Virus record (IMG/VR): IMGVR_UViG_2636415959_000005
Length of the DNA stretch: 40,716 nt
Source of the DNA: a virus
Taxonomy: Duplodnaviria > Heunggongvirae > Uroviricota > Caudoviricetes
Strand: one strand, 5' to 3'
In this document: piece by piece, positions 1-40,716 of the stretch
Layout of the letters: each line of letters opens with the position of its first letter
How positions within the stretch are numbered: position 1 is the first letter of the stretch
Notes under the pieces: model-generated
Database searches by the model: none
The model's input: only the letters and a program-made list of their open reading frames with translations
Told to the model about the DNA's origin: nothing
Program-made: the position numbers and the translations under genes

Positions 1-477
1 ATGAAACTCATCAGTAATGATCTGCGCGATGGCGATAAGTTGCCGCATCGTCATGTCTTTAACGGCATGGGTTACGATGGCGATAATATTTCACCGCATC
101 TGGCGTGGGATGATGTTCCTGCGGGAACGAAAAGTTTTGTTGTCACCTGCTACGACCCGGATGCGCCAACCGGCTCCGGCTGGTGGCACTGGGTAGTTGT
201 TAATTTACCCGCTGATACCCGCGTATTACCGCAAGGGTTTGGCTCTGGTCTGGTAGCAATGCCAGACGGCGTTTTGCAGACGCGTACCGATTTTGGTAAA
301 ACCGGATACGATGGCGCAGCGCCGCCGAAAGGCGAAACCCATCGCTACATTTTTACCGTTCACGCGCTGGATGTAGAGCGTATTGATGTCGATGAAGGAG
401 CCAGCGGCGCGATGGTCGGGTTTAACGTTCATTTCCACTCTCTGGCAAGCGCCTCGATTACTGCGATGTTTAGTTAA
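1..477 (+). CDS. ybhB: PEBP/UPF0098-family kinase-inhibitor-like protein YbhB (host gene)
   Basis: Full 158-aa ORF; translation matches E. coli YbhB as I recall it; lies immediately outside the att core. Confidence 0.9.
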   Translation: MKLISNDLRDGDKLPHRHVFNGMGYDGDNISPHLAWDDVPAGTKSFVVTCYDPDAPTGSGWWHWVVVNLPADTRVLPQGFGSGLVAMPDGVLQTRTDFGKTGYDGAAPPKGETHRYIFTVHALDVERIDVDEGASGAMVGFNVHFHSLASASITAMFS

Positions 478-567
478 TCACTCTGCCAGATGGCGCAATG
501 CCATCTGGTATCACTTAAAGGTATTAAAAACAACTTTTTGTCTTTTTACCTTCCCGTTTCGCTCAAG

Positions 568-582
568 TTAGTATAAAAAAGC
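568..582. repeat. attR core (15-bp lambda att common core, reverse orientation: ttagtataaaaaagc)
   Basis: Reverse complement is GCTTTTTTATACTAA; flanked on the left by host B' arm (cgctcaag) and on the right by lambda-like P-arm sequence. Confidence 0.9.
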
Positions 583-740
583 TGAACGCGAAACATTAAA
601 AAACATTAATATCAATGTGTTACAATATCTTTAGTCTAAAAAATAGACTACATGATGCTACAAAACACAACATATCCAGTCACTATGAATCAACTACTTA
701 GATAGTATTAGTGACCTGAGACAGAGCATTAGCGCAAGGT
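583..740. other. lambda attP P-arm region (arm-type Int/IHF/Xis binding region of attR)
   Basis: Sequence recalls the lambda P arm (…cagtcactatgaatcaactacttagatagtattagtgacctg…); recognised from memory, not aligned. Confidence 0.65.
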
Positions 741-778
741 GATTTTTGTCCTCTTGCGCTAATTTTTTGTCAACGCAC
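741..778 (+). terminator. sib/tI-like hairpin with T-tract (retroregulation element for int, separated from int in the prophage state)
   Basis: Stem gcgcaag…cttgcgc followed by taattttttg; sits in the P arm on the strand of int transcription, as in lambda. Confidence 0.5.
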
Positions 779-1022
779 TGGGTTAGTTGAATTTACAACC
801 ATGCTCAGTATCTCGATAAGCGCAGAGAAATGATGCAGTGGTGGGCGGACTGGCTTGATGAAAAGGTAGAGTGAGCGACCTTAAACTATCGAATAGAACA
901 AAGTCTTGCAATCCAGTGCAAAGCTTTGTGTGTCTCCGTTTTGTTTCATCAGTTACACATAACTATATGATCATTAGCTAAAAGTCAGTATACTTGGAGA
1001 AATTTTAATTGCGTAATAGAGC

Positions 1023-2195
1023 ATGCATATGATTGAAATTAACAGTTTATTATTAATAACATCCGTGATATTGATGTCGTTATTAGCTGTGGGGTTATTT
1101 GATAAAATTTCCCCAATAAATCTTGTTGAGCACGGCAGGAATAATCAAATAGATGGAATGCGGGGGTTCTTAGCAATTTTCGTGCTTATTCATCACGCAG
1201 CAATTTGGAATGGATACTTGTCATCTGGAGTATGGGAAGCACCTTCATCAAATCTGTTAGCAAATTTAGGCCAAGTTGGTGTGTCATTCTTTTTTATGAT
1301 TACTGGTTATCTGTTCTTTTCAAAGATTATCTCTGGAGATCAGGACTGGACAAGGCTTTATGTATCAAGATTACTACGATTAACCCCAATGTTCATAGTT
1401 AGCCTATGTCTCATTTTTATCATTGTAGGTTTTAAGTCTGGATGGAGAATGCAGGTATCCACAGAAGAGCTTTTTGTGTCAATAATGAAGTGGTTGCCAT
1501 TCACTGCGCTAGGTATGCCGAACATTAATGACGTAAAAGATTCATTTACTATCAATGCCGCTGTAACATGGACACTTGTATATGAATGGTTCTTTTATTT
1601 TTCTCTTCCGGTAATTTCCGCGCTCATAAAAAGAAAAGTCAGTATTTACATGGTTATGATTAGCGCAATATCGCTATTTGTTTTCATTTTATTTTTCAGT
1701 AAAATACACATAGTATCATTTCTTTTTGGGCTCCTGGCATTTTTGCTAAATAAATCAAAGATAGTCAATGGAATTGCCAAAGCAAAAGTAACACCAATCA
1801 TAATAACTGCGATAATGATTTTTGAAATGACGTATTTCAAAACAACTTACGCACCGCTACCACTGATTCTTTGTGGAATAACATTTATCATTATCGCATC
1901 AGGTTGTGATTTGTATGGAATATTAAGATTAAATATAACCAGAAAGCTAGGAGAAACTACCTACAGCGTTTACCTTCTGCATGGGATATTCCTTTATTGC
2001 CTAATGACGTGGATTATTCCTAATAATTACACTGAAAATACATTTATCATACTGGTAAGCACAACTGCATTTCTTATTACGTTCACATCATGCCTAACTT
2101 TTAAATTAATAGAGACGCCATTCATCAAATTAACAAAACAAACCACAACTTTAGTAAAAGAATTAATACCCACATTAACAAACAACAATCAATAA
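1023..2195 (+). CDS. oac: O-antigen acetyltransferase, acyltransferase-3 family integral membrane protein (serotype-conversion moron)
   Basis: 390-aa polytopic hydrophobic ORF with the N-terminal motif (…NQIDGMRGFLAIFVLIHH…) typical of this family; visibly AT-rich. Exact start (1023 or 1029) uncertain. Confidence 0.75.
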   Translation: MHMIEINSLLLITSVILMSLLAVGLFDKISPINLVEHGRNNQIDGMRGFLAIFVLIHHAAIWNGYLSSGVWEAPSSNLLANLGQVGVSFFFMITGYLFFSKIISGDQDWTRLYVSRLLRLTPMFIVSLCLIFIIVGFKSGWRMQVSTEELFVSIMKWLPFTALGMPNINDVKDSFTINAAVTWTLVYEWFFYFSLPVISALIKRKVSIYMVMISAISLFVFILFFSKIHIVSFLFGLLAFLLNKSKIVNGIAKAKVTPIIITAIMIFEMTYFKTTYAPLPLILCGITFIIIASGCDLYGILRLNITRKLGETTYSVYLLHGIFLYCLMTWIIPNNYTENTFIILVSTTAFLITFTSCLTFKLIETPFIKLTKQTTTLVKELIPTLTNNNQ

Positions 2196-2208
2196 ACAAT
2201 AAACATAA

Positions 2209-2240
2209 GCCGCCCTACATATATGTCCCAATAGGGCGGC
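2209..2240. terminator. Bidirectional hairpin between convergent oac and tailspike genes
   Basis: Inverted repeat gccgcccta…tagggcggc with a 14-nt loop; T/A-rich flanks on both sides. Confidence 0.5.
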
Positions 2241-2248
2241 GAATGTAT

Positions 2249-3960
2249 TTATAGTAGTCTGGTAATGCTAAATGCAAACGAACTGGAGATTCCTGCTCCG
2301 CTAAGCGTATTGCGCAGGGTCACCCTAAATGTATCTACGCCAATATAAGTAACATCACAACTAACTGAATCAGGCGCAGATATAGGTGTTATCTGAACCA
2401 CATAACCATTAGTAGCTGCTGCGAGCGGATGAGAAAACGTTACATCATACACACCAGTAGCTACCACGCTTACTGAGGACACACCTGGAGCCACATCAAT
2501 GCTGCCATTCGAGTTAATCCTTCCAGAACGAGTAATACTTCCAGCAGAGACAGAAGTAGCCTTGCTGGTTTGCTCCATGAAAGTACAGCCAATATCAATT
2601 ACTTCGCAGTTAGAGCCTGTAACCCAATACGGTCGCGAGGCGCTTGGGACGTAAGAACCTACGCTCTTGAATGTCGTACCATTGAGAATTACAGTTACTT
2701 TTCCACCGCCAGAGCTTGTAATATTTAAGTTGTTTATGGTGTACATCGTACTGCTAACACGATGGAAGTTGCCGCCGTTAATAATTACGGTGACGGGGCG
2801 CGTTCCCGTGTTATCAATGCCAAGGTCAGAACCACCAGCGTTAGCCTCAAAATATGGGTTATTAAGTACCAAAGCACATGACCCATTAAGACCGTTCACG
2901 GCAATCTGCATACCGCCAGTGCCAGTATTACCTTGCGTGCCGTTACCCTCACAGGTAAGGCTATTGATGGTAGTCCCTGCGCCCCATCTGTCACCAAGTA
3001 TACCCCATTGTGTATTCTGGCTTGCGGTTAATCTGTTGACAGTAATTGCATTAAGTTCTGAAAAATCATCAGAATTAAGCACTCGCCACCCAATACGATT
3101 TGCCTGCAGGTACACATTATCCAATTCAGAAGTCAATACAGCGTCTGTTCGTAAACCTTCGCCGTTGGTATGTCCGTAAGATACTATATTCTCTAACTTG
3201 GCATATGCTTTCTTGGTTACGAGAAGACCGTAAGACGTTGCTGAGCCTTTAAGCGTAATATTTCCGAGATAATCATACGCATGTACTCGCTGTGTGCCAC
3301 CAACTGTATCACCGAGCATCTTTAAGTTGAAATCCGAGGCATGGCAGTTAAATATCGTTTCTGCCATATTTTCTCCGGAATAATGAGCACGGACTCCTGT
3401 CGAACCAATAAATTTAGCGTCATAGTTGCCGTAATCAAGAACGAGTGGTGACGCGATATCGTACACCCCTTGCTTTATTTTTAATGTTCCACCGAAAGGC
3501 CACGATGTAAGCGGGTCTTGATATATTTCATTTTTTATTGCAAATAGCTCCTCTTGGAGATTTTTGCCGCTATTAGTGCCAATGTGAGCAGCTCCTTCAT
3601 CTGATTGAAGTAACTGCTTTAACTGATCAGGATCGTACTTCAGCACATTCTGAAAATAGAACTGCTGCGAACCATACGCATCATATACAGCCATTGAATG
3701 GCCTTGCTCAGTTACAAATTTGGCAATCTGCCCGTTGTACACAGGATATCCGGCAGCATTGATAACAATTGGCTGAGAAACAGGGACGTGAGATCCGTCT
3801 TCATTCTCTACATAAACCTGAATCTGGTTTTCAGGATTTACCGGGTCAGTGTCAATTTTTCCGATATAAATTTTGCCATTGGCTACGGCTTTAAAAGAAC
3901 GCGCCATAGTGAAGAGTTGCGAAGGCATGCTTACCACAATATTTGCGGTGATATCTGACA
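2249..3960 (-). CDS. Tailspike protein (P22 gp9-like N-terminal head-binding domain, distinct receptor-binding domain)
   Basis: N-terminus [13 protein letters not shown]…[13 protein letters not shown]…LKYDPDQ matches the P22 tailspike head-binding domain; start set at MSDITAN (track ORF runs to 4009). Confidence 0.85.
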
Positions 3961-4082
3961 TTTCATTGCTCCAGACGAATGATATGATGCAACCATGATG
4001 TGATTGCATACCGAAATGGTACTATTGAGTATTTATCCAGTAAGTTACGATGCCATTCCACCCAACTGGTGAGGCATCAAGG

Positions 4083-4343
4083 ATGTACAGCAAATACGAC
4101 GAGGCGCAGTTTCACTTGAGACTTCCGCATGAACTCCACGCGAAAATTAAACAGCGCGCGAAGATGAATAACAGGTCGCTGAACTCAGAGATAATTGCAG
4201 CGATTGAAGAATCATTGGCTAAACAAAGCTCTGCATCAGTTTACATTGACGATGCAGAGCGTATGGCAGAACAACAATCCGATATGGTTAAGAAAATTGT
4301 CTTTGATACGCTCAAAGAGCTATATAAAAAAGACAGCAGCTAA
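4083..4343 (+). CDS. mnt: Mnt-like ribbon-helix-helix repressor (P22 immI-type), orphan
   Basis: Aligns with P22 Mnt as I recall it (…NNRSLNSEIIAAIEESLAK…DAERMAEQQSDMVKKIVFDTLKELYKKDSS); start set at MYSKYDE. Confidence 0.8.
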   Translation: MYSKYDEAQFHLRLPHELHAKIKQRAKMNNRSLNSEIIAAIEESLAKQSSASVYIDDAERMAEQQSDMVKKIVFDTLKELYKKDSS

Positions 4344-4363
4344 CTATCAGTTACGGAGGATTT

Positions 4364-4441
4364 ATGCAAAGAGATATGCTGAATATTGCGTTCTACATAT
4401 TTGGTTTTTGCACGTTCCTGGTGTTTGCGAAGCTATTCTGA
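4364..4441 (+). CDS. Possible 25-aa hydrophobic peptide (MQRDMLNIAFYIFGFCTFLVFAKLF) downstream of mnt
   Basis: ggagga Shine-Dalgarno 4 nt before the ATG; single predicted transmembrane helix; overlaps the 3' end of the gp16-like gene on the other strand. Too short to support by homology. Confidence 0.25.
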   Translation: MQRDMLNIAFYIFGFCTFLVFAKLF

Positions 4442-6430
4442 CAACGCATCAGACTTGGCACCTTGAGTCAGGGCGTTAATGGCCTTTTGCGCCTGCTGCA
4501 TGGCTTTCTCAAACGCTGTTGATCCGCGCGGGGTGTTTGCCATTCGGAGCATTGCATTTCTGAATGGCTCGCTCTCATAGGCGCGAGTAAGAAGTCCGTA
4601 GCTTACTGCTGCGCCAGTTGTCGCCGGGTTCATTGCCGTCCCATACCCAATAATGAACGGGATAGTTTGCTGCCCTGTGGGTGTTGTTACTGCCGCTTTT
4701 GCAGCCTGCTGCGTGGATTGCAGGTAGTTTTTTAATCCCTTCAGATAAGCAGCGTCCTGCCCCTTAAATGTGATGCCAGTCTGGTTTTGCAGGATGTTAA
4801 GCTGCCGAAGGAACTGGTCAGGGGATCCGCCAGATTTCTCCATCGCCTTTCCAATGATGCCATTGCGCATTTGCGCCCTGCCAACACGACCAACTGAGTT
4901 ATACAGCGTCTTAATTTCAGATTTGTTCTTGCTGAATAGCATGTTGTTGACAACTTCCGGCGTCAGATCGCCTTTCATGAGAACATTCTTCAGCCTGGTA
5001 TTCTTTAGTTTCGCTGCTTCGTCAGCGTAGACGGCATTGGCCTGCTGATATTTACGGAGAGTATCGTTGCCAAGATTCTGACCAATGGCACCATTGATAT
5101 CGTCGGTCATTGCCTTGTAAACGCGCTGAATGGCAGCATCGGAACGGTTTGGTAACACTGGTCGCTCACCCTTCACGTCCATTCTGAACTGGCTGCGCAG
5201 ATCGCTTAATTGCTTCAAATCCAGATTAACCGGACCATCAGGGCCAGCATTGCGAACAAGCTCATCACGATATGACTGAAGTTTTGAAATTGTCTCGTTA
5301 TCAGCTACCTTACCAAGCTTCTGCAGATTAGATATTTCTGTATCAATCTGCTGAATTGCTCGCGCAGGCTGAATGTTTACTCCAGCCATAGCATTCTGAA
5401 CCTGCTCCAGTCGATTACCGGCGGCACGACGAATTCCTGATGTTTTCGCTTTAAGACTGTCAATAACAACAGATGGATCATACTCACCGAATTTATCAGC
5501 AAATCTCTGCACCAACTGGCTTCTCGCTTCCTGTTGCGTTGCTCTCATTCCGCTTGTGCCAGCCAGGGGGATATTTTCTGCTGTAGTCTGCGCCATTTTT
5601 CCGACGCGGGAAGTGGGTTGTAACAGGTCTGTGGTGTGCAGAGGAACTCCTTCACGCTCTGCAAATCTGATAGCCTGCTGCGCTTCTGGCGCGATAGCAC
5701 CACGAACGCCACGATAAGCAGCACCTAATCCACGTCCGGCAGCGTTAATAGCACCGCCAGCAAGTACACCAACGCCTAAATCGGTGGCGAGTGCTTCCGC
5801 ATCATCTTTCGCACTATTTGCAGCAAGTGATCCAACTGCGTTTTCTGCTAGAAGGCGGGTTGCCCCCTGAGCAATTCGACCAGCAAGTGTTGGTGCCTGT
5901 GCTGCCGCTCTCTCAACGCCAGCAGGAGTGAGGTAAGGCAATGCTTCAGCAAATACCCTTCCCTCTGTCGTTTGTGGAGTCAGCGCACCTTGCTGAAGGC
6001 CAAAGTCCTGCTCTAATCCCTGCGTTGTTACTCGTGGTGCTGGTTGATATGTTCCATCGCCAATACCGAGTTTACCTCCGGCCCAAGCCGCCGCGCTTGT
6101 TACAGCATCGGCAACTGATGCAGGTATGTTTGCCACGTTCACGCCAGCCTGCACCAGTCCGCGACCAGTTTCTTTCACGGCTTCACCAAGATCAGACATA
6201 AATCCACTTTGCTGTGGTTGTTGCTGTGATACTGGTTGTTGTGTCTCCACTGGCTGCACAGATGGCAATGGATAGGCAGCATAGAAAGCTTGCTTAGCCT
6301 GCTCTGCATTTTCTCCGGCTTGCGGGGCAACGACTTCATTGAAGTATTGCTCCTGAGCCTGCGCTTTTTGTTCTGGTGCTAACGCCTGATACTGTGGAGA
6401 GGCGATAACATCTTTCCATGCTTTAGCCAT
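4433..6430 (-). CDS. Ejection/DNA-transfer protein (P22 gp16-like)
   Basis: 665-aa ORF in the conserved position and order of the P22 ejection proteins; Ala/Gly/Gln-rich. Confidence 0.7.
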   Translation of the reverse strand: MAKAWKDVIASPQYQALAPEQKAQAQEQYFNEVVAPQAGENAEQAKQAFYAAYPLPSVQPVETQQPVSQQQPQQSGFMSDLGEAVKETGRGLVQAGVNVANIPASVADAVTSAAAWAGGKLGIGDGTYQPAPRVTTQGLEQDFGLQQGALTPQTTEGRVFAEALPYLTPAGVERAAAQAPTLAGRIAQGATRLLAENAVGSLAANSAKDDAEALATDLGVGVLAGGAINAAGRGLGAAYRGVRGAIAPEAQQAIRFAEREGVPLHTTDLLQPTSRVGKMAQTTAENIPLAGTSGMRATQQEARSQLVQRFADKFGEYDPSVVIDSLKAKTSGIRRAAGNRLEQVQNAMAGVNIQPARAIQQIDTEISNLQKLGKVADNETISKLQSYRDELVRNAGPDGPVNLDLKQLSDLRSQFRMDVKGERPVLPNRSDAAIQRVYKAMTDDINGAIGQNLGNDTLRKYQQANAVYADEAAKLKNTRLKNVLMKGDLTPEVVNNMLFSKNKSEIKTLYNSVGRVGRAQMRNGIIGKAMEKSGGSPDQFLRQLNILQNQTGITFKGQDAAYLKGLKNYLQSTQQAAKAAVTTPTGQQTIPFIIGYGTAMNPATTGAAVSYGLLTRAYESEPFRNAMLRMANTPRGSTAFEKAMQQAQKAINALTQGAKSDALSE

Positions 6431-7818
6431 TAATCACCCCATAGTGAAGAAAAATTACTGCTGGCTGCTGGCTGTGATACCTGTGCAGGTTGAGATTGCT
6501 GCCGCTGAGATTTACCAACATTAACGTTATATTGTTGGTTGTAATTGTTGGTGTATTCCTGAATCTCACGAATCGACTGCTGCATAGCCTCCGGGCTTGA
6601 ATAGTCAACCTGCGGCATCCCCTGAAAATACATCTTCGCTTCTGCAACGGTGTTAATACCACTGGCACCCATGTCCCTTGCTGCCGCCACACCCTGATTC
6701 TGCATTCTGCCCTGAATACGTTGTGCTGAGTTATATAACTGGCGCTGCTCTTTTCCTGTTAATCGGCTGCGAACATCAGCACCAATTGCCGGGTTACCTG
6801 CGCCGCCGGTCATTCCTGTCATGAAATCGAGAGCAGAAGCGTCTGCATTTGCGATCGCGTCGATATCCTTCTTCATGGCATAGTTTTGTGCTGATGCAGA
6901 CGATGTTGCAGGCGCTGCGATTGAACTGGCAGGAACGCGAACCATATTCCCCTCGTTGTCGATACCTTCGTAGAACGCATTTGCCCCAGCGCCGTGAAGT
7001 TTCCCGCCAACCGTTACAGTTCTGCCATCTGATAACTGAACTGTACGCTCATCATTCCCAGCGGTTCCTCTTGTTGACGCTCGCTGCATTGCCAAATCCT
7101 GCCCGCGTCGCGCAGTAGAAGCAGATAAATCCTGACCGCGCATCGTGATGTTCTGACCTCGTGCTGTTAGCGCCTCGCCAGCCTGATTGCTGCGGATTGT
7201 CTCTGCCAGCCTGCCTCGGTCAATTTCACGACCAGCCATCTTGTCCTGAACATTGAAGTAGTCAATAGGACCGAGAGCAGCCATCCCAAGGTGATCAACA
7301 AACTCACCAAATCCTGAAGGGTTCTGCTGATACATCTGAGCAACGCTGTTAGGGTCAACACCGACGCGAGTCAGTTCCTTGGCGTTGTTTTGCAGCCATG
7401 ATTGCATTGCTTCTGGAGACGAGGCCGCAAGGCGTGCGCCAGCCGCTAAGGTGCCGATAGAATTACGCTGGTCTTCATCAATGAATCCCATGCCTTTACG
7501 AACGGATTCAATCTGGTCTGGATATTGAGTAGCCAACTGACGCAAAGCACCGCGATCACCAGACGCATAAGCATTAGCGTACGCCTGCTGAAATTCTTTC
7601 TGCCGCTGAGCCTGCTTTTCCTGCTGAAACACCCCTGCAATACCTGAAAGGCCTTGCAAAGCAGTCAGCCCAACATTGTTAGCGCCTGAACGCTCAATAT
7701 CATTGTTCTGCCTGATAAGCTGAAGCGTATTGCCGATGTCATTTACGCTCGGAGCGTTTGAGTTGACGCCGCCGATACCAGCCAACAATCCGCCGTTTGT
7801 TCCTTGCCAAGTAGCCAT
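6430..7818 (-). CDS. Ejection/DNA-transfer protein (P22 gp20-like)
   Basis: 462-aa ORF; size and position match P22 gp20; overlapping start/stop with neighbours. Confidence 0.7.
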
Positions 7819-7827
7819 GATTACCCC

Positions 7828-8520
7828 TTAAAACAACGAGCCAAGCAATCCGATACCAGCACCAATGCCAGCGCCCCAAGGCGTTGATGTTTCCAAAAGG
7901 CTGGCAAGACCTGCACCGGCAATCGCACCAGACGTGCCGCCGCTAATTGCAGTCTGAAGACTTGATGGTTTATTGGCATTAGCAGCGGCAAGTGCTGCGC
8001 TTTGCTGTGCAATGCTGCTCATGTTGTTGGCGTACGTCTGCCCGGCGTTTGCCTGACCTTGCAGCGCACCAAGCCCAACGTTTGCCAGATTGTTGTAATT
8101 GCTCATCTGATTTGATAACCAAGACTGACCGAGTGTCGGCGCGATCGTAGCCAGTTGATTGCTTGTGGCTGTCGAACCAAGGCCACCAGTCGCCTCCGCA
8201 GCAGCAAGACTCTGGTAACGAGCCTGACCTGCAAGGTCTTTATACTGCTGAGAGTTGTAATACTGATTAAGTGCCTGCCCCTGACCTTCTAAACTGGAAA
8301 GATTCTGAAGCTGGTTAACATACTGCTCCGCAAGCGGCGTGAACGGAGCAAGGTTTTTCATGATCGTCTGCCACTGCTGATTTTGCAGGTCTGCGGCATA
8401 CTTCTGAGCTTCTGCTGCATACTTTGCGCTTTTATCAGAGCTGCCACCTTTCCCGCCTTTTTCAGGGCAATAAGGTTCCTCGCCACGCAGTTTTCTGCCT
8501 AGCTTAAATGCATATAACAT
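7828..8520 (-). CDS. Ejection/DNA-transfer protein (P22 gp7-like)
   Basis: 230-aa ORF with Gly/Ala-rich hydrophobic C-terminus; size and position match P22 gp7. Confidence 0.7.
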   Translation of the reverse strand: MLYAFKLGRKLRGEEPYCPEKGGKGGSSDKSAKYAAEAQKYAADLQNQQWQTIMKNLAPFTPLAEQYVNQLQNLSSLEGQGQALNQYYNSQQYKDLAGQARYQSLAAAEATGGLGSTATSNQLATIAPTLGQSWLSNQMSNYNNLANVGLGALQGQANAGQTYANNMSSIAQQSAALAAANANKPSSLQTAISGGTSGAIAGAGLASLLETSTPWGAGIGAGIGLLGSLF

Positions 8521-8522
8521 GG

Positions 8523-8981
8523 CTATCTCCTGTGATTCAGGAAGTCGATTAGTTCTTCGCGTGTGGCGCTGTAAAACGTCACGTCATCCACGCCTTTGAA
8601 GTATTTCTTGATGGTTCCTACACGCTTAAGGCCAATCATTGCGCAGTACATCTGCCCGTGGCGGAATTTGCGTGCAGCGAACGATGTGACGCACTGAACG
8701 GTGGTGTTAGTCAGAATGTATCGCCAGAACGCCAGCCCGATTTCCTTGCTGAAGCCGCGAATCTCTGGCAGGTACATGGCGTGGCAATCGAATGTCAGCG
8801 GCTGAATCTCCTGATAGTAAACAATGCCGCCGAACTGCCCGTGCACGTTCACCTCAAAGTAACGGCAATCAGGTTTGTAGTCGTATCCATCACCGTTGTT
8901 GCTCCCGGCGATAATGTCAGGGTGATTTCCTACTGCTTCGATCAGGTCGATGTTTCGCGTTGGTTTGAACTGAATCATCAC
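8523..8981 (-). CDS. Virion assembly/injection-associated protein (P22 gp14-like position)
   Basis: 152-aa ORF between the tail needle and ejection genes; assigned by synteny only. Confidence 0.5.
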
Positions 8982-9826
8982 TGCTCCGCAATGATTTTGA
9001 TGGTTGTGGCAGTAAACGCCGCCCCATTTGACTGAATGGTTAACGTACTGCCATTTGTGGCAAGAAAGCCGTCTTTATCCACGCTGAAGAACGTAGCTAA
9101 CAGGATGTTGTCGGTTGTTGTCGCCGAGTTGCGACTGCTTACCAGTGTGTCAGGAACAGAACCGGAAAATGTTAGCTGCATTGACCTGTTGGCGGTTCCG
9201 CTGGGCCACGTCCCGACAATCGACAGCTTGAAGAACAAGGTTTTGTTCTCGTTGAACACAACCATCTTGTTGTTAACAGTGTCGAAGAATGGTGCCAACG
9301 TCCCGGATGACGGCGTGAGCGTTTTCAGCAGGCTAACAAGGTTGGTCGGCGCTGTCGGGATGGTTACTGATACGCCAGAGTAAACAACCTCTGACTTCTT
9401 GCGTTTGGTTGCATACTCCAGAGCATCAATGCGCGTTTCATGGTCTGAAACCTGCGACTCCAGCGACTGAACTCTGGTATCAAGCGACGCAATATCGCTT
9501 TCATTCTGAGCGATTCGCGTTTCATGGTCCTGAAGAGTTGATTCTGCCTGGCTGATTCGCTCCTCATGATTAACAAGCGTTGCTTCCGCAGCAGAAATTC
9601 GCTGCTCATGGTCAGCGAGAATCACATCCTGCTCATCGTTCCTGACTTGTGCGTCATAAGCGCCCTGTCCGGCCTCGTTGGCCTTGTTAGCCACGTTACC
9701 AACATCAGTGCCCTGTGCGATAACGTAAAGCAGATACGACTGCGAGAAGATATTGCGTGGAAGGACTGATGTGTCGAGCCGTGTAGCCTGAATGATTACC
9801 GGCACATTGAGATTCGAATCCGCCAT
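8978..9826 (-). CDS. Tail needle protein (P22 gp26-like coiled coil with C-terminal knob, Sf6-type)
   Basis: N-terminus and heptad-like repeats (…[38 protein letters not shown]…) followed by an extra globular C-terminal domain; 282 aa. Confidence 0.8.
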
Positions 9827-11244
9827 TACTCAATCCTTATCTGAGCGCCAGACAGAGTGACAGGTGACTTCGTGATAACGCGCAATTTGAAGCCGACATT
9901 TTTCCTGATGCGCCCGACTCGCTTCCACAAAACACGTTTGTCGTAAACGAACGGTTCATTCTGTTCAATCATCTGCTCACGTCCGTAATTTATGCCGTCA
10001 GTGGTTGCAGAGAGGAACAGGCGGTCGGCGTACTGAGCTACGCCAGTGGATGATTCCACCTCCAGATCGAAGCATCTGGCGTTATCCGCTTTGAACAACG
10101 GAGTAAACAGCAGGTGTTCCTGTTGCTTGTCGTACTGGCTGCTGATGTCGAACTGCAATTTCCCGGTCACCGATTCCAGCTTATCGCCGCACGTTATCTG
10201 ATTGCCTTCGTAAATGAAGTCGATAGCGCGGTACACATCGTCATACAGGCCAGTTTTCAACACACACCATTGCGGACCATTGGCGCTTGAAGATGCGTCG
10301 TACACGAGAACATGGCGCGGAAGGTGGATAATCAGCAACTCATGAGCATCAAATCGCAGCGATTCCATCACACCATCAGCCAGTTCATCAGCAGTGTAGG
10401 AGCGGAGGATTTTCTCAATGCTCGCGCTGGCGATTGGTGACACCTGACCGGAGCCGATGATGTATACAGACGGCGCACCTGTTGCCGGATTGCTTATGAA
10501 CGCATACGAATCAGCAAACGGCGTTTTGCAGTAAGTCCCGGCGATGCCTTTTTGCACCATCAGTGATGGCTGTGCGACATACAAAGCGGCACCAACGGTG
10601 GTTGCGCCAGTCAGGGAGAAATATTCAATCGTCGATGAGCCAAAGCAAACGATGAAGTCTCGCCATGTACCTATGCCGATGATGCCGTCCGGCTGCGATT
10701 CTGCGCGATATTGTGCACTGTATCGGTCAGGGTGCGATTCGTCTTCAAGGTCAGTGATAAACCATGAATCAGTTCCGTCTTTTGACCACGCATAACGCCC
10801 ACGTAAGCGCGTAATGTCGCGAACTGAACCTAACTCATACTGTGTGAATCCGCTGTCTGTAGGCCAGTTTGAGACGGTTCTAACCGTGCCATCATAGCGA
10901 TACTCGACCAGTTGCCCGTTAACGCCAACCGCCTGTGATGTCCGACCATGTGCCATTGATACGCGACCACTTCCGGCAACATCACCAACCTCACTTTCTC
11001 CTTTGTACAGTTTGCCACCACACACGCGATAAACAGCACTCTGCGCCATGTTGTACTCGACGCCGCGAGATACACCGTTCACATCAGAACGTTTGGCAAT
11101 GCCCGGGAATGAGCGAAGATATCCGCTGCTGTTGAGGATTTCTTTGGGTGTAGCCAACATATTCACTGGCAGATAGTCGATATAGTCGGCGTTTCTAAAG
11201 TCTTTGCCGACACCTTTCATAAGCGGAAGTTGCTGAATCGGCAT
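9826..11244 (-). CDS. Tail hub/accessory protein (P22 gp10-like)
   Basis: 472-aa ORF, the length I recall for P22 gp10, in the conserved position. Confidence 0.75.
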
Positions 11245-11253
11245 TTATTCACC

Positions 11254-11715
11254 TCACGTACTCGGATCATCTTTCTCGATGTAAAACCGATTCCACGTAA
11301 ACGCGCTTTTGTTACCACTACCGCGAGGCATATCATTTCGCCGCTCAAGTGGTGGTATTTTGGTTAAAGCGATACAGATTGTCTGATATGCACTGTCAGC
11401 AGCGGTAAGGAGAGCGTCTGACGGCTGAATGACGTTATCCATGCACACTTGCACAGCGAGTTTCAAAGCGACGCCATCATTTGCCCATGCAGGGATACCT
11501 GAATCATCGTCAGGTAACGGCATGATGCCGTTTTCTGTATCCGCAAACTGATATCCAAGCTCGATACCTTTCGCCTGCCATGCTGCCATCATGTCTTCGA
11601 GGTCATTAATGGCATCTTCAATTGCCTGAGGGTCGGCATCTGTCAACGTGGCATTGGAATACAGCCCGGCTTTTCGTAAAGCCTTAAGAACGAGATCACC
11701 CTTCGTTTTCGCCAT
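11254..11715 (-). CDS. Head-to-tail adaptor (P22 gp4-like)
   Basis: 153-aa ORF in the conserved position after the coat gene. Confidence 0.65.
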   Translation of the reverse strand: MAKTKGDLVLKALRKAGLYSNATLTDADPQAIEDAINDLEDMMAAWQAKGIELGYQFADTENGIMPLPDDDSGIPAWANDGVALKLAVQVCMDNVIQPSDALLTAADSAYQTICIALTKIPPLERRNDMPRGSGNKSAFTWNRFYIEKDDPST

Positions 11716-11884
11716 CTTCTTCCGCCTTAGCCACTTTTTGCTTCGTTGCGGTTTCTTCAGGGGTTTTTACCCAGCCTTTTTTCAGGTGAGATTTAACTTC
11801 TCCGTCATCAACAATGATGTAATCGACAGCAAACTGACCACAGGTGATCATGTTGCCAGGCTTATAGAGCATTGTTCGTGCCAT
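11696..11884 (-). CDS. Small hypothetical protein downstream of the coat gene
   Basis: 62 aa from MARTMLYKPG…; gggag-type RBS upstream; lies just after the coat-gene terminator hairpin. Confidence 0.45.
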   Translation of the reverse strand: MARTMLYKPGNMITCGQFAVDYIIVDDGEVKSHLKKGWVKTPEETATKQKVAKAEEDGENEG

Positions 11885-11895
11885 TGTCTTCTCCC

Positions 11896-11920
11896 AATAA
11901 AAATGGGGCCGAAGCCCCAC
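11896..11920 (-). terminator. Hairpin plus T-tract immediately after the coat gene (likely attenuator)
   Basis: Minus-strand GGGGCttcgGCCCC followed by ATTTTTATT, directly after the coat stop codon. Confidence 0.6.
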
Positions 11921-11925
11921 TAAAA

Positions 11926-13179
11926 TTACTGCCCGGCAATAACGATGCCCGTATATTCAGGAACCAGTACAGAGCAACCGTACAGAGTGGTGAAACGCGC
12001 AGTGGTTACGCCTTTGATATGGTCGAAGGCGTAAGACATGATCAGCGTAGCGCCCTGCTCGGTGGTTGCTGTCATTACCTGTGGACCCTGACCAGTCGGG
12101 AACGCCAGTTTGCCGTACATCAGTTCAACAGAACCATCAGCCCAGAACAGGTTAGCCGGTGCGGCATTTTTGTTGAGAATGGTGATTGCTGCGCTACTTG
12201 CCGCATTAGCATCAACGTTTGCATATGGTTGGCTGGCGACATCCGCGTTGTCAGGCGGCAGAATTTTCGGGGAGATGGTTACTGTCGTTCCGCTCACTGC
12301 CAGAACGCGGAATACCTGCGGCTGCCCGGTGGTATCTTTGGTGATCTGGTGTACAGAATTCACCCCTGCGATGGTAAACGCATCGCCAACCTGCAAACCT
12401 TCAGCAGATACCGTAATGGTCCCCTGTCGGTTATCCACTGGCATATCGTTAGCATCTTTCGCTTCAACCTTGTGCGCAGGTGCTGCCGCCAGCGTAATGG
12501 AAGTTGCTGTACCCTTCGGAACACGACCAGAAATATCGGTCTTGTAGCTATCGAAGGACGCAACCGGAGGGATCTGCGCTTTTTCGTATGCTGTCAGGGT
12601 TGCGCCCTGAGCATAGGCACGGTGACCAAGCTCGCCAGCAAGGTCTTTGTAGTTGAAGGGATTCCAGAAAGAGCGACGGTTGATACCCTGAGGTACACCA
12701 ATCGCCGTCATGGTGGCATCAATACCTGCCGCGCAGTTCCACAAATCACGGCCCTGTGTACCTGTGGTTGAGTCAGCCATCGTGATCACGTTAGTAGCAC
12801 GCTGCGTGACCATGGAAATCAGGTCAGAGTCAATCTGTGCAGCAAGGCGCATACCTGCGGCTCGACCAGCTTCAGTTTTATGTTCCGGGTCACGCATTTC
12901 ACGCGCATCCAGAGTGTACAGAATGTTTTTTGGCTCCTTGAACACGGAAGGAACAAGGCGCTGAACCAGTGCGGTAGGCGTTTTGCTGCTGAGATCGAGG
13001 CCTTCCTCAATGTTCATGTGGTAATGCTGCGGACGATACAGAACATCGCCTGCTCGCTGCATTGCAGTATCACCGGGACGGAATTTTTTAGCGTTACGGG
13101 AAACTACGCAGGCGGCCTCAAAGCCTTCAACGTAGTTTTCGAACATGATTTCAAGGTCTTTTGCTAATTGGTTAGCCAT
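11926..13179 (-). CDS. Major capsid (coat) protein, P22/Sf6-like
   Basis: 417-aa ORF following the scaffold gene; size and order match the P22-like coat protein. Confidence 0.85.
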   Translation of the reverse strand: MANQLAKDLEIMFENYVEGFEAACVVSRNAKKFRPGDTAMQRAGDVLYRPQHYHMNIEEGLDLSSKTPTALVQRLVPSVFKEPKNILYTLDAREMRDPEHKTEAGRAAGMRLAAQIDSDLISMVTQRATNVITMADSTTGTQGRDLWNCAAGIDATMTAIGVPQGINRRSFWNPFNYKDLAGELGHRAYAQGATLTAYEKAQIPPVASFDSYKTDISGRVPKGTATSITLAAAPAHKVEAKDANDMPVDNRQGTITVSAEGLQVGDAFTIAGVNSVHQITKDTTGQPQVFRVLAVSGTTVTISPKILPPDNADVASQPYANVDANAASSAAITILNKNAAPANLFWADGSVELMYGKLAFPTGQGPQVMTATTEQGATLIMSYAFDHIKGVTTARFTTLYGCSVLVPEYTGIVIAGQ

Positions 13180-13197
13180 GCTTAATGCTCCGATAGG

Positions 13198-14091
13198 TTA
13201 TTTTTTTGCCTTTTTAGCGGCGAAATACGGCGTCCAGTCACCAGTTTCCAGCGCCTTGGCTTTCAATTTGTCGAGGTTGTTGATTACTGCGCCGTTGCTC
13301 CCCTTAACTGTCGGGGTTGTGGCTGCCGTGGTTTTTGCTTTTGGCATGATTCTGGCCTTCGATTCGATACGTTCCAGCAGACGACCAATTACTACGGGGT
13401 TGGTAGCTTCTGCCAGTTGCTTGCGCAGTTCAGCGTTGCGACCGAGTGCCAGAACAACGATTTCCGGCTTCTCTGACTCAAACAGGATCGCGTTTTGTGT
13501 CTCGATGGGGATTTCCTCGAGTACGGCCTGTTCTGCTTCCTGATAGCCAGGAACCTTGAGAGCCTTAACACGTTGCTGATATTTGGATAATCGCTCTTGA
13601 TAAGCAGCCTGAAGCTCCTGCTCCTTCTGCTTGCGAGCCATCTCCTGTTGCTGGTACTTTCCGTTATCCTCTGCCCACTTAGCCATGCGTTGCTGATAGA
13701 TTTCTTCATCGAAACCGATGTCCTCATCATCCAGTTTTGGCATTCGCGGTGGTTGAGTGATTACCGGCTGCTGCTCGACGGGTTTCTGAGACTGACGCAT
13801 CAGCTCTTTCAGCTCGCGGTCTTTCTCTTTAATCGTCTTGCGCAGGTGTTTTACCAGTCCATGCTCTGCGCTATCTTCGCTGGTTGGCGAATCCAGCTTT
13901 TCGTCACCAAAGTAGAATTCCTGTTCTGATTCGTCGTCATCAGTTTCAGTAGCTTCCTCTGCATCATTGCCGGAGGACTCACTGCCATCTTCTGTTTCGA
14001 CTTCTTCAGCCAGTTCGACATCATCAGGAATCTGCTCTGACGCGTCGGTTTCGATTTCAACTTCTGGTGTGTTTTCTGCCATCTGGTCCAT
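13198..14091 (-). CDS. Scaffolding protein
   Basis: 297-aa ORF with acidic N-terminus, charged coiled-coil middle and basic C-terminus (…AKKAKK); sits between portal and coat. Confidence 0.8.
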   Translation of the reverse strand: MDQMAENTPEVEIETDASEQIPDDVELAEEVETEDGSESSGNDAEEATETDDDESEQEFYFGDEKLDSPTSEDSAEHGLVKHLRKTIKEKDRELKELMRQSQKPVEQQPVITQPPRMPKLDDEDIGFDEEIYQQRMAKWAEDNGKYQQQEMARKQKEQELQAAYQERLSKYQQRVKALKVPGYQEAEQAVLEEIPIETQNAILFESEKPEIVVLALGRNAELRKQLAEATNPVVIGRLLERIESKARIMPKAKTTAATTPTVKGSNGAVINNLDKLKAKALETGDWTPYFAAKKAKK

Positions 14092-14181
14092 TTGTTACCC
14101 CTGTTTACTCGATGTTCAGCCCATCGGAAGGCAATAGGGTGCCAGGCCTCATAAAGACAGCCATTGCACGTTATGGGTTAA

Positions 14182-16380
14182 TTACTGCTGTGGTTGTTGC
14201 TGAGTTGGTTTTTGCAGGATGCTGCTGATGTCCATGCGCTGCGCATGGCCCTGTGCCTGACTTTTCAGGACAAGCTCTGCATCAGCACGGGCATTATCTC
14301 CTTGCTGTTGCTGGAACTGTCCGAGCAGTTTCAGCGCCTCACGGATATCAGATTTTTGCTGGCTATCGGCAGATGCGAGGATTTTCACAACATTTGCCGC
14401 AGCAACCTGAGCATCCGTCTGTGCCTGGAATGCTTTAACCTGAATGGCTGCCTGCTCGTTCTGCGCTTTCTGCAATTCAGCCTGACCAGCAAGAAGCTGA
14501 CCTTGCGCAGCAACCATAGCCGGATCTGGCTGGCTGGCCTGTTGTTGTTTCGCCTGCTCAACCATCTGCTGTTCTTCTGGCGTTCTCGGCTTGATAACTC
14601 CAGACAGAAGCAACTGATTGCGGTTGTATTCTTTAAGGTCGTCCATCCCTTCGCCGTCCATATTGTCGAGGATCATCGACGATACAAGGTCGTGTTTCGG
14701 CGTTCCGGGCGGGATAAGTGCCAGCATGGAAAGTAACGACTTAACCGTTGCATCACGGCGAGTAGCGAACGACTGACCAACATCGACAGTCACTTCATAG
14801 TTACCCTGCGAAAGGTCGTTAAGCGCGATAACCTGCCCTGTCTGACGGTCAACCACTTCACCAGTCATCAGCGCCACATCATCGCTGCCGTCCTCATTAA
14901 CGATACGCATCGGCGTATCACTGCCATAGACCTCACGCGCCATAGAAAGCCACACAACGCCAGCGCGACGCATGGATTTAGCCATGTTGTCCATGTAGAT
15001 ATAGGACTGCGTGTCCATCCGGTTAAAAATGCTATCAACGGTATCGGTGGCGACGTTGCTCGGCATGTTCTCAAGCTGCGACGCACCTGTAATTTGCTGA
15101 ATAGCCGTTCCGGTGTACTGCAATAGCCCGGCAAGAGCAGGAGGCATTTGTGTCGGAGGTGTCCAGCCAGCAACCTGAGCCTCTGAAATGACCGTTCCGT
15201 TTTTGTCCTTCTTGCTGGTCATGGGAAGAACTGCAGGCCTTTTCTTATTTCTCTCTGCCCAGTGATTCATTAATGGACCGGGAATGAAATCAACATCCAC
15301 GATAGGAATGCCATCACCGCCAGCCTGAGTAGCGTTATCTGCAATCATGGAAACCATCAGGTTCTCAAGACGCTGTGCATCCATCGCTTTTGCTGCGTGG
15401 CCTTCGATTCGCTCCTGATTATCAACAAATGAGCGACGCCCATATACCGGGATGAGAGGAATATGTTCGCCCGGAATACGCTTCGGTTCTTCCAGCCATT
15501 CAGCGCCAGACAGAAGACCGCAATAAACTCTGCGTTTCTTCACTGTCCGCTCACCAATCAGTTCGAATGCGCCATCGGTCAGCTCGTCGACAATATCTTT
15601 GATTTGCTCTTCATCATAGATTGCCGTTTCTCCGCTAACAGGGTTGCGCCATGCCGTGAGCTTCACCTTCTCTATGCGAACTTCGTAGTAGCGTCCAACA
15701 TAGATGGCATCGGGCGTTGACCAGTCATACTGAGTACCAGTGTCATCACGAGAAAGGCTTGCTGCGATGGAATCAGGGTATTCAGCCTCGAACGCTTTGG
15801 GCGTCATGGAGAACATTTCCATAGCCCACATAGCATCAGAGCGGTCATATTGCTTGCTGTCCTGATCGAAGAAGACGCATGTCGCTGGGTCGTAAACAGG
15901 AAGAAGGCTGATGCGTCGCTGCTCGTTACTCGGATCCATTTCATCTTCGTAATCGGCACACATGCGGAAACAACCGAATCCGCCCGTTACAGCATCATCA
16001 AATGCGTTATCACACGCTTCACCACCGGATGTTTCCTGATAGTCAGCGCGGAATTTACCATTCATCTTTTCGGCTAACGCTTCCGATGCCTTATCGTCCT
16101 TCGGCCTGAATTTAACGCTGATGCGATTCTGTCGATACTCGCCAATGATGCGATCACATTCACGGGCAATCTTATTCAGTTCAAAGCGCGGGTAATGCTC
16201 AAACCTGCCTTCATCAAATGAGTAACCAGCGTTTGTGCTGCCTTCCCACTGTGCGCCGGACACCCGGACGAAACGTTGAGCCTCAATAATCTGCTCACGC
16301 ATATCCTGCGTTGCTGACCAGGCATTATCAAAGTTGCACAGCACCTTGCGATGCCAGTCAGTCATCTTTTTTTCTGCCAT
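14182..16380 (-). CDS. Portal protein (P22 gp1-like)
   Basis: 732-aa ORF immediately after the large terminase; long C-terminal Gln/Ala-rich helical tail as in P22 portal. Confidence 0.85.
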   Translation of the reverse strand: MAEKKMTDWHRKVLCNFDNAWSATQDMREQIIEAQRFVRVSGAQWEGSTNAGYSFDEGRFEHYPRFELNKIARECDRIIGEYRQNRISVKFRPKDDKASEALAEKMNGKFRADYQETSGGEACDNAFDDAVTGGFGCFRMCADYEDEMDPSNEQRRISLLPVYDPATCVFFDQDSKQYDRSDAMWAMEMFSMTPKAFEAEYPDSIAASLSRDDTGTQYDWSTPDAIYVGRYYEVRIEKVKLTAWRNPVSGETAIYDEEQIKDIVDELTDGAFELIGERTVKKRRVYCGLLSGAEWLEEPKRIPGEHIPLIPVYGRRSFVDNQERIEGHAAKAMDAQRLENLMVSMIADNATQAGGDGIPIVDVDFIPGPLMNHWAERNKKRPAVLPMTSKKDKNGTVISEAQVAGWTPPTQMPPALAGLLQYTGTAIQQITGASQLENMPSNVATDTVDSIFNRMDTQSYIYMDNMAKSMRRAGVVWLSMAREVYGSDTPMRIVNEDGSDDVALMTGEVVDRQTGQVIALNDLSQGNYEVTVDVGQSFATRRDATVKSLLSMLALIPPGTPKHDLVSSMILDNMDGEGMDDLKEYNRNQLLLSGVIKPRTPEEQQMVEQAKQQQASQPDPAMVAAQGQLLAGQAELQKAQNEQAAIQVKAFQAQTDAQVAAANVVKILASADSQQKSDIREALKLLGQFQQQQGDNARADAELVLKSQAQGHAQRMDISSILQKPTQQQPQQ

Positions 16381-16381
16381 A

Positions 16382-17797
16382 TCAACCTACACCACAAGGA
16401 ATTGAGTAACTGGAATAGTCGGGTTGCGCAGCCGACTCCGGGCAATGCATACACATCATCAACGCATCAGCCAGGTTAGGAGATGGAATACCGAGCTTCT
16501 GCTTCATTTCGACCTTAGTCATTAGCTCCAGCTTCCCGTTGTTATTGAATTTGCGCTGAATCTGCGTCAGTTCTGCAAACAGCTTCTCCAGTATCTTCTC
16601 GCCTATCGCTTCTTTGTCGAAACTCAGCATGTCGTCGGGATCTGCATACTCACCGTGAACAACCGCCCGATATGTCAGATACAGCCTGTCAGCCAGCGCG
16701 TAATAGAATTGCGCTCGCTTATTGCGGAATACATCGCCAATAGTGCGAACGTTGTCACCCTGTACGACTTCATCAGCCCATGCTCCGGCCTGATATGGTG
16801 CATCTTCATCGAATGGCGATTCACTGCCCTTGAACATCGTGGCGGTGATTTTCTTGCCGGAGAACGCTTCCGTTGTCTGTCTGCGTAGCCCCGCACCGAC
16901 GCCATCACCATCCCACAGGTAATGGTCAGCGCCGTCTTCAATCGCCAGCGAAGTAGCCCAGTCAGCACCCTCGTTGATGTCCATCAGCAGACCTTCGGCA
17001 ATGCGCTTAACTACCGAACCGTGACGCGATGCGTAACCTTTAGCATCTGGCCCTGTATCTGATGGGTCATGCGCAGAGACAACCGCGCCCTTCGCTTTCC
17101 ATCCGAGTTTCTTGTGCGCATCGGTTGCGGCTTCAAGCCATTCACGTTTGATGATTGCCATATCACTTGCGCTTACTGGCTCACCAAGCCAGATGTGACG
17201 ATACAATGTCGGATTTCTGCGTTTGCACTCTTCCATCTCCAGACGGAGAACTTCAGGAAAGTGCGGGTTGTCGGTGTAGTTCACCGTCAGCAGACAAATA
17301 TCATTGGGAGGGTTTACTACGAATCGCTGATAGGTATCGTCGAGGATGTTTTTCGGGTTGAAGCTCACCCATATTTCGGAAAATGGCTTGCGGATGGTTG
17401 GTATCAGGATATCCCATGATTCCTTCGTTACCGCTTCCGCTTCCTCCACCCAGCAGATATCAATACCTTCGAGCGATTTAATCTTCGTCGGGTTGTTTTT
17501 GATGCCGTAGAACATGAATTCAGCGTTCGTTCCGAGATGACGAATCATGGAACGCTGAATTTCAAACTCGGCCGAATACCCTTCCCGCTCTATGGTGTCT
17601 TCAAGCAACCGGATTACCGAATCGCTGATACTGTTTTGCAGTTCACGAGCGCAGAGAATACGCACAGGCTGCCGACGCGCCGCTTCAACAAGCAGTCTCG
17701 CAATTGCCCATGATTTACCGCTACCTCGACCGCCTTTGGCGACTTTGTAGCGATGCGCCTCAATGAACGGTTCAAAGATAGGATTAATCGAGGTCAT
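16382..17797 (-). CDS. Terminase large subunit
   Basis: 471-aa ORF with Walker A-like N-terminus (VAKGGRGSGKSWA); size and position match Sf6/P22 large terminase. Confidence 0.9.
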   Translation of the reverse strand: MTSINPIFEPFIEAHRYKVAKGGRGSGKSWAIARLLVEAARRQPVRILCARELQNSISDSVIRLLEDTIEREGYSAEFEIQRSMIRHLGTNAEFMFYGIKNNPTKIKSLEGIDICWVEEAEAVTKESWDILIPTIRKPFSEIWVSFNPKNILDDTYQRFVVNPPNDICLLTVNYTDNPHFPEVLRLEMEECKRRNPTLYRHIWLGEPVSASDMAIIKREWLEAATDAHKKLGWKAKGAVVSAHDPSDTGPDAKGYASRHGSVVKRIAEGLLMDINEGADWATSLAIEDGADHYLWDGDGVGAGLRRQTTEAFSGKKITATMFKGSESPFDEDAPYQAGAWADEVVQGDNVRTIGDVFRNKRAQFYYALADRLYLTYRAVVHGEYADPDDMLSFDKEAIGEKILEKLFAELTQIQRKFNNNGKLELMTKVEMKQKLGIPSPNLADALMMCMHCPESAAQPDYSSYSIPCGVG

Positions 17798-18222
17798 TTT
17801 CCGAATAGAGTACTCATCGGTGATGTTTCAATCTGGATTGCGCCGCCGTCCTTACCGACAAGCTCGTTAGTTACCTTGTCGCCATACTTACGGGGATTCA
17901 TTCGGGCCAACGCCCATTTGCGTGTATCAACGCGAAGTCTTGCCTTTGCCACCTCAGCAGCATCTGGAATCGCATTGTCAGCAATTTCGAATATCTCTTC
18001 GAAAATAGAATCAGCTCGTGCCTCAGTTGCCTTCGCGTACTTGTCGCGAAAATCCTCATGCTTTGCCAACCAGCGGAAAACAGTGGACTTATCCGGCATA
18101 CCAGGACGCTTACATACTTTCAGCAAACTTTCGCCAGAAGAAAGCAACGAGCAGATATCGTCAGCCACCTCCGGCATATAATCAGAGGGGCGACCAGCTT
18201 TTGGTTCAGTCGCCATATTCAT
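17794..18222 (-). CDS. Terminase small subunit (Sf6 gp1-like)
   Basis: Translation (…MATEPKAGRPSDYMPEVADDICSLL…) matches my recollection of Sf6 small terminase; overlaps the large-terminase start. Start may be MATEPK (18216). Confidence 0.8.
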   Translation of the reverse strand: MNMATEPKAGRPSDYMPEVADDICSLLSSGESLLKVCKRPGMPDKSTVFRWLAKHEDFRDKYAKATEARADSIFEEIFEIADNAIPDAAEVAKARLRVDTRKWALARMNPRKYGDKVTNELVGKDGGAIQIETSPMSTLFGK

Positions 18223-18239
18223 CTCACTTAATTGTCATT

Positions 18240-18419
18240 TCAGGCTGAGGACTCTTTCGCGCCTTCAATCAGTGACTGCTTCAGCAATTCGAGTGTACCA
18301 ATCGCCTCGCATAAACTGATTTCACCATCGTAATCATGGATGACGCTTTCCAGCCGCTCGTATAGCTCTTGAGTAATTGGGAATTTCTTCTCCTTACCCA
18401 AATTGATTACGCGGCTCAC
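18240..18419 (-). CDS. Possible small protein with GTG start (59 aa)
   Basis: Open frame VSRVINLGKEKKFPITQELYERLESVIHDYDGEISLCEAIGTLELLKQSLIEGAKESSA with a ggag RBS 7 nt upstream of the GTG; no in-frame ATG. Confidence 0.3.
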   Translation of the reverse strand: MSRVINLGKEKKFPITQELYERLESVIHDYDGEISLCEAIGTLELLKQSLIEGAKESSA

Positions 18420-18420
18420 A

Positions 18421-18663
18421 TCATGCTCCGGTGGTGAACAGGTCTAACGCTTCCTTCGATTTACGCACCGCTTCGAATGTGCGGATCGTGATATCTGAAT
18501 TAGCGCCGCCTGACTGGAAGTGAATTTTGAATAGCTCAAGCTTCAGCTCGTCAGTGCCAATGAACTGAAATGCTTCCTCTGCGGCTGCGTTCTGGTTCAT
18601 GACCAGTTTGTAAATCTCTAACTGGAATTTCTGTTCTTCAGTCATGGGAATAATCTCTGCCAT
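18421..18663 (-). CDS. Hypothetical small protein (80 aa)
   Basis: ORF with a ggag RBS about 9 nt upstream of the ATG; no homolog recognised. Confidence 0.5.
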   Translation of the reverse strand: MAEIIPMTEEQKFQLEIYKLVMNQNAAAEEAFQFIGTDELKLELFKIHFQSGGANSDITIRTFEAVRKSKEALDLFTTGA

Positions 18664-18685
18664 TGTTGGCTCCGTTTATCCGTTA

Positions 18686-18711
18686 AAAGGGATATCAGTT
18701 AAGATATCCCG
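18686..18711. repeat. Perfect 8-bp inverted repeat GGGATATC-agttaa-GATATCCC in a 287-bp non-coding spacer
   Basis: Read directly; on the minus strand it is followed by TTTTAACGG, so it may act as a terminator or attenuator. Confidence 0.5.
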
Positions 18712-18966
18712 TGTAGGGTATAAGCCATTGTCGAGACCACTCATTGAATGGTCTCTGCAATAACCGATGTCTTTCCATCAGTCCGCCACCACAAAGAATC
18801 TTTTTTGCCATAAGGCAGGAGGTTCATCTTTCAGTGGCTGCCAGTGTTATTTCCCCACTTTCTGGCTTGGGTTGTTTCGCTGTACTGCCGTTAACTGGTG
18901 ACCTAGAATAAATTCCGGTTTCATTATCAAGCCCACCCGTAGATGGGCTTTGTAATGCCTACATGG

Positions 18967-19488
18967 TTAAATGATTTGCCAGTCTTCTGCTAGAACATCA
19001 GTCTGACTAGCCAGCCACGGCACTAATTTATCGTCCGCTGTTTTCATGGCGATATACGGAAGTTGTTTCGGAGATCGTTTCGATTCTCCATGCGTACCTT
19101 CAGGCAACTCAAAGACGCGACTGCAAAAGCAAGGCGTACTGCCAGTATGAACAGCCTCAGTGTACGGTTTAACGTATGCCAGCCACATGCCCTTACCATT
19201 CCAGCCAGCACGGGCAACTTTATTCCCCAACTTGAGCGCTTCAATGGCAAGGCCGAAACTTAGCCCTGATACCGGACGATAAGCCTTTTCGAATACTTCT
19301 TTTGGACTCCAGCTAACGTAGCCATCAAAGCGATCGGTGTTAGGTTTTCCGCCATCAAGATATTCAACCAGATAGCCTTCATCCTCGCCGTTTTCTCCGG
19401 CAGGAAGCTGCCAGCCACGAAAATCGTTATATGCCTGTCTCGTCATCGGAAAGGCGTTAATCAGTTTTACGCCAATATGCTGGGTCAT
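18967..19488 (-). CDS. Two-domain hypothetical protein; C-terminal half resembles the DUF2829 family
   Basis: 173-aa ORF; C-terminal motifs (…ALKLGNKVARAGWNGKGMWLAY…PWLASQTDVLAEDWQII) resemble DUF2829 as I recall it. Not verified by profile search. Confidence 0.45.
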   Translation of the reverse strand: MTQHIGVKLINAFPMTRQAYNDFRGWQLPAGENGEDEGYLVEYLDGGKPNTDRFDGYVSWSPKEVFEKAYRPVSGLSFGLAIEALKLGNKVARAGWNGKGMWLAYVKPYTEAVHTGSTPCFCSRVFELPEGTHGESKRSPKQLPYIAMKTADDKLVPWLASQTDVLAEDWQII

Positions 19489-19566
19489 AAAATTACCTAT
19501 AGAGTTGGGAATAAAAAGCCCCGCATCGCGAGGCTCATTAAATGGACTTTGTGATTTGCAAAAAAA

Positions 19567-20043
19567 TTATTTCAGGCATTGCGTCCTGATGTATTCCTGA
19601 AGCGTTCTCAGTGCTGTTTGGTCGCGGATAATTCCGTCCCGGACACCGAGAACGTTTCGTCCAGCAACTGGAGAGAGTTCGACGGTGGCATCATTGCCCA
19701 TGCCGGAGGCGCTGGAGGCGCTGGAGGCTTCGGCTGAGGATGGCACAGGGCATTTTCCTTTGACGAGCACCCTGCCACCATTATCAAGCTTGCGCAGAAG
19801 AGCATCATTTTCAGCTTTCGCATCAGCTAATTCCTTCGTGTATTTAGCATCGAGTGCATCAGCATCACGCTGACGCTGCTGCATGTCAGCGATGGTGGCA
19901 GTCGCCTGCTTCAGCTCACTGACTTTTTTATCACGCTGTTCTTTGTAGGCGATGGCGTTATCACGGTAATGATTAACAGCCCATGACAGGCAAACGATGA
20001 TGCAGATAACCAGAGCGGAGATAATCGCGGTTACTTTGCTCAT
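19567..20043 (-). CDS. Rz: Spanin inner-membrane subunit Rz
   Basis: N-terminal about 100 aa match lambda Rz ([31 protein letters not shown]…); C-terminal part diverges. Confidence 0.85.
19608..19823 (-). CDS. Rz1: Spanin outer-membrane lipoprotein Rz1 (embedded in Rz, +1 frame)
   Basis: [21 protein letters not shown]… has a lipobox cysteine followed by a proline-rich stretch, as in lambda Rz1. Confidence 0.7.
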
Positions 20044-20516
20044 ACCTCAATCTCTCTTGCCGTTCCGCCTGCCTCTTTGAATTTTGCAATCAGGCTGTCA
20101 GCCTTATGCTCGAACTGACCATAACCAGCGCCCGGAAGTGAAGCCCAGATATTGCTGCAACGGTCGATAGCCTGACGAATATCACCGCGATCAATCATCG
20201 GTAAAGCGCCACGCTCTTTAATCTGCTGCAATGCCACTGCGTCCTGGCTTTTGGGAGAGAAGTCTTTCAGGCCAAGTTGCTTGCGGTAGGCATCCCACCA
20301 ACGTGAAAGAAGCTGGTAACGTCCGGCGGCTGTTGATTTGAGCTTTGGGTTTAGCGTGACAAGTTTGCGAGGGTGATCGGAGTAATCAGTGAATAGCTCT
20401 CCTCCTACAATGACGTCATAACCATGATTTCTGGTTTTCTGACGTCCGTTATCTGTTCCCTCTGACCACGCCAGCATATCGAGGAACGCCTTACGTTGAT
20501 TATTGATTTCCACCAT
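20040..20516 (-). CDS. R: Endolysin R (lambda-type lytic transglycosylase)
   Basis: 158 aa; translation matches lambda R as I recall it ([24 protein letters not shown]…). Confidence 0.95.
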
Positions 20517-20823
20517 CTTCTACTCCGGCTTTTTTAGCAGCGAAGCGTTTGATAAGCGAACCAATCGAGTCAGTACCGATGTAGCCGATGAACACGCTCG
20601 TTATATAAGCGAGATTGCTACTTAGTCCGGCGAAGTCGAGAAGGTCACGAATGAACCAGGCGATAATGGCGCACATCGTTGCGTCGATTACTGTTTTTGT
20701 AAACGCACCGCCATTATATCTGCCGCGAAGGTACGCCATTGCAAACGCAAGGATTGCCCCGATGCCTTGTTCCTTTGCCGCGAGAATGGCGGCTAACAGG
20801 TCATGTTTTTCTGGCATCTTCAT
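20500..20823 (-). CDS. S: Holin/antiholin S (lambda S107/S105 dual start)
   Basis: 107 aa; [35 protein letters not shown]… matches lambda S including the Met1-Lys2-Met3 dual-start motif. Confidence 0.95.
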
Positions 20824-21221
20824 GTCTTACCCCCAATAAGGGGATTTGCTCTATTTAATTAGGAATAAGGTCGATTACTGATAGAACAAATCCAGGCTAC
20901 TGTGTTTAGTAATCAGATTTGTTCGTGACCGATATGCACGGGCAAAACGGCATGAGGTTGTTAGCGCAGCCTCTTGCCACCCGCTTTCACGAAGGTCATA
21001 TGTAGAAGGCCGCAGCGTAACTATCACTGATGAATTCAGGATAGCCAGTGGCTACGGCTCAGTTTGGGTCGTGCTGTTGCTGGTCGGCGATGACGCCTGT
21101 ACGCATTTGGTGATCCGGTTCTGCTTCCGGTACTCGCTTAATTCAGCACAACGGAAAGAGCACTCAATGCATTTAAGCCAAGCCCCATAAGGGAGAATGC
21201 TCTTACCTGTTGCACAGATAT

Positions 21222-21413
21222 AAAAAATCCCGAAACCGTTATGCAGGCTCTAACTATTACCTGCGAACTGTTTCGGGATTGCATTTTGCAGACCTCTCAG
21301 CCTGCGATGGTTGGAGTTCCAGACGATACGTCGAAGTGACCAACTAGGCGGAATCGGTAGTAAGCGCCGCCTCTTTTCATCTCACTACCACAACGAGCGA
21401 ATTAACCCATCGT
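21222..21413 (-). ncRNA. Lambda-type 6S RNA (short pR' transcript ending at tR')
   Basis: Region between Q and S matches lambda pR'–tR' sequence from memory; tR' hairpin cccgaaac…gtttcggg followed by attttttat at about 21222..21277. Confidence 0.7.
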
Positions 21414-21420
21414 TGGGTCA

Positions 21421-21449
21421 AATTTACCCAATTTTATTCAATAAGTCAA
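21421..21449 (-). promoter_or_regulatory. Late promoter pR' (-35 TTGACT, -10 TAAATT) with overlapping qut site
   Basis: Minus-strand sequence TTGACTTATTGAATAAAATTGGGTAAATT as in lambda pR', immediately downstream of Q. Confidence 0.8.
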
Positions 21450-21491
21450 TATCATGCCGTTAATATGTTGCCATCCGTGGCAATCATGCTG

Positions 21492-22115
21492 CTAACGTGT
21501 GACCGCATTCAAAATGTTGTCTGCGATTGACTCTTCCTTGTGGCATTGCACCACCAGAGCGTCATACAGCGGCTTAACAGTGCGTGACCAGGTGGGTTGA
21601 GTAAGGTTTGGGATTAGCATCGTTACAGCGCGATATGCGGCGCTTGCTGGCATTCTTGAATAGCCGACACCTTTGCATCTTCCGCACTCTTTCTCAACAA
21701 CTCTCCCCCACAGCTCTGTTTTTGATATATCAACCGCACGGCCTGTACCGTGACAATCTCTGCATCTTGCGCCCGGCGTCGCGGCACTACGGCAATAATC
21801 CGCATAAGCGAATGTTGCGAGCACTTGCAGTACCTTTGCCTTAGTATTTCCTTCGAGCTTTGCCACACCACGGTATTTCCCCGATACCTTGTGTGCAAAT
21901 TGCATCAGATAGTTGATAGCCTTTTGTTTGTCGTTCTGGCTGAGTTCATGCTTACCGCAGAATGCAGCCATTCCGAATCCGGCTTGTGATTGCGCCATCC
22001 CCATAGCAGCCATCACATCAGTACCGGAAAGAGAGTCAGACGCCGTGGCCCGTGGTGAGTCACTCATCATCGGGCTTTTTGGCGAATGAAATTTAGCTAC
22101 ACTTTCGAGTCTCAT
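21492..22115 (-). CDS. Q: Late-gene antiterminator Q (lambda-type)
   Basis: 207 aa; translation matches lambda Q as I recall it (MRLESVAKFHSPKSPMMSDSPRATASDSLSG…). Confidence 0.95.
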   Translation of the reverse strand: MRLESVAKFHSPKSPMMSDSPRATASDSLSGTDVMAAMGMAQSQAGFGMAAFCGKHELSQNDKQKAINYLMQFAHKVSGKYRGVAKLEGNTKAKVLQVLATFAYADYCRSAATPGARCRDCHGTGRAVDISKTELWGRVVEKECGRCKGVGYSRMPASAAYRAVTMLIPNLTQPTWSRTVKPLYDALVVQCHKEESIADNILNAVTR

Positions 22116-22300
22116 GGTCTACCCCTCTTGCCCTGTTTGACCATCAGGACGCCGTTAACTATTACGTGACGCTCGCCTTTGCTGTCTCGGTTGTACTTGA
22201 GCACTGTTCCTCTTGCACAGGAAAGCCTCCTCGCCACTTCGGTCTGATTGCCTCGTGTCTGGATAAGAAGCTCTGGTATCGTTTGAATTGTGGCGTTCAT
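22112..22300 (-). CDS. ninH: NinH-like protein
   Basis: 62 aa; …GNQTEVARRLSCARGTVLKY… resembles lambda NinH; stop overlaps the Q start. Confidence 0.75.
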   Translation of the reverse strand: MNATIQTIPELLIQTRGNQTEVARRLSCARGTVLKYNRDSKGERHVIVNGVLMVKQGKRGRP

Positions 22301-22659
22301 GCGTTCTCCAGTTCGGTGATTTTTACTCCAAGCCTTCCGCCTGGTACTTTCACACCACGAATTACGCGAATGTCATCGAATTGCTCGTCGTCTTCCGCAA
22401 ATCCGGCGTGGATAAGGGAGTCGAGTAAACCCTTCAGGATGTTATCGAGGTCGCGGCGGCGGGAGTCTGGAACGTCTGCGATGACTTTGATGCGGAGTCT
22501 TGATTTGGTGAAAATGTCTAACTTGAGTTGGCGGATGATTTGCTGAACGTCTTTTCGGTATTTCTGGCCTTTATCGCTGATGTAGTATTGGCTTCCCCGT
22601 CTTCGCCAGTAGGTGTTCACCGACGGCGGGTAAGGAAGCACAAACTGATATTCGTTCAT
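22297..22659 (-). CDS. rusA: Holliday-junction resolvase RusA
   Basis: 120 aa; MNEYQFVLPYPPSVNTYWRRRG… matches the RusA family (DLP12 rusA-like). Confidence 0.9.
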   Translation of the reverse strand: MNEYQFVLPYPPSVNTYWRRRGSQYYISDKGQKYRKDVQQIIRQLKLDIFTKSRLRIKVIADVPDSRRRDLDNILKGLLDSLIHAGFAEDDEQFDDIRVIRGVKVPGGRLGVKITELENA

Positions 22660-22946
22660 GGCTTAATCTTCCCCTCCTTCAGCAGGATCGCCTGCGTCCT
22701 GATCACGCCTTCGAGGTGATAAAGTCTGGCGTCTTTGTTGTCGAGATTATGGGTGCGTCGGTCGATTTCATCGTGACACGCGCTACAAGCCCATGCGCCG
22801 TTCAGGTCGTCAGGCTTCATTCCCGTTCCGCAAATTCCAGCCATCCGGTAATGTGCCAGAACTGTAGTTTCAGGATTGCCATTGCATACGCCGTAAATAC
22901 GTACCTGGCATTCTCTTCCGCGCGCTTCTTTGCGTAGGTTAGCCAT
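22656..22946 (-). CDS. YbcO-like DUF1364 protein (putative nuclease, Cys-rich)
   Basis: 96 aa, Cys/His-rich; resembles DLP12 YbcO, which sits next to rusA. Confidence 0.7.
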   Translation of the reverse strand: MANLRKEARGRECQVRIYGVCNGNPETTVLAHYRMAGICGTGMKPDDLNGAWACSACHDEIDRRTHNLDNKDARLYHLEGVIRTQAILLKEGKIKP

Positions 22947-23151
22947 TTACCTTCCCTCGCAATTGAAGAATTGACTGAAGGTCTTTTTTAATAAATATGC
23001 GAGTGCGAATTGAGCAGTAGTTTTCCTTCATTCTGGCGTAGTAATAGTCCTTTCGTTGTTTAAGCTTGTTGGCATCCGCTGTCATCCAGTCTTTTACAGC
23101 AAACTTAATTAACCAGCGGTGGCAGAGATACCATTTCAGGTAATCACTCAT
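22939..23151 (-). CDS. Hypothetical nin-region protein (70 aa)
   Basis: ORF in the operon with 8-nt overlap with ninF; no homolog recognised. Confidence 0.45.
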   Translation of the reverse strand: MSDYLKWYLCHRWLIKFAVKDWMTADANKLKQRKDYYYARMKENYCSIRTRIFIKKDLQSILQLRGKVNG

Positions 23152-23320
23152 CGTCTTCTTCCTCGTACATTGAGCTATTCGGATCGCTCATCAGTTCTGC
23201 ACAGCAGTGCTCACACACGTGAACTTCCAGCACATGCAGCTTCTGACCGCAGTTAGCGCACGTTAAAGCTCGCTCGACGCTTTCTTTCTGGTATTGAAGG
23301 GATTGGGATTGGCTAAGCAT
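23144..23320 (-). CDS. ninF: NinF-like protein
   Basis: 58 aa read from the sequence ([44 protein letters not shown]…) matching lambda NinF; below the 60-aa cutoff of the ORF track. Confidence 0.75.
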   Translation of the reverse strand: MLSQSQSLQYQKESVERALTCANCGQKLHVLEVHVCEHCCAELMSDPNSSMYEEEDDE

Positions 23321-23681
23321 TATTAGCGACCTGCATCATTAGAAATACAATCATGGCTGCGCGGAGAGGCGATTCACCGCAGAAGCAGTAGTCAGGAACC
23401 CAACAACCTTCCTCTAAATCACCTCCTGACCATGCGCACCATTCTTTTTCCGCTGTCATCCACATGGTGCTAATTTTGTTTTCAGTGATGATCGGATATG
23501 CGTCAGCGGCCATATTACATGGGTCGAAATATCCGCAAGGCAAAAACTCACCACCATCAATTCCAGCCAAGTAAACTTCTTTCTTTTCTGGATCCCAGTC
23601 GTAATTGTTTTTTCCTAGCACGATATGCGCGACTTTTAAGTTAATTTCAAAATCACTTAACTGTGAATAATCCATAGTCAT
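23313..23681 (-). CDS. NinX-like nin-region protein
   Basis: About 123 aa from MTMDYSQL…; ATGA overlap with the ninE stop; sits between ninE and ninF as P22 ninX does. Confidence 0.5.
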
Positions 23682-23854
23682 TTCCTCGCACGATGTCTTA
23701 GCCACCGGATATCCCACAGGTGAGCCGTGTAGTTGAAGGTTTTTACGTCAGATTCTTTTGGAATTGGCTTGCGTTTATTTCTGGAGCGTTTCGTTGGAAG
23801 GTATTTGCAGTTTTCGCAGATTATGTCGGTGATACTTCGTCGCTGTCGTCTCAT
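23678..23854 (-). CDS. ninE: NinE-like protein
   Basis: 58 aa ([58 protein letters not shown]) matching lambda NinE; ATGA overlap with ninB. Confidence 0.8.
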
Positions 23855-24291
23855 GCCGCCCTGTCTCCCCATCGCGCTTTCCATTCGAGAGCTAGTCGCG
23901 CTTCGTCTGACCACTTAACGCCACGCTCTGTACCGAATGCCTGTATAAGCTCTAATAGCTCCGCAAATTCGCTTACACGCATCCTGCTGGTTGACTGGCC
24001 TATTACCACAAAGCCATTCCCGGCAAGGTTAGGAACAACGTCCTGCTGCTTTAATGCTGCTGTAAAAACGCACTTCCAGCTTTCTGCATCCAGCCAGCGA
24101 CCATGCCATTCAACCTGACGAGAGACGTCACCAAGGCAAGCCCAAAGCTTTCGGTTTTGGTCTAAGCTGCGATTGCGCTCCTGAATGGTTACTACGATTG
24201 GTTTGGTTGGGTCTGGAAGGATTTGCCGTACTGCGTGAATAGCGTTCTGCTGATGTGCTGGAGATCGAATTTCAAAGGTTAGTTTTTTCAT
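23851..24291 (-). CDS. ninB: NinB (Orf-family recombination mediator)
   Basis: 146 aa from [21 protein letters not shown]…; matches lambda NinB. Confidence 0.9.
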
Positions 24292-24310
24292 GACTTCCCT
24301 CTCCCCCAAA

Positions 24311-24342
24311 TAAAAAGGCCTGCGATTACCAGCAGGCCTGTT
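24311..24342 (-). terminator. tR2-like rho-independent terminator between the replication genes and the nin region
   Basis: Minus-strand hairpin caggcctgctggtaatcgcaggcct followed by ttttatttgg. Confidence 0.6.
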
Positions 24343-24364
24343 ATTAGCTCAGTGATGTAGATGG

Positions 24365-25741
24365 TCATACGTCAGCCCCTTGTGCATATCGTCTGCCACG
24401 CGCAGCAGGTGCATTTGATGCTGTGCAAATCTGTCTGGCTTCATCCTGGTCACATGCAACAAAGTGTCCGTTACAGAACCGCTGGTAAACCGTACCAAGC
24501 GAGCCAAAACGGTTTTTCGTCACGATGATTTCAGCAAATGGCGCGGCGCTACTGTTCTCGTCATATACCGCTTCCCGATAGAGCATGATGATTGAGTCTG
24601 CGTCCTGCTCAATGCTTCCTGAATCACGCAAATCTGCGTTTGTCGGGCGTTTGTTTGGTCGCTTCTCAACATCGCGCGAAAGCTGACTCAGGGAGATAAC
24701 CGGTGTTTTCAGGTCTTTCGCCATCGCCTTCAGGCTTCCGGAGATGTGAGCAATTGCGAGGTCGTTGCGGTCTGCTTTCGGCTTCTCAATCAGGCCAAGA
24801 TAATCCGCCATGATGAGTGAGAGGTTTGGATTTTCCTGTTTGTGCCGTTCTGCGATTGAGCGTATTTCTTCGACCGATAACCGCGAGGCATCGACTACCC
24901 ATACATCCAAATCTGCAAGCTGACTCATGCCGTTAGCAACACGTGCCCAGCCCTCGTCATCCATCGATGCAGGATTTCGCAGTACGCTAACCGACATCCT
25001 CCCGGCGTTGGCAATGCTTCGCTCTGCAATCTGCAATGCGCTCATTTCCATTGAGAAAATCAATACCCCGCGCCGGACGTCAGAACCAGGAATAACGCGG
25101 CTTGCAACGCCTTCGGCAATCTTCAGCGCCAGTTCGGTTTTCCCCATACCAGGACGAGCAGCGATTATCACCAGGTCTTCCGCGTTCATCCCTCCGGTGA
25201 TGGCATCAAGTTCTTCGATTCCGGTCTTCAGGGTATCTGACTCTTCTCCGTTTCTCAGACGCCTGTCAAGCGTGTCAGTGTAGTCAGTAATGATTTCCCC
25301 TAACCGTACAGGTTTTACCTCGTCACGGGGCTTTCTGATGGCTGAGAGACGCTTTACAAGCTCATCCATCGCCTGACTCGATGCGTCGATGGTTCCGCTC
25401 TGAATTGGTTCACGCATTTCATCCATGATTTCCAGCACCAGACGGCGGTGATAGTTATCCGCGACCATTCCGGCATATCCCTTCAGGTTTGCGGCACTCG
25501 GGCAGTTTTTGCTGGTCATCAGGATTGACGTGAAATGCTCCTCTCCGCACGCCTCGGCAACCATCAGCGCGTCGATTAGGTTTCTGTTTCGCGCCTGCTT
25601 GCGGATAACCTCGAAGGCTTTCCGGTAGAGCGGAATTGAAAACGCTTCCGGCTCAAGCGTTGCCAGAACGTCACTGGCAGTTGGTGTTAATCCACCAATC
25701 AGCAGGCCACCGATAACGCTCGCTTCGATATCCTGTTTCAT
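24365..25741 (-). CDS. Replicative DNA helicase, DnaB family (P22 gp12-like)
   Basis: 458 aa with Walker A ([16 protein letters not shown]) and DnaB C-terminal motifs; occupies the lambda P position. Confidence 0.9.
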
Positions 25742-26559
25742 GCAATCCCCCTGTCTGCAAACTTTCCTTCCCGTACTCCCGTTAACGAATCTTCCCTCAG
25801 CAGGTAATCAAAATCTGCCGTCCAGCCCGTGTCGTTGTCTCCGAAGTAAAACGGCTTGGCCTGATGCACAAACGCCCTGACATACGCTCTGAAACCGTCC
25901 ACGTTTGGCGTTTTCAGTTGCGGGATGATTTTCTTCAGGCGGCGTTTGCGTTTCTCGTTGACCGCAACAGCGTGTGGCAGTCTGTCACCGACTTCGGTGT
26001 TGTAGGCGTTCAGGAAGGATTCGTAGTCGATTTGTTCTGCCTTGCGACGTTCAGGTTTAACCTGCCCATCGCCGCCCCCGTTAGGGGGTAAGGGGGTATT
26101 TGTATTTATTGTCTTTTGTATATTGTCTTTTGTGTTTAGCTGACTTGGCTTATCCCCATTAGCCGACTTGGCTAATGTTTTATTAGCTGTTTTAGCTAAT
26201 GTTAAGCTGTCCTGGCTAATCCACTGCGAAACCACCTTGTTCACTCCGATTTTCACGCCATCAGCAATGAGGAATTTACGCTCAATAAGCTGGCGCTTGG
26301 CAGCGCAAACATGAGTGTGATGAATACCTGTCATGGCTGCTATCTGCGTGTTTGTGAGTCGATCCATCGGCTTATTGAATCCGTATGTCTTGCGCATGAT
26401 AGCGAGCATCACCTTCAACTGCCGGACGGTTAAATCAGCCATCAGCAGACTGTCGGTAATCTCGTTAGCAACGCGCATGAAACCATCTTCGGTATCTGCC
26501 ACGCGATGCTCCACGACCTCCAGTTGAGGCCTGTAATCAGCTAACTTAACGACGCCCAT
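25738..26559 (-). CDS. Replication initiator, lambda O-like, with internal origin
   Basis: 273 aa; N-terminal region (…[36 protein letters not shown]…) resembles lambda O (…LTKRQFKVLLAILRKTYGWNKPMDRITDSQL…); iterons inside the gene. Confidence 0.85.
26098..26225. repeat. Replication origin inside the O-like gene: four approximately 18–20-bp iterons plus AT-rich region
   Basis: Tandem imperfect repeats (tagctgacttggcttatcc / tagccgacttggctaatg / tagctgttttagctaatg / taagctgtcctggctaatcc) adjacent to ttgtcttttgt-ttgtcttttgt. Confidence 0.8.
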
Positions 26560-26707
26560 GTTTCACTCCTGCTTTGGCTAGTCTGTAAACACCAACAAGG
26601 CGCTCTGCGAACGCCCTGTTATTTGCTGCGGCTACCACTAATCCCTCAGGTGAATCAGGGTGTCGAATCTCTTCTTTTTCCTGGTATTTCTTACGACGTT
26701 TTGTCAT
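26546..26707 (-). CDS. Possible small basic protein (53 aa) between cII and the O-like gene
   Basis: [53 protein letters not shown]; caggag RBS 6 nt upstream; stop overlaps the O start. Confidence 0.35.
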   Translation of the reverse strand: MTKRRKKYQEKEEIRHPDSPEGLVVAAANNRAFAERLVGVYRLAKAGVKHGRR

Positions 26708-26717
26708 AATTACTCCT

Positions 26718-26794
26718 GTGGATTGATCCAGTAATTCCCTCAGAATTGCATATCAATTTGCTTAAAATCCTCGGTGGCGGCCGGGGATTTTTTC
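26718..26794 (+). ncRNA. oop-like antisense RNA overlapping the 3' end of cII
   Basis: Plus-strand sequence resembles lambda oop; terminator stem tcctcgg…ccgggga plus tttttt at 26768..26794. Confidence 0.5.
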
Positions 26795-27036
26795 TTTGTG
26801 ATTTCATCAAGCGCATACTTAAAAGCCCTGCTAATCGGACTGATGTCTGATGCCATTCCGAAAGCACACAAGACCGAAGCAATAAACCGCCAGTCCGTTC
26901 TGCTTATCTTCGATTCATGACAGCCAATCATCTTTGCCAGACCGCGCTGGGTAAGCGTTGACAGGTTGATGAGTAAATCAGTTTCAGCGCGATCAATTTC
27001 TCGCTGTGTTGGCTTGCTGTAGCTTGCTTGTGCCAT
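26740..27036 (-). CDS. cII: Transcriptional activator CII
   Basis: 98 aa; C-terminus (…KKKSPAATEDFKQIDMQF) resembles lambda CII (…KKRPAATERSEQIQMEF); sits between cro and O. Confidence 0.75.
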   Translation of the reverse strand: MAQASYSKPTQREIDRAETDLLINLSTLTQRGLAKMIGCHESKISRTDWRFIASVLCAFGMASDISPISRAFKYALDEITKKKSPAATEDFKQIDMQF

Positions 27037-27104
27037 TTGTTAATTTTCCTATATTGATATTGAGTTATAGCGGCACACCCAATGGATTTGCCGCTGATGT
27101 TTGC

Positions 27105-27145
27105 TCACCCGGTTAGAGGTGAAAGGCCATGACTGTTAAAGAGCG
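27105..27145 (-). promoter_or_regulatory. nutR (boxA cgctctttaac plus boxB hairpin with CUAACC loop)
   Basis: Minus strand: boxA at 27145..27133, boxB tcacct-ctaacc-gggtga at 27122..27105, immediately downstream of cro. Confidence 0.6.
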
Positions 27146-27153
27146 GGTACTGC

Positions 27154-27372
27154 TTAGGCGGCTTTGTTACTGGATGGAGGGAAAACATCATCCAAAGAAC
27201 ATTGGCACCCTAACTTCCTGAGGCCTTCTACGATCATTCGGCAATCGTTAAGGCCAGGAGTACGGATATTCAGCTCATAGTTGGCGATGCGGGATTGCCC
27301 CCAACCAATTGCTGAAGCTAGTACAGCTTGCGAAACTCCGATTTTTTTTCGCTGCTGGGCAATTTTGTTCAT
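27154..27372 (-). CDS. cro: Cro-like repressor (XRE-family helix-turn-helix)
   Basis: 72 aa from MNKIAQQRKKIGVSQAVLASAIGWGQSRIANYE…; gggag RBS; divergent from cI; unlike lambda Cro. Confidence 0.8.
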   Translation of the reverse strand: MNKIAQQRKKIGVSQAVLASAIGWGQSRIANYELNIRTPGLNDCRMIVEGLRKLGCQCSLDDVFPPSSNKAA

Positions 27373-27374
27373 TG

Positions 27375-27470
27375 CGGTCTCCCTAGCATTAATCACACAC
27401 CCATTACACACAATTTGTGATTAACAGTCAACCTCAATTCGTGTACAGAGTTCAATCACGTTGCGTGTTA
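27375..27470. promoter_or_regulatory. Right operator/promoter region (OR sites, pR and pRM) between cro and cI
   Basis: Repeated half-sites ttaatcaca / tgtgattaa and caatcacg…cgtgtta in the 108-bp divergent intergenic region. Confidence 0.6.
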
Positions 27471-27480
27471 CATTTAAGGG

Positions 27481-28128
27481 ATGAAAACGATGCATGAAAT
27501 TATCGGGGAAAGGATCAAGTCCCTTAGAGAAGCTAAAGGACTTAGCCAGGCTCAATTGGCCAAGCTTTGCGGCTGGGCTGCGCCTTCACGCCTGGGGAAC
27601 TACGAGTTAGGAACAAGAAAGGTTAGCGCGGATGACGCGCTGGTTCTTGGGGCGGCACTCGGCGTATCTCCGGCAAAAATAATGTTTGGCGAGGATTCAG
27701 ACGCCGTATTTCGCCAATATGAATACCCGTTATTTTCTTCAGTGCAGGCCGGGCCATTTTCGGAGGTGGGAAGCTACACAGCCAGCGATGCAAAGGCATG
27801 GGTCCCAACGACCACAAAAGCCAGCGAAAAAGCTTTCTGGCTTGAGGTGAAGGGGCATTCAATGACGGCGCCTCAGGGGGTTCGTCCAAGTTTTCCGGAA
27901 GGCATGCTGATACTCGTTGATCCGGCTGAGCCGGTAGAGTCTGGGGATTTCTGCGTGGCTTCTGCAAATGGTGATTCAGAGGCAACGTTCAAGAAGTATG
28001 AGAAGGATGCAGGGGTTAGTTACCTGGTACCTTTAAACCCGGCATATAGAACCCTGGATTGCGACCATAGCTGCCGCATCATAGGCAAGGTAGTTAAGGC
28101 GCAGTGGCCTGAAGAGACGTTTGGCTGA
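27481..28128 (+). CDS. cI: CI repressor (novel N-terminal HTH domain, lambda-like S24 C-terminal domain)
   Basis: 215 aa; C-terminal part (…[15 protein letters not shown]…[14 protein letters not shown]…QWPEETFG) resembles lambda CI; N-terminal part does not. Alternative start at 27490. Confidence 0.9.
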
Positions 28129-28240
28129 TCGGCAAGGTGTTCTGGTCGGCGCATAGCTGATAACAATTGAGCAAGAATCTTCATCGAATTAGGGGAATTT
28201 TCACTCCCCTCAGAACATAACATAGTAAATGGATTGAATT

Positions 28241-29080
28241 ATGAAGAATGGTTTTTATGCGACTTACCGCAGCAAAAATAAAGGGAAAGATAAGTGCTCA
28301 ATAAACCTGTCTGTTTTCCTTAATTCTCTGCTGGCTGATAATCATCACCTGCAGGTTGGCTCCAATTATTTGTATATTCATAAAATCGATGGAAAAACTT
28401 TTCTCTTTACCAAAACAAATGACAAGAGTCTGGTTCAGAAGATAAATCGCTCTAAAGCTTCAGTTGAAGATATTAAGAACAGCCTCGCAGATGACGAATC
28501 ATTGGGATTCCCATCTTTTTTGTTTGTTGAAGGCGACACCATTGGTTTTGCCAGAACTGTTTTCGGGCCGACCACATCCGATCTGACAGATTTTTTAATC
28601 GGGAAAGGAATGTCATTAAGCAGTGGAGAGCGCGTTCAGATAGAGCCACTGATGAGGGGAACCACCAAAGACGATGTTATGCATATGCATTTCATCGGCC
28701 GAACAACGGTGAAGGTAGAAGCCAAGCTACCTGTATTTGGCGATATATTAAAGGTCTTAGGGGCAACAGATATTGAAGGGGAGCTTTTTGACTCATTGGA
28801 TATAGTCATTAAGCCAAAATTTAAAAGGGATATAAAAAAGGTTGCCAAGGATATTATTTCTAACCCGTCACCTCAATTTTCAGACATTAGCCTGCGGGCA
28901 AAAGATGAGGCCGGAGATATTTTAACAGAACATTATCTATCAGAAAAAGGCCATCTCTCAGCGCCTCTGAACAAGGTCACCAATGCTGAGATAGCTGAAG
29001 AGATGGCATATTGCTACGCAAGAATGAAAAGTGATATACTGGAATGTTTTAAAAGGCAGGTGGGCAAAGTTAAGGATTAA
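28241..29080 (+). CDS. rexA: RexA (Rex abortive-infection/exclusion system sensor)
   Basis: 279 aa; translation matches lambda RexA as I recall it (MKNGFYATYRSKNKGKDK…QVGKVKD). Confidence 0.9.
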   Translation: MKNGFYATYRSKNKGKDKCSINLSVFLNSLLADNHHLQVGSNYLYIHKIDGKTFLFTKTNDKSLVQKINRSKASVEDIKNSLADDESLGFPSFLFVEGDTIGFARTVFGPTTSDLTDFLIGKGMSLSSGERVQIEPLMRGTTKDDVMHMHFIGRTTVKVEAKLPVFGDILKVLGATDIEGELFDSLDIVIKPKFKRDIKKVAKDIISNPSPQFSDISLRAKDEAGDILTEHYLSEKGHLSAPLNKVTNAEIAEEMAYCYARMKSDILECFKRQVGKVKD

Positions 29081-29095
29081 TTATCAGGAGTAATT

Positions 29096-29530
29096 ATGCG
29101 GAACAGAATCATGCCTGGTGTTTACATAGTAATAATTCCTTACGTTATCGTAAGCATTTGCTATCTCCTTTTCCGCCACTACATTCCTGGTGTTTCTTTT
29201 TCAGCTCATAGAGATGGCCTTGGGGCGACATTGTCATCATATGCAGGAACCATGATTGCAATCCTGATTGCTGCCTTGACGTTTCTAATCGGAAGCAGAA
29301 CGCGCCGACTGGCCAAGATTAGAGAGTATGGGTATATGACATCGGTAGTTATTGTCTATGCCCTTAGTTTTGTTGAGCTTGGAGCTTTGTTTTTCTGCGG
29401 GTTATTGCTTCTTTCCAGCATAAGCGGCTACATGATACCCACTATCGCCATCGGCATTGCCTCTGCATCGTTCATTCATATATGCATCCTTGTTTTCCAA
29501 CTATATAATTTGACCAGAGAACAAGAATAA
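29096..29530 (+). CDS. rexB: RexB (Rex system membrane protein)
   Basis: 144 aa polytopic membrane protein; matches lambda RexB as I recall it. Confidence 0.9.
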   Translation: MRNRIMPGVYIVIIPYVIVSICYLLFRHYIPGVSFSAHRDGLGATLSSYAGTMIAILIAALTFLIGSRTRRLAKIREYGYMTSVVIVYALSFVELGALFFCGLLLLSSISGYMIPTIAIGIASASFIHICILVFQLYNLTREQE

Positions 29531-29557
29531 CCCGGCCACCGAGCCGGGTTTTTTATT
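29531..29557 (+). terminator. Rho-independent terminator after rexB
   Basis: cccggc-caccga-gccggg followed by ttttttatt directly after the rexB stop. Confidence 0.8.
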
Positions 29558-29739
29558 GCCCGCCGATCACTATCAGGACAGCACCTGCCCGCCGGTCCAA
29601 ACTATTGATTAAATTACTATAATTCTTAATACAACTCCCATATCCCGCCATCTCGCCACCACCCCCTTCGCTCGTTTTTCGAACTTTTCAGCACCCATCC
29701 TGCTGTTGCCACCGACTTAAGTAAGCAAAACCATCGCGG

Positions 29740-29830
29740 GTAAAACTATTTACACAAAAAAATCATACACATAACGTGTCACACCTTTATTTTACACATT
29801 TTGTGATTGACCATTAAATCACAATATGTG
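29740..29830 (+). promoter_or_regulatory. Left operator/promoter region (OL sites, pL)
   Basis: Repeats of operator-like half-sites (ttacacattttgtgatt, aaatcacaatatgtgact) upstream of N, resembling those in the cro–cI region. Confidence 0.5.
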
Positions 29831-29883
29831 ACTATCATTTCCATCAGCAGGACGCTGAGACGCCACAAGGAACAGATTGGCAG

Positions 29884-29923
29884 GCTCTTTAACATCGACG
29901 AACTCTCAACCTAACCGTTGAGA
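29884..29923 (+). promoter_or_regulatory. nutL (boxA gctctttaaca plus phage-21-type boxB tctcaac-CUAACC-gttgaga)
   Basis: 7-bp stem with hexaloop CUAACC at 29904..29923, preceded by boxA; matches my recollection of phage 21 boxB. Confidence 0.65.
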
Positions 29924-30033
29924 CCAGAACTTGAGTGGTTTTGGGGATGGCGCGAATTGCAGCTGCAAGACAGCGATCGAGAAGATAAGCACCTCGACGC
30001 GTCATGCGCCAAAGCCGCTTAAAGGAGACCATC

Positions 30034-30339
30034 ATGGTAACCATTGTCTGGAAAGAATCCAAAGGTACGGCAAAAAGCCGCTACAAAGCTCGCAGAGCAG
30101 AACTTATTGCCGAGCGACGCAGTAATGAAGCACTGGCGCGAAAAATTGCGCTAAAGCTCTCTGGTTGCGTCAGAGCAGATAAAGCAGCATCACTCGGAAG
30201 CCTTCGCTGCAAGAAGGCAGAAGAAGTCGAGCGTAAACAGAACCGTATTTACTACCGCAAGCCACGCAGTGAAATGGGTGTGACTTGTGTTGGTCGCCAG
30301 AAAATGAAATTAGGCAGTAAGCTACTGTATGAGGGGTGA
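30034..30339 (+). CDS. N: Antiterminator N (phage-21-type arginine-rich motif)
   Basis: 101 aa from MVTIVWKESKGTAKSRYKARRAELIAERR…; aaaggag RBS; C-terminus (…YYRKPRSEMGVTCVGRQKMKLGSK…) resembles lambda N. Confidence 0.85.
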   Translation: MVTIVWKESKGTAKSRYKARRAELIAERRSNEALARKIALKLSGCVRADKAASLGSLRCKKAEEVERKQNRIYYRKPRSEMGVTCVGRQKMKLGSKLLYEG

Positions 30340-30342
30340 GAT

Positions 30343-30531
30343 ATGCATAAATGTCAGTTCTGTGGATACATGTTTGAATCAAATGAAATGCAACGTATTT
30401 CGTTAAACCTTATCGGTAGGCCATACAACATTTGCCTAGGATGTAGCGAGAAATACAAAAACAAAGACATGTGGGACGACAATAAAAACGATATCGACTG
30501 GAAATCACTTCCATGCGTCGATGAGACATAA
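30343..30531 (+). CDS. Hypothetical Cys-rich (CxxC…CxxC) small protein
   Basis: 62 aa; CQFCGYMF…CLGCSEKY suggests a zinc ribbon; first gene after N. Confidence 0.5.
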   Translation: MHKCQFCGYMFESNEMQRISLNLIGRPYNICLGCSEKYKNKDMWDDNKNDIDWKSLPCVDET

Positions 30532-30564
30532 CCGCATCAGCGGGTAACGACAGAGGGTAAGGGG

Positions 30565-30861
30565 ATGATCGACGACATCAAGCGCATCGACTCAATGATA
30601 AATGCGCTTCGCAATATGAAACAGGACATCAAGCGTCAGCAGAAACTAAGTGAAATAAACAGTTTAGACCTGTCGCCGAAGCAAGCTCAAAAGCGCAATG
30701 CCGATGCTGACTGGATTGCGATGGAACAGATTAAGCGTCGGCATGAGCTGCACGCTCTGTCTGTTGAGCTTGGGTTCGCTGAGCGCCGGGAAAGTTATGC
30801 TCCATTTGAATTAACTGACGGGTGGCACCGATTCGACCACAAGCCGCGCGAACCTCAATAG
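30565..30861 (+). CDS. Hypothetical protein (98 aa)
   Basis: ORF in the pL operon, followed directly by a terminator. Confidence 0.5.
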   Translation: MIDDIKRIDSMINALRNMKQDIKRQQKLSEINSLDLSPKQAQKRNADADWIAMEQIKRRHELHALSVELGFAERRESYAPFELTDGWHRFDHKPREPQ

Positions 30862-30882
30862 CCGCCTAACCAGCGGCTTTTT
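30861..30882 (+). terminator. tL1-like rho-independent terminator
   Basis: gccgc-ctaacca-gcggc followed by tttttcat. Confidence 0.7.
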
Positions 30883-31016
30883 CATACCTGGAGTCATTTA
30901 CGAGTGGCTCAAGTTATGACAACCGGCGGCCATCCACCGCCCATTGAAACACTGAATAAATGCGTTGAAGTCTTGTATTAACCGTTCCGTTCGCCGCGAT
31001 AAGGCCAAGAGGATTT

Positions 31017-31226
31017 ATGAGTGATTTGGAGTTGGGCTTAAAGATATACGCATTATGGTTTGTCGGGACGTTTCTGCTCGGCATAGCAATCAACTCGCTG
31101 ACGAAAAAAGAACATCGCCAGCCACTTTCAAAACTAGCCATTGACCATGTACGCATGTCTTCCGCAATAACCATTGTGGGCCTGATTGTGTGCGGTATGG
31201 GCTGGTTCTTATTCAAGGTGGTGTGA
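31017..31226 (+). CDS. Hypothetical small membrane protein (two predicted transmembrane helices)
   Basis: 69 aa with two hydrophobic stretches; preferred over the antisense ORF 30914..31216. Confidence 0.45.
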   Translation: MSDLELGLKIYALWFVGTFLLGIAINSLTKKEHRQPLSKLAIDHVRMSSAITIVGLIVCGMGWFLFKVV

Positions 31227-31227
31227 G

Positions 31228-31386
31228 ATGACAGTCACCCACAACGGCAAGCAGTACACCGCCAAAAAGCTCAACGATAACGAGTGGCAGCTGACGTCGG
31301 TATCTAACCCGCGTGAAAAGCTGACGATGAACCGCTGGCATATGAAGCTGGCTGGCCTCCTGGAACAGGTTGAGGTGAAGGCATGA
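31228..31386 (+). CDS. Hypothetical small protein (52 aa)
   Basis: MTVTHNGKQYTAKKLNDNEWQL…; ATG 2 nt after the upstream stop. Confidence 0.45.
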   Translation: MTVTHNGKQYTAKKLNDNEWQLTSVSNPREKLTMNRWHMKLAGLLEQVEVKA

Positions 31387-31592
31387 TCAACCACTACGGC
31401 ACCACCCCGCTCATTCGCCAGTGCGTCACGCCCGGCATGATGGCATTGCATGAAGGCCGCACATATCGCGTCTCAGCAGTCATTCAGGAGCGCAAATGGG
31501 TATACCTGCACACTGACGCAGAAATAATCCGACTCAGTGACTGCGTGATTGACGTCCTTCTTGACGGTCACGGCAACCCTATCCAGCACTAA
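31383..31592 (+). CDS. Hypothetical small protein (69 aa)
   Basis: ATGA overlap with the upstream ORF; no homolog recognised. Confidence 0.45.
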   Translation: MINHYGTTPLIRQCVTPGMMALHEGRTYRVSAVIQERKWVYLHTDAEIIRLSDCVIDVLLDGHGNPIQH

Positions 31593-31662
31593 CCACCCTA
31601 TTCAACCGTTCGGCCTGGCATTACGCGGGCGGGATCTGCACATCCAAATTTCAGGAGAAACC

Positions 31663-32664
31663 ATGAGCGAAGTAACGGACTTAACTGTCATCGAAATCAA
31701 GCCGGAACAGGCCCCAGTGCTTTACGTAGCGGGCGGCCTTGACGCGTACCTTGAGCAAATCCGCCAGGCTGTAAACGAAGTGCCGGACCTGTCCACGAAG
31801 AAAGGCCGTGATCGTGTTGCCTCTCTGGCAGCGCAGGTGTCCCGCAGCAAGACGGCAATCGAAAAGCCGGGCCGTGAGTACCTGAAGCGCCTGAAAGAGG
31901 CTGTGCGTCCGGCTGAGGCCGAAATTAAGCGATTCGTTGATGCCTGCGACGAGCTGCGCGATGCGACCCGCCGCCCACTCACCGAATGGGAAGCCGAGCA
32001 GGAACGCATTAAGGCTGAAGAAGCCATGAACGCGATGCACGCCGAAGCGCTGGAGATGAACATCAGGTTCGATCAGGAGCTGGCTGCCAAGTTCGAAGCG
32101 GACCACGAAATGGCTCTACTGATGAACAAGGATTTTGACCGTGACCGCGAAGAGCAGCGCCGTCTGGCGGAACAGGCTCAGCGTGAACGTGATGATCGGC
32201 TGAAACAGGAAGCGGCAGAACAAGCCCGCCGCGATGCCGAAGCAAAGGCAAAAGCCGAAATTGAAGCAGCAGCAAGGCGAGAAGCAGAAGCTAAGGCCGC
32301 AGCGGAACGTGCAGAGCGTGAACGCATTGAAGCCGAGCAACGAGCACAGCGCGAAGCAAAAGAGGCAGCAGAACGAGCTGAAAGAGAAAAGCAGGCGGCA
32401 ATTGAAGCAGAACGCCGAAAAGCACAGGAGGAGGCTGAACGAATCCGGCGCGAGGCTGAAGCAAAAGAGCAAGCCAGAATAGCAGAAGAAAAAAGAATCA
32501 AGGAAGAAGAAGAGTGTAGAGCAAAGGATAAAGCTCACCGGAAAGAAGTAAATAACAAAATACTTGCTGACCTTATCAAGGTTGGCGCATCAGAAGATGT
32601 TGCTAAAAATATCATAACAGCCATCGTAAAAGGCGAAGTATTCGCAACAAAAATAACCTACTAA
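31663..32664 (+). CDS. Hypothetical protein with long charged low-complexity (Ala/Glu/Lys/Arg-rich) coiled-coil region
   Basis: 333 aa from MSEVTDLTVIEIK…; aggag RBS; residues about 160–290 are repeats of the type EAKAKAEIEAAARREAEAKAAAERAE. Confidence 0.7.
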   Translation: MSEVTDLTVIEIKPEQAPVLYVAGGLDAYLEQIRQAVNEVPDLSTKKGRDRVASLAAQVSRSKTAIEKPGREYLKRLKEAVRPAEAEIKRFVDACDELRDATRRPLTEWEAEQERIKAEEAMNAMHAEALEMNIRFDQELAAKFEADHEMALLMNKDFDRDREEQRRLAEQAQRERDDRLKQEAAEQARRDAEAKAKAEIEAAARREAEAKAAAERAERERIEAEQRAQREAKEAAERAEREKQAAIEAERRKAQEEAERIRREAEAKEQARIAEEKRIKEEEECRAKDKAHRKEVNNKILADLIKVGASEDVAKNIITAIVKGEVFATKITY

Positions 32665-32688
32665 TAAAACCAACATAAGGAACCACCC

Positions 32689-32835
32689 ATGATTTACGCA
32701 ATCGCGGGAGGCGCTCGCATGGGTGCCTTCCAATTAAATGAATCTTTACTTGAACGAATCACCCGTAAATTACGTGACGGATGGAAACGACTCATCGACG
32801 TACTTAATCAGCCAGGAGTTCCAAAAAATGGATAA
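32689..32835 (+). CDS. cIII: CIII (FtsH protease inhibitor)
   Basis: 48 aa (MIYAIAGGARMGAFQLNESLLERITRKLRDGWKRLIDVLNQPGVPKNG) containing the conserved core I recall from lambda CIII; below the ORF-track cutoff. Confidence 0.8.
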   Translation: MIYAIAGGARMGAFQLNESLLERITRKLRDGWKRLIDVLNQPGVPKNG

Positions 32836-32941
32836 AACACTTATGGCTATTCAGACTAAATTCACTATCGCCACTTTTATTGGCGATGAAAAGATGTTTC
32901 GTGAGGCCGTCGAAGCCTACAGAAAATGGAGGTCTAAATGA
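32828..32941 (+). CDS. kil: Kil-like host cell-division inhibitor
   Basis: 37 aa (MDKTLMAIQTKFTIATFIGDEKMFREAVEAYRKWRSK) in the lambda kil position; aggag RBS; resembles lambda Kil as I recall it. Confidence 0.6.
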   Translation: MDKTLMAIQTKFTIATFIGDEKMFREAVEAYRKWRSK

Positions 32942-33126
32942 TTCCGGTAGAGCTGGCGAAAACTCCAGAGTTAAGTCGATTAAAAAGAGAATATCACATT
33001 GCTGAGGCTCGTTACTGGCGTAAAGCGGGAGATAAATCAAAGAAACAACTTTGTTTATGGCAAGCACAAAGAGAGCGCATGAATGAGCGCGAATTTCTTT
33101 CCTCCCCATCCGAATTACCATTCTGA
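32938..33126 (+). CDS. Hypothetical protein (62 aa) in the position lambda gam occupies
   Basis: Unrelated to lambda Gam as I recall it; ATGA overlap with the upstream gene. Confidence 0.45.
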   Translation: MIPVELAKTPELSRLKREYHIAEARYWRKAGDKSKKQLCLWQAQRERMNEREFLSSPSELPF

Positions 33127-33134
33127 GGTGAATT

Positions 33135-33842
33135 ATGGATTTGAATAAATTCGATGAGCCATTCAGCCCTGAAGATATCGAATGGCGAATACAGCAAAGC
33201 GGTAAAACACGCGATGGAAAGGTGTGGGCTATGGTGCTGGCTTATGTCACGAACAGGGCAATCATGAAACGCCTGGACGATGTTTGCGGCAAAGCAGGAT
33301 GGCGCAATGAATACCGCGATATTCCCAACAACGGCGGCGTTGAATGCGGCATATCAATAAAGATTGATTCCGAATGGGTAACCAAATGGGATGCTGCTGA
33401 AAACACGCAGGTAGAAGCCGTCAAAGGTGGTCGTTCCGGTGCAATGAAGCGCGCTGCCGTTCAGTGGGGAATCGGTCGGTATCTGTATAACCTTGAGGAA
33501 GGTTTCGCACAAACATCTATCGATAAAAAGCAGGGGTGGCACAGGGCAAAACTGAAGGATGGAACAGGATTTTACTGGCTCCCTCCATCGCTTCCGGGAT
33601 GGGCAATCCCAGCATCAGATAACAAACCATCACCAGAAAATACCAACCAGAAATCTCCATCGGTTGACTGCGAACAAATCCTGAAAGACTTCAGCGATTA
33701 TGCGTCAACAGAAACTGACAAGAAAAAACTCATCGAGCGTTATCAGCGTGACTGGCAATTAATGGCTGGCAACGAGGAGGCGCAGGCTAAATGCGTTCAG
33801 GTAATGAACATCAGAGTTAACGAACTAAAACAGGCGGCATAA
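33135..33842 (+). CDS. Single-strand annealing protein, Rad52/Sak-like (functional analogue of lambda Bet)
   Basis: 235 aa; motif …GGRSGAMKRAAVQWGIGRYLYNL… typical of phage Rad52-family annealing proteins; gaggtg RBS. Confidence 0.65.
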   Translation: MDLNKFDEPFSPEDIEWRIQQSGKTRDGKVWAMVLAYVTNRAIMKRLDDVCGKAGWRNEYRDIPNNGGVECGISIKIDSEWVTKWDAAENTQVEAVKGGRSGAMKRAAVQWGIGRYLYNLEEGFAQTSIDKKQGWHRAKLKDGTGFYWLPPSLPGWAIPASDNKPSPENTNQKSPSVDCEQILKDFSDYASTETDKKKLIERYQRDWQLMAGNEEAQAKCVQVMNIRVNELKQAA

Positions 33843-34310
33843 ATGTATCACTTGGACGGAATTATTAAAAGATTCGAGTCCAGCTACAAAGTTAATGAAA
33901 CAACAGGTTGCTGGGAGTCTACCTATTCAAAAAACAAAGGAGGATACACAAAATTTGTAGCCTTTGGCGTAACAATGCTTTCTCATCGTGTTGCTTTTGA
34001 GCTTTATCACTCCCCCATTCCATCTGGGAAGATGGTTTGCCACAAATGCGATAACCCATGCTGCGTTAATCCTGAACATCTCTTTTTAGGTAGCGCGCAA
34101 GAAAACATGGACGACAAGATAGCAAAAGGAAGGCATCGTGGAGCCAAGAAAGGTCATGCTCATCATGGTGCAAAATTAACAGAGTGGCAGGTTATAGAAA
34201 TTAGGAAAAGACTCTCTGAAAAAGAGAGTCAGTACAAGATAGCAAAAGACATGGGTGTATCTCAATCAATTATAAGCAACATAAAAACTGGCAAGAGGTG
34301 GAGCAAATGA
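33843..34310 (+). CDS. HNH endonuclease with C-terminal DNA-binding region
   Basis: 155 aa; HNH signature [44 protein letters not shown]; overlapping start and stop with neighbours. Confidence 0.85.
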
Positions 34311-34813
34311 GTTCTCGCGGGATAAATAAGGTGATTATCCTTGGTCGGGTAGGACAAGACCCGGAAGTTCGATACTCACCATCAGGAACAGCGTTCGCTA
34401 ACCTGACAATAGCCACGTCAGAACAATGGCGAGATAAAAATACTGGCGAGCAAAAGGAATTGACTGAATGGCATCGTGTTGCTGTATCCGGGAAACTGGC
34501 TGAGGTCGTGGGGCAGTATGTGAAAAAAGGTGATCAGATTTATTTCGAGGGAATGCTGAGAACCAGAAAGTGGAAAGACCAGTCAGGGCAAGACCGTTAC
34601 ACAACCGAGGTTCATGTCGGAATTAATGGCGTGATGCAAATGCTTGGCGGCATTGGCGACAGCAAACAACAAGCAGCCAGCAGGCAATCACAGAAGCCAC
34701 AGCAGCAATCATCACCAGCACAACACAACGAACCTCCGATGGATTTTGACGACAATATACCCTTTGCACCAGTAACTCTCCCCTTCCCTCGTCACGCTAT
34801 TCACGCAATTTAA
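34307..34813 (+). CDS. ssb: Single-stranded DNA-binding protein (SSB) with C-terminal extension
   Basis: [23 protein letters not shown]…TEWHRV…[17 protein letters not shown] parallels E. coli SSB; acidic tip [11 protein letters not shown] is followed by 15 more residues. Confidence 0.9.
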
Positions 34814-34826
34814 TCAGGAGAAAATC

Positions 34827-35123
34827 ATGCCAGCGCCTCTGTATGGTGCGGATGACCCGCGCCGCTGTTCCGGCAATTCCGTATCGGAGGTGCTGGAAAG
34901 TATCAAGAATAATCTCGGCGCGTTTCTTGCTCTGCCACCAGAAACAAAAGCAGAACGGAAGTACCGACGCGATATACAACTCGCAGAAAAACAGGAAAAA
35001 GACCGAATAAACGAAACATCAATCCGACCATTCCGCAAAGCCACATATACCCACTTCCCTGAATATATCGACCCGCGCCTGCGTAATTACCGCTCACGCT
35101 ATGGCGCTATCAGTAATGACTGA
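34827..35123 (+). CDS. Hypothetical protein (98 aa)
   Basis: ORF in the same operon with an RBS; no homolog recognised. Confidence 0.45.
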
Positions 35124-35133
35124 GGAATTTACC

Positions 35134-35298
35134 ATGAGAGGACTTGCATACAATCCCGGCATTCTTCCGGCAGAAATGATTATTCGACAACGCGTAAAGC
35201 CAATGCCATCGAGAGAGGAATTGCTTAAGAGAAATTCTTTTCCATCAGTGAATCAAAACAAGTATCTGAATGCGATGTTGCGGAGTGGGAAGAAATGA
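35134..35298 (+). CDS. Hypothetical small protein (54 aa)
   Basis: gagga RBS upstream of MRGLAYNPG…; the track ORF from 35101 probably starts too early. Confidence 0.4.
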
Positions 35299-35945
35299 AA
35301 CAAATGACACTAATTGAGATGGATGGATTTCTGAAAGGTAAATGCATCCCACGAGATTTAAAGGTTAACGAAACAAACGCTGAATATCTGGTGCGTAAAT
35401 TTGCTGAGATTGAATCAAAACTGGAAACGGCGTTGCGGGAGTGTCGTTCTGCTGGAATAACGATTGATAACCTTGAGGCCAAGTGCGCAGCGCTGGCTGC
35501 TGATAACAAGAAAGCAATGGAGGCAATGAGGCAGGCAGATGCAGCTGTTAAGTTGGCACACGAGAAGTTTTCGGCGCTGGCGGCGGAGAATGCGATGTTG
35601 AAGCAACGGACACAGCAACTTATCGACATCATTAGTAATACTGACAATGACTACTGCATGTGTGGTTCTGCTATGAAAGACCACGTGCACAGCGGATGTG
35701 GTTATCCTACTGGCATGTTCGATTATTACTACAACCAGTGGCTGGAGTCAGATAACAAAACCCCAGCCACCGACGATTTCCTGGCTGAAGTGCGGGCTAA
35801 GGCGTTTAATGACCTTTGCGCGGTGTTCGTTAAGGACGCGACGGTTATCGGGCTGGACGATGGCGACATCGTTACGGTGAAAGAAGCGACGGACGCCCTG
35901 TTGCATTGTGCGGAACAGCTTCGCAAAGGAGGTGAGCAAAAATGA
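35295..35945 (+). CDS. Ea22-like protein
   Basis: 216 aa with central coiled coil and Cys/His-rich C-terminal part; position between the recombination genes and xis as for lambda ea22. Confidence 0.5.
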
Positions 35946-36259
35946 CAATCACAAAACAACGTGTAGAAGAAATCATATCCCGTATTGAAATGTATGGGCA
36001 TGGTGCTGGGTATACAGCCGAAGAGGTTTATGACCTTGCTGTGCTGGCGCTGAATTTATCAAATATCGCAAACCTGAAGCGATACGAGCTTGATATGGGT
36101 GGTTGTGACTCGTTCGGTCAGGATTGTGGTGCTGACATGAGTGAAGATTCTGATGGCGATTATGTCCTGTTTGATGACGTGGTTAAGTTGTTTGAGTTTG
36201 ATACAACCACTCAGAAGTTAGAAGGCCCAGCAAAGGAGACAACCAGTGAGCGAAATTGA
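35942..36259 (+). CDS. Hypothetical acidic protein (105 aa)
   Basis: ATGA-coupled ORF; acidic C-terminal region. Confidence 0.45.
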   Translation: MTITKQRVEEIISRIEMYGHGAGYTAEEVYDLAVLALNLSNIANLKRYELDMGGCDSFGQDCGADMSEDSDGDYVLFDDVVKLFEFDTTTQKLEGPAKETTSERN

Positions 36260-36884
36260 CTATCAGGCACTGCGTGAGGCGGCAGAGAAAGCAACGTGGG
36301 GAGACTGGGACTCATATAAACCACACCGTGGCGCACGTGGTTATGAGGTCCGACTAAGTAGTCAGGCCATTGCGCAACACGTTCTGAAAAACAACGCTGA
36401 ATTTATTGCTGCCTTTAATCCAAAGGTTGCTTTGGCACTACTGGATGAACGGGAAAGGAACCAGCAATACATCAAATCCCGCGACCAGGAGAACGAGGAA
36501 ATTGCGCTAACGGTAGGGAAGCTGAGAGTTGAGCGTGAGAAAGCAAAATCAAAACTCAACGAGCAGCGTGAGTATTACGAAGGTGTTATCTCGGATGGAA
36601 GTAAGCGCATAGCAGAACTGGAAGCGCGGGAAATAAAACCAGCCAAAGGTGAAGTTCTGGTCGTTGTATCTGGTTTTACTGGTTGCGGAAAAAGCGCCAT
36701 TGCCGGGGAAATAGAAATCGCGATGAAGGCTATTGGTGTACCGGTTAAGTGGACTAATGGCGATGCAGAAAAGCGCATGACTGGCGCTGACTGGCTGACA
36801 GCAATTGAGATGTACAAACCAACTGTGCGCATCGTGGAAGTTAATGTGCCACGTGCCGCAGGCATTCGCATCAAAGGAGAGTGA
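36246..36884 (+). CDS. Ead/Ea22-like protein
   Basis: 212 aa; N-terminus MSEIDYQALREAAEKATWGDW… is the kind of conserved N-terminal module I associate with Ead/Ea22-like proteins. Confidence 0.55.
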   Translation: MSEIDYQALREAAEKATWGDWDSYKPHRGARGYEVRLSSQAIAQHVLKNNAEFIAAFNPKVALALLDERERNQQYIKSRDQENEEIALTVGKLRVEREKAKSKLNEQREYYEGVISDGSKRIAELEAREIKPAKGEVLVVVSGFTGCGKSAIAGEIEIAMKAIGVPVKWTNGDAEKRMTGADWLTAIEMYKPTVRIVEVNVPRAAGIRIKGE

Positions 36885-36886
36885 TA

Positions 36887-37077
36887 TGGACGGACAAATA
36901 TCAATCGTTCGACCAGGCTCATGTGACGATCGCGAAATACGAGTAATTATTCGTCTGGCAATGGGGAAAACAATAACTGCTCTCATTACCCCAGAAAATC
37001 TCGCATTAGCATTAACAGGAAAGTCAGACCTGCCAGTAGAGCTAAAGCTGCGAAATGTTGAGATTAAGGTGAAATAG
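36887..37077 (+). CDS. Hypothetical small protein (63 aa)
   Basis: Start at MDGQISIVRPG… 2 nt after the upstream stop; the track ORF from 36805 overlaps the previous gene. Confidence 0.4.
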
Positions 37078-37079
37078 CT

Positions 37080-40716: not shown

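What the first reader, a model, noticed from the sequence alone, without database searches (positions are those of the whole stretch)
600..2240. AT-rich O-antigen acetyltransferase moron convergent with the tailspike gene
The 1023..2195 gene is visibly far more AT-rich than the rest of the prophage and encodes a polytopic acyltransferase-3 protein of the type used for O-antigen acetylation. It sits in the position lambda uses for its non-essential b region, is transcribed opposite to the tailspike, and shares a hairpin terminator with it. Pairing a receptor-modifying enzyme with the receptor-binding tailspike suggests lysogenic conversion of the O-antigen that blocks superinfection.
Basis: partly seen in the sequence, partly recalled or inferred. 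Interest (0 to 1): 0.55.

Follow-up and report, generated by a model that had tools for sequence, protein, structure and literature searches.

The report
Known phage O-antigen acetylase gene oacB
The AT-rich gene is oacB, an already characterised phage-borne enzyme that acetylates rhamnose III of the Shigella flexneri-type O-antigen.

Summary
Window 1023-2195(+) encodes a 390-aa Acyl_transf_3 protein, and at 33.8% GC it is the most AT-rich stretch of a 48.4% GC window. It converges on a P22-type tailspike gene (2249-3961, minus strand). The two are separated by 53 bp holding a 9-10 bp G+C hairpin (2209-2240).

The prophage is complete. It lies between ybhB and ybhC at the lambda att site, with two 15-bp cores and a lambda-type integrase. 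The gene therefore occupies the lambda "b-region" position.

Three things differ from Sf101:
- the integration module;
- a diverged tailspike receptor domain (87.8% aa);
- the host, because the first 9,961 window bases equal E. coli G3/10 (Symbioflor 2).

Related prophages carry gtrABC in the same slot. Exclusion of the prophage's own phage type remains untested.

Verdict: already known, low interest.

The parts
568..582 (.). Lambda att core TTAGTATAAAAAAGC (reverse complement of GCTTTTTTATACTAA). This is the bio/ybhB-proximal prophage junction, attR in lambda convention.
   Evidence: The exact 15-mer occurs twice in the window, at 568-582 and 39372-39386, with 0 expected by chance. ybhB lies at 1-477 (NCBIfam equivalog, 9.5e-104).
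583..790 (+). Lambda/434-type attP arm with a tI/sib-like intrinsic terminator (hairpin 720-771, core stem 728-762, then a T-run).
   Evidence: The stretch is 88-97% identical to the attP regions of lambda, 434 and related phages, where 'terminator' and 'O core of attP' are annotated. The fold is -27.9 kcal/mol, z = -5.4.
791..874 (+). 3' remnant of an argW-type (Sf6-like) integrase gene, ending ...MMQWWADWLDEKVE*. It is a scar of module exchange.
   Evidence: It aligns to the 3' end of Sf6 int and to the intact int that sits directly upstream of oacB in argW-integrated prophages. RefSeq annotates the same piece as a partial pseudo-CDS in E. coli O68:H12.
952..1022 (+). oacB-specific leader and presumed promoter region. 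It marks the left edge of the cargo cassette.
   Evidence: Homology to gtrABC-carrying prophages at the same site ends at 951. Only weak sigma-70 candidates were found, with -10 TATGAT at 966-971 or TATACT at 989-994 and 8/12 matches.
1023..2195 (+). oacB: a 390-aa stand-alone AT3 (Acyl_transf_3) membrane O-acetyltransferase.
2209..2240 (.). G+C-rich hairpin between the convergent stop codons, a probable bidirectional terminator.
   Evidence: z = -3.8 and -3.9 on the two strands. It is 100% identical in Sf101 and 10 other loci. The homologous hairpin in E. coli PapM-32-1 keeps the stem through a compensatory change. Sf6 has an annotated terminator at the same position.
2249..3961 (-). P22-type tailspike: a head-binding domain plus an O-antigen receptor-binding domain of the Sf101/Sf11/SfX type.
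   Evidence: Pfam Head_binding. 87.8% aa to the Sf101 tail protein and 85.5% to Sf11 gp13. Residues 121-569 match PDB 9occ at E=4e-256. The gene is mosaic against Sf101: 100% nt at both ends and 64-78% in 2400-2800.
38228..39298 (+). Lambda-type integrase at the far end of the same prophage.
   Evidence: Pfam Phage_integrase plus Arm-DNA-bind_1, the lambda integrase arm-binding domain. In other genomes the identical protein sits beside Xis and ybhC.
39372..39386 (.). Second lambda att core, at the ybhC-proximal junction (attL).
   Evidence: ybhC-like pectinesterase ORF at 39433-40716.

Best explanation
The gene is oacB, carried as lysogenic-conversion cargo by an apparently intact P22-like (Lederbergvirus-type) prophage integrated at the lambda att site.

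OacB is a stand-alone AT3/TmAT inner-membrane acetyltransferase. By analogy with solved relatives, it binds cytoplasmic acetyl-CoA in a transmembrane pore and passes the acetyl group to the periplasmic face. There it O-acetylates position 3 or 4 of rhamnose III in the ->2)Rha-(1->2)Rha-(1->3)Rha-(1->3)GlcNAc O-unit. This creates O-factor 9.

The gene sits in the cargo slot between the attP arm and the 3' end of the late operon. It is insulated upstream by the tI/sib-like terminator. It ends at a hairpin shared with the convergent tailspike gene, so it can be expressed from its own weak promoter in the lysogen.

The tailspike next to it binds the same O-antigen family. Acetylating that receptor changes the lysogen's serotype and reduces its use by at least some O-antigen-specific phages.

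Shown: gene identity, enzyme activity (literature, identical protein), fold, genomic anatomy.
Inferred: the promoter, terminator function, activity in this E. coli host, and exclusion of the cognate phage.
For: Identity: 100% aa to Sf101 OacB. The V231/I266 allele is the one shown functional by NMR.

Family and fold:
- Pfam AT3 hit.
- All seven residues whose alanine substitution abolishes OacB function are present (PMC8952252).

Anatomy: att cores, integrase and host flanks; hairpin.

A cargo slot:
- E. coli O68:H12 97.3 and PapM-32-1 carry gtrABC at exactly this place at ybhB. In PapM-32-1 the tailspike receptor domain is related, at 83% nt.
- Sf6 carries oac there.

The tailspike recognises S. 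flexneri-type O-antigen: its receptor domain is 85% identical to Sf11 gp13. Sf11 uses the O-antigen as its receptor and was imaged attached to serotype Y cells.

Phage resistance: oacB+ serotype 2a strains resist Sf6, and oacB deletion restores sensitivity (Teh 2020 as cited in PMC8973906).

Recurrent linkage: OacB homologues at 72%, 65% and 51% identity each lie convergent to a receptor-binding or tail-fibre gene in other phage types.
Against: - Acetylation by OacB is partial, about 1/4 at O3 and 1/5 at O4. A complete receptor block is unlikely.
- Sf101 plates with full efficiency on serotype 1a and also infects 1b. These are serotypes in which oacB-type acetylation is reported, although the oacB status of the tested strains is not given. 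Self-exclusion is therefore unproven.
- No convincing sigma-70 promoter was found upstream.
- The hairpin loop is 12-14 nt and the U-tract on the oacB side is poor.
- The host here is E. coli, not Shigella. Its O-antigen type was not established. Symbioflor 2 strains are described only as 'O35,129, O169, rough', so a substrate in this strain is assumed, not shown.
Confidence: 0.9

Rival explanations
1. The gene is kept mainly because serotype conversion (a new O-factor 9 epitope and an altered O-antigen conformation) helps the lysogen against host antibodies or in gut colonisation. Phage exclusion would be a side effect. This overlaps with the best explanation and differs only in what is selected.
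For: O-acetylation is sub-stoichiometric. Sf101 still plaques on serotypes that commonly carry the modification. In most S. flexneri strains oacB survives on a transposon-like remnant near adrA without a functional phage. The literature treats OacB chiefly as a serotype and immunogenicity determinant.
Against: oacB does confer Sf6 resistance in serotype 2a. OacB homologues recur directly next to receptor-binding genes of unrelated phage types. That pattern points to a phage-centred benefit.
Confidence: 0.35
2. In this particular E. coli host the gene is silent or substrate-less cargo. The strain may be rough or may make an O-antigen without the S. flexneri backbone, so OacB currently does nothing.
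For: The window is identical to E. coli G3/10 over 9,961 bases. Symbioflor 2 strains include rough ones. oacB is absent from 5,426 complete RefSeq E. coli genomes, so E. coli is an unusual host.
Against: A P22-like phage needs its tailspike receptor to infect, so the host had the matching O-antigen when it was lysogenised. One Symbioflor serotype includes O129. A paper title in the reference list of PMC7685785 describes O129 as related to S. flexneri O-antigens. The ORF and all critical residues are intact.
Confidence: 0.2
3. The enzyme acylates a different envelope polymer (peptidoglycan, ECA, a capsule) rather than the O-antigen.
For: AT3 proteins as a family act on many acceptors, and some sources name distant homologues 'peptidoglycan/LPS O-acetylase OafA/YrhL'.
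Against: It is 100% identical to a protein whose product was mapped by NMR to RhaIII O3/O4 of the O-antigen. It has no SGNH domain like the peptidoglycan enzyme OatA.
Confidence: 0.03

Closest known systems
OacB of Shigella phage Sf101 (Jakhetia et al. 2014, PMC4159516)
   Same: The protein is identical (390/390 aa) and the gene differs at 2 synonymous nucleotides. The 53-bp spacer and hairpin are identical. The gene is likewise convergent with a tailspike of the same receptor-domain family. Both are P22-like podovirus genomes.
   Different: Sf101 has an HK544/2851-type integrase and integrates in sbcB; this prophage has lambda int/att and sits between ybhB and ybhC. Sf101 orf17 is absent; instead there is a lambda P arm plus a remnant of an argW-type int. 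The tailspike receptor domain is only about 84% nt and 87.8% aa identical. The host is E. coli rather than S. flexneri 7a.
Chromosomal oacB (SF0315) of S. flexneri 2a/1a/1b/5a/Y upstream of adrA (Wang et al. 2014, as cited in PMC4159516 and PMC8973906)
   Same: The same gene and enzymatic activity, differing by two conservative substitutions (A231V, V266I).
   Different: There it sits on a transposon-like, IS-flanked remnant without a functional phage. Here it is in a complete prophage with both att sites.
OacC of S. flexneri serotype 6
   Same: 72% identical AT3 protein (P0002) with the same 3/4-O-acetylation of RhaIII according to PMC4206707 (title/abstract). It is also AT-rich (32.8% GC) and convergent with phage tail-fibre genes.
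   Different: It lies in a Mu-like or myovirus-type tail module rather than a P22-like one, and acts on a different O-antigen backbone (serotype 6).
Oac of phage Sf6
   Same: It occupies the same slot: convergent with the tailspike, an annotated terminator between them, int on the other side, in a P22-like genome. It is also a stand-alone AT3 O-antigen acetylase.
   Different: Only 26% identity over 184 aa, 333 aa long, 41.8% GC. By my recollection it acetylates RhaI (O-factor 6) rather than RhaIII. The attP lies upstream of int.
gtrABC glucosylation cassettes of P22, SfX and E. coli prophages
   Same: They fill exactly the same position (att arm, cargo, tailspike). In E. coli PapM-32-1 the cassette lies next to a related tailspike receptor domain and a homologous hairpin. 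They are also AT-rich, at 37% GC.
   Different: Different chemistry: a three-gene system that glucosylates via undecaprenyl-phosphate glucose.
HGSNAT / TmAT superfamily (solved structures 8jkv, 8tu9; GWT1 8xik)
   Different: 12% sequence identity, no sequence-level PDB hit, and Foldseek not significant. OacB has no luminal or periplasmic extra domain, and its acceptor is different.

Membership tests
OacB (S. flexneri-type O-antigen RhaIII 3/4-O-acetyltransferase) | Near-identity to an experimentally characterised OacB | tested here: met
   390/390 aa identical to Sf101 OacB. It carries V231/I266, the allele shown functional by NMR.
OacB (S. flexneri-type O-antigen RhaIII 3/4-O-acetyltransferase) | Residues essential for function (R47, H58, W71, F98, R116, R119, S146) and the motifs DGxRGxLAxxVxxHH, FFxITG(Y/F)LFxxK, WxLxYEWxFY and YSxYLxHG | tested here: met
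   All are present at the published positions (PMC8952252; PMC4159516).
OacB (S. flexneri-type O-antigen RhaIII 3/4-O-acetyltransferase) | Acetylation of RhaIII O3/O4 in the actual host, which needs an S. flexneri-type O-antigen as acceptor | not testable with these tools
   The host rfb cluster lies outside the window and no LPS data are available. The published serotype list for Symbioflor 2 is not resolved by strain.
AT3 / TmAT transmembrane acyltransferases | Acyl_transf_3 domain covering the protein, with a core of about 10 transmembrane helices | tested here: met
AT3-SGNH fused acetyltransferases (OafA/OafB/OatA type) | C-terminal periplasmic SGNH domain | tested here: not met
   The protein is 390 aa and Pfam finds no second domain. 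OacB is described as a stand-alone AT3.
Serotype-converting P22-like (Lederbergvirus) prophage | A tailspike with the P22 head-binding domain, the P22-type virion and ejection gene set, and cargo between the tailspike and att/int | tested here: met
   Head_binding hit. gp16, gp20 and gp7 homologues are called in the identical contig. The window is 95% nt identical to Sf101 over 69% of its first 20 kb.
Lambda-att integrated prophage | Two copies of the 15-bp lambda core flanking the element between ybhB and ybhC, and a lambda-type Int | tested here: met
Rho-independent (intrinsic) bidirectional terminator | A G+C-rich stem, a short loop (3-8 nt) and a U-tract on both transcripts | tested here: inconclusive
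   The stem is strong and conserved with one compensatory change. However, the loop is 12-14 nt, so the consensus scan did not call it. The minus-strand tail is T-rich and the plus-strand tail is weak.
Superinfection exclusion by receptor modification | The modified O-antigen is no longer bound or cleaved by the cognate tailspike, so adsorption is reduced | not testable with these tools
   The only evidence is indirect: oacB-dependent Sf6 resistance in serotype 2a. No data exist for Sf101 or this tailspike.

The most novel reading that the evidence does not exclude
A commensal or probiotic E. coli (sequence identical to Symbioflor 2 strain G3/10) carries an intact, possibly inducible, lambda-att P22-like phage with the S. 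flexneri serotype-conversion gene oacB and an S. flexneri-type tailspike.

The identical gene, with the same hairpin and tailspike family, is also seen:
- behind an argW-type int;
- next to torT, which I recall as the HK022 att region (from memory, not checked);
- in sbcB, in Sf101.

The same slot can hold gtrABC instead. The slot would then be a hot-swappable cassette site, bounded by the conserved post-int sequence and the tailspike terminator. E. coli of the O13/O129/O135 type would be a reservoir and shuttle for Shigella O-factor 9 conversion.
Probability: 0.3. Interest if true: 0.35.

Novelty: already known. Interest (0 to 1): 0.15.

Why it matters
O-acetylation by OacB defines O-factor 9 of S. 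flexneri and affects vaccine antigen design and phage susceptibility. That is established.

This locus adds only context.
- The same gene rides in a prophage with a different integration module, at the classical lambda site.
- The tailspike receptor domain is diverged.
- The host is an E. coli whose sequence matches a marketed probiotic strain.

For that strain it may be worth knowing that it harbours an apparently complete serotype-converting prophage. The locus also gives a clean natural example of cassette exchange (oacB versus gtrABC) in one slot.

Tried and rejected
- **Decaying prophages with truncated tailspikes.** Several public contigs listed a 207-aa gene call where the tailspike should be. 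Direct translation showed that all ten tailspike genes are intact 570-571-aa ORFs, so the idea was rejected.
- **oacB plus tailspike receptor domain as one fixed unit.** This was rejected. PapM-32-1 has a related receptor domain with gtrABC. Within oacB carriers the receptor domain varies by 8-13% aa while oacB stays 100% identical.
- **Hairpin as the recombination boundary.** This was rejected. Near-identity to other loci runs about 110-200 nt into the tailspike 3' end.
- **Promoter.** The promoter scan found no site upstream of oacB at 9/12, and a relaxed scan found only 8/12 candidates. The post-int hairpin at 898-928 is not better than shuffles.
- **Papers not available.** Wang et al. 2014 and Teh et al. 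2020 are not held, so they are cited second-hand. The O-serotype of strain G3/10 could not be found.
- **tRNA call.** ARAGORN's tRNA-Ala(cgc) lies inside the cI-like ORF and has no Rfam support, so it is treated as a false positive.

Full report
**1. Observation**

The window opens with ybhB (1-477; NCBIfam equivalog PRK10257, 9.5e-104). The flagged ORF 1023-2195(+) is real. It encodes 390 aa and matches Pfam Acyl_transf_3 across residues 41-353 (E=2.5e-32).

Its G+C content is 33.8%, against 49.0% for the rest of the prophage and 48.4% for the whole window. Of all gene-sized (1173-nt) windows, the lowest (34.0%) starts at 1001, about 3.8 sd below the mean. All three codon positions are equally AT-rich.

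The next gene, 2249-3961(-), is a 570-aa tailspike with the P22 head-binding domain (E=2.4e-65). The two genes converge.

The 53-bp spacer contains GCCGCCCTA (2209-2217) / TAGGGCGGC (2232-2240). It folds at -21 and -23 kcal/mol on the two strands, with z = -3.8 and -3.9, and no shuffle does as well.

**2. What the gene is**

A tblastn search of 50,697 phage records gives one full-length match: the O-acyltransferase B (OacB) of Shigella flexneri phage Sf101, at 100% identity. The genes differ at two synonymous positions.

The Sf101 paper cloned this allele (V231, I266) into an oacB-negative strain. It showed by 1H NMR and TOCSY that the O-polysaccharide acquires O-acetyl groups at O3 (about 1/4) and O4 (about 1/5) of rhamnose III (PMC4159516).

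Alanine substitution of R47, H58, W71, F98, R116, R119 or S146 abolishes OacB function (PMC8952252). All seven residues and the four published motifs are present here.

These are the acetyl-CoA-pore transmembrane acyltransferases. A 2025 paper unites them with AT3 proteins as the TmAT superfamily and names OacB as a stand-alone AT3 without an SGNH domain (PMC12423673).

The likely mechanism follows: acetyl-CoA is bound from the cytoplasm, the acetyl group is passed across the membrane, and it is transferred to the O-unit at the periplasmic face. This mechanism is inferred by homology. The product is shown experimentally.

**3. Surroundings**

The lambda att core (TTAGTATAAAAAAGC, the complement of GCTTTTTTATACTAA) occurs exactly twice, at 568-582 and 39372-39386. 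Between the two cores lies a P22-like genome.

- Its far end holds a 356-aa integrase with the lambda arm-binding domain (38228-39298), followed by ybhC.
- Window 564-800 is 88-97% identical to the attP regions of lambda and 434, where a terminator and the O core are annotated. The hairpin plus T-run at 720-771 (z = -5.4) is the tI/sib-type terminator.
- Window 791-874 is the 3' end of a different, argW-type integrase gene. It aligns to the end of Sf6 int, so it is a scar of an earlier exchange of integration modules.
- The same scar and junction occur in E. coli O68:H12 strain 97.3, which has gtrA-gtrB-gtrC instead of oacB. Its homology to the window stops at 951.
- E. coli PapM-32-1 also has gtrABC at this site, and its homology resumes at about 2187.

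The oacB cassette is thus about 952-2200, at 33.5% GC.

**4. The hairpin and the tailspike**

The spacer is 100% identical in Sf101 and ten other oacB loci. In PapM-32-1 the homologous hairpin reads GCCTCCCTACG / CGTAGGGAGGC. Its stem is kept through a G-C to U-A double change. Sf6 has an annotated terminator at the equivalent place.

This supports a conserved structural role, most simply a shared terminator. However, the loop here is 12-14 nt and the plus-strand U-tract is weak, so function remains inferred. The hairpin travels with the tailspike 3' end rather than with the cargo.

The tailspike receptor domain is 87.8% identical to that of Sf101 and 85.5% to gp13 of siphophage Sf11 (PDB 9occ, E=4e-256). 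Sf11 uses the S. flexneri O-antigen as its receptor.

Against Sf101 the gene is mosaic. It is 100% identical at both ends and 64-78% identical in 2400-2800.

**5. Distribution**

The exact protein is on record in 35 contigs. In the ten places shown it occurs in these contexts:
- at ybhB, as here;
- directly downstream of an intact argW-type int next to yfdC;
- next to torT.

Sf101 itself is in sbcB, and most S. flexneri strains carry oacB on an IS-flanked remnant near adrA.

In all the places shown oacB is 99.7-100% identical at the nucleotide level, while the tailspike receptor domain varies.

No copy exists in 5,426 complete RefSeq E. coli genomes or in 72,556 plasmids.

Window 1-9961 is identical, with no mismatch, to contig JPKI01000003.1. 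That accession belongs to probiotic E. coli G3/10 of Symbioflor 2 (PMC4358396). The exact tailspike protein is known from only three contigs, all labelled E. coli.

Homologues at 72% (OacC), 65% and 51% identity are likewise AT-rich. Each lies convergent to a tail-fibre or tailspike gene in other phage types.

**6. Does it block superinfection?**

Reviews list Sf101 oacB under receptor inactivation (PMC11436027), but they cite only the genome paper.

Direct evidence exists for another phage. S. flexneri 2a strains carrying oacB resist Sf6, and oacB deletion restores infection (Teh et al. 2020, as cited in PMC8973906).

For Sf101 or this tailspike there are no data. Sf101 plates fully on serotype 1a, and acetylation is partial. 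I rate conversion as shown, heterologous exclusion as shown in one background, and self-exclusion as plausible but open.

**7. Verdict**

The gene is already named and biochemically characterised, and the tailspike-cargo-att arrangement is the textbook layout of serotype-converting P22-like phages.

Three things are particular to this locus: the lambda int/att module, the diverged tailspike allele, and the E. coli (probiotic-strain) host. These make it another mosaic carrier of a known gene, not a new kind of system.

Novelty: already known. Interest: 0.15.

Noticed in passing
window 18967-19488 (-): A 173-aa ORF carries a Pfam Tad2-like (Thoeris anti-defence 2-like) domain, E=2e-25. It is a possible anti-defence gene in the late region of the prophage.
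   Followed up: no
window 27481-29530 (+): A cI-like repressor (HTH + Peptidase_S24) is followed directly by RexA-like (28241-29080) and RexB-like (29096-29530) exclusion proteins. This is a lambda-style cI-rexA-rexB immunity operon inside a P22-like virion genome.
   Followed up: partly
window 27679-27761 (+): ARAGORN calls a tRNA-Ala(cgc) that lies entirely inside the cI-like ORF. Rfam at gathering threshold finds no tRNA there, so it is probably a false positive.
   Followed up: partly
window 720-771 (+): A strong hairpin plus T-run (z = -5.4) lies in the lambda-type attP arm. It is homologous to the annotated terminator (tI/sib region) of phage 434 and lambda. In the prophage it sits between ybhB and oacB and would stop read-through from the host gene.
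   Followed up: partly
window 791-874 (+): An 84-nt 3' remnant of an argW-type (Sf6-like) integrase gene is fused to the lambda attP arm. The same junction occurs in E. coli O68:H12 97.3, so the exchange of integration modules predates the oacB/gtrABC difference.
   Followed up: yes
window 33843-34310 (+): An HNH endonuclease gene is inserted between the erf-like recombinase (33135-33842) and ssb (34298-34813).
   Followed up: no
window 1-9961; L006/L014 (JPKI01000003.1): The window is base-for-base identical to a contig of probiotic E. coli G3/10 (Symbioflor 2). A marketed strain thus apparently carries a complete prophage with a Shigella serotype-conversion gene.
   Followed up: partly
L019 (E. 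coli PapM-32-1) 2380-6713; L002 (E. coli O68:H12 97.3) 6546-11345: At the same ybhB/att-lambda site, other E. coli prophages carry gtrABC in place of oacB. One has a tailspike receptor domain related to the window's (83% nt) and one has an unrelated one. The slot exchanges cargo independently of the tailspike.
   Followed up: yes
window 2400-2800 (-), tailspike residues about 387-520: This is the most diverged part of the tailspike relative to Sf101 and other oacB-linked alleles (64-78% nt), flanked by 100%-identical ends. It suggests recombination or diversifying change in the receptor-binding region.
   Followed up: partly
window 4050-4343 (+): An Mnt-like repressor (Arc plus Repressor_Mnt domains) lies between the tailspike and the gp16 gene, with no adjacent ant or arc gene seen among the ORFs of at least 40 aa.
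   Followed up: no

Follow-up and report, generated by a model that had tools for sequence, protein, structure and literature searches.

A P22-type head-binding domain joined to a Sf101/SfX/Sf11-type tailspike body, beside oacB, in an apparently intact prophage of Escherichia coli G3/10

The stretch of DNA analysed here (hereafter the window) is 40,716 nucleotides long and belongs to a contig of the assembly GCA_000768425.1 (JPKI01) of Escherichia coli G3/10 (DSM 16443), one of the strains of the probiotic Symbioflor 2 (PMC4358396). It holds a complete and apparently intact P22-like (Lederbergvirus) serotype-converting prophage of ~38.8 kb, whose structural genes are 94–97% identical to those of Kapi1, CUS-3 and Sf101. 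The features that delimit the prophage and surround its tailspike gene are, along the window:

568..582, minus strand: first copy of the phage lambda att core GCTTTTTTATACTAA, an exact match, at the host junction beside ybhB
1023..2195, plus strand: oacB, coding for O-antigen O-acetyltransferase B of the AT3 family (PF01757, E=2.5e-32), convergent with the tailspike gene
2209..2240, between oacB and the convergent tailspike gene: GC-rich inverted repeat of 10 bp, loop of 12 nt, folding as RNA at -22.9 kcal/mol (z=-3.9)
2249..3961, minus strand: tailspike gene, 570 aa plus stop, with a full-length match in Sf101 and an exact match in WP_072016580.1/KGM59671.1
3969..3972, minus strand: Shine-Dalgarno GGAG, read from the sequence, 7 nt before the start codon at 3961
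4050..4343, plus strand: gene for a Mnt/Arc-type ribbon-helix-helix repressor (PF03869, PF11423), divergent from the tailspike gene
38228..39298, plus strand: gene for a lambda-type integrase of 356 aa (PF00589 and the lambda Arm-DNA-binding domain PF09003)
39372..39386, minus strand: second copy of the lambda att core GCTTTTTTATACTAA, an exact match, beside the lambda-type integrase gene

The att core occurs exactly twice in the window, in the same orientation, against 0.03 copies expected. Outside the copy at 568–582 lie a ybhB-like gene (PBP/PEBP family) and then a bioA-like gene, and a pectinesterase-family gene, probably ybhC, also lies outside the att core. The two cores and the lambda-type integrase place the prophage at lambda attB, between ybhB and the ybhC-like gene. 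As is usual in a P22-like genome, the tailspike gene follows the injection genes and immI (mnt) and stands beside the conversion genes and att, and the order of injection genes, mnt-type repressor, tailspike, conversion gene and att is that of P22, Sf6 and Sf101.

The tailspike gene is contained in a minus-strand open reading frame at 2249..4009. Its start is assigned to the ATG at 3961, because this codon is preceded by the GGAG Shine-Dalgarno sequence and the full-length homologues, all of 570 aa, begin with MSDITAN or MTDI; the span of 2249–3960 given in the first-pass annotation is thus correct at its lower end and 1 nt short at its upper end. A 586-aa reading from the in-frame ATG at 4009 was rejected, as that codon lacks a Shine-Dalgarno sequence and the homologues all start with MSD or MTD. 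The corresponding 16-codon upstream extension (window 3962..4009, minus strand) is used by no homologue and is an artefact of open reading frame calling. Within the gene, the following parts were distinguished, in the order of the protein, with the region that diverges from Sf101 added last:

3623..3961, minus strand: head-binding (virion attachment) domain, residues 1–113, PF09008, ending in LKYDPDQ
3491..3622, minus strand: linker or neck, residues 114–157, helical by AlphaFold2 at low confidence (pLDDT 59–80)
2588..3490, minus strand: predicted right-handed parallel beta-helix, residues ~158–458 (AlphaFold2)
2252..2530, minus strand: predicted C-terminal beta-sandwich domain, residues 478–570 (AlphaFold2 secondary structure)
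2363..3566, minus strand: divergence island relative to Sf101, codons 132–533 (sliding identity, first and last mismatches)

The N-terminal module is that of P22, in agreement with the first-pass annotation, which had recognised roughly 110 residues of P22 head-binding domain ending near LKYDPDQ. The Pfam family Head_binding (PF09008) covers residues 1–113 of 113 (E=2.3e-65, 218 bits), and the same residues align without gaps to residues 1–113 of P22 gp9 at 74.3% identity (BLASTP, E=1.6e-52), with LKYDPDQ itself at residues 107–113 (window 3623–3643). Over ~113 residues the domain is closer still to those of HK620 gp9 (~90% identity) and Sf6 gp14 (~97%, residues 1–116, PDB 7sg7), and a PDB sequence search matched the solved head-binding domains 1lkt, 2vky and 7sg7. 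At the DNA level, megablast matches break off at nucleotides 338–348 of the gene, corresponding to residues 113–116, in each of ~27 other P22-like phages. The fusion of this head-binding domain to the body behind it is far beyond chance, and the reading as a domain swap is borne out, with LKYDPDQ joining a P22-type domain to a body that has no sequence relation to P22. Modularity of this kind, with a junction between head-binding domain and variable body near residue 115, is known for P22-like phages (PMC2629481), and the same organisation has been described for Sf101 specifically (PMC4159516).

Pairwise alignment to the tailspikes of P22, Sf6 and HK620, which had been proposed as a check, left the 457-residue body without a significant BLASTP match beyond residues 113, 168 and 156, respectively; the match to Sf6 gp14 that stops at residue 168 spans the head-binding domain and the neck only. 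Accordingly, sequence homology was found neither to residues ~114–667 of P22 gp9 nor to residues ~117–623 of Sf6 gp14. The body alone matched no Pfam family at E≤1, signatures of the PF09251 type that mark the P22 body were not found in it by Pfam, and hhalign with a body-only alignment returned probabilities of 3.7%, 1.5% and 0.2% against the Sf6, HK620 and P22 bodies; hhalign on the untrimmed alignment is uninformative on the body, because it is dominated by the head-binding domain. The body is also shorter than those of P22, Sf6 and HK620 (457 aa vs 507–597).

The fold tells a different story. A structure prediction, likewise proposed in the first-pass annotation, was run with AlphaFold2 on a monomer of residues 114–570 (alignment of 33 sequences; mean pLDDT 86.3, pTM 0.79) and gave a low-confidence helical neck, a beta-helix at ~158–458 and a C-terminal beta-sandwich at ~478–570. 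The model thus has the right-handed parallel beta-helix body expected of P22-like tailspikes, and the predicted fold would put it in the same class as the bodies of P22, Sf6 and HK620, with which the protein shares the position of its gene and the plan of neck, right-handed beta-helix and C-terminal domain. The claim that the body is unrelated to the P22 endorhamnosidase therefore stands for sequence (BLASTP, Pfam and hhalign) and fails for the predicted fold. Foldseek linked the model to the body of Sf6 gp14 at the level of fold and no other (E=5e-7, TM 0.37, 11% identity), and since all its fold matches have ≤14% identity and low TM values of 0.2–0.47, they speak to fold class and not to catalytic chemistry. 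A strong match of the body to PDB entry 9OCC (Sf11 gp13) came up in the PDB sequence search, but this entry models residues 4–59 of gp13 only (PMC12724387), so that it provides no experimental structure of the body. By analogy with homologues such as Sf11 gp13, which is a trimer (PMC12724387), the tailspike is presumed to be trimeric and, in the manner of P22-like tailspikes, to enter the virion as six homotrimers per tail.

Close relatives of the whole protein are, in fact, well represented. The tailspike of the Shigella flexneri serotype-converting podophage Sf101 (orf15, AII27839.1) contains the same two modules and is 87.8% identical over all 570 aa; from residue 122 to the end, the protein is 85.5% identical over 449 aa to gp13 of the Shigella siphophage Sf11 (E=0); and the tailspike of Shigella phage SfX, deposited as a fragment only (L05001.1), is ~85% identical over its 128 aa, corresponding to residues 443–570. 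Homology to bodies of the Sf101/SfX/Sf11 type hence extends from the neck to the C-terminus. NCBI already lists the exact protein as WP_072016580.1, KGM59671.1 and QNJ65972.1, and >30 database clusters hold 570-aa prophage proteins of E. coli and S. flexneri that are 86–95% identical to it, while one full-length match (PapM-32-1, 87.3%) was found among 5426 complete E. coli RefSeq genomes, a set that excludes the source strain. Full-length identity to a single known tailspike, the finding that the first-pass annotation had set against its chimera, is thus nearly what Sf101 shows.

It follows that the combination of head-binding domain and body is neither new nor unique, having been described with Sf101 in 2014, and that the tailspike is a new, uncharacterised allele of a Sf101/SfX/Sf11-type protein. 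The idea that the fusion arose in this genome, or recently, as a novel chimera and a new host-range determinant can appeal to the abrupt end of DNA similarity to most P22-like phages at nucleotides 338–348 and to the lack of sequence similarity to the P22, Sf6 and HK620 bodies; yet we regard it as very improbable, given that the same architecture is found at full length in Sf101, in SfX and in the >30 clusters, and that identity with the Sf101 gene extends through codon 131 and so spans LKYDPDQ. Because this identity runs across the junction, the joint between head-binding domain and body must have been inherited, and the full-length matches, together with the deposited exact protein, make the fusion an inherited and widespread architecture. 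The body itself is promiscuous with respect to what precedes it: a database search found it joined, at residues 110–136, to at least six different N-termini, namely the P22 head-binding domain, Tail_spike_N (PF18668; Sf11), a T7 tail-fibre domain (PF03906) with PF18668, and three that are unassigned, and a 447-aa form of the body family has no adaptor at all. The neck carries the junction motif L..L.S..GA..IG, which the alignment shows to be common to Sf11 gp13 and HK620. Sf11 (Cedarrivervirus) is a virulent siphophage, and in its gp13 the place of the P22 head-binding domain is taken by an entirely different adaptor, composed of a helical bundle and Tail_spike_N (PF18668), which docks on the distal tail protein of the siphophage; that podophages and Sf11 have tailspike bodies in common has been discussed (PMC12724387).

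The comparison with Sf101 also located a second, different boundary. The alignment to Sf101 covers window 814–4351, with dS and dN estimated by the Nei-Gojobori method, and DNA identity is 99.8% in oacB, 98.6% in mnt and 100% in the head-binding domain, vs 82.2% in the body, where it drops to 64–70% at window 2532–2781. The first difference falls at codon 132 and the last clustered difference at codon 533, so that the divergent codons form an island between flanks that are 99–100% identical to Sf101. LKYDPDQ is therefore the swap boundary relative to other P22-like phages, as had been proposed, but not relative to Sf101, for which the recombination boundary lies at codon 132. Synonymous divergence from Sf101 is zero in residues 1–113 and 541–570 and reaches dS=0.57 in the body, where dN/dS is 0.16 (0.09–0.18 in every segment) and ~14% of amino acids differ, rising to 30% (70% identity) in residues 391–450. 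This contrast indicates that, relative to Sf101, the body was replaced by recombination between alleles: with flanks at dS=0, a body at dS=0.57 and dN/dS of 0.16, the body appears to be an old, constrained allele swapped in by homologous recombination. Rapid diversifying selection in situ was considered and rejected, as dS is high and dN/dS is ~0.16. In the neck of Sf101, a perfect 30-nt (10-aa) tandem duplication, which is absent from the window gene, was observed at Sf101 ~4396–4425, opposite window ~3566 and coinciding with the left-hand limit of the divergent block.

Within the island, similarity to other alleles changes along the protein. In residues 391–480, the window protein is closer to Sf11 gp13 (dS 0.54, 88% aa identity) than to Sf101 (dS 2.7, 70%), and compared with prophage alleles it is P0001-like in residues 151–360 and P0002-like in residues 361–570, with the variability among these alleles concentrated in residues 270–300, 330–360 and 390–510. 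Tentatively, and with the odds somewhat against it, we suggest that the replacement relative to Sf101 is confined to codons 132–533, that the allele brought in is a patchwork in its own right, closer to Sf11 in residues 391–480, and that such alleles may still be flowing between phages of different morphotypes.

The first-pass annotation had placed the tailspike gene next to an O-antigen-modifying gene, and the neighbouring Acyl_transf_3 gene at 1023..2195 (plus strand) indeed encodes a protein identical to Sf101 OacB in 390 of 390 aa and only 26% identical to Sf6 Oac. It is accordingly an ortholog of OacB, the AT3 membrane acyltransferase of the Sf101 type, and is also 99% identical to a copy beside a related tailspike; that figure comes from the one copy compared, the others being recorded as AT3 genes that agree with it in size and position. 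The 3/4-O-acetylation of RhaIII by Sf101 OacB has been verified by NMR (PMC4159516). A GC content of 0.35 over window 1001–2000, against ~0.50 for most of the prophage, suggests a foreign origin of oacB. Between oacB and the tailspike gene, the hairpin at 2209–2240 is followed by a U-rich tail on the minus strand and is likely a bidirectional terminator; it was missed by a simple terminator scan because of its 12-nt loop, and terminators are annotated at the equivalent place in Sf6 and P22. On the other side, the mnt-type gene is given in other annotations as 86 aa with a start near 4083, and beyond it the gp16-type injection gene (4433..6430, minus strand) shares 97% DNA identity with Sf6 gene 13 and is unrelated in DNA to its Sf101 counterpart (911 aa, annotated as a transglycosylase). 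As this gene is Sf6-like and not Sf101-like, a second mosaic junction lies beyond mnt, near window 4351–4363. The two prophages thus share the neighbours mnt and oacB and their assignment to Lederbergvirus, and differ in the injection gene and in their site of integration, which is sbcB for Sf101 and lambda attB for the window prophage.

In other genomes, the same type of tailspike stands beside OacB or beside gtrA-gtrB-gtrC, and related tailspikes occur at the ybhB/lambda site or at an sbcB-dacD site. One S. flexneri chromosome (CP026799.1, 5780–8334) carries a 92%-identical tailspike at the ybhB/lambda att site beside gtrA-gtrB and a 421-aa gtrC-like gene. As these genes take the place of oacB here, exchange of the conversion module is independent of the tailspike. 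The SfX tailspike gene is likewise convergent with an O-antigen modification gene, although SfX has gtr genes for glucosylation in place of oacB (PMC4159516). In one related prophage (metagenome scaffold 1648–3954), an element of the IS66 family (tnpA/tnpB/DDE transposase) was seen between mnt and the tailspike gene.

Taken as a whole, we put at roughly 85% the probability of the following reading: an intact P22-like prophage at lambda attB encodes a two-module tailspike for S. flexneri-type O-antigen, and its OacB modifies that same O-antigen. Residues 1–113 would plug the presumed trimer into a P22-type tail hub, and residues ~158–570, comprising beta-helix and beta-sandwich, would bind and probably cleave the rhamnose-rich O-antigen of the S. 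flexneri type, by which the virion would reach the outer membrane. In the lysogen, OacB would acetylate the same O-antigen and change the serotype, which would probably reduce re-adsorption and may protect against superinfection. The tailspike is most likely an O-antigen-specific adhesin and endoglycosidase, with the beta-helix at residues ~158–458 as the presumed domain of binding and cleavage. Three acidic residues in this region are candidate catalytic carboxylates: among the aligned homologues, whose identity is as low as 28%, E338 is invariant, and E372 and D379 are ≥90% conserved. That the body only binds, or works by a different enzymatic chemistry, such as that of a deacetylase/esterase or a lyase, seems unlikely in view of these residues, whose (near-)invariance is what a glycosidase would lead one to expect. 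The O-antigen of the S. flexneri type contains no uronic acid, and for this reason beta-elimination by a lyase is improbable on it. The characterised tailspikes of the same fold, those of P22, Sf6 and HK620, are structurally solved endoglycosidases, which also argues against these other functions (PDB titles; PMC2629481).

As to the glycan, we infer that the body recognises the backbone of S. flexneri-type O-antigen from the host ranges of its relatives and from the identical OacB linked to it: the serotypes infected by Sf101 are Y, 1a, 1b and 3b, and infection by Sf11 requires complete LPS with its O-antigen (PMC12724387), S. flexneri being also the host species of Sf6. The specificity may nonetheless differ from that of Sf101, because the body differs at ~14% of residues and at up to 30% in 391–450. 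That the allele recognises a glycan other than that of Sf101 and Sf11, such as an E. coli O-antigen that is unrelated or carries other modifications, or a capsule, would fit with a body at 82% nucleotide identity to Sf101 (64–70% at window 2532–2781), with allele variability concentrated in residues 270–300, 330–360 and 390–510, and with a host that is E. coli and not Shigella. We consider this improbable too, if slightly less so than a body of other function, for OacB is 100% identical and needs an S. flexneri-type RhaIII acceptor (PMC4159516), dN/dS of 0.09–0.18 throughout indicates conservation rather than retargeting, and gp13 of the S. flexneri phage Sf11 is 88% identical in the very segment where the divergence from Sf101 is greatest. 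It also counts against that reading that O-antigens of E. coli O13/O129/O135 are related to those of S. flexneri according to the passages of PMC4159516 and PMC7685785 that draw on Perepelov 2010. An O-serogroup for E. coli G3/10 was not found in the literature, a review found for it giving no serotype; the host probably carries an O-antigen of the O13/O129/O135 type.

For basic biology, the junction at YDPDQ is of little import, as modularity at this point is textbook knowledge for P22-like phages. There is modest value in the body family, which is found behind at least six N-terminal adaptors and yet lacks an experimental body structure or enzymology, and in the comparison with Sf101, which offers a natural, clean case of a beta-helix body alone being swapped by recombination between otherwise identical flanks. 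If the tentative picture of a patchwork allele is true, one O-antigen-binding module would be flowing among temperate podophages, lytic siphophages and other morphotypes, and the variable patches at ~270–300, 330–360 and 390–510 might tune tolerance to acetylation and glucosylation of the O-antigen, in E. coli with Shigella-like O-antigens as well, a marketed probiotic strain included. That a Symbioflor 2 strain harbors an apparently intact, OacB-converting prophage may also bear on the characterisation of this strain.

Follow-up and report, generated by a model that had tools for sequence, protein, structure and literature searches.

A lone mnt cassette joined to a conserved candidate small gene: a probable reduced ant moron in a P22-like Escherichia coli prophage

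The ant moron is a variable, prophage-expressed insert that separates ejection gene 16 from tailspike gene 9. In P22, the Mnt protein of the prophage represses the ant gene of superinfecting P22, and the P22 version of the insert, immI, combines mnt with a divergent promoter, Pant, that drives arc and ant, and with the sar antisense RNA. [quoted passage not shown] 2008, PMC2629481) as well as for phage L (Zaworski et al. 2020, PMC8022706), while Sf6 is described as being without an ant moron (PMC2629481). The same slot in P22 also holds sieA, which codes for SieA, a superinfection-exclusion protein expressed by the prophage and located in the inner membrane, where its target is the gp16/gp20 conduit (Leavitt et al. 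2024, PMC10883804).

The locus analyzed here belongs to a P22-like E. coli prophage at att-lambda, which is complete within the window (i.e., the whole 40,716-nucleotide, or 40.7-kb, stretch of DNA under analysis) and flanked by ybhB-like and ybhC-like host genes. The late operon of the prophage ends with the tailspike gene, the product of which has an N-terminus homologous to those of the Sf101, IME10 and Sf6 tailspikes, and the gp16-like protein is equal in length to Sf6 gp13. The mnt gene is flanked by genes 16 and 9 and oriented against the late operon (Table 1), 121 bp from the tailspike start and with its stop 89 bp from the stop of the gp16-like gene; the initial annotation had described this layout correctly, but with both distances one base pair too long (122 and 90 bp). 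Positions 3962–4441 are probably a reduced ant moron in which two evolutionarily separate parts have been joined. The first would be the mnt cassette (4010–4363), composed of operator, Pmnt and mnt, from which arc and ant are absent and in which repressor and site are kept under selection. The second, a 25-codon open reading frame (ORF), would be the element that, wherever gp16 is of the Sf6 type, is constantly found at the gp16-proximal end of the moron.

Table 1. Coordinates of features in the mnt region of the prophage and of the flanking late genes
Feature	Position	Strand	Basis or remark
Tailspike gene, 570 aa	2249..3961	-	Pfam Head_binding E=2.3e-65, P22-type head-binding N-terminal domain
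Imperfect dyad ATGCAACCA-N5-TGATTGCAT, tailspike leader	3987..4009	.	Probably not a Mnt operator
Putative Mnt operator CATACCGAAATGGTACT, core TACC-N5-GGTA at 4009-4021	4007..4023	.	Positional homology to P22 Omnt
Pmnt-like promoter, -35 TTGAGT (4025-4030), 15-nt spacer, -10 TACGAT (4046-4051)	4025..4051	+	Positional homology to annotated P22 Pmnt
Weak Pant vestige, -35 ATGGCA (4056-4051), 17-nt spacer, -10 AATACT (4033-4028)	4028..4056	-	Relaxed hexamer scan, 8/12
mnt, 86-aa ribbon-helix-helix (RHH) repressor with Mnt tetramerization domain	4083..4343	+	Pfam, PDB matches, conservation
Shine–Dalgarno sequence (SD) GGAGG of the small ORF	4355..4359	+	4 nt before ATG
25-codon ORF MQRDMLNIAFYIFGFCTFLVFAKLF, predicted single-pass membrane peptide	4364..4441	+	Conserved, unannotated
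gp16 / Sf6 gene 13-type DNA-ejection protein gene, 665 aa	4433..6430	-	PHROG 770 'DNA transfer protein' E=1e-239

The initial reading of the first gene as a bona fide Mnt homolog is upheld by matches to both Mnt domains, i.e., the N-terminal Arc-like RHH domain (Pfam Arc, PF03869, E=7.5e-15) and the C-terminal coiled-coil tetramerization domain (Repressor_Mnt, PF11423, E=3.4e-14), and by 48.8% identity to P22 Mnt; PDB matches were obtained to 1MNT (E=3.4e-19, residues 6–79) and 1QEY (E=1.7e-8). The start at 4083 is preceded by GAGG 8 nt upstream (SD, 4071–4074) and corresponds in alignment to those of P22 and ST64T, and PGAP likewise gives 86 amino acids, although an alternative 97-residue frame from the ATG at 4050 is also open. 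The identical protein is present on at least 1,000 contigs, where it is recorded as 'Arc family DNA-binding protein'. With a pN/pS of 0.17 and an intact frame in 84 of 86 unique relatives, mnt is, as judged by sequence comparison, maintained under selection, and its operator is kept too.

The present locus shares with P22 immI the slot, the orientation, the two-domain Mnt, the position of the operator and the geometry of Pmnt, but arc, ant and sar are all absent, and Pant is reduced to a vestige. The absence of arc and ant noticed initially holds across the whole-prophage window, in which no other recognized antirepressor was found either: tblastn with P22 Arc, P22 Ant, JEP4 KilA and JEP4 Rha gave no match in the 40.7 kb, and Pfam scans of 30 further ORFs returned no antirepressor domain. 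No divergent Pant driving arc and ant with a sar antisense RNA was found, and Rfam gave no match in the whole window (gathering thresholds) or in 3900–4600 (E≤1). P22 sieA and orf59a are also missing, and mnt is followed by the 25-codon ORF instead. Orphan mnt is a common, published arrangement with nothing peculiar to the present prophage; the mnt-only layout is found in ST64T, ST104, L, Gally, Sf101 and IME10. The Sf101 paper itself leaves mnt unmentioned. The window resembles the mnt-only phages in having a lone mnt about 120–150 bp from the tailspike start with dyad and promoter retained, and IME10 is 96.6% identical over the whole of this region. In E. coli W, the corresponding segment (NC_017635.1:2623054-2623562) shows 98.4% identity. 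The Salmonella mnt-only versions differ in that they have another Mnt specificity type, with the operator AGACCAC-N-GTGGTCT, and in that the place behind mnt is taken not by the small ORF but by orf62, a lipoprotein-like gene of the late strand.

A search for dyad operators upstream of mnt, as proposed in the initial annotation, yields a candidate site homologous to P22 Omnt. In a column-by-column alignment of this putative operator, P22 AGGTCCACCGTGGACCT and the dyads of ST64T, Gally and JEP4, the half-site CC and GG are invariant; the operator ends 1 nt short of the -35 hexamer, as it does in P22. The core motif occurs once in the window, compared with 0.12 occurrences expected; it has only 4+4 symmetric positions, versus 8+8 in P22, where the operator reads GGTCCAC-N-GTGGACC. 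As for additional copies within the prophage, only a two-mismatch site at 12408 was found, which is consistent with chance. The Pmnt-like promoter scores 8/12 and its spacer is suboptimal (those of JEP4 and ST64T have 2 nt more); among 86 related sequences, 4023–4082 is conserved to the same degree as coding sequence. The predicted start of the Pant vestige falls inside the operator and is directed at the tailspike gene. A stricter promoter scan gave nothing at this position, and on inspection of the sequence the JEP4 equivalent has no usable -10. In the lysogen, a Mnt tetramer would bind the 17-bp site that abuts the -35 of its own promoter, and the bound repressor would cover the start point of the vestigial leftward promoter and set the level of the rightward transcript. 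Regulation of the tailspike gene, suggested initially, might act through this vestige, which is, however, weak and not conserved in JEP4. Regulation of oac from this operator, also suggested initially, is to be discounted, as oac lies on the other strand beyond the tailspike gene and is out of reach.

The imperfect dyad in the tailspike leader was rejected as an operator because it lies in a part of the tailspike–mnt spacer that is variable across the 86 related sequences, because it lies upstream of 4004–4007, where mnt-cassette homology begins in several E. coli genomes, and because it has no counterpart in JEP4. This dyad and the Sf6-type spacer share GATGCAAC...ATTGCA.

Purifying selection on Mnt and retention of its operator would also be in agreement with an independent function in immunity, in which Mnt would shut off the ant promoter of superinfecting relatives and thereby shield the prophage from antirepressor-driven induction; silencing of an incoming ant gene had been put forward in the initial annotation, P22 prophage Mnt offers a precedent, and the resident prophage repressor, a CI/LexA-type protein, is a plausible Ant target. 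However, a target for such silencing did not emerge: the combination of this operator and Mnt type adjoins the tailspike gene, never ant, in 144 of 144 sampled instances (the matches listed in an IMG/VR operator scan, comprising at least 120 stretches, together with other retrieved loci), and no phage was found with such an operator before arc or ant. HS1 and JEP4 do combine the same Mnt type with Ant-like, KilA or Rha genes, but these are positioned away from the operator; the Ant-like genes are located elsewhere in the moron and are transcribed toward mnt, not from the operator, and those of HS1 adjoin a separate gene for an HTH protein. Furthermore, the presumed base-contacting residues are Q9/H11/R13, compared with H6/N8/R10 in P22 Mnt, and the operator sequence is unlike that of P22, ST64T or Gally, which makes it unlikely that known ant phages would be cross-repressed. 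On balance, we regard this immunity role as unlikely.

Directly after mnt, the initial annotation had placed a strong ribosome-binding site and a 25-codon hydrophobic ORF, the second part of the locus, and both are borne out in that GGAGG is present and the frame is conserved. The ORF starts 20 nt past the mnt stop and overlaps with its final 9 nt the end of the gp16 gene on the opposite strand; its peptide has a GRAVY of 1.2, and a value of 2.06 in the core, residues 5–21. The frame is intact and without indels in all 79 gp16-anchored IMG/VR loci, which were retrieved by the C-terminus of the gp16-like protein and contain 35 unique versions of the ORF, that of the window included. None of the 47–87 substitution events in the ORF disrupts the frame (P about 0.012–0.0003), whereas indels do occur in the neighboring non-coding DNA. 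The dN/dS is about 0.45, and the synonymous excess is moderate, with a binomial p of 0.002–0.15 that varies with the assumed transition bias; the synonymous rate is comparable with that of gp16, so no extra nucleotide-level constraint is indicated. Residues 9–21 are nearly invariant, codons 1–9 of one divergent copy (L208) show four synonymous and two non-synonymous changes, and one natural stop-loss variant (L152) is present. Purine-rich SDs precede the ORF in five unrelated upstream contexts, including that of the window, and BLAST homology in many E. coli genomes starts at 4363, 1 nt ahead of the ATG. Across independent lineages the frame is kept open, an SD is present and changes per site are more often synonymous than non-synonymous; the ORF has the general features of coding sequence, and these comparisons make it a candidate for a conserved, never-annotated small gene.

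The small ORF is present in 315 of 5,426 complete E. coli genomes (about 6%) and is restricted to Escherichia among species representatives. It is also found in Sf6 (MQRDLLNIAFYIVGFCTFLVFAKLF), a phage without mnt, in which the spacer between genes 13 and 14 contains the same 25-codon ORF with the same overlap with the end of gene 13. Where the window has the mnt cassette, Sf6 has a 38-nt stretch ahead of the ORF that contains a -10-like TATGAT and a GAG-rich SD; no convincing promoter was found before the ORF in this Sf6-type context, only a conserved -10-like TATGAT/TATAAT/TAAAAT. In Gally, the ORF is located downstream of an unrelated lipoprotein-like gene, and Sf101 has the same mnt as the window but a different gp16, and lacks the ORF. 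Its distribution in Sf6, Gally and Sf101 assigns the small ORF to that end of the moron which adjoins gp16, and the sequences indicate that it travels with the gp16 3' end, not with mnt. Relative to Sf6, the mnt cassette has replaced the ORF's own 38-nt upstream region, and both parts are joined here into one probable operon. Given the gap of only 20 nt, the lack of an intervening terminator and the GGAGG before the start, translation of the ORF would take place from the mnt transcript, as its second gene.

It has to be considered that the ORF might be untranslated, its conservation instead reflecting a DNA- or RNA-level function beyond gene 16 (e.g., in an antisense late transcript) or hitch-hiking with the gp16 3' end. 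No annotation of the ORF exists, and a collection of 15 billion proteins does not contain the exact peptide, yet the frame has stayed open at every gp16-anchored locus in spite of the substitutions accumulated there. The dN/dS is only moderately low and its significance is weak under a strong transition bias, but there is no extra nucleotide-level constraint of the kind that a non-coding function would imply, RNA folds of 4330–4480 on both strands are no better than those of shuffled sequences (z of -0.66 and -0.39), and Rfam gave no match. The distribution is narrow and the Sf6 context is devoid of a clear promoter; on the other hand, SDs recur in the five unrelated contexts, and a mosaic junction falls exactly at the ATG. 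Taken together, we consider lack of translation doubtful, albeit a possibility of some weight.

A different question is what a translated product would do. Matches to the peptide were not found in Pfam, PHROGs, NCBIfam or PADLOC, and a literature search with the peptide string was without result. The initial annotation had pointed to a small membrane toxin, and in length and hydrophobic single-helix composition the peptide does resemble TisB, ShoB, Ibs, Ldr and DinQ, in line with the small hydrophobic membrane peptides that are type I toxins. RHH proteins are common antitoxins, and Mnt shows weak Pfam matches to the HicB and FitA RHH domains, so that mnt and the peptide could be pictured as a toxin-antitoxin-like module, with a membrane toxin that is either of type I or neutralized or regulated by the RHH protein. 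The resemblance ends with size and hydrophobicity, however. No dedicated antisense or adjacent sRNA, opposite-strand promoter, terminator or translation-limiting structured leader was found at the small ORF, which in the window also has no promoter of its own, and its SD is strong and exposed, not sequestered. Nor are mnt and the ORF an obligate pair, as would be typical of a type II system: the two genes are separable both ways, the ORF standing alone in the Sf6-type context and behind the lipoprotein-like gene in the Gally type, and mnt standing without it in Sf101. A toxin-antitoxin function is accordingly judged highly improbable.

The position and orientation of the ORF match those of sieA in P22 and HS1, which raises the question of whether it is what remains, reduced to the last transmembrane helix, of a sieA gene once present in the slot beside gene 16. 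Alignment of the peptide to residues 128–147 of P22 SieA scores 35, compared with 22.5 ± 3.8 for shuffled sequences (p about 0.005), but the similarity is weak and inconsistent: there is none to P22 sieA at the DNA level (p=0.11), the match to the type B SieA of E. coli HS1 is not significant and involves a different best helix (p=0.09), and the conserved SieA motif FxRYPxEAxxFNK (PMC10883804) is absent. A relic would, moreover, not be expected to retain an ATG, an SD and a frame of its own in all copies, and we find such an origin very unlikely.

Instead, the small ORF most likely gives rise, in the prophage, to a peptide that spans the inner membrane once. This peptide is similar to P22 SieA in being encoded in the same slot and convergent with gene 16; SieA, however, is a multi-pass protein of 164–213 residues (about 160–210) with several membrane helices and the conserved cytoplasmic motif, whereas the peptide has 25 residues, one helix and no motif. 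The genetic linkage of a membrane peptide to one gp16 type is suggestive of a parallel to SieA, and our favored guess, by analogy with P22 SieA, is that the peptide serves at the membrane either in superinfection exclusion or in some accessory role. No family is detectable for the peptide, so it is from position alone that this role is proposed. The most far-reaching version, that the ORF encodes a minimal single-helix protein of the inner membrane which forms the invariant core of the ant moron wherever gp16 is of the Sf6 type, Sf6 included, and acts as a micro-protein counterpart of SieA on the ejection conduit (gp16/gp20) of incoming P22-like phages, is speculative and in our estimate quite unlikely.

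The orphan Mnt in itself is of little added interest, being a state already documented for this rapidly changing part of the phage genome. What goes beyond the literature is that this Mnt type and its operator are under selection and, even where Ant-like genes persist elsewhere, are always next to the tailspike gene; it may therefore be that mnt-only morons are working units, not decaying remnants, as suggested for phage L. The small ORF, in turn, is one that annotation pipelines have missed although about 6% of complete E. coli genomes carry it, as does the model phage Sf6; its place is invariably at the end of the gene for the ejection protein, and, if translated, it would be a new prophage-expressed micro-protein in the slot that in P22 is occupied by the injection-blocking SieA.

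The window is a complete prophage that combines a P22-like virion module with lambda-like integration and immunity. It is bounded by a ybhB-like PEBP gene (1–477) and a ybhC-like pectinesterase-family gene (39433–40716); these two genes and a lambda-type integrase, which has an arm-binding domain, point to the lambda attachment site as the probable integration site (1–477 and 38228–40716). The gene set further comprises a CI-like repressor, RexA/RexB, N, CII, O, DnaB-type replication genes, nin genes and Q, and the late operon is P22-type. The RexA (E=6e-97) and RexB (E=9e-92) homologues, 28241–29530 (+), lie directly 3′ of the CI-like repressor gene (27481–28128), as in lambda. An HNH endonuclease gene (33843–34310, +; PF13392, E=1e-13) is inserted in the early-left operon between a Rad52-like recombinase gene (33135–33842) and an SSB gene (34298–34813). 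A 173-aa ORF (18967–19488, −) with a Tad2-like (Thoeris anti-defence 2) domain (PF11195, E=2e-25) has the lysis genes on one side and the small terminase on the other; in the E. coli HS prophage HS1 the equivalent slot holds a Rha-family gene.

Region 3700–4800 was read directly and its ORFs were listed. Between the tailspike and gp16-like genes, the plus strand carries an mnt homologue and a 25-codon ORF (hereafter the small ORF); a 121-bp spacer separates the tailspike ATG from mnt, and 89 bp lie between the mnt and gp16 stops, so that the spacings of 122 and 90 bp in the initial annotation were each one too many. The chosen mnt start is favored by a GAGG 8 nt upstream, by alignment of the N-terminus with P22 and ST64T Mnt, and by the identical PGAP start in E. 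coli genomes; a 97-aa reading from 4050, which would overlap the promoter, is less favored.

Features of the junction between the tailspike and gp16-like genes
Feature	Position	Strand	Description
Tailspike gene	2249–3961	−	First 113 residues are the P22 head-binding domain (Pfam, E=2e-65)
Putative Mnt operator	4007–4023		CATACCGAAATGGTACT, 17 bp; exactly at the position of P22 Omnt
Pmnt		+	TTGAGT-15-TACGAT, 8/12
Leftward Pant equivalent		−	ATGGCA-17-AATACT, only 8/12
mnt	4083–4343	+	86 aa; best start placement
Small ORF	4364–4441	+	GGAGG at 4355–4359; 20 nt after the mnt stop
P22 gp16 / Sf6 gene 13 'DNA transfer protein' family gene	4433–6430	−	665 aa; PHROG 770, E=1e-239

The Mnt homologue hits two Pfam models, Arc (E=7.5e-15) and Repressor_Mnt (E=3.4e-14), as well as the solved N-terminal (1MNT, E=3.4e-19) and tetramerization (1QEY, E=1.7e-8) domains of Mnt, and P22 Mnt is 48.8% identical to it. 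The claim that mnt stands here without arc or ant holds for the whole element, since tblastn of the window with P22 Arc, P22 Ant, JEP4 KilA and JEP4 Rha gave no match below E=0.1 and no antirepressor domain was found in 30 further window ORFs scanned. PHROG 795 and RefSeq phage records name Mnt homologues, including P22 mnt, 'partition protein ATPase' (comparison records L002, 3201–3494; L004, 2492–2743; and ST64T, 2182–2430); this label is an annotation error that has spread between records, the protein being a ribbon-helix-helix repressor.

The orphan Mnt is real, yet the arrangement is already known. Villafane et al. (2008) coined the term 'ant moron' for this region, showed it to be in rapid flux (PMC2629481), and reported only mnt plus one unknown gene in ST64T, ST104 and Para1 (PMC2629481). 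Sf101, ST64T, L and Gally likewise carry mnt alone, ~120–150 bp off the tailspike start; for phage L this is also in print (Zaworski et al. 2020, PMC8022706). Over 3850–4560 the nearest phages are IME10, with 96.6% along the whole length, and Sf101, with 98.6% as far as the mnt stop. At least 1,000 contigs list the identical 86-aa protein, under the name 'Arc family DNA-binding protein'.

Among 86 unique operator-to-mnt versions, taken from IMG/VR and annotated records, mnt is intact in 84, with C-terminal variants of 84, 86 and 88 aa; the DNA-binding half is nearly invariant, and pN/pS is 0.17 among the 86-aa forms. Leader and promoter (4023–4082) are conserved to the same degree as the coding sequence, and 3962–4007 is variable. 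When the window was aligned with P22, ST64T, Gally and JEP4, the half-site CC and GG of the operators proved invariant in all five phages. The annotated P22 Omnt is AGGTCCACCGTGGACCT; the putative operator of the window stops one nucleotide short of the −35 hexamer (TTGAGT, TTGAGA in P22), and its TACC-N5-GGTA pattern is found a single time in the window, where 0.12 occurrences are expected. The base-contacting β-strand residues, which we take to be Q9/H11/R13 here and H6/N8/R10 in P22 Mnt, differ in a way that fits an operator sequence different from that of P22.

The 15-nt spacer of Pmnt (4031–4045), common to IME10 and Sf101, represents a 2-nt deletion relative to the 17 nt of JEP4 and ST64T, which should weaken Pmnt and also shifts the register of the vestigial leftward promoter. 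The leftward Pant equivalent was not picked up by a stricter promoter scan, and in JEP4, judged by reading, a usable −10 is absent at that position. A second dyad, at 3987–4009, was rejected as operator; it sits in the variable part, upstream of the cassette boundary in E. coli genomes. Built around GATGCAAC...ATTGCA and hairpin-capable, it is perfect (9/9) in the IME10 variant, and both of its motifs recur in Sf6-type spacers (L012, L023, L083 and others), paired differently as a GGACAAG/CTTGCCC stem. In the late mRNA it could form a structure immediately preceding the ribosome-binding site of the tailspike gene.

Whether the orphan Mnt guards against an incoming ant was approached by scanning IMG/VR for ATACCGAAAYGGTAC and classifying every instance with a downstream Mnt gene, previously fetched loci included. 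Among the matches listed, the tailspike head-binding domain lies directly upstream on the other strand in 144/144 instances, and Arc or Ant lies beside the operator in none of the 144. The Mnt DNA-binding type of the window does co-occur with an Ant-like gene of the P22AR_C type in HS1 (L310, 25463–30140) and with KilA and Rha genes in JEP4 (L007, 2498–4689). These genes lie beyond mnt, convergent with it and not driven by the operator, which still faces the tailspike; a separate HTH-protein gene adjoins the Ant-like gene in HS1, and in JEP4 a gene annotated 'repressor protein C2' is found on the far side. Judged by this convergent placement, the Mnt type does not appear to be linked to ant control as a rule. 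For the earlier idea that Mnt could silence the ant gene of an incoming relative, no cognate target was found. The mnt–operator–tailspike arrangement seems to be a stable unit. Candidate roles for Mnt are silencing of the weak leftward promoter, adjustment of the amount of its own transcript, and tuning of late read-through into the tailspike, the last already suggested for P22 (PMC2629481). Protection from an incoming ant is thus the less likely role: the orphan Mnt probably functions as a working unit that belongs with the tailspike junction.

Within the moron, the small ORF goes with the gp16 end, and its position directly after mnt is only incidental. Its final 9 nt run into the end of gp16 on the opposite strand, covering the last two codons and the stop of that gene. 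Sf6, described as lacking an ant moron (PMC2629481), has no mnt, and its 164-bp gene 13–gene 14 spacer has MQRDLLNIAFYIVGFCTFLVFAKLF, placed in an unchanged register relative to the gene 13 end; in Gally the small ORF follows a 171-aa lipoprotein-like gene; and Sf101 carries the window's mnt with a different, 911-aa gp16 homologue and lacks the small ORF. Many of the BLAST hits that 3962–4470 gives in complete E. coli genomes start at query position 402, which is window 4363 and the nucleotide just ahead of the ATG, and compared with twelve Sf6-type spacers the mnt cassette (4010–4363) stands where 38 nt otherwise precede the small ORF. The presence of a hydrophobic ORF with a strong ribosome-binding site after mnt is confirmed.

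The peptide had also been read as a membrane toxin, for which only its size and composition speak. Since the small ORF is also found where mnt is missing, and downstream of unrelated genes with a good Shine-Dalgarno (SD) sequence in place, toxin–antitoxin pairing with the ribbon-helix-helix protein is argued against. The peptide has no family match in Pfam, PHROGs, NCBIfam or PADLOC. In P22 and HS1 the same slot and orientation are occupied by sieA, and a membrane accessory or exclusion role may be considered by analogy only, since the SieA motif is not present in the peptide, its likeness to one P22 SieA helix is weak (p ~0.005), and there is no similarity to P22 sieA DNA or type B SieA.

Coding capacity was assessed in 80 IMG/VR loci retrieved with the C-terminal 155 aa of gp16 alone, which avoids circularity. 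In 79/79 loci extending far enough, the ATG is intact and leads through 24 more sense codons to a stop. The 35 unique nucleotide versions, window copy included, show no indels and 87 substitution events (parsimony on a neighbor-joining tree; lower bound 47); ~9% of random substitutions would break start, stop or frame and none does (P ~3e-4 to 0.012). Events at codon positions 1, 2 and 3 number 35, 19 and 33; 30 are synonymous and 57 non-synonymous (dN/dS ~0.45), an only moderately significant synonymous excess (p=0.002, 0.06 and 0.15 at kappa 1, 3 and 5), with a synonymous rate comparable to that of gp16. Residues 9–21 (AFYIFGFCTFLVF) and 24–25 are almost invariant, and residues 2–8 and 22 vary.

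A degenerate-codon scan together with previously fetched loci gave 51 unique versions. In one copy (L208), a divergent small ORF beside a divergent gp16 differs in codons 1–9, which lie outside the ascertained core of the scan, by four synonymous and two non-synonymous changes; it ends one codon later (26 aa). Another (L152, IMG/VR 2713896831_000006, ORF at ~224) lacks the stop through a TGA to AGA change and runs antisense into gp16; of ~190 copies examined, it is the only one of the TGA-terminated form that is disrupted or extended. A purine-rich SD precedes the ATG in five unrelated upstream contexts (GGAGG, AAAGG, GAGATGAG, GGGTGGAGGG and AAAGGGGGA). As for an RNA, neither strand of the region folds better than shuffles, and Rfam gave no match.

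Of 5,426 complete E. coli genomes, 315 carry the small ORF; it is also present in six GenBank phages and, among 185,579 species representatives, in Escherichia only. An identical (100%) copy is present in two assemblies labeled E. coli 'DH5alpha' (4.83 Mb; NZ_CP026085.1, which also has mnt and a head-binding tailspike gene, and NZ_CM135829.1); standard K-12 derivatives should lack the prophage, and these are thus lysogenized or mislabeled strains. An annotation of the small ORF was found nowhere, and none of its three common peptide variants is in a 15-billion-protein collection. On balance we lean toward a functional coding gene, and the small ORF is a credible unannotated and narrowly distributed small gene at the gp16 end of the moron.

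Follow-up and report, generated by a model that had tools for sequence, protein, structure and literature searches.

Phage proteins of the Tad2 family vary by member in the ligand that they bind, which may be 3′cADPR, His-ADPR, N7-cADPR, cGG/cGAMP or cUMP. In HgmTad2, mutation of the residues that contact gcADPR (W21, N22, G23, W87, L88, S90, T92 and D93) abolishes binding, and an insertion between β2 and β5 forms a separate pocket for cyclic dinucleotides (bioRxiv 10.1101/2023.11.15.567273), while the roles of the pocket residues of SPO1 Tad2 have been described elsewhere (bioRxiv 10.1101/2023.05.01.538930). ModTad2 binds His-ADPR, as well as cUMP/cCMP, and does not inhibit type I Thoeris. 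The Tad2 proteins of Hadary et al. 2025 are single-domain in the sequences examined. A different sponge, RyR-Tad of phage CB1 (gp68), has an N-terminal domain that forms a strand-swapped dimer in the crystal structure, with β1 inserted into the sheet of the partner, and this domain alone (gp68_N) has no activity against type I Thoeris (bioRxiv 10.64898/2026.06.04.730250). Sequestin was discovered by fusion logic in a search restricted to Pfam families (Tal et al., bioRxiv 10.1101/2025.07.12.664507).

Here we describe a locus on a 40,716-nucleotide stretch of Caudoviricetes DNA (IMG/VR record IMGVR_UViG_2636415959_000005; the whole stretch is referred to as the window), for which an initial annotation had proposed a cargo cluster between the lysis genes and the terminase. 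A 173-aa ORF and two small ORFs were all found there on the minus strand, with Rz upstream and the small terminase gene downstream (Table 1).

Table 1. Features of the locus, with positions counted from the first letter of the window
Feature	Position	Strand	Basis or remark
Rz	19567-20043		Upstream of the 173-aa ORF
Terminator-like GC-rich hairpin with T-run, between Rz and the 173-aa ORF	19516-19536	-	Consensus scan
173-aa ORF, two-domain Tad2-family protein	18967-19488	-	ORF list; stop codon 18967-18969
N-terminal domain, residues 1-75, small beta-rich SH3/Tudor-like module accompanying sponge domains	19264-19488	-
Tad2-like (PF11195/DUF2829) domain, residues 77-173	18970-19260	-	Pfam, E=2e-25
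Variable insertion within the Tad2 domain, residues 107-146, including C120 and C122	19051-19170	-	Homologue comparison
Structured intergenic spacer, 303 bp	18664-18966	-	Fold z-score, inverted repeats
Hairpin I3, directly 3′ of the 173-aa ORF stop; downstream slot boundary	18922-18957	-	14-nt arms, 86% complementary
80-aa DUF2560 protein (P22 ORF80 / HK620 hkbM / Sf6 gp67)	18421-18663	-	PF10834 at 2.6e-42
59-aa protein (P22 ORF59C / HK620 hkbN / Sf6 gp68)	18240-18419	-	phrog_3546 at 5.7e-43
Sf6-type small terminase	17794-18222		Downstream of the 59-aa ORF

The 173-aa protein carries a Tad2 domain

On the basis of its sequence and structural model, the 173-aa protein is a genuine member of the Tad2 family, a known anti-Thoeris family, and its function is predicted accordingly from that membership. 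The assignment to DUF2829 had been made from two motifs, GWNGKGM (residues 95-101) and PWLASQTDVLAEDW (residues 157-170), both of which are present in the translation, and the profile search bore it out: PF11195 matched with 89.5 bits against a cut-off of 25, over profile positions 2-73 of 73. This Pfam entry is now named ‘Tad2-like, Thoeris anti-defense 2-like domain’. Because the Pfam model covers residues 77-173 only, the description of the protein as two-domain was also right. The best sequence matches in the PDB were ModTad2, HgmTad2/AcrIIA7, SptTad2 and SPO1 Tad2, with E-values from 1e-13 to 1e-16 (entries 9eib, 8v3e, 8kbi, 8wjd and 8sme). Structure comparison, which the initial annotation had suggested as a check, agreed: an AlphaFold model of the protein (pLDDT 83.7) matched 24 Tad2 chains in Foldseek at probability 1.0, with target-normalised TM-scores of 0.60-0.81, and residues 78-173 of the model have the Tad2 fold, with a helix at 78-86, strands, a helix at 162-166 and a final strand at 170-172.

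The residues of the binding pocket are retained as well. W96, N97 and G98, together with W158, L159, S161, T163 and D164, align with HgmTad2 W21, N22 and G23 and with W87, L88, S90, T92 and D93, respectively, and they also match W25, N26, W73, S76, T78 and D79 of SPO1 Tad2; the full second motif, W158 L159 A160 S161 Q162 T163 D164, aligns with HgmTad2 W87-D93. All eight positions are invariant or nearly so among 33 two-domain homologues. Among otherwise similar homologues, the most variable block is instead the insertion at residues 107-146, which is replaced in E. coli prophage alleles, so that the gene is matched there in two pieces with 74% coverage. The insertion corresponds to the β2-β5 insertion of HgmTad2 and, at about 40 aa, has the length seen in HgmTad2-type dual sponges with a long insertion (41 aa in HgmTad2, against 24 aa in SPO1 Tad2).

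The two-domain architecture is common, as almost all of the best 120 of 7966 homologues showed 98-100% query coverage, and PHROG 872 matched the protein over its full length (1.6e-72). The exact sequence is already public as ‘MULTISPECIES: DUF2829 domain-containing protein [Enterobacteriaceae]’, on 90 contigs. In the literature, we found no assays of binding, oligomerisation or defence with this protein or with other proteins that join the same N-terminal domain to Tad2.

A variable slot between conserved genes

Of the proposed cargo cluster, only the 173-aa gene proved variable, and the term was therefore too broad. The 80-aa and 59-aa ORFs are conserved core genes and not cargo: about 200 records of P22-like phages have them, together with the adjoining part of the spacer, directly 5′ of the gene for the small terminase. 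The DUF2560 gene was found in P22, HK620, Sf6 and Kapi1, and the 59-aa gene has an identical position in P22, HK620 and Sf6. A PDB sequence search with these two proteins gave nothing informative, and an NCBIfam search with all three ORFs gave zero matches. The 173-aa gene, on the other hand, is a one-gene cargo at a site whose contents vary among P22-like phages. Between Rz and ORF80, P22 has rha and HK620 has KilA-N, both unrelated to the 173-aa gene, and Sf6 has an Acb4 sponge (gp66, PF13876 at 3.6e-35), and the contents differ across P22, HK620, Sf6, Louie and Kapi1 while the position between conserved genes stays fixed, as is typical of morons, the autonomous cargo cassettes of lambdoid late operons. 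The region of the 173-aa gene shares 97.4% DNA identity with phage Kapi1 gene Kapi1_043, and the homology stops within the terminator-like hairpin (query position 1336, window position 19535).

A moron is also expected to be flanked by hairpins, and one lies on each side of the 173-aa gene; the downstream hairpin, I3, is present in HK620 too, 3′ of a different gene (hkbL). The spacer of which I3 is part had been given as 287 bp and hairpin-rich. Its length is in fact 303 bp, while its structure was described correctly, with three inverted repeats and an RNA minimum free energy of −104.5 kcal/mol against −73.3 ± 4.9 for shuffled sequences (z = −6.4; 0 of 100 shuffles as good). Another of its hairpins, I2 (18727-18761), carries three compensatory changes relative to Sf6, the one informative comparison, as the E. 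coli phage copies are nearly identical. An Rfam search of 18200-19620 gave no match. As regards a promoter of its own, the remaining mark of a moron, a consensus scan of the minus strand over 18200-19620 detected no sigma-70-like site, and the 173-aa protein is therefore presumably co-produced with the lysis and virion proteins. The cassette lies in a P22-like prophage, bracketed by the two hairpins within the Q-dependent late operon, and would be expressed late.

The N-terminal domain recurs on several sponge families

Residues 1-75 had been called uncharacterised, and indeed they matched nothing in Pfam or NCBIfam, and nothing credible in the PDB with either a single sequence or a profile (the only hits were an ankyrin design at E=1.5 and a histamine dehydrogenase at E=0.19). 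The domain is widespread, with 1603 cluster representatives, and the phages that carry it, N4 and the prototype crAssphage among them, belong to hosts from at least three bacterial phyla. Among the top 150 of these representatives, the fusion partners included Tad2, Sequestin, Acb4 or RyR-Tad domains, all of them validated sponges, and at least one such domain was present in at least 97 of the 150. The N-terminal domain combines with these partners in any order, including in three-domain proteins such as those where it stands between Acb4 and Sequestin, and is a recurrent module on several sponge families rather than a one-off fusion partner. Stand-alone forms were considered as the common form and rejected: true stand-alone proteins are rare among the top matches, and most of the short matches are truncated or frameshifted Tad2 fusions. 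In E. coli prophages the DNA of the domain is about 99% identical even where the Tad2 part differs, and a different E. coli prophage allele (P0066) joins the same N-terminal domain to a ModTad2-like pocket motif, WVPSIGD.

By sequence and model comparison, the domain is homologous to the strand-swapped dimerising N-terminal domain of RyR-Tad. It matched residues 1-86 of CB1 gp68 in BLASTP (E=8e-6, 30% identity) and a RyR-domain protein of Yersinia phage TG1 in Foldseek (E=1.9e-4, query-normalised TM-score 0.76), and residues 2-5 form an N-terminal strand in the model of the monomer. Across the 150 representatives, conservation reaches 90% or more at 28 of about 70 positions; many of these lie in helix 1 and in two loops and are aromatic or charged (R17, Y20, R24, W26, E32, D36, E42, D45, N50 and Y70). 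As gp68_N keeps only 14 of these 28 main-clade positions, it is not safe to extend either its role as a dimer or its lack of activity to the 173-aa protein.

Several known families were compared with the domain. Lockin was ruled out, being hexameric and absent from INPHARED phage genomes, whereas the N-terminal domain was found in 137 phage records. The label Acb4/PF13876, attached to crAssphage gp41 and ‘N4 gp49’, does not describe it either, since both domains occupy separate stretches of the same proteins. Tad3-Tad8 were set aside, as a June 2026 preprint that annotates Tad3 calls the N-terminal fold one ‘of unknown function’.

Proposed function and alternative explanations

We consider it likely that the product of the 173-aa ORF is a phage sponge and dampens immunity based on nucleotide signalling. 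On the model of its homologues among the solved Tad2 proteins, the C-terminal domain would form a homotetramer whose inter-subunit pockets would bind and sequester ADP-ribose-derived signals from TIR proteins, and this sequestration would keep the Thoeris effector off. The sequence of a Tad2 protein does not reveal which ligand it binds; the WNG and WLASQTD motifs are conserved, and therefore 3′cADPR/2′cADPR (gcADPR) is the candidate ligand, as in SPO1 Tad2 and HgmTad2. The variable insertion, with its 40 residues, may provide a further pocket, and the 75-residue N-terminal domain would most likely act as an assembly or dimerisation module for the sponge domains, or as an additional binding module. 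Two observations point the other way. The best PDB E-value falls on ModTad2, a His-ADPR binder inactive against type I Thoeris, though its pocket motif differs from the one here, and an anti-defence gene, which needs to act early, is not usually expressed from a late operon.

The N-terminal domain could alternatively bind a different immune signal independently, as a further family of sponges, which would make the protein a sponge-sponge fusion neutralising two pathways after the model of the Acb4-Tad2, Tad2-Sequestin and Acb4-Sequestin fusions. Its joining of Tad2, Sequestin, Acb4 and RyR in any order, just as validated sponge domains join each other (Tal et al., bioRxiv 10.1101/2025.07.12.664507), favours this idea, as do its many conserved aromatic and charged positions and its near-identity at the DNA level in prophages with a different Tad2 part. 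The domain is, however, almost always fused, whereas known sponges mostly stand alone; it is net acidic, against the positively charged pockets of known sponges; and gp68_N alone is inactive against type I Thoeris (bioRxiv 10.64898/2026.06.04.730250). We regard this explanation as possible but doubtful. A protein-binding Tudor/SH3-like tether to a protein of the host or the phage (for example an effector, RNA polymerase, or a sensor of the TIR or CD-NTase type), in place of a small-molecule binder, appears improbable. Taken more broadly, and with similar hesitation to that over a second sponge, the domain might be a previously unrecognised functional partner of phage immune-signal sponges, whether a family of sponges that bind a ligand of their own or an accessory module of universal use, for example in sponge assembly or in shielding from host sponge sensors.

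For the Tad2 domain itself, the insertion raises the question of whether it mainly sequesters a housekeeping second messenger such as c-di-GMP and so alters host physiology and not immunity. In HgmTad2 and SptTad2 the equivalent insertion mediates tight binding of cGG, which co-purifies with both proteins from E. coli (bioRxiv 10.1101/2023.11.15.567273), and the insertion here is of similar length. The HgmTad2 cGG/cGAMP contacts R31, S47, F70 and N85, whose mutation (S47, F70, R31/N85) abolishes cGG binding, are not kept, however, and align with K107, E127, Q142 and a gap, respectively, in a low-confidence alignment within the variable block; moreover, the gene lies in a late lytic operon and the gcADPR pocket is intact, so that we hold this explanation to be very unlikely. 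Hardly credible at all is an anti-CRISPR of the AcrIIA7 type, as homologues of phages Louie, Huey and Mimir124 are annotated. It would fit the homology to AcrIIA7/HgmTad2 (8kbi, E=2.8e-15; 9kzr, 1.4e-14) and the ‘Anti-CRISPR protein’ labels on those three phage records, but to our knowledge E. coli and its relatives have type I CRISPR systems and not type II-A. For Li et al. (bioRxiv 10.1101/2023.11.15.567273), neither in vitro nor in vivo assays reproduced Cas9 inhibition by HgmTad2 or its homologues, and Yirmiya et al. argue that DUF2829 proteins are anti-Thoeris and not anti-CRISPR. The annotation is inherited from the family name, and this interpretation is already largely refuted.

The 173-aa protein is a concrete candidate for anti-Thoeris activity from a temperate phage of E. 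coli, one of whose close relatives, Kapi1, has been isolated. In P22-like phages, the stretch between Rz and ORF80 emerges as a site for anti-signalling cargo, where Sf6 carries a gene of the Acb4 family and the present phage one of the Tad2 family. The analysis also exposes a conserved domain that is absent from Pfam and accompanies four experimentally validated sponge families. Its role, once established, could point to a ligand new to sponges or to something that sponge proteins generally require. Since it is fused to Tad2, Sequestin, Acb4 and RyR-Tad, it could serve as bait for further anti-defence modules; if so, those of its partner domains that are still unassigned, among them WDGH, DUF7307 and a helical domain common to P0185, P0205 and P0232, would be candidates.

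Comparison with known systems

SPO1 Tad2 (gp34.65; PDB 8SME/8SMF/8SMG) and HgmTad2/AcrIIA7 (8KBI-8KBM) resemble the 173-aa protein in Pfam family, fold and phage encoding, and share with it the gcADPR-contact motifs, the GWNGKG loop and WLASQTD. Both are single-domain proteins of 89-104 aa, whereas the 173-aa protein has an extra N-terminal domain of 75 residues. The central-strand insertion of HgmTad2 is comparable in length but unrelated in sequence, and its cyclic-dinucleotide contacts are not conserved. ModTad2 (PDB 9EIB) has the fold in common and gives the best PDB E-value (2.7e-16), but its pocket motif is WTPSVSD.

Among multi-domain proteins there is gp49 of phage N4 (RefSeq YP_950527, 160 aa), in which the N-terminal domain is followed by Tad2 as here, with 42% identity over the full length, and whose gene adjoins one of the Acb4 family. 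N4 gp49 differs in belonging to a lytic N4-like phage, where its hotspot lies between the primase and virion RNA polymerase genes, and in having a shorter Tad2 insertion and the pocket motif WVPSQSD. RyR-Tad of Pectobacterium phage CB1 (gp68) likewise joins a homologous N-terminal domain to a sponge domain, one that binds gcADPR, and comes from an anti-signalling hotspot (bioRxiv 10.64898/2026.06.04.730250); its sponge domain, however, is an all-helical RyR Repeat12-like domain (Pfam RyR) and not Tad2, and of the positions that the main clade conserves, its N-terminal domain has only half. The sponge-sponge fusions Pm86 (Acb4-Tad2) and Ab09 gp59 (Acb4-Sequestin) are, like the 173-aa protein, small multi-domain phage proteins built of sponge modules, and the N-terminal domain belongs to the same combinatorial set, although in those fusions both domains are proven sponges. 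Finally, Sf6 gp66 (Acb4 family, PF13876) shares the slot of the 173-aa gene, between Rz and the DUF2560 gene of a related P22-like phage, but has an unrelated fold and targets CBASS cyclic dinucleotides, not TIR signals.

Tad2 domain and its ligand pocket

The C-terminal half of the 173-aa protein is a Tad2 domain. The initial annotation had tentatively placed it in DUF2829 and this assignment holds, with Pfam PF11195 (Tad2-like, formerly DUF2829) matching residues 77-173 at E=2e-25 and ModTad2 (9EIB), HgmTad2/AcrIIA7 (8KBI), SptTad2 (8WJD) and SPO1 Tad2 (8SME) as the top PDB sequence matches. The AlphaFold model (pLDDT 83.7) matched 24 solved Tad2 chains with a Foldseek probability of 1.0; no significant Foldseek matches other than Tad2 chains were found for it. 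Homologues with an 'anti-CRISPR' label have it passed on from AcrIIA7, and that activity was not reproduced in later work.

In HgmTad2, gcADPR is held by W21, N22, G23, W87, L88, S90, T92 and D93, mutation of which abolishes binding (bioRxiv 10.1101/2023.11.15.567273); the SPO1 Tad2 equivalents are W25, N26, W73, S76, T78 and D79 (bioRxiv 10.1101/2023.05.01.538930). Aligned with these residues are W96, N97, G98, W158, L159, S161, T163 and D164, and the pocket positions are invariant or nearly so across 33 two-domain homologues. The WLASQTD motif of the 173-aa protein is that of gcADPR-binding members, whereas ModTad2, a His-ADPR binder, has WTPSVSD in its place. A long, highly variable insertion (residues 107-146) lies at the site of the HgmTad2 cyclic-dinucleotide pocket and may form a second pocket; judging from a low-confidence alignment, the 173-aa protein has not kept the residues that make the contacts in HgmTad2, so the ligand of such a pocket is not predictable. 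Most likely, the Tad2 domain would tetramerise, the tetramer would sequester TIR-made ADPR-type signals, and this sequestration would block activation of the Thoeris effector.

Genomic context

A complete P22-like (Lederbergvirus) prophage, inserted at the lambda attachment locus between ybhB-like and ybhC-like genes, makes up the window. On its minus strand, the late genes follow the order Q, holin, endolysin, Rz, 173-aa ORF, spacer, DUF2560 ORF, 59-aa ORF, terminases and portal. Kapi1, an isolated close relative, and Sf6 have a tRNA-Asn/tRNA-Thr pair between Q and holin, whereas ARAGORN found none in this interval of the window (20824-21491). The sole ARAGORN call, an 83-nt tRNA-Ala(cgc) at 27679-27761 within the cI-like ORF, is probably spurious.

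Features of the prophage and of the 173-aa locus
Feature	Position	Strand	Remark
ybhB-like gene	1-477		PEBP family
Large terminase, then portal gene	after small terminase	-	
Small terminase	17794-18222	-	Sf6-type
59-aa ORF	18240-18419	-	
DUF2560 ORF	18421-18663	-	80 aa
Intergenic spacer	18664-18966	-	303 bp
Hairpin on other flank of cassette	18922-18957		also after unrelated hkbL gene in HK620
173-aa ORF	18967-19488	-	
Terminator-like hairpin	19516-19536		after Rz
Rz	19567-20043	-	Rz1 nested inside
Endolysin	20040-20516	-	
Holin	20500-20823	-	
Q	21492-22115	-	
Lambda-type integrase	38228-39298		
ybhC-like gene	39433-40716		pectinesterase

The slot that separates Rz from the DUF2560 gene is occupied by rha in P22, by KilA-N and hkbL in HK620, and by gp65 and gp66 in Sf6. 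Sf6 gp66 is an Acb4-family protein (PF13876), a family validated as a CBASS sponge (bioRxiv 10.1101/2024.12.30.630793), and the slot housing the 173-aa gene therefore also carries a second sponge family. These differing contents mark the 173-aa gene as single-gene cargo. A near-identity search matched the region to 209 phage records, with full coverage only in Kapi1 (97.4% identity); the majority share just the two small ORFs and the adjoining part of the spacer. The 'cargo cluster' proposed initially is accordingly narrowed to the 173-aa gene, the 80-aa and 59-aa ORFs being conserved core genes. A hairpin flanks the cassette on each side. A consensus scan picked up no promoter-like site on the coding strand of the gene, which is thus presumably expressed from the Q-antiterminated late transcript.

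The initial description of the locus was correct overall, except that the spacer had been given as 287 bp. It is hairpin-rich, as described, with three inverted repeats and folding far above that of shuffled sequence (z = -6.4); no Rfam match was found in it. Between the hairpin at 18727-18761 (GAGACCA/TGGTCTC) and its counterpart in Sf6 (AAAGCCA/TGGCTTT), three pairs have changed in a compensatory manner. The spacer hairpins are overlapped by a 38-aa ORF at 18695-18811 (minus strand), which is annotated in phage Louie.

Elsewhere in the prophage, the cI-like repressor (27481-28128) is adjoined by a RexA gene (28241-29080; Pfam RexA at 6e-97) followed by a RexB-sized 144-aa ORF (29096-29530), so that one element encodes a defence system and a putative anti-defence sponge. 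A 390-aa Acyl_transf_3 protein (1023-2195), encoded beside the tailspike gene (2249-4009), probably acetylates the O-antigen in lysogenic conversion.

Distribution and partners of the N-domain

The N-domain (residues 1-75) has no sequence match in Pfam, NCBIfam or PDB. An exhaustive search gave 1603 cluster representatives; in the best 150 of these it takes an N-terminal, C-terminal or internal position, with Tad2 (53), Sequestin/PF21825 (37) and Acb4/PF13876 (20) as Pfam partners. By our own HMMs, at least 97 of these 150 carry one or more of the Tad2, Sequestin, Acb4 and RyR domains, all experimentally validated signal sponges (bioRxiv 10.1101/2025.07.12.664507, 10.1101/2024.12.30.630793, 10.64898/2026.06.04.730250), and three-domain proteins exist (e.g. 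Acb4-N-Sequestin). Phage N4 encodes an N-domain and Tad2 protein, 42% identical to the 173-aa protein, next to its Acb4 gene; the same form occurs in a Vibrio phage, and the N-domain and Acb4 form in a Clostridium perfringens phage and prototype crAssphage. In this crAssphage (Carjivirus communis, 1-53 and 1501-1950) a few genes separate the N-domain and Acb4 gene (gp41) from that of a DUF1653 protein (gp36); among solved folds, DUF1653 comes closest to the N-domain.

Further fusion partners, in representatives P0247, P0251, P0157, P0185/P0205/P0232, P0172 and P0242, are the WDGH domain (PF25311), DUF7307 (Pam3 gp33-like), a region that looks MazG-like by eye with no Pfam match there, and a recurrent helical domain without assignment, which in P0232 lies between N-domain and Sequestin; these are possible further anti-defence modules. 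Representative P0194 (354 aa) has an HNH + AP2 homing-endonuclease-like segment between its N-domain and Tad2 domain. In some 30 complete E. coli genomes the match is confined to the N-domain-coding part (window 19237-19488, 98.8% identity), and others match the gene in two pieces with the Tad2 insertion skipped, indicating that it is mosaic at domain and insertion boundaries.

Possible roles of the N-domain

The RyR-Tad of Pectobacterium phage CB1, gp68, begins with a homologue of the N-domain (BLASTP 8e-6), and Foldseek links the N-domain to the Yersinia TG1 orthologue of gp68. The gp68 domain has a fold without known function, forms a strand-swapped dimer and alone has no anti-Thoeris activity (bioRxiv 10.64898/2026.06.04.730250). 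Among the possible roles, assembly or dimerisation has the best support from a homologue, and we favor it tentatively.

An independent binding function is somewhat doubtful. It is suggested by the sponge-like way in which the N-domain combines with other domains, the strong conservation of its polar and aromatic loops, and E. coli prophage alleles in which its DNA is ~99% identical while the Tad2 part is swapped; that it is nearly always fused and net acidic argues against an independent sponge. The inactivity of the gp68 domain says little here, since that domain retains only 14 of the 28 positions conserved at ≥90% in the main N-domain clade and lacks R17, Y20, N21, R24, W26, E32, D36, E42, D45, G46, N50 and Y70. 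A protein-tethering function appears improbable.

Relation to known systems

Recurrent pairing of the N-domain with four sponge families was not found in the searchable literature; the search of Tal et al. was limited to Pfam families (bioRxiv 10.1101/2025.07.12.664507), and Chang et al. go no further than 'additional extensions' on some Acb4 homologues. Coliphage hotspots were previously noted to contain Tad2 genes, the mechanism of the Tad2 family is already known, and an identical protein, labelled 'DUF2829 domain-containing protein', is public from 90 contigs. Given this record and the known mechanism, the 173-aa protein is a new member of the Tad2 family and a putative sponge.

Follow-up and report, generated by a model that had tools for sequence, protein, structure and literature searches.

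The window analysed here, a stretch of 40,716 nucleotides of viral DNA, appears to contain a P22-like/lambdoid prophage, complete at 38.8 kb and integrated in the lambda attachment site. The interval of interest appears to be the immunity region of this E. coli prophage, a mosaic of the ordinary kind. The genes cro, cI, rexA and rexB are present as intact orfs, with a terminator made up of a stem-loop and a T-run behind them. The left operator lies beyond the interval delimited by the first-pass annotation, yet belongs to the same immunity module, which would comprise cII, cro, oR, cI, oL, nutL and the 5′ part of N, a switch of the known VT1-Sakai/mEpX1 immunity type. The features are as follows.

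27154..27372, minus strand: cro, encoding a 72-residue HTH_3 (XRE-type) Cro protein; ATG at 27372 with GGGAGA as Shine-Dalgarno sequence upstream
27403..27431, minus strand: putative pR, read from the sequence as TTGACT (27431-27426), a 17-nt spacer and TGTAAT (27408-27403)
27406..27422: OR1, ACACACAATTTGTGATT, overlapping the -10 element and spacer of pR; mapped onto the window from the VT1-Sakai annotation
27430..27446: OR2, AACCTCAATTCGTGTAC, the weakest match, overlapping the -35 element of pR; VT1-Sakai annotation and PWM
27454..27470: OR3, AATCACGTTGCGTGTTA, overlapping the putative pRM; VT1-Sakai annotation and PWM
27490..28128, plus strand: cI, encoding a 212-residue repressor with an HTH_3 N-terminal domain and a Peptidase_S24 C-terminal domain
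28102..28163, plus strand: left boundary and crossover, the last 27 nt of cI (QWPEETFG*) and about 31-35 nt downstream, by three-way alignment and BLAST
28241..29080, plus strand: rexA, encoding 279 residues, 277 of them identical to lambda RexA (R19C, F207S)
29011..29040, plus strand: promoter-like site in the 3′ end of rexA, TTGCTA, an 18-nt spacer and TATACT, with TG before the second hexamer
29096..29530, plus strand: rexB, encoding 144 residues, 100% identical to lambda RexB, with one synonymous change at 29218
29529..29556, plus strand: intrinsic terminator (-16 kcal/mol, z=-3.05) for the cI-rexA-rexB transcript, also the right crossover point
29765..29833: oL, three 17-bp operators (29765-29781, 29792-29808, 29817-29833)
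29807-29812 and 29830-29835: pL, TTGACC and GACTAT, located at oL

Immunity specificity of the switch

The Cro protein is 100% identical in amino acid sequence to Cro of VT1-Sakai; it matches Pfam HTH_3 (E=9e-8) and does not have the lambda Cro fold (PF09048), in agreement with the first-pass annotation, which had judged it different from Cro of lambda. There are likewise no differences between the CI protein and that of VT1-Sakai (100% identity), and the cro-cI DNA is 99.8-99.9% identical to that of VT1-Sakai, mEpX1 and phiSTEC801-Stx1a (99.8% for mEpX1). Translation of cI could alternatively begin at an in-frame ATG at 27481, giving 215 residues. The N-terminal domain of CI had also been called different from that of lambda; phmmer gives no alignment between the two, and a forced global alignment of residues 1-70 yields 21 identities. 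The C-terminal domain, described at first pass as lambda-like, is indeed a Peptidase_S24 domain (PF00717, E=3e-26) whose best solved relative is lambda CI (residues 73-212, E=7e-52), with 83 of 135 residues identical (61%). The self-cleavage motifs QAG (A87-G88), GHSMT (S124) and TFKK (K168/K169) are present and align with lambda CI, where we take their counterparts to be A111-G112, S149 and K192. Having an S24 domain, an Ala-Gly site and a Ser/Lys dyad, CI belongs with the self-cleaving repressors of the LexA/CI type, and it probably retains what is needed for RecA-stimulated self-cleavage. A tRNA-Ala gene predicted by ARAGORN within cI (27679-27761) was dismissed as a false positive, with no Rfam match and a fold z-score of +0.36.

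Six 17-mers on the pattern AATCACA-N3-TGTGATT constitute the operators, with three in each of oR and oL. All six, and the whole 117-bp oR region, have exact matches in VT1-Sakai, mEpX1, WI2 and PDP110P1. OR1 ranks among the top scores of the window with a PWM that was built from these sites themselves. AP000400 has its "putative major rightward promoter" at the position of pR; a strict consensus promoter scan did not flag pR. The half-sites proposed in the first-pass annotation, TTAATCACA and TGTGATTAA, do exist as a perfect inverted repeat of 9-mers at 27389-27397 and 27416-27424, and the operators are not those of lambda, but the 9-mers are 18 nt apart and are not two halves of one operator: the right arm is part of OR1 (27406-27422), and the left arm is an unpaired half-site close to where pR starts. 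A fourth operator that would use the left arm, at 27391-27407, was rejected, as its second half-site CCATTAC is a misfit and its PWM score, below 6.8, does not rank with the top 25 of the window. By comparison with lambda, CI would bind the six operators and repress both pR and pL, and it would presumably sustain its own expression from pRM.

The CI and Cro proteins and the operator sequences of oR and oL are thus those of the VT1-Sakai/mEpX1 immunity type, whereas the N-terminal domain of CI, the Cro protein and the operators that would indicate membership in imm-lambda are not found, and megablast detects no lambda identity upstream of 28102. The first-pass annotation recognized an immunity type other than that of lambda and left its naming undecided; the type is already known, being annotated in VT1-Sakai (AP000400, operators and promoters) and in mEpX1, and mEpX1 constitutes its own immunity group, distinct from that of lambda (PMC3442831). 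The same immunity specificity as VT1-Sakai, mEpX1 and phiSTEC801-Stx1a is predicted, and the prophage would be expected to show homoimmunity with mEpX1 and VT1-Sakai and heteroimmunity with lambda, and to be Rex-positive.

The rexAB cassette and its distribution

A full-length rexA gene is followed directly by a full-length rexB gene after a 15-nt spacer, as in lambda. RexA matches PF15969 (E=6e-97), the PADLOC RexA model (E=8e-110) and PDB 8twq (E=2e-182), and RexB matches PF15968 (E=9e-92); with both orfs full length and Pfam and PADLOC matches at E<=1e-60, the cassette may rightly be called intact, as it was at first pass. It is located downstream of the repressor gene in the same orientation and ends at an intrinsic terminator. 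No terminator-like site was found on the plus strand from the start of cI to rexB; there is a weak plus-strand hairpin within rexB at 29139-29154 (three G-C pairs) and the strong terminator at 29529-29556. In a lysogen, cI, rexA and rexB would be cotranscribed from the repressor promoter, stopping at the shared terminator. The promoter-like site within rexA is in DNA identical to lambda, at what we take to be the position of the lambda pLIT promoter for rexB-only transcripts, and could give rise to such transcripts here. Exclusion of superinfecting phages in the manner of lambda, for example of T4 rII, would be expected from RexA, which is a DNA-binding dimer of the cytoplasm, and RexB, which has four helices and lies in the inner membrane.

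Contacts of the Rex proteins with CI and Cro of lambda are reported from two-hybrid assays (PMC11077077), and the part of Rex function that depends on these contacts may not carry over to the different CI/Cro pair of the window. The cassette might even be a passenger remnant, functionally decayed or repurposed through R19C and F207S or through loss of its cognate CI and Cro, but there is little chance of this. Relative to lambda, rexAB has two nonsynonymous changes and one synonymous change, and F207S is in the dimerization domain of RexA, where it adjoins the interface residues D204 and N208 (PMC11077077); neither F207 nor R19 is discussed individually in the paper on the RexA structure. Against decay, both orfs are full length, RexB is that of lambda, and, according to PMC11077077, the DNA binding of RexA is non-specific and not strictly required for exclusion. 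Moreover, C19/S207 is the common wild allele, and its unchanged occurrence behind several immunity types and in Siccibacter speaks for maintenance by selection.

There are 222 collection blocks with this exact allele, the contigs reaching more than 1 Mb, and it stands behind at least five other, unrelated CI/Cro types, whose CI proteins are 25-54% identical to that of the window. The cassette as a whole is at least 98.8% identical throughout, whether behind lambda CI or behind at least five other CI/Cro pairs, and its boundaries behind the other CI/Cro types are always at 28078-28129 and 29559-29564 in window coordinates. The pairing of rexAB with a non-lambda repressor is, to judge from these sequences, not unusual. 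The specific arrangement cro-cI-rexA-rexB-oL is present in three of 5,426 complete E. coli genomes, WI2 among them. In a scan of species-representative genomes for RexA, most matches were vector fragments or contaminating lambda DNA in unrelated taxa, Siccibacter colletis being the only real prophage context, and a search with the lambda-identical RexB returned lambda-type contexts only.

Three candidates for precedents of a heterologous pairing were set aside: V00639.1, labelled "Phage 434", is plain lambda sequence including the 3′ end of cI; SfI has rexAB with a lambda-type repressor, its 714-nt cI being annotated as lambda-similar; and ev243 has rexAB, but its match to the window begins at 28102 as that of lambda does, and therefore its cI is not of the window's type.

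Boundaries of the lambda-identical segment

The first-pass annotation considered rexA, rexB and the terminator to be lambda-like. Lambda-identical DNA extends over 1,459 bp (28102-29560; 99.5% identity, seven mismatches and one gap), and identity at this level is confined to that segment, from the last 27 nt of cI, where an alignment of the cI-rexA junction places its start, to just past the terminator. The sequence at the left boundary is common to lambda, VT1-Sakai, mEpX1 and HK544; the linker shared by lambda and VT1-Sakai is 58-62 bp long and covers the last nine codons of cI. At the right boundary, identity to VT1-Sakai resumes at 29529 and runs to 30225. The terminator, annotated at the position of 29529..29556 in AP000400 as the pRM-transcript terminator, has a stem, AACCCGGCC, that is common to lambda and VT1-Sakai, and a loop and tail of the Sakai type; the homology on this side is short, a 9-bp exact stem inside an imperfect 32-bp terminator. 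Both boundaries fit homologous recombination at conserved sequences, namely the linker and the terminator stem, and the exchange would fit either direction: rexAB may have been gained here, or other cargo may have been replaced elsewhere.

The recombination junction had been placed inside cI by the first-pass annotation, in the sense that a junction at the hinge would join a foreign DNA-binding domain to the C-terminal domain and rexAB of lambda as one lambda block. The C-terminal domain is clearly homologous to that of lambda (E=7e-52), and hybrids of this kind exist: the cI gene of PDP110P1 is of the Sakai type to about residue 130 and 95% lambda DNA thereafter, and many E. coli prophages combine other N-terminal domains with a C-terminal domain that is 93% lambda. 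In the window, however, cI DNA is only about 55-60% identical to lambda up to nine codons before the stop, the entire gene is 99.8-99.9% identical to those of VT1-Sakai and mEpX1, and lambda identity by megablast begins only at 28102. In bins of 30 nt, the DNA of the C-terminal domain shows only 40-77% identity to lambda (61% for the protein), and there is no lambda junction at the domain hinge. A hinge junction is very improbable, and the identity profile already refutes it. What stands of the earlier claim is that the left crossover interval (28102-28159) takes in the last 27 nt of cI; what does not is a junction at the domain boundary, the C-terminal domain being VT1-Sakai/mEpX1 DNA and an old homologue of that of lambda rather than lambda-derived DNA.

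It is hardly credible that rexAB is lambda control or vector DNA joined to the prophage by mis-assembly at the shared linker of 58 bp and the terminator. Lambda DNA does contaminate many unrelated genome assemblies, and both junctions are in sequence shared with lambda. The cassette, however, departs from laboratory lambda at 28295, 28860 and 29218 and has a terminator loop of the Sakai type; its RexA allele recurs in the 222 blocks noted above; and WI2 and two further chromosomes, each finished independently, contain the same cI-rexAB junction.

It is very probable that the region consists of a VT1-Sakai/mEpX1 switch with the rexA-rexB genes of lambda in its accessory slot, exchanged via conserved boundaries. 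The principal statement of the first-pass annotation, that a Rex cassette is coupled to a non-lambda immunity specificity, is borne out at the level of sequence, rexAB being lambda-identical and CI, Cro and the operators not. The interval between cI and N is described as a mosaic hotspot of accessory genes that holds rexAB in lambda (PMC8585504, PMC7067206), and the exchange is a modular one of the ordinary, already known kind at this slot. Its significance is slight and mostly a matter of bookkeeping, although the region is a clean and well-bounded case.

An element of about 31 nt after the cI stop codon (28129-28159) is kept before non-rex cargoes as well. It is unlikely, counting both readings together, either that this element is a functional RNA or recombination signal or that Rex is fully portable. 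If Rex were such a portable defence module, the region would be a natural experiment indicating that the reported contacts of Rex with lambda CI and Cro and the bias of the lysis-lysogeny switch are non-specific or dispensable. As a modest use, lysogens with the same rexAB behind different repressors could test whether lambda CI and Cro are needed for the effect on the switch.

Comparison with known systems

Lambda (NC_001416 35796-37253) shares with the window the gene order, the cI-rexA and rexA-rexB spacers, the internal promoter-like site and the terminator stem. It differs in everything before the last 27 nt of cI and after the terminator, including the N-terminal domain of the repressor, the fold of Cro, N and nutL; its operators are 17-mers of the TATCACCGC type, in contrast to AATCACA-N3-TGTGATT in the window. 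VT1-Sakai (Sp15, AP000400), mEpX1 and phiSTEC801-Stx1a have an identical oR and share the 5′ part of N and the terminator. The slot between cI and oL, which is occupied by rexA and rexB in the window, contains one orf in VT1-Sakai (H0053, 183 residues, no family match) and two genes in mEpX1, encoding a DUF6932 protein and a 310-residue protein that match the PADLOC defence candidate PDC-M63A/B.

E. coli WI2 (NZ_LT838200.1) and the two other complete genomes have cro-cI-rexA-rexB-oL at 99.6-99.7% identity, and PGAP labels the genes there "LexA family protein", "protein rexA" and "protein rexB". A P22-like early region is a further feature of WI2, but its RexA combines C19 with F207, and its prophage adjoins dsdC/torI instead of the lambda attachment site and has other late genes. 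The Lambdavirus PDP110P1 (OZ035751) resembles the window in cro, oR, the operators and roughly the first 130 residues of CI (97.6% nucleotide identity), whereas it has a true intragenic junction, its cI turning to lambda DNA within the C-terminal domain, and three other orfs without rexAB in the slot. A parallel to the arrangement is found in BstA of the Salmonella prophage BTP1 and in other accessory genes behind cI, where an abortive-infection or defence gene directly follows the repressor gene, is cotranscribed with it and has its own terminator; the slot is regarded as a mosaic hotspot (PMC8585504, PMC7067206). BstA is unrelated to the Rex proteins and acts by a different mechanism.

Gene content and state of the rex genes

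The immunity region (27154-29562) contains the following features, assigned from the ORF listing and by direct reading.

Features of the immunity region
27154-27372, minus strand: cro, 72 aa, true ATG at 27372 with GGGAGA upstream
between cro and cI: divergent control region, 117 bp
27490-28128, plus strand: cI, 212 aa
28241-29080: rexA, 279 aa
29096-29530: rexB, 144 aa
29529-29556: terminator, a G+C-rich hairpin followed by a T-run (-16 kcal/mol, z=-3.05)

An alternative in-frame ATG of cI at 27481, annotated by PGAP and in the mEpX1 phage record, gives 215 aa. By Pfam, CI consists of HTH_3 and Peptidase_S24 domains, Cro of HTH_3, RexA of PF15969 (E=6e-97) and RexB of PF15968 (E=9e-92), and PADLOC calls both RexA and RexB; these genes and domain assignments are not due to chance. 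The tRNA-Ala(CGC) that ARAGORN placed inside cI (27679-27761, plus strand) is a false positive, having no Rfam tRNA match at the gathering score and folding no better than shuffled sequences (z=+0.36).

The first-pass annotation regarded rexA-rexB as intact, and both ORFs are indeed full-length. The window differs from lambda at eight positions over 1,459 bp, five of them in the terminator, where it is of the type found in VT1-Sakai (AP000400); the changes internal to the genes are listed here.

Differences from lambda within rexA and rexB
28295, rexA: R19C
28860, rexA: F207S
29218, rexB: synonymous

By sequence, then, the rex genes are lambda's. F207 lies within the RexA dimerisation domain, near the interface residues D204 and N208 (PMC11077077); F207 itself is not discussed in that paper. 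The C19/S207 allele is no private lesion: exactly this RexA (279 aa) is present in 222 indexed blocks from the assembly collection and in a Siccibacter colletis prophage. RexA of Escherichia coli WI2 combines C19 with F207. Functional decay of rexAB is unlikely, because the ORFs are intact and the allele is widely conserved. A promoter-like site at the 3′ end of rexA (29011-29040), in lambda-identical DNA, is presumably at the position of lambda pLIT, the rexB-only promoter.

Boundaries of the lambda-type DNA

When the interval was compared by megablast with 50,697 phage records, 27154-28163 was 99.8% identical to VT1-Sakai, phiSTEC801-Stx1a and mEpX1, and 28102-29560 matched lambda and phages of lambda immunity, SfI for example, at 99.5% identity. 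When the window was aligned directly with the fetched loci by BLAST, the VT1-Sakai match spans 26700-28163 and again 29529-30225, and the lambda match is limited to 28102-29560. Three-way alignments placed the left edge at 28102-28159, a sequence identical in the window, lambda, VT1-Sakai and mEpX1 that comprises the last 27 nt of cI (QWPEETFG and stop) and 31 nt downstream, past which the window is lambda-type. At the right edge, the lambda-type sequence includes rexB, reaches into the terminator stem AACCCGGCC (29529-29537) and is followed by a Sakai-type loop and tail. Since these two short edge sequences are common to both parents, the lambda-derived block is a bounded cassette; its edges, as aligned, are the expected product of homologous recombination at conserved boundary sequences. 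In whole or in part, the left linker (62 bp) recurs in 69 phage records. These include many Stx phages that share the final 28 nt of cI, and HK639, which carries the post-stop part only. The approximately 31 nt after the cI stop (28129-28159), which are kept before cargoes as unrelated as lambda rexAB, VT1-Sakai H0053 and PDC-M63 of mEpX1, may act in the transcript as a functional element or serve passively as a linker for recombination.

Lambda contamination of assemblies is common, but a chimera formed in this way is excluded here, since the cassette carries a non-lambda allele, the terminator loop is Sakai-type, and the same junction recurs in independently finished chromosomes. RexA matches in species-representative genomes (L017-L049) are mostly such contamination, with hosts including Shewanella, Pseudomonas, Kitasatospora, Capnocytophaga and Bacillus relatives and with several contigs of about 48.4-48.5 kb, the size of the lambda genome. 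Two other contigs, from Citrobacter youngae and Desulfovibrio piger, consist of lambda DNA that is near-identical but carries deletions; they are probably lambda-vector remnants. The organism label of V00639.1 ('Phage 434') is misleading, as the record is lambda rex-region sequence including the 3′ end of lambda cI.

The proposal that a lambda-like CI C-terminal domain is combined with an unlike N-terminal domain and Cro is right at the protein level: global alignment with lambda CI gives 83/135 identities (61%) in the C-terminal domain and 21 identities in residues 1-70. When CI was searched by phmmer against PDB sequences, lambda CI aligned with residues 73-212 only (E=7e-52), and the N-terminal domain, with no lambda match there, was most similar to the controller protein C.AhdI. 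The full-length CI and Cro of VT1-Sakai have zero differences from those of the window, and the immunity type is already known as that of VT1-Sakai/mEpX1. The first-pass annotation supposed a recombination junction inside cI; one at the hinge is refuted by the identity profile: codon-aligned DNA of the C-terminal domain is 0.40-0.77 identical to lambda per 30-nt bin up to 28098, and lambda-level identity begins only at 28102. The recent junction does fall in cI, but only nine codons from its stop. Judged from these alignments, the CI C-terminal domain resembles lambda's through old homology. In contrast, cI of phage PDP110P1 (L006, OZ035751.1, 3828-4472) is a true intragenic hybrid, of Sakai/mEpX1 type to approximately residue 130 and with 95% lambda C-terminal-domain DNA thereafter; this phage has the operators of the window without rexAB. 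Hundreds of E. coli genomes have a lambda-like C-terminal half of cI (approximately 93% identity over nt 304-715), and since the match to lambda runs from nt 304 onward only, the 5′ part differs.

Operators and predicted regulation

The operators were located by mapping the VT1-Sakai record annotation (three 17-bp operators at oR, three at oL; pR, pRM, pL) onto the window.

Mapped control sites
27406-27422, 27430-27446, 27454-27470: oR operators
29765-29781, 29792-29808, 29817-29833: oL operators
27431-27403, minus strand: pR (TTGACT, 17-nt spacer, TGTAAT), coinciding with the promoter annotated in the VT1-Sakai record

The twelve half-sites yield A-A-(A/T)-C-A-C-(A/G), i.e. AATCACA-N3-TGTGATT. 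As claimed, the operators differ from those of lambda, although the latter are also 17 bp long and have the half-site core ATCAC in common with them. A matrix built from the six operators ranks them as the top six in the whole window, a circular test, and the score of OR2 barely exceeds background. Each of the six operators, and oR in its full length, has an exact match in VT1-Sakai, mEpX1, WI2 and PDP110P1. The two 9-mers originally read as operator half-sites do form a perfect inverted repeat (27389-27397 and 27416-27424, bracketing the pR -10 and start region), but a gap of 18 nt separates them. The right arm coincides with the right half of OR1; the left arm is an orphan, a partnerless consensus half-site near the pR start point.

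The physical structure and cassette boundaries are established at the sequence level; the remaining mechanism is modelled on lambda. Acting at the six operators, CI would repress pR and pL, and it presumably sustains its own synthesis from pRM. A single cI-rexA-rexB transcript is predicted to stop at 29556, and rexB may also be transcribed alone; RexA and RexB would abort the growth of certain superinfecting phages, and the prophage would be induced by RecA-stimulated self-cleavage of CI at A87-G88. In lambda, the Rex proteins are reported to contact both CI and Cro, and RexA to tip the switch in favour of lytic growth (PMC11077077). These properties may fail to transfer to the window, where Cro is a different protein and CI, 61% identical to lambda's in the C-terminal domain, diverges in the N-terminal one. 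Since many repressor types are served by this one cassette, the activity on CI and Cro is probably either dispensable or non-specific (as is the binding of RexA to DNA), a testable point, if a modest one.

Distribution, prophage context and other cargoes

Among phage records, rexAB is found at megablast level with lambda and in phages that, like lambda, begin to match the window at 28102; cI of SfI is annotated as lambda-like. The cassette is present in 98 of 5,426 complete E. coli genomes, always with at least 99% identity, joined to lambda cI in 94 genomes and to the cI type of the window in three (WI2, its sister isolate and N921). Five other repressor/Cro pairs, besides the window's own type, precede its exact RexA allele in the larger assembly collection, and in each of the loci below identity with the window begins at 28078-28129 and ends at 29559-29564. 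Another locus (L011, GCA_000768425.1, contig JPKI01000003.1) matches the window with 100% identity over 12.8 kb and presumably is where the window comes from.

Other repressor/Cro pairs in front of the RexA allele (fetched loci)
L008: CI 236 aa; Cro of lambda-Cro fold
L009: CI 210 aa; Cro HTH_3
L010, L012, L015: CI 229 aa, C-terminal domain only 22-24% identical to lambda's; Cro P22-Cro/YdaS-like
L013: CI 237 aa, 76% identical to lambda CI; Cro of lambda-Cro fold
L014: CI a truncated copy of the 229-aa type; no Cro called

The 15-bp lambda att core GCTTTTTTATACTAA occurs twice (568-582 and 39372-39386), between the host genes ybhB (1-477) and ybhC (from 39433, 39433-40716 in the window); therefore, the window holds a whole 38.8-kb prophage at the lambda attachment site. 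As a textbook mosaic, this prophage has a lambda-type integrase (38228-39298) despite P22-like coat, portal, ejection and tailspike genes (the likeness of the tailspike being in its head-binding domain), along with an anti-RecBCD gene of P22 type and a DnaB-type helicase. An Acyl_transf_3 acyltransferase gene (1023-2195, plus strand) lies between attL and the tailspike gene, the usual spot for an O-antigen-modifying (seroconversion) accessory gene. Identity with VT1-Sakai, mEpX1 and WI2 stops inside the N gene (30004-30339) at 30225-30229, another intragenic mosaic junction; the N-terminal two-thirds of the protein are common to VT1-Sakai N (annotated 'similar to phage phi-21 N') and the C-terminus is different. 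An HNH endonuclease gene (33843-34310, plus strand) is located between those of a Rad52-family recombinase (33135-33842) and SSB (34298-34813), and some related loci (L009, L011, L014) have similar HNH genes beside those of the recombinase or SSB.

Three different cargoes follow one same cI in VT1-Sakai, mEpX1 and the window. The slot behind cI contains rexAB in the window, one 183-aa ORF with no family match in VT1-Sakai, and, in mEpX1 (L007, 4625-6033), a DUF6932 protein and a 310-aa protein that match the PADLOC candidate system PDC-M63A/B (E=2e-41, 8e-45); that of PDP110P1 holds three further ORFs. Given the PDC-M63A/B matches of the mEpX1 ORFs, the same repressor drives different defence cargoes in different phages. 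The repressor-N interval of lambdoid prophages, occupied by rexAB in lambda, is documented as a hotspot where mosaicism and accessory genes concentrate (PMC8585504, PMC7067206; both cite Degnan et al. 2007).

What the first reader, a model, noticed from the sequence alone, without database searches (positions are those of the whole stretch)
29884..30339. Phage-21-type N/nut system combined with lambda-type Q, qut and 6S RNA
N carries the arginine-rich motif I recall for phage 21 N (GTAKSRYKARRAELIAERR). Both nutL and nutR have boxB hairpins with a CUAACC hexaloop rather than lambda's GAAAA-type pentaloop, while the late antitermination module is lambda's. N and its nut sites appear to have moved together as a unit.
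Basis: partly seen in the sequence, partly recalled or inferred. Interest (0 to 1): 0.4.

Follow-up and report, generated by a model that had tools for sequence, protein, structure and literature searches.

The report
Phage-21-type N/nut with lambda Q
This prophage carries the early antiterminator N and both RNA target sites of coliphage 21 together with the late antiterminator Q, its promoter site and 6S RNA of phage lambda, which is a real but ordinary and already well-known mosaic among lambda-like phages.

Summary
N (30034-30339, +) matches phage 21 N at 94 of 97 aligned residues. Its residues 8-29 are identical to the N peptide in the solved phage 21 N-boxB complex (PDB 1NYB). nutL (boxA 29884-29894, boxB 29904-29923) and nutR (minus strand, boxA 27144-27134, boxB 27123-27104) are the phage 21 sites, with 7-bp stems and a CUAACC loop. 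Q (21492-22115, -) matches lambda Q at 206 of 207 residues. pR'/qut, the pause element, the 193-nt 6S RNA and tR' differ from lambda at two bases. Phage 21's own Q is unrelated.

The combination is not new. Lambda imm21, DE3 and the natural phages Kapi1 and phiv205-1 all have it. The nutL-N segment occurs in 1532 of 5426 complete E. coli genomes.

One qualification applies to "moved as a unit". The 2.7 kb between the nut sites (cI, cro, operators) is not phage 21. It is the mEpX1/VT1-Sakai immunity type with lambda rexAB inserted. Similarity to phage 21 starts at the pL transcription start and at boxA-R. In 45 viral contigs, N and both nut sites keep the same specificity type across at least nine immunity spacings. 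So N and nut behave as a fixed frame around an exchangeable immunity cassette.

Low interest; already known.

The parts
29807..29835 (+). pL promoter (-35 TTGACC, 17-nt spacer, -10 GACTAT) within operators of the mEpX1/VT1-Sakai immunity type. The transcription start is at about 29843.
   Evidence: The start was placed by alignment to the annotated pL start of phage 21. Upstream of about 29841 the sequence matches mEpX1/VT1-Sakai, not phage 21.
29884..29894 (+). nutL boxA, GCTCTTTAACA (the rrn-consensus type, as in phage 21)
   Evidence: Identical to the annotated boxA-L of phage 21. The boxA of lambda imm21 is identical to E. coli boxA (PMC3177189).
29904..29923 (+). nutL boxB hairpin, UCUCAAC-CUAACC-GUUGAGA
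   Evidence: Folds as a 7-bp stem with a hexaloop, z = -5.35. Identical to the phage 21 nutL stem-loop.
30034..30339 (+). N antiterminator gene, 101 aa, with the phage 21 arginine-rich motif at residues 11-29
   Evidence: 94 of 97 aligned residues identical to phage 21 N. Residues 8-29 equal PDB 1NYB chain A, and residues 62-93 resemble lambda N 74-104 of 6GOV. PHROG 271 'anti-termination protein N-like' at E = 8e-37. Pfam N_peptide scores 24.1 bits, below its 27.9 cut-off.
27134..27144 (-). nutR boxA, GCTCTTTAACA, beginning 10 nt after the cro stop codon
27104..27123 (-). nutR boxB hairpin, UUCACCU-CUAACC-GGGUGAG
   Evidence: Folds with a 6-nt loop. Identical to the annotated phage 21 nutR.
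27157..28128 (.). Immunity core between the nut sites: cro (27157-27372, -), the oR/pR/pRM region, and cI (27481-28128, +). It is not of the phage 21 type.
   Evidence: 99.5% identical to mEpX1 and about 99% to VT1-Sakai. cI is 40% identical to the imm21 repressor as read from Kapi1, and cro shows no similarity to phage 21 cro. Pfam finds HTH plus Peptidase_S24.
28102..29560 (+). rexA (28241-29080) and rexB (29096-29530) cassette with its terminator, lambda/434 type
   Evidence: 99.5% identical to lambda 35796-37253. Terminator-like hairpin at 29529-29550.
26740..27036 (-). cII, downstream of nutR
   Evidence: Pfam Phage_CII at E = 3e-33. 89% identical to phage 21 CII.
21492..22115 (-). Q late antiterminator, lambda type
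   Evidence: 206 of 207 residues identical to lambda Q. Pfam Antiterm PF03589 at E = 1e-57. No similarity to phage 21 Q.
21409..21449 (-). pR' late promoter with qut: -35 TTGACT through -10 TAAATT (21449-21421, which includes the Q-binding element), and the AACGAT pause element at +1 to +6 (21414-21409)
   Evidence: Exact 29-nt match to lambda, with one T-to-C change at -2. The element names come from established knowledge of lambda pR'.
21222..21414 (-). 6S RNA region (193 nt), ending in the tR' hairpin (21279-21227) and a U run
   Evidence: One substitution relative to lambda. Coordinates. The tR' fold is -28.1 kcal/mol, z = -5.83.

Best explanation
The window holds a complete-looking, P22-like (Lederbergvirus-type) lambdoid prophage at the lambda attachment site. 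Its gene expression runs on two standard antitermination switches of different ancestry.

Early switch (inferred by homology). Transcripts from pL and pR carry nutL and nutR. The arginine-rich N-terminus of N binds the CUAACC boxB hairpin. NusB and NusE bind the consensus boxA. With NusA and NusG, the complex makes RNA polymerase resistant to the terminators downstream, as in phage 21.

Late switch (inferred by homology). Lambda-type Q binds the qut site in pR', engages the polymerase paused at +16/+17, and carries it through tR'. The 193-nt 6S transcript is then extended into the lysis and virion genes.

The two switches do not interact, so any N type can coexist with any Q type. N specificity must match both nut sites, and the three elements are kept together for that reason. 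The nut sequences also flank the immunity cassette, which can be swapped. What is shown here is sequence identity, the folds, the mosaic junctions and the co-segregation. The activities are inferred.
For: - N is 94 of 97 identical to phage 21 N, and residues 8-29 are identical to the peptide in the solved phage 21 N-boxB complex.
- The CUAACC hexaloop is the loop of that complex (PMC12550061).
- Both hairpins fold as described and are identical to the sites annotated in the phage 21 genome.
- The boxA of lambda imm21 equals E. coli boxA (PMC3177189).
- Q is 206 of 207 identical to lambda Q. pR', qut, 6S and tR' differ from lambda at 2 bases. Phage 21 Q is unrelated.
- Similarity to phage 21 starts about 3 nt before the pL start and at boxA-R. 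The intervening region is mEpX1/VT1-Sakai type plus lambda rexAB.
- Co-segregation holds in 7 annotated phages and in 45 IMG/VR loci with 9 nutL-nutR spacings.
- The same N-plus-Q pairing occurs in lambda imm21, DE3, Kapi1 and phiv205-1.
Against: - No functional data exist for this prophage.
- The Pfam N_peptide hit is below the curated cut-off (24.1 against 27.9 bits).
- N differs from phage 21 N at three internal residues and at its last five residues (LLYEG against PLI). The effect of these changes is unknown.
- One of 36 informative IMG/VR loci lacked a recognisable nutR.
- That survey was selected on nutL, so it cannot reveal phage 21-type N genes paired with other nut types.
- No Rfam family covers these elements, so no curated RNA model was available as an independent check.
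Confidence: 0.93

Rival explanations
1. The segment is the laboratory hybrid lambda imm21, or a derivative such as DE3. On this view the N21 plus Q-lambda pairing is a man-made construct and not a natural mosaic.
For: Lambda imm21, lambda h434 imm21 and DE3 match both the N region (96.6%) and the Q region (96.1-96.2%).
Against: - cI and cro are not the imm21 type (cI 40% identical, cro no similarity).
- The replication genes are a P22-like initiator plus a DnaB-type helicase, not lambda O and P.
- The virion genes are P22-like: Sf101, Kapi1 and CUS-3 at 93-96%.
- Identity to lambda imm21 in the N and Q regions is only about 96%.
Confidence: 0.01
2. N and the nut sites are relics in a defective prophage. 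They are present but no longer used, so the pairing has no functional meaning.
For: Many E. coli prophages are cryptic, and activity was not tested. NCBI's pipeline labels the same gene 'hypothetical protein' in other genomes.
Against: - The N ORF is intact with a good ribosome-binding site.
- Both nut sites are identical to the functional phage 21 sites.
- pL, pR', Q, tR', int, xis, the lysis genes and a full set of virion genes are all present as intact ORFs.
- No frameshifts or insertion sequences were seen in the regulatory region.
Confidence: 0.05
3. nutL-N and nutR arrived independently from different donors and match only because this nut type is common, not because they are kept together.
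For: - The closest relatives differ along the region. nutR, cro and cI are closest to mEpX1 at 99.5%.
- The 3' third of N is closest to phiv205-1 and phage 21 and unlike mEpX1.
- The nut type is very common, present in 1532 of 5426 genomes.
Against: - mEpX1 and VT1-Sakai already carry the same cII, nutR, cro, cI, oL, nutL and 5' N arrangement at 98.5-99.5%. Only the rex cassette and the 3' end of N need separate exchanges.
- Across 45 loci no mismatched pair was seen.
Confidence: 0.1

Closest known systems
Phage 21 N/nut antitermination system (genome record OL657228; N peptide-boxB complex PDB 1NYB)
   Same: - N is 94 of 97 identical, and the arginine-rich peptide is 22 of 22 identical.
- nutL and nutR boxA and boxB are identical, including the CUAACC loop.
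- The N leader is at least 98% identical.
- cII is 89% identical.
   Different: - The operators, cI and cro between the nut sites are of another immunity type, and lambda rexAB is present.
- The last five residues of N differ.
- Phage 21 has its own unrelated Q, a different late promoter region and lambda-like replication genes.
Lambda Q/qut/6S late antitermination module
   Same: - Q is 206 of 207 identical.
- The pR' -35 to -10 stretch and the pause element are exact.
- The 6S region has one substitution, and tR' is identical.
- S and R follow as in lambda.
   Different: - There is a T-to-C change at -2 of pR'.
- A patch of about 35 bp between tR' and S is divergent.
- The early antiterminator is not lambda N.
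Lambda imm21 and DE3 (laboratory hybrids); Kapi1 and phiv205-1 (natural P22-like coliphages)
   Same: They pair phage 21-type N/nut with lambda-type Q/qut/6S in the same way. Kapi1 and phiv205-1 also share the P22-like virion genes.
   Different: All four carry imm21 cI and cro with 1.09 kb between the nut sites. The window carries mEpX1-type immunity plus rexAB, with 2.74 kb between them.
mEpX1 and VT1-Sakai early regions
   Same: cII, nutR, cro, cI, oL/pL, nutL and the first two-thirds of N are 98.5-99.5% identical.
   Different: Other accessory genes sit in place of rexAB, the C-terminal third of N is different, and the virion and late modules differ.

Membership tests
N/nut processive antitermination, phage 21 specificity class | N protein with the phage 21 arginine-rich RNA-binding motif at its N-terminus | tested here: met
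   Residues 8-29 are identical to PDB 1NYB chain A. 94 of 97 aligned residues match phage 21 N.
N/nut processive antitermination, phage 21 specificity class | boxB hairpins with a CUAACC hexaloop in both the pL and the pR transcripts, each preceded by boxA | tested here: met
   Folds. Identity to the annotated phage 21 sites. Loop identity to the solved complex in PMC12550061.
N/nut processive antitermination, phage 21 specificity class | nut sites placed between the early promoters and the first terminators of each operon | tested here: met
   nutL lies 41-81 nt after the inferred pL start and before N. nutR lies just after cro and before cII. The terminators themselves were only inferred from the phage 21 annotation.
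N/nut processive antitermination, phage 21 specificity class | Match to a curated N family model | tested here: inconclusive
   Pfam N_peptide PF25694 scores 24.1 bits against a cut-off of 27.9. PHROG 271 'anti-termination protein N-like' scores E = 8e-37.
N/nut processive antitermination, phage 21 specificity class | N- and Nus-dependent terminator readthrough | not testable with these tools
   Needs reporter or transcript assays.
Lambda-type Q/qut late antitermination | Q protein of the lambda family | tested here: met
   206 of 207 identical to lambda Q. Pfam Antiterm at E = 1e-57, above its cut-off. No similarity to Q of phage 21.
Lambda-type Q/qut late antitermination | pR' with the Q-binding element between -35 and -10, and a -10-like pause element at +1 to +6 | tested here: met
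   Exact 29-nt match to lambda and an exact AACGAT element. The identity of these elements rests on established lambda literature.
Lambda-type Q/qut late antitermination | Short terminated 6S transcript ending at tR' upstream of the lysis genes | tested here: met
   193 nt from +1 to the U run, with one substitution relative to lambda. The tR' hairpin folds at -28.1 kcal/mol, z = -5.83. S and R follow.
Lambda imm21 hybrid / DE3 | imm21 repressor, cro and operators | tested here: not met
   cI is 40% identical to the imm21 repressor (read from Kapi1), cro has no similarity to phage 21 cro, and the operators are unrelated.
Lambda imm21 hybrid / DE3 | Lambda replication and virion genes | tested here: not met
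   DnaB-type helicase and P22-like virion genes.

The most novel reading that the evidence does not exclude
The conserved nutL and nutR sequences may act as the fixed homologous frame at which immunity cassettes are exchanged. The supporting observations are these:
- nutL and nutR are near-identical across at least nine nutL-nutR spacings.
- The homology breakpoints lie exactly at the pL start and at boxA-R.

On this reading the immunity region moved into an N/nut frame, and the N/nut system did not move as a unit. This particular mosaic (P22-like virion, lambda int/att, mEpX1-type immunity, lambda rexAB, phage 21 N, lambda Q) would then be a combination not yet present in the phage records or complete E. 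coli genomes searched. That is still an instance of the classical modular theory of lambdoid phage evolution.
Probability: 0.5. Interest if true: 0.15.

Novelty: already known. Interest (0 to 1): 0.08.

Why it matters
It matters little beyond correct annotation. The gene at 30034-30339 should be named N (NCBI's pipeline calls its relatives 'hypothetical protein'), and the two nut sites, pR'/qut and the 6S RNA can be annotated with confidence. The locus is a clean textbook example of two points. Antiterminator specificity (N with both nut sites) is kept matched while the immunity cassette between the sites and the late Q module are exchanged freely. The mosaic junctions also fall at functional boundaries: the transcription start of pL and the boxA of nutR.

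Tried and rejected
- **Rfam scan.** A scan of the whole window at gathering thresholds found nothing. boxB, nut and lambda 6S are not covered by any family that scored, so no curated RNA model could be used.
- **Phage 21 N-boxB paper.** Cilley and Williamson 2003 (PMC1370434) is not held. The loop identity is cited through PMC12550061 instead.
- **First motif script.** The regular expression was too strict and found only lambda nutL. It was corrected.
- **IMG/VR pattern.** The pattern allowed a gap of 8-16, so it caught nutL (gap 16) but not nutR (gap 17). It also returned 35 unrelated boxA-like matches without a hairpin, which were set aside. nutR was then searched inside the loci.
- **Laboratory lambda imm21 or DE3 prophage.** Considered and rejected on the immunity, replication and virion modules.
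- **Hairpin at 30860-30878.** Considered as a third N site because of its CUAACCA loop. CTAACC occurs 21 times in the window against about 20 expected, and the hairpin is absent from all 130 fetched loci. It is treated as a chance resemblance in a terminator.
- **Identical mosaic in complete E. coli genomes.** None of 5426 genomes covers at least 80% of the 10.6-kb Q-to-N stretch.

Full report
**Context**

The window is a lambdoid prophage flanked by host genes.
- A PBP-family gene lies at 1-477 (YbhB-like, named from my own knowledge). An ORF that I recognise from memory as ybhC starts at 39433. Lambda-like int (38228-39298) and xis (38032-38250) are named by position and size; no search was run on ybhC, int or xis.
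- The virion genes (about 2.2-18.2 kb) are P22-like. Sf101, Kapi1, phiv205-1 and CUS-3 match at 93-96%.
- Replication uses a P22-type initiator and a DnaB-type helicase.
- Early leftward transcription runs on the + strand: cI, rexA, rexB, then pL, nutL and N, on towards int. The pR operon runs on the - strand: cro, nutR, cII, replication genes, nin genes and Q.

**Check of the observation**

N:
- N starts at the ATG at 30034, with AGGAG seven bases upstream, and ends at 30339.
- It contains GTAKSRYKARRAELIAERR and matches phage 21 N (OL657228) at 94 of 97 aligned residues.
- Residues 8-29 are identical to all 22 residues of chain A of PDB 1NYB, the phage 21 N peptide bound to boxB RNA.
- PMC12550061 describes that RNA as having a CUAACC hexaloop that adopts a GNRA-like (UMAC) fold closed by a C-C pair.
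- Against lambda N only a 30-residue C-terminal stretch aligns, at 16 of 30. The same stretch matches residues 74-104 of lambda N in the antitermination complex 6GOV.

nut sites:
- nutL consists of boxA GCTCTTTAACA (29884-29894) and boxB UCUCAAC-CUAACC-GUUGAGA (29904-29923).
- nutR on the minus strand consists of the same boxA (27144-27134) and boxB UUCACCU-CUAACC-GGGUGAG (27123-27104).
- Both fold as 7-bp stems with a 6-nt loop. nutL gives -8.0 kcal/mol, z = -5.35, 0 of 200 shuffles as good. nutR gives -8.2 kcal/mol, z = -1.96.
- They are identical to the nutL and nutR stem-loops annotated in the phage 21 genome.
- Lambda's sites have 5-bp stems with GAAGA and GAAAA loops.
- The boxA is the form that PMC3177189 says makes lambda imm21 BoxA identical to E. 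coli BoxA.

Late module:
- Q (21492-22115, minus strand, 207 aa) matches lambda Q at 206 of 207 residues. It scores E = 1e-57 on Pfam Antiterm.
- It has no detectable similarity to the 162-aa Q of phage 21.
- From the Q stop to the end of tR', the DNA differs from lambda at two bases.
- The 29-bp -35 TTGACT to -10 TAAATT stretch (21449-21421), which in lambda holds the Q-binding element, is exact. So is the AACGAT element at +1 to +6 (21414-21409).
- One change is T to C at -2. The other lies inside the 193-nt 6S region (21414-21222).
- tR' (21279-21227) folds at -28.1 kcal/mol with z = -5.83 and is followed by a U run.
- S and R follow as in lambda.

**What lies between the nut sites**

- Similarity to phage 21 begins about three bases before the annotated pL start (window about 29841). 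On the other side it begins at boxA-R, immediately after the cro stop codon.
- Between those points the sequence is not phage 21. cI is 40% identical to the imm21 repressor (read from Kapi1), cro shows no similarity to phage 21 cro, and the operators do not align.
- That core is 99.5% identical to mEpX1 and about 99% to VT1-Sakai. Both also carry the same nutR, nutL and the first two-thirds of N.
- Inserted after cI is a block 99.5% identical to lambda rexA-rexB and its terminator (28102-29560). Its left junction lies inside the last codons of cI.
- An E. coli chromosome (isolate WI2) has the same cI, cro and rexAB arrangement with a different Q.
- N is itself mosaic. Its first 65 or so codons are shared by all relatives. 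Two unrelated C-terminal thirds circulate, and the window has the phage 21/phiv205-1 version with a variant tail.

**Do N and its nut sites travel together?**

- Seven annotated phages cover three immunity types: imm21 in phage 21, Kapi1, mEp235 and phiv205-1; the mEpX1 type in the window and mEpX1; and a 933W-like type in PA28. In all of them the GTAKSRYKARR motif sits with CUAACC at nutL and CUAAC(C/A) at nutR.
- A pattern scan of IMG/VR for boxA followed by CTAACC gave 80 readable loci, of which 45 had the true nutL hairpin.
- All 45 encode an N with that motif within 900 bp downstream.
- Of the 36 loci that either showed a nutR or had at least 3.2 kb of upstream sequence, 35 have a cognate nutR on the opposite strand. 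The distances fall into nine classes from 1.09 to 2.82 kb, which means different immunity cassettes.
- The survey was selected on nutL, so it shows that nutL21 implies N21 and nutR21. It does not show the converse.
- N and its sites are thus kept matched, as their mechanism requires. The evidence fits them best as a conserved frame around an exchangeable immunity cassette, not as a block that hopped from phage 21.

**Mechanism (inferred by homology)**

- N binds boxB through its arginine-rich helix.
- NusB and NusE bind boxA. With NusA and NusG the complex renders RNA polymerase termination-resistant through the early operons. That allows expression of the replication, recombination and nin genes and of Q.
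- Q then binds qut at pR', captures the sigma-paused polymerase, and reads through tR' into lysis and morphogenesis.
- The two switches share no specific contacts, so mixing types is functionally neutral.

**Novelty**

- The N21 plus Q-lambda pairing is exactly that of the classical hybrid lambda imm21 and of DE3. It also occurs in the natural phages Kapi1 and phiv205-1, which share the P22-like virion genes.
- The nutL-N segment matches in 1532 of 5426 complete E. coli genomes, 300 of them at 80% coverage or more.
- No complete E. coli genome covers 80% or more of the 10.6-kb Q-to-N stretch, and no phage record covers 80% of any of the shorter pieces searched apart from the Q region. The exact mosaic is therefore a new combination of known modules and nothing more.
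- Verdict: real, correctly described, already known, low interest.

Noticed in passing
window 28102-29560: A lambda/434-type rexA-rexB cassette (99.5% identical to lambda) sits inside a non-lambda immunity region of the mEpX1/VT1-Sakai type. Its left junction falls within the last nine or so codons of cI, and its right end lies just past the rexB terminator. mEpX1 has two unrelated genes at the same place, so the slot after cI behaves as an exchangeable accessory-gene site.
   Followed up: partly
window 30229-30339: N is itself mosaic. Two unrelated C-terminal thirds circulate among phages that share an identical N-terminal two-thirds: a lambda/phage 21-like RNAP-binding type, and a 'YYKDSNPLGNKIHAVQKIKLYSK' type in Kapi1, mEpX1, mEp235 and PA28. 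The window has the phage 21-like type but a variant tail, LLYEG.
   Followed up: partly
window 29932-30025 (+): The N leader between nutL and the N ribosome-binding site folds into a long imperfect hairpin. The whole 202-nt leader gives -67.4 kcal/mol, z = -3.68. The stretch is nearly identical in phage 21. From memory of the lambda literature, which was not checked here, its position recalls the RNase III-processed N-leader structure of lambda.
   Followed up: no
window 30860-30878 (+): A terminator-like hairpin AGCCGC-CUAACCA-GCGGCU followed by a U run lies right after the 98-aa ORF 30565-30861. It is a candidate first terminator of the pL operon. Its loop contains the boxB loop sequence CUAACC. 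CTAACC is no more frequent in the window than chance predicts (21 sites against about 20), and the hairpin is absent from 130 fetched loci, so this is probably coincidence.
   Followed up: partly
window 1023-2195 (+): A 390-aa Acyl_transf_3 family membrane acyltransferase (Pfam E = 2.5e-32) lies next to the tailspike at the prophage end. It is probably an O-antigen-modifying (serotype-converting) gene, as I recall such genes from P22-like phages; this was not checked here.
   Followed up: no
window 30343-30531 (+): A 62-aa protein with two CxxC pairs lies directly downstream of N, where phage 21 has ral. It has no Pfam hit and matches only a PHROG of unknown function (phrog_19863, E = 3e-46).
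   Followed up: no
IMG/VR loci L013, L027, L034, L036, L050, L060, L069, L076 and others: A third arginine-rich-motif variant, GTAKSRYKARRAAK(I/Q)EQ(A/V)QQ, occurs with the same nutL boxB. Its nutR stem ends GGGUAA instead of GGGUGA. The second half of the motif therefore diverges while the loop stays CUAACC.
   Followed up: no
L075 (IMGVR_UViG_2778261276_000001): This is the only locus with nutL21 and N21 but no recognisable nutR within 7 kb upstream. It may be a rearranged or defective element.
   Followed up: no

What the first reader, a model, noticed from the sequence alone, without database searches (positions are those of the whole stretch)
30343..33126. Early-left operon carries nine or so small proteins, only cIII and kil recognisable; no gam
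Downstream of N there is a Cys-rich 62-aa protein, a 98-aa protein, a two-helix membrane protein, two short proteins, a 333-aa charged coiled-coil protein, then cIII, kil and a 62-aa protein where lambda has gam. In lambda this operon encodes host-takeover and anti-defence functions (Ral, Gam, Kil, CIII). The unrecognised genes here are the most plausible place for new anti-restriction, anti-RecBCD or superinfection-exclusion activities.
Basis: partly seen in the sequence, partly recalled or inferred. Interest (0 to 1): 0.55.

Follow-up and report, generated by a model that had tools for sequence, protein, structure and literature searches.

The report
Mosaic early-left operon of a prophage
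This is the ordinary early "host-takeover" operon of a P22-like lambdoid prophage, stitched together from three phage lineages; most of its "unknown" genes already have database identities, RecBCD is handled by Abc2 instead of Gam, and four small orphan genes remain untested.

Summary
All nine ORFs exist as described and there is no gam. "Only cIII and kil recognisable" does not hold.

- The 98-aa protein is 100% identical to the phage phi80 protein deposited as N.
- One "short protein" is a KilR-family division inhibitor, so the operon has a second, unrelated kil.
- The 333-aa coiled-coil protein is 79% identical to phi80 Agt, annotated as the antidote of the GamL nuclease inhibitor.
- The 62-aa ORF in lambda's gam position belongs to the HK620 hkaM family and is not P22 Arf.
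- Anti-RecBCD function lies just outside the finding, as Abc2 (34827-35123) in an Erf-HNH-SSB-Abc2 module.

The region is a three-way mosaic. A crossover within 17 identical bases in the 3' end of the zinc-ribbon gene joined a phage-21-type pL-nutL-N block to a phi80-type block. This placed two unrelated N-type genes in tandem.

Still of unknown function: the zinc-ribbon protein, a two-helix membrane protein, a 52-aa protein and the hkaM-like protein. None matches a known defence model. Agt belongs to a very large, unnamed family that sits at the head of phage recombination modules with or without GamL.

Verdict: a new member of a known kind, of modest interest.

The parts
29885..29923 (+). 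nutL: boxA GCTCTTTAA and a phage-21-type boxB hairpin TCTCAACCTAACCGTTGAGA
   Evidence: Read from the sequence. It is the only match to the boxB pattern in the window. The matching nutR (boxA CGCTCTTTAA, boxB CACCTCTAACCGGGTG) lies on the minus strand at about 27146-27100.
30034..30339 (+). N antiterminator, phage-21/HK620 type, with an arginine-rich motif (GTAKSRYKARRAELIAERR)
   Evidence: phrog_271 at E 2.4e-37. Pfam N_peptide 23.7 bits, below its cut-off. The longest ORF starts at 30004; the ATG at 30034 is the likely start. That this start matches the phage-21 N sequence is my own recollection.
30343..30531 (+). Zn62: orphan 62-aa zinc-ribbon protein, function unknown; a chimeric gene
30487..30503 (.). 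Crossover point (AACGATATCGACTGGAA) joining the phage-21-type block to the phi80-type block
   Evidence: The window is identical to L008 (N21 context) from 30300 to 30503. From about 30487 to 30570 it matches L031 with one mismatch and L023 with three (phi80-type context). Protein residues 1-52 match one group and the last 9 residues match the other.
30565..30861 (+). N80: protein identical to the one deposited as N of phage phi80; no arginine-rich motif, unrelated to lambda/21/P22 N
   Evidence: 100% amino-acid identity to M11919.1, X13065.1 and JX871397 'N'. phrog_25091. No Pfam N_peptide hit. 30532-31583 is 99.2% identical in DNA to phi80.
30860..30886 (+). Intrinsic terminator (AGCCGCCTAACCAGCGGCT followed by a T-run), equivalent to phi80 tL1A
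   Evidence: Found by the terminator scan. It corresponds to the feature annotated tL1A directly after N in JX871397.
31017..31226 (+). mem69: 69-aa protein with two transmembrane helices, function unknown
   Evidence: phrog_25975. 47 clusters, most of them exactly 69 aa long, at 78-99% identity in Escherichia, Enterobacter, Salmonella, Citrobacter and Leclercia, with a conserved loop KKEHRQxLSKLAIDH. It is a precise gene-sized indel relative to L023. It is not annotated in JX871397, where it overlaps the feature 'tL1B rho-dependent terminator'.
31228..31386 (+). p44: 52-aa protein, homologue of PHI80_44, function unknown
   Evidence: phrog_6396 at E 5.9e-36. The ORF is intact in 47 of 47 distinct variants; the N-terminal half is conserved and the C-terminal half variable. 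The selection signal is weak.
31383..31592 (+). KilR-family division inhibitor (the phi80 'kil'); a second kil, unrelated to lambda Kil
   Evidence: NCBIfam NF008465 'FtsZ inhibitor protein', 116.6 bits against a cut-off of 92. phrog_294. Annotated kil in JX871397. Strong purifying selection, for example 23 synonymous to 4 non-synonymous changes.
31663..32664 (+). Agt-family protein: helical N-domain (about 120 aa), a long charged single helix, and a small C-terminal domain
   Evidence: 79% identical to phi80 Agt 'anti-toxin for Gam / Mog'. phrog_1376 at 3e-110. The AlphaFold2 model is all-helical with pLDDT 84.9. The N-domain family has 5,498 clusters at 50% identity; ten diverse members scanned had no significant Pfam family.
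32689..32835 (+). cIII (inhibitor of the FtsH protease)
   Evidence: PF02061, 85.9 bits. 77% identical to P22 C3.
32828..32941 (+). lambda-type Kil (FtsZ/ZipA-dependent division inhibitor); an alternative upstream start is at 32738
   Evidence: PF06301, 74.6 bits, covering residues 32-62 of the 67-aa ORF. phrog_2461 and phrog_3924.
32938..33126 (+). hkaM-like 62-aa protein, function unknown; sits in the slot between kil and the annealing-protein gene
   Evidence: phrog_1723. 98% identical to HK620 hkaM. No similarity to P22 Arf. Lambda-type kil is upstream in 80 of 80 loci; downstream is Sak4-like in 65 and Erf in 15.
33135..33842 (+). Erf-type single-strand annealing protein (outside the finding)
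   Evidence: phrog_1097 at 1e-129.
33843..34310 (+). HNH endonuclease, inserted between erf and ssb (outside the finding)
   Evidence: phrog_59, phrog_1872 and phrog_6254. Phages Huey, mEp235 and N7 go from erf to ssb with 13 nt where the window has 477 nt.
34298..34813 (+). Single-strand DNA-binding protein (outside the finding)
   Evidence: phrog_44 at 7e-66.
34827..35123 (+). Abc2 anti-RecBCD protein: the functional counterpart of the missing gam (outside the finding)
   Evidence: phrog_656 at 1.9e-48 over its full length. 69% identical to P22 Abc2.

Best explanation
The region is the promoter-proximal half of the pL (early-left) operon of a P22-like lambdoid prophage.

How it works:
- On derepression, transcription starts at pL.
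- The phage-21-type N protein loads at its cognate nutL. This lets RNA polymerase read through the intrinsic terminator at 30860-30886 and on into the recombination module (inferred from lambdoid biology).

How it was built (shown). It is a three-way mosaic:
1. A phage-21/HK620-type block: pL, nutL, N and the 5' part of Zn62.
2. A phi80-type block: the Zn62 tail, phi80 'N', terminator tL1A, mem69, p44, KilR and the 5' part of agt, with PHI80_41 absent.
3. A Huey/HK620/Sf6-type block: the 3' part of agt, cIII, kil, hkaM, erf and onward to abc2.

Blocks 1 and 2 were joined by homologous recombination within 17 identical bases inside the 3' end of Zn62. This carried in a phi80-type N without the motif that the phi80 record marks as its putative nutL.

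What the products do (inferred by family membership):
- CIII protects CII from FtsH.
- KilR and lambda Kil are two unrelated division inhibitors.
- Agt is the family whose phi80 member is annotated as neutralising GamL toxicity. Here it has no GamL.
- RecBCD is dealt with the P22 way, by Abc2 in an Erf-SSB-Abc2 module. That is why there is no gam.

Zn62, mem69, p44 and the hkaM-like protein are real, conserved, narrowly distributed genes of unknown function.
For: Operon and antitermination system:
- pL, nutL and the N21-type N.
- nutR is of the same type.
- RexA, RexB and cI lie upstream.
- The virion genes are P22-like (Kapi1, Sf101, CUS-3).

Mosaic structure:
- 30532-31583 is 99.2% identical to phi80.
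- 31597-32354 is 88% identical to phi80 agt.
- 32167-33845 is 98% identical to phage Huey.
- The crossover is mapped to 30487-30503.
- Zn62 occurs in two contexts, either after an N21-like N or between the phi80-type nutL and N80.

Gene identities.

No gam, but Abc2 is present.

The orphans are real genes:
- Zn62.
- mem69.
- p44.
- hkaM-like.

Background from papers:
- Four non-homologous anti-RecBCD types (Gam, GamL, Abc2, MuGam) occur in lambdoid phages (PMC12315714, read).
- The titles and abstracts of PMC3961180 and PMC12482147, listed, describe lambda Kil and Rac KilR as division inhibitors.
Against: - No transcription data. That all the ORFs are co-transcribed and that N21 suppresses the phi80-type terminator is inferred.
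- mem69 overlaps what the phi80 record calls a rho-dependent terminator.
- p44 shows no clear excess of synonymous change: 169 synonymous to 329 non-synonymous codon changes, and the antisense frame looks similar.
- The functions of KilR, Kil, CIII and Agt rest on family membership only.
- The experimental basis of the phi80 'agt' and 'N' annotations could not be read. The Rotman et al. 2012 paper is not held.
Confidence: 0.85

Rival explanations
1. One reading: one or more of the unidentified ORFs (Zn62, mem69, p44, hkaM-like, perhaps Agt) encode new anti-restriction, anti-nuclease or superinfection-exclusion activities.
For: - They sit where lambda and P22 carry ral, sieB, gene 17 and abc.
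- They behave as exchangeable cassettes with joints at gene boundaries.
- The families are narrow: Zn62 has 10 clusters and mem69 has 47.
- The Agt family is tied by annotation to a RecBCD/SbcCD inhibitor.
- Agt always heads the recombination module.
- A two-helix membrane protein is a typical form for an exclusion protein (inference).
Against: - No PADLOC match.
- No tblastn hit to P22 Ral, SieB, gp17 or Abc1 in the window.
- None is among the roughly 200 accessory genes screened by Silas et al..
- The structure searches gave only generic folds.
- There is no positive evidence of any kind.
Confidence: 0.3
2. The phi80 'N' family protein (N80) is not this prophage's antiterminator, and may not be an N-type antiterminator in general. 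It would be a separate conserved early protein that usually lies just after a classical N gene. In the window it would be either a functional accessory protein or a recently acquired passenger.
For: - In at least 7 sequence-diverged viral contigs, a phrog_271 arginine-rich N gene lies 20-1000 nt upstream of the N80 homologue. One of these is Erwinia phage 59, where the N80 homologue is annotated N.
- Another contig has a Nun-like gene there.
- N80 has no arginine-rich N-terminus and no Pfam N_peptide match.
- The motif annotated as the phi80 nutL core (CACGTAAACGTG) is absent from the window.
- Both nut sites of the window are phage-21 type.
Against: - In phi80-immunity phages N80 is the first gene after pL, and no classical N is present.
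- Three independent phi80 records call it N. The 1985 record probably rests on functional assays, which I could not read.
- The window copy is 100% identical to phi80 N, so it could simply be a very recent hitch-hiker with no role here.
Confidence: 0.4
3. Agt is not specifically a GamL antidote. It would be a general component or modulator of phage recombination modules, or an antidote to another toxic neighbour such as KilR.
For: - Among 80 loci with near-identical N-domains, about 55 have GamL next and about 20 have Erf-SSB with no GamL.
- Diverged members precede DUF3799 exonuclease plus RecT, ERF plus YqaJ, or Arf plus ERF, with no GamL homologue.
- KilR is the upstream neighbour in most loci.
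- The family is far larger than expected for a dedicated GamL partner: 5,498 clusters at 50% identity.
Against: - The only functional annotation is the phi80 one.
- Conserved position in a mosaic operon can reflect shared ancestry rather than function.
- The fold is uninformative.
Confidence: 0.45
4. Some of the small ORFs (mem69, p44) are not genes but chance ORFs within a transcribed leader or terminator region.
For: - mem69 is unannotated in JX871397 and overlaps its 'tL1B' terminator feature.
- p44 has an antisense ORF that is intact in 45 of 47 variants.
- p44 shows no excess of synonymous change.
Against: - mem69 keeps a length of exactly 69 aa in most of its 47 clusters, across five genera (plus one 434-bp contig labelled Staphylococcus), with a conserved loop and two conserved hydrophobic helices.
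- mem69 is gained and lost as an exact gene-sized unit.
- p44 is intact in 47 of 47 variants, with an invariant N-terminal half.
- The antisense ORFs have no PHROG family.
Confidence: 0.12

Closest known systems
Early-left operon of phage phi80 (JX871397: N, tL1A/B, PHI80_44, kil, PHI80_41, agt, gamL, rec, exo)
   Same: Window 30532-31583 is 99.2% identical in DNA. It carries the same N (100% amino-acid identity), the same terminator, PHI80_44 and the KilR-type kil. The Agt homologue is 79% identical.
   Different: The window lacks the phi80 pL, operators and nutL, and also PHI80_41, gamL, recT and exo. Its promoter, nut sites and first N are phage-21 type. Agt is followed by cIII-kil-hkaM-erf instead of gamL.
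Early-left operons of HK620, Sf6, Huey and P22 (Lederbergvirus)
   Same: The order N ... cIII - kil - small ORF - annealing protein - SSB - Abc2 is the same. There is no gam and Abc2 is the RecBCD modulator. 32167-33845 is 98% identical to Huey, which also has an Agt homologue just before kil.
   Different: P22 has ral, sieB/esc, gene 17, Arf and Abc1, none of which is present here. HK620 has hkaQ/hkaP and a Sak4-like annealing protein. None of them has Zn62, a phi80-type N, mem69, p44 or KilR.
Lambda pL operon (N, ral, sieB, ea10, cIII, kil, gam, bet, exo)
   Same: The logic is the same: N-dependent read-through from pL, cIII and kil adjacent, and a recombination module downstream.
   Different: There is no Gam, Bet or Exo, and no tblastn hit to P22 Ral or SieB. 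The N specificity differs. A second (KilR-type) division inhibitor and an Agt-family gene are present.
P22 Arf (accessory recombination function, PF17585 / phrog_2445)
   Same: The 62-aa ORF at 32938-33126 occupies the same slot, between kil and the annealing-protein gene.
   Different: There is no detectable sequence similarity and the PHROG family differs. The ORF travels with lambda-type kil and is found in front of both Sak4-like and Erf genes.

Membership tests
Lambda CIII (PF02061) | Match to the family profile above the curated cut-off | tested here: met
   85.9 bits against a cut-off of 25.7, residues 2-45. 77% identical to P22 C3.
Lambda Kil (PF06301) | Match to the family profile above the curated cut-off | tested here: met
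   74.6 bits against a cut-off of 27.6.
Lambda Kil (PF06301) | ZipA-dependent block of FtsZ assembly (PMC3961180) | not testable with these tools
   Needs expression and microscopy.
KilR / phi80 Kil (NCBIfam NF008465) | Match above the curated cut-off over the full length | tested here: met
   116.6 bits against a cut-off of 92, residues 1-69 of 69. phrog_294 at 6.5e-30. A Klebsiella homologue in the same gene order carries PF27398 KilR.
phi80 N family (phrog_25091) | Sequence identity to the protein deposited as phi80 N | tested here: met
   100% over 98 aa to M11919.1, X13065.1 and JX871397.
phi80 N family (phrog_25091) | Cognate phi80-type nut site upstream (annotated 'putative' nutL core CACGTAAACGTG) | tested here: not met
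   The only match in the window has one mismatch and lies at 11294, inside the virion genes. The window's own nut sites are phage-21 type.
Lambda/21/P22 N family (PF25694, phrog_271), tested on the 98-aa ORF | N-terminal arginine-rich RNA-binding motif and a profile match | tested here: not met
   No PF25694 or phrog_271 hit for 30565-30861. The sequence shows no Arg-rich N-terminus. The upstream gene 30034-30339 does meet it (phrog_271 at 2.4e-37).
phi80 Agt / Mog (phrog_1376) | Full-length homology to phi80 Agt | tested here: met
   79% identity over 333 aa, E 1e-156. phrog_1376 at 3.2e-110.
phi80 Agt / Mog (phrog_1376) | Partner gene gamL immediately downstream (the toxin it is annotated to neutralise) | tested here: not met
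   No GamL homologue anywhere in the window. cIII follows agt.
P22 Arf (phrog_2445 / PF17585) | Sequence homology to Arf | tested here: not met
   BLASTP found no alignment with E up to 100. The PHROG families differ.
Gam / GamL RecBCD inhibitors | A homologue encoded in the operon | tested here: not met
No PHROG gam family among the ORFs scanned.
Abc2 anti-RecBCD (phrog_656) | Full-length profile match and homology to P22 Abc2 | tested here: met
   1.9e-48 over residues 1-98 of 98. 69% identical to P22 Abc2.
   No hits at E up to 0.01. RexA and RexB upstream serve as positive controls.

The most novel reading that the evidence does not exclude
Two readings are not excluded.

1. The Agt family is a general, Gam-independent modulator of host nucleases (RecBCD/SbcCD) or of phage recombination. 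It has about 5,500 clusters at 50% identity, no Pfam family was found in the members scanned, and it always sits at the head of phage recombination modules.
2. At least one of the four narrowly distributed orphans (Zn62, mem69, p44, hkaM-like) is a new host-takeover, anti-defence or exclusion factor.

A linked possibility: the 'phi80 N' family is not an N-type antiterminator, but a distinct early protein that normally follows a classical N.
Probability: 0.3. Interest if true: 0.6.

Novelty: new member of a known kind. Interest (0 to 1): 0.33.

Why it matters
The main result is a correction. This is a normal lambdoid early-left operon whose "missing gam" is explained by a P22-type Abc2 module. 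Half of its "unknown" genes already have names.

Three leads are worth keeping:
1. The crossover is mapped to 17 identical bases inside a small accessory gene. It is a clean example of how lambdoid mosaics arise, and it put two unrelated N-type genes in tandem.
2. The same "classical N followed by phi80-type N" order recurs in at least seven diverged phages. This questions the long-standing label of the phi80 N family.
3. Agt belongs to a very large family for which no Pfam family was found in the members scanned. It consistently heads phage recombination modules with or without GamL. Its one functional annotation links it to a RecBCD/SbcCD inhibitor, so it is a concrete candidate for experiments.

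Tried and rejected
- **P22 Arf.** I expected the 62-aa ORF in the 'gam slot' to be Arf. Rejected: no similarity, and a different PHROG family. The PHROG label 'recombinase' for phrog_1723 has no visible basis.
- **'ECs_2282 family putative zinc-binding protein'.** I took this PGAP name for Zn62. The annotated region shows it belongs to an unrelated 150-aa minus-strand gene.
- **Rfam.** An E-value scan of 27000-36500 found no known RNA family.
- **Papers.** Rotman et al. 2012 (phi80 genome, agt/gamL) is not held. What I say about it rests on the GenBank annotation and my memory of the abstract. One search was wasted on 'gamL', which matched the statistics term GAMLSS. The supplements of Silas et al. 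2025 contain none of the window's peptides.
- **afdb50 fold library.** Not available.
- **Codon-change counts for p44 against its antisense ORF.** They do not discriminate, because both frames share the same wobble position.

Full report
**What the window is.** The 40.7-kb window holds a complete P22-like lambdoid prophage.
- Its virion genes resemble phages Kapi1, vB_EcoP-720R6, Sf101 and CUS-3.
- The immunity region has cI (27481-28128), then RexA and RexB (28241-29530; phrog_12654 and phrog_14878, PADLOC RexA and RexB), then a bidirectional terminator at 29529-29550.
- Downstream lie a pL-like promoter with operators, and a nutL with boxA GCTCTTTAA and the hairpin TCTCAACCTAACCGTTGAGA.
- A nutR with the same CUAACC-loop type of boxB follows cro on the other strand.
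- The first pL gene is an arginine-rich N of the phage-21/HK620 type (phrog_271 at 2.4e-37).

**Check of the observation.** All nine ORFs exist at the stated coordinates.
- Each matches a PHROG family over its full length, with E from 6e-30 to 3e-110.
- None of five overlapping minus-strand ORFs tested has a PHROG match.
- cIII and kil pass Pfam's curated cut-offs.
- No Gam or GamL homologue is present anywhere in the window.

**What the 'unrecognised' ORFs are.**

*The 98-aa ORF (30565-30861).* It is 100% identical to the protein deposited as N of phage phi80 in three records, including M11919.1 of 1985. The stretch 30532-31583 is 99.2% identical in DNA to phi80. It includes the intrinsic terminator directly after the gene, which phi80 annotates as tL1A.

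*The 69-aa ORF (31383-31592).* It is the phi80 'kil'. It is a member of the Rac KilR family, scoring 116.6 bits against NCBIfam NF008465's cut-off of 92, and it is under strong purifying selection. Together with the lambda-type Kil at 32828-32941, the operon encodes two unrelated division inhibitors. The titles and abstracts of PMC12482147 and PMC3961180, listed, describe KilR and lambda Kil in this role.

*The 333-aa charged protein (31663-32664).* It is 79% identical to phi80 Agt. The phi80 record describes Agt as 'anti-toxin for Gam; Mog (modifier of Gam)'. It describes the next gene, gamL, as a RecBCD/SbcCD inhibitor that is 'toxic without Mog'. As I recall the abstract of Rotman et al. 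2012, agt was called gamL's 'own antidote'; I could not read the paper.

*The 62-aa ORF at lambda's gam position (32938-33126).* It is 98% identical to HK620 hkaM. It is not related to P22 Arf. In 80 of 80 viral contigs it follows lambda-type kil. It precedes a Sak4-like gene in 65 of them and Erf in 15. It therefore belongs to the cIII-kil block rather than to a particular recombinase.

**Why there is no gam.** The genes that follow are Erf (33135-33842), an inserted HNH endonuclease, SSB, and Abc2 at 34827-35123.
- Abc2 matches phrog_656 at 1.9e-48 and is 69% identical to P22 Abc2.
- Lambdoid phages use four non-homologous anti-RecBCD proteins: Gam, GamL, Abc2 and MuGam. P22 Abc2 binds RecC (PMC12315714).
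- This prophage uses the P22 solution. The absent gam does not point to a missing or novel RecBCD inhibitor within the finding's coordinates.

**The mosaic and the tandem N genes.** Zn62 (30343-30531) occurs in 26 viral contigs in two contexts:
- directly after an N21-like N, at 90% amino-acid identity to the window copy;
- between a phi80-type pL/nutL leader and the phi80-type N, at 74-81% identity.

The window copy is a chimera.
- Its DNA is identical to the first group up to 30503.
- From about 30487 to 30570 it matches the second group with one to three mismatches.
- The crossover therefore lies in the shared 17 bases AACGATATCGACTGGAA.

This event placed a phi80-type N, without the motif annotated as its putative nutL, behind a phage-21-type N.

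The joint is rare. No phage record and none of 5,426 complete E. coli genomes covers it at 80% or more.

The general order 'classical N, then phi80-type N' is not rare.
- In at least seven diverged contigs a phrog_271 N lies 20-1000 nt upstream of the phi80-type N homologue. One of these is Erwinia phage 59.
- One further contig has a Nun-like gene there.
- In phi80-immunity phages no classical N is present, and the phi80-type N is the first pL gene.

So either this family is a second kind of antiterminator that often coexists with N, or it has another role. The data here cannot decide.

A second joint lies inside agt, where phi80-like sequence gives way to Huey-like sequence around 32167-32354.

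**The remaining orphans.**

*Zn62.*
- It is a real gene: the five Cys are invariant, and synonymous changes outnumber non-synonymous ones in seven of eight comparisons.
- The family is tiny, with 10 clusters among 5.8 billion proteins.
- The model is a zinc ribbon plus one helix with pLDDT 83.6. It resembles only generic zinc fingers.

*mem69 (31017-31226).*
- Most of its 47 clusters are exactly 69 aa long, in five enterobacterial genera (plus one 434-bp contig labelled Staphylococcus), with two hydrophobic helices and a conserved charged loop.
- It is gained or lost as an exact gene-sized cassette.
- The phi80 record places a rho-dependent terminator inside it.

*p44 (31228-31386).*
- It is intact in 47 of 47 variants, with an invariant N-terminal half.
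- It shows no clear purifying signal.

None of these ORFs, nor Agt, KilR or hkaM, matches PADLOC. tblastn with P22 Ral, SieB, gp17 and Abc1 found nothing in the window, and none of the window's ORFs is among the accessory genes screened by Silas et al..

**Agt in more depth.**
- A profile of its N-domain finds 5,498 clusters at 50% identity with E up to 1e-3, and 4,566 with E up to 1e-10.
- Ten diverse members had no significant Pfam family (one unrelated hit below its cut-off), and all fell in phrog_1376, 'unknown function'.
- The model is all-helical: a helical N-domain, one helix of about 140 residues rich in E, R, K and A, and a small C-terminal domain. The length of the charged helix varies between homologues.
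- Structure searches were uninformative.

Its genomic position is consistent. It heads the recombination module whatever that module's type:
- GamL-RecT-Exo in about 55 of 80 close loci, and Erf-SSB in about 20;
- Arf-ERF in a Klebsiella prophage;
- DUF3799 exonuclease plus RecT in Yersinia and Citrobacter;
- ERF plus YqaJ in a metagenome contig.

The last three groups have no GamL homologue. KilR is often the upstream neighbour. Agt's role is therefore probably wider than neutralising GamL, but what it does remains inference.

**Verdict.**
- The region is a known kind of operon in a new mosaic combination. No evidence was found for a new class of function.
- Four small orphan genes and Agt remain legitimate, cheap experimental targets.
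- The recurrent 'N then phi80-type N' arrangement deserves a proper census.

Noticed in passing
window 33843-34310: A free-standing HNH endonuclease gene with a C-terminal helix-turn-helix sits between erf and ssb. Phages Huey, mEp235 and N7 have 13 nt at this point where the window has 477 nt. It looks like a homing-endonuclease insertion.
   Followed up: partly
window 28241-29530: RexA and RexB exclusion genes follow cI and end at a bidirectional terminator (29529-29550). So a lambda-type Rex abortive-infection system is combined with phage-21-type N and nut sites in a P22-like virion.
   Followed up: partly
L031 3960-4215 (IMGVR_UViG_2636415959_000003); phi80 L001 3001-3033: In phi80-type phages that carry Zn62, the gene is flanked by a 17-bp direct repeat CCGCATCAGCGGGTAAC, which contains a small hairpin. 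phi80 itself has one copy and no Zn62. This suggests Zn62 entered or left as a cassette by recombination at this repeat. The window keeps only the downstream copy (30532-30548).
   Followed up: partly
L001 2840-2930 (phi80 N leader); also L224 1273-1452 and L227 1213-1401: A conserved stretch of leader DNA, read as '...GCGEGFMDGNMSHVKRRG...' in one frame, recurs upstream of N-type genes in phi80-like phages. It also recurs in contigs whose first gene is a classical arginine-rich N. It could be a conserved RNA element of the N leader. It is not present in the window.
   Followed up: no
L220, L224, L227, L228, L229, L231, L232 (about 1400-2500 of each locus): A classical phrog_271 N gene lies directly upstream of a phi80-'N'-family gene in at least seven diverged viral contigs. 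L232 corresponds to Erwinia phage vB_EhrS_59, where the second gene is the one annotated as N.
   Followed up: partly
window 31209-31451 (minus strand): An 80-aa antisense ORF, the homologue of PHI80_43, overlaps p44. It shares p44's wobble positions and is intact in 45 of 47 variants. It has no PHROG family, so it is probably not a gene, but this is not excluded.
   Followed up: partly
window 35101-36259: Downstream of abc2 there are more conserved ORFs of unknown function: phrog_1117; a 216-aa protein matching phrog_614, phrog_368 and phrog_492; and phrog_3126. They resemble the ea-type genes of P22 and HK620.
   Followed up: no
L196 3715-5676 (Klebsiella prophage, GCA_900774095.1): The gene order KilR - Agt homologue - 65-aa ORF - Arf (PF17585) - ERF shows that the KilR-Agt pair is conserved outside Escherichia and is next to a true Arf. 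Upstream of it is a BstA_C-domain defence gene.
   Followed up: no
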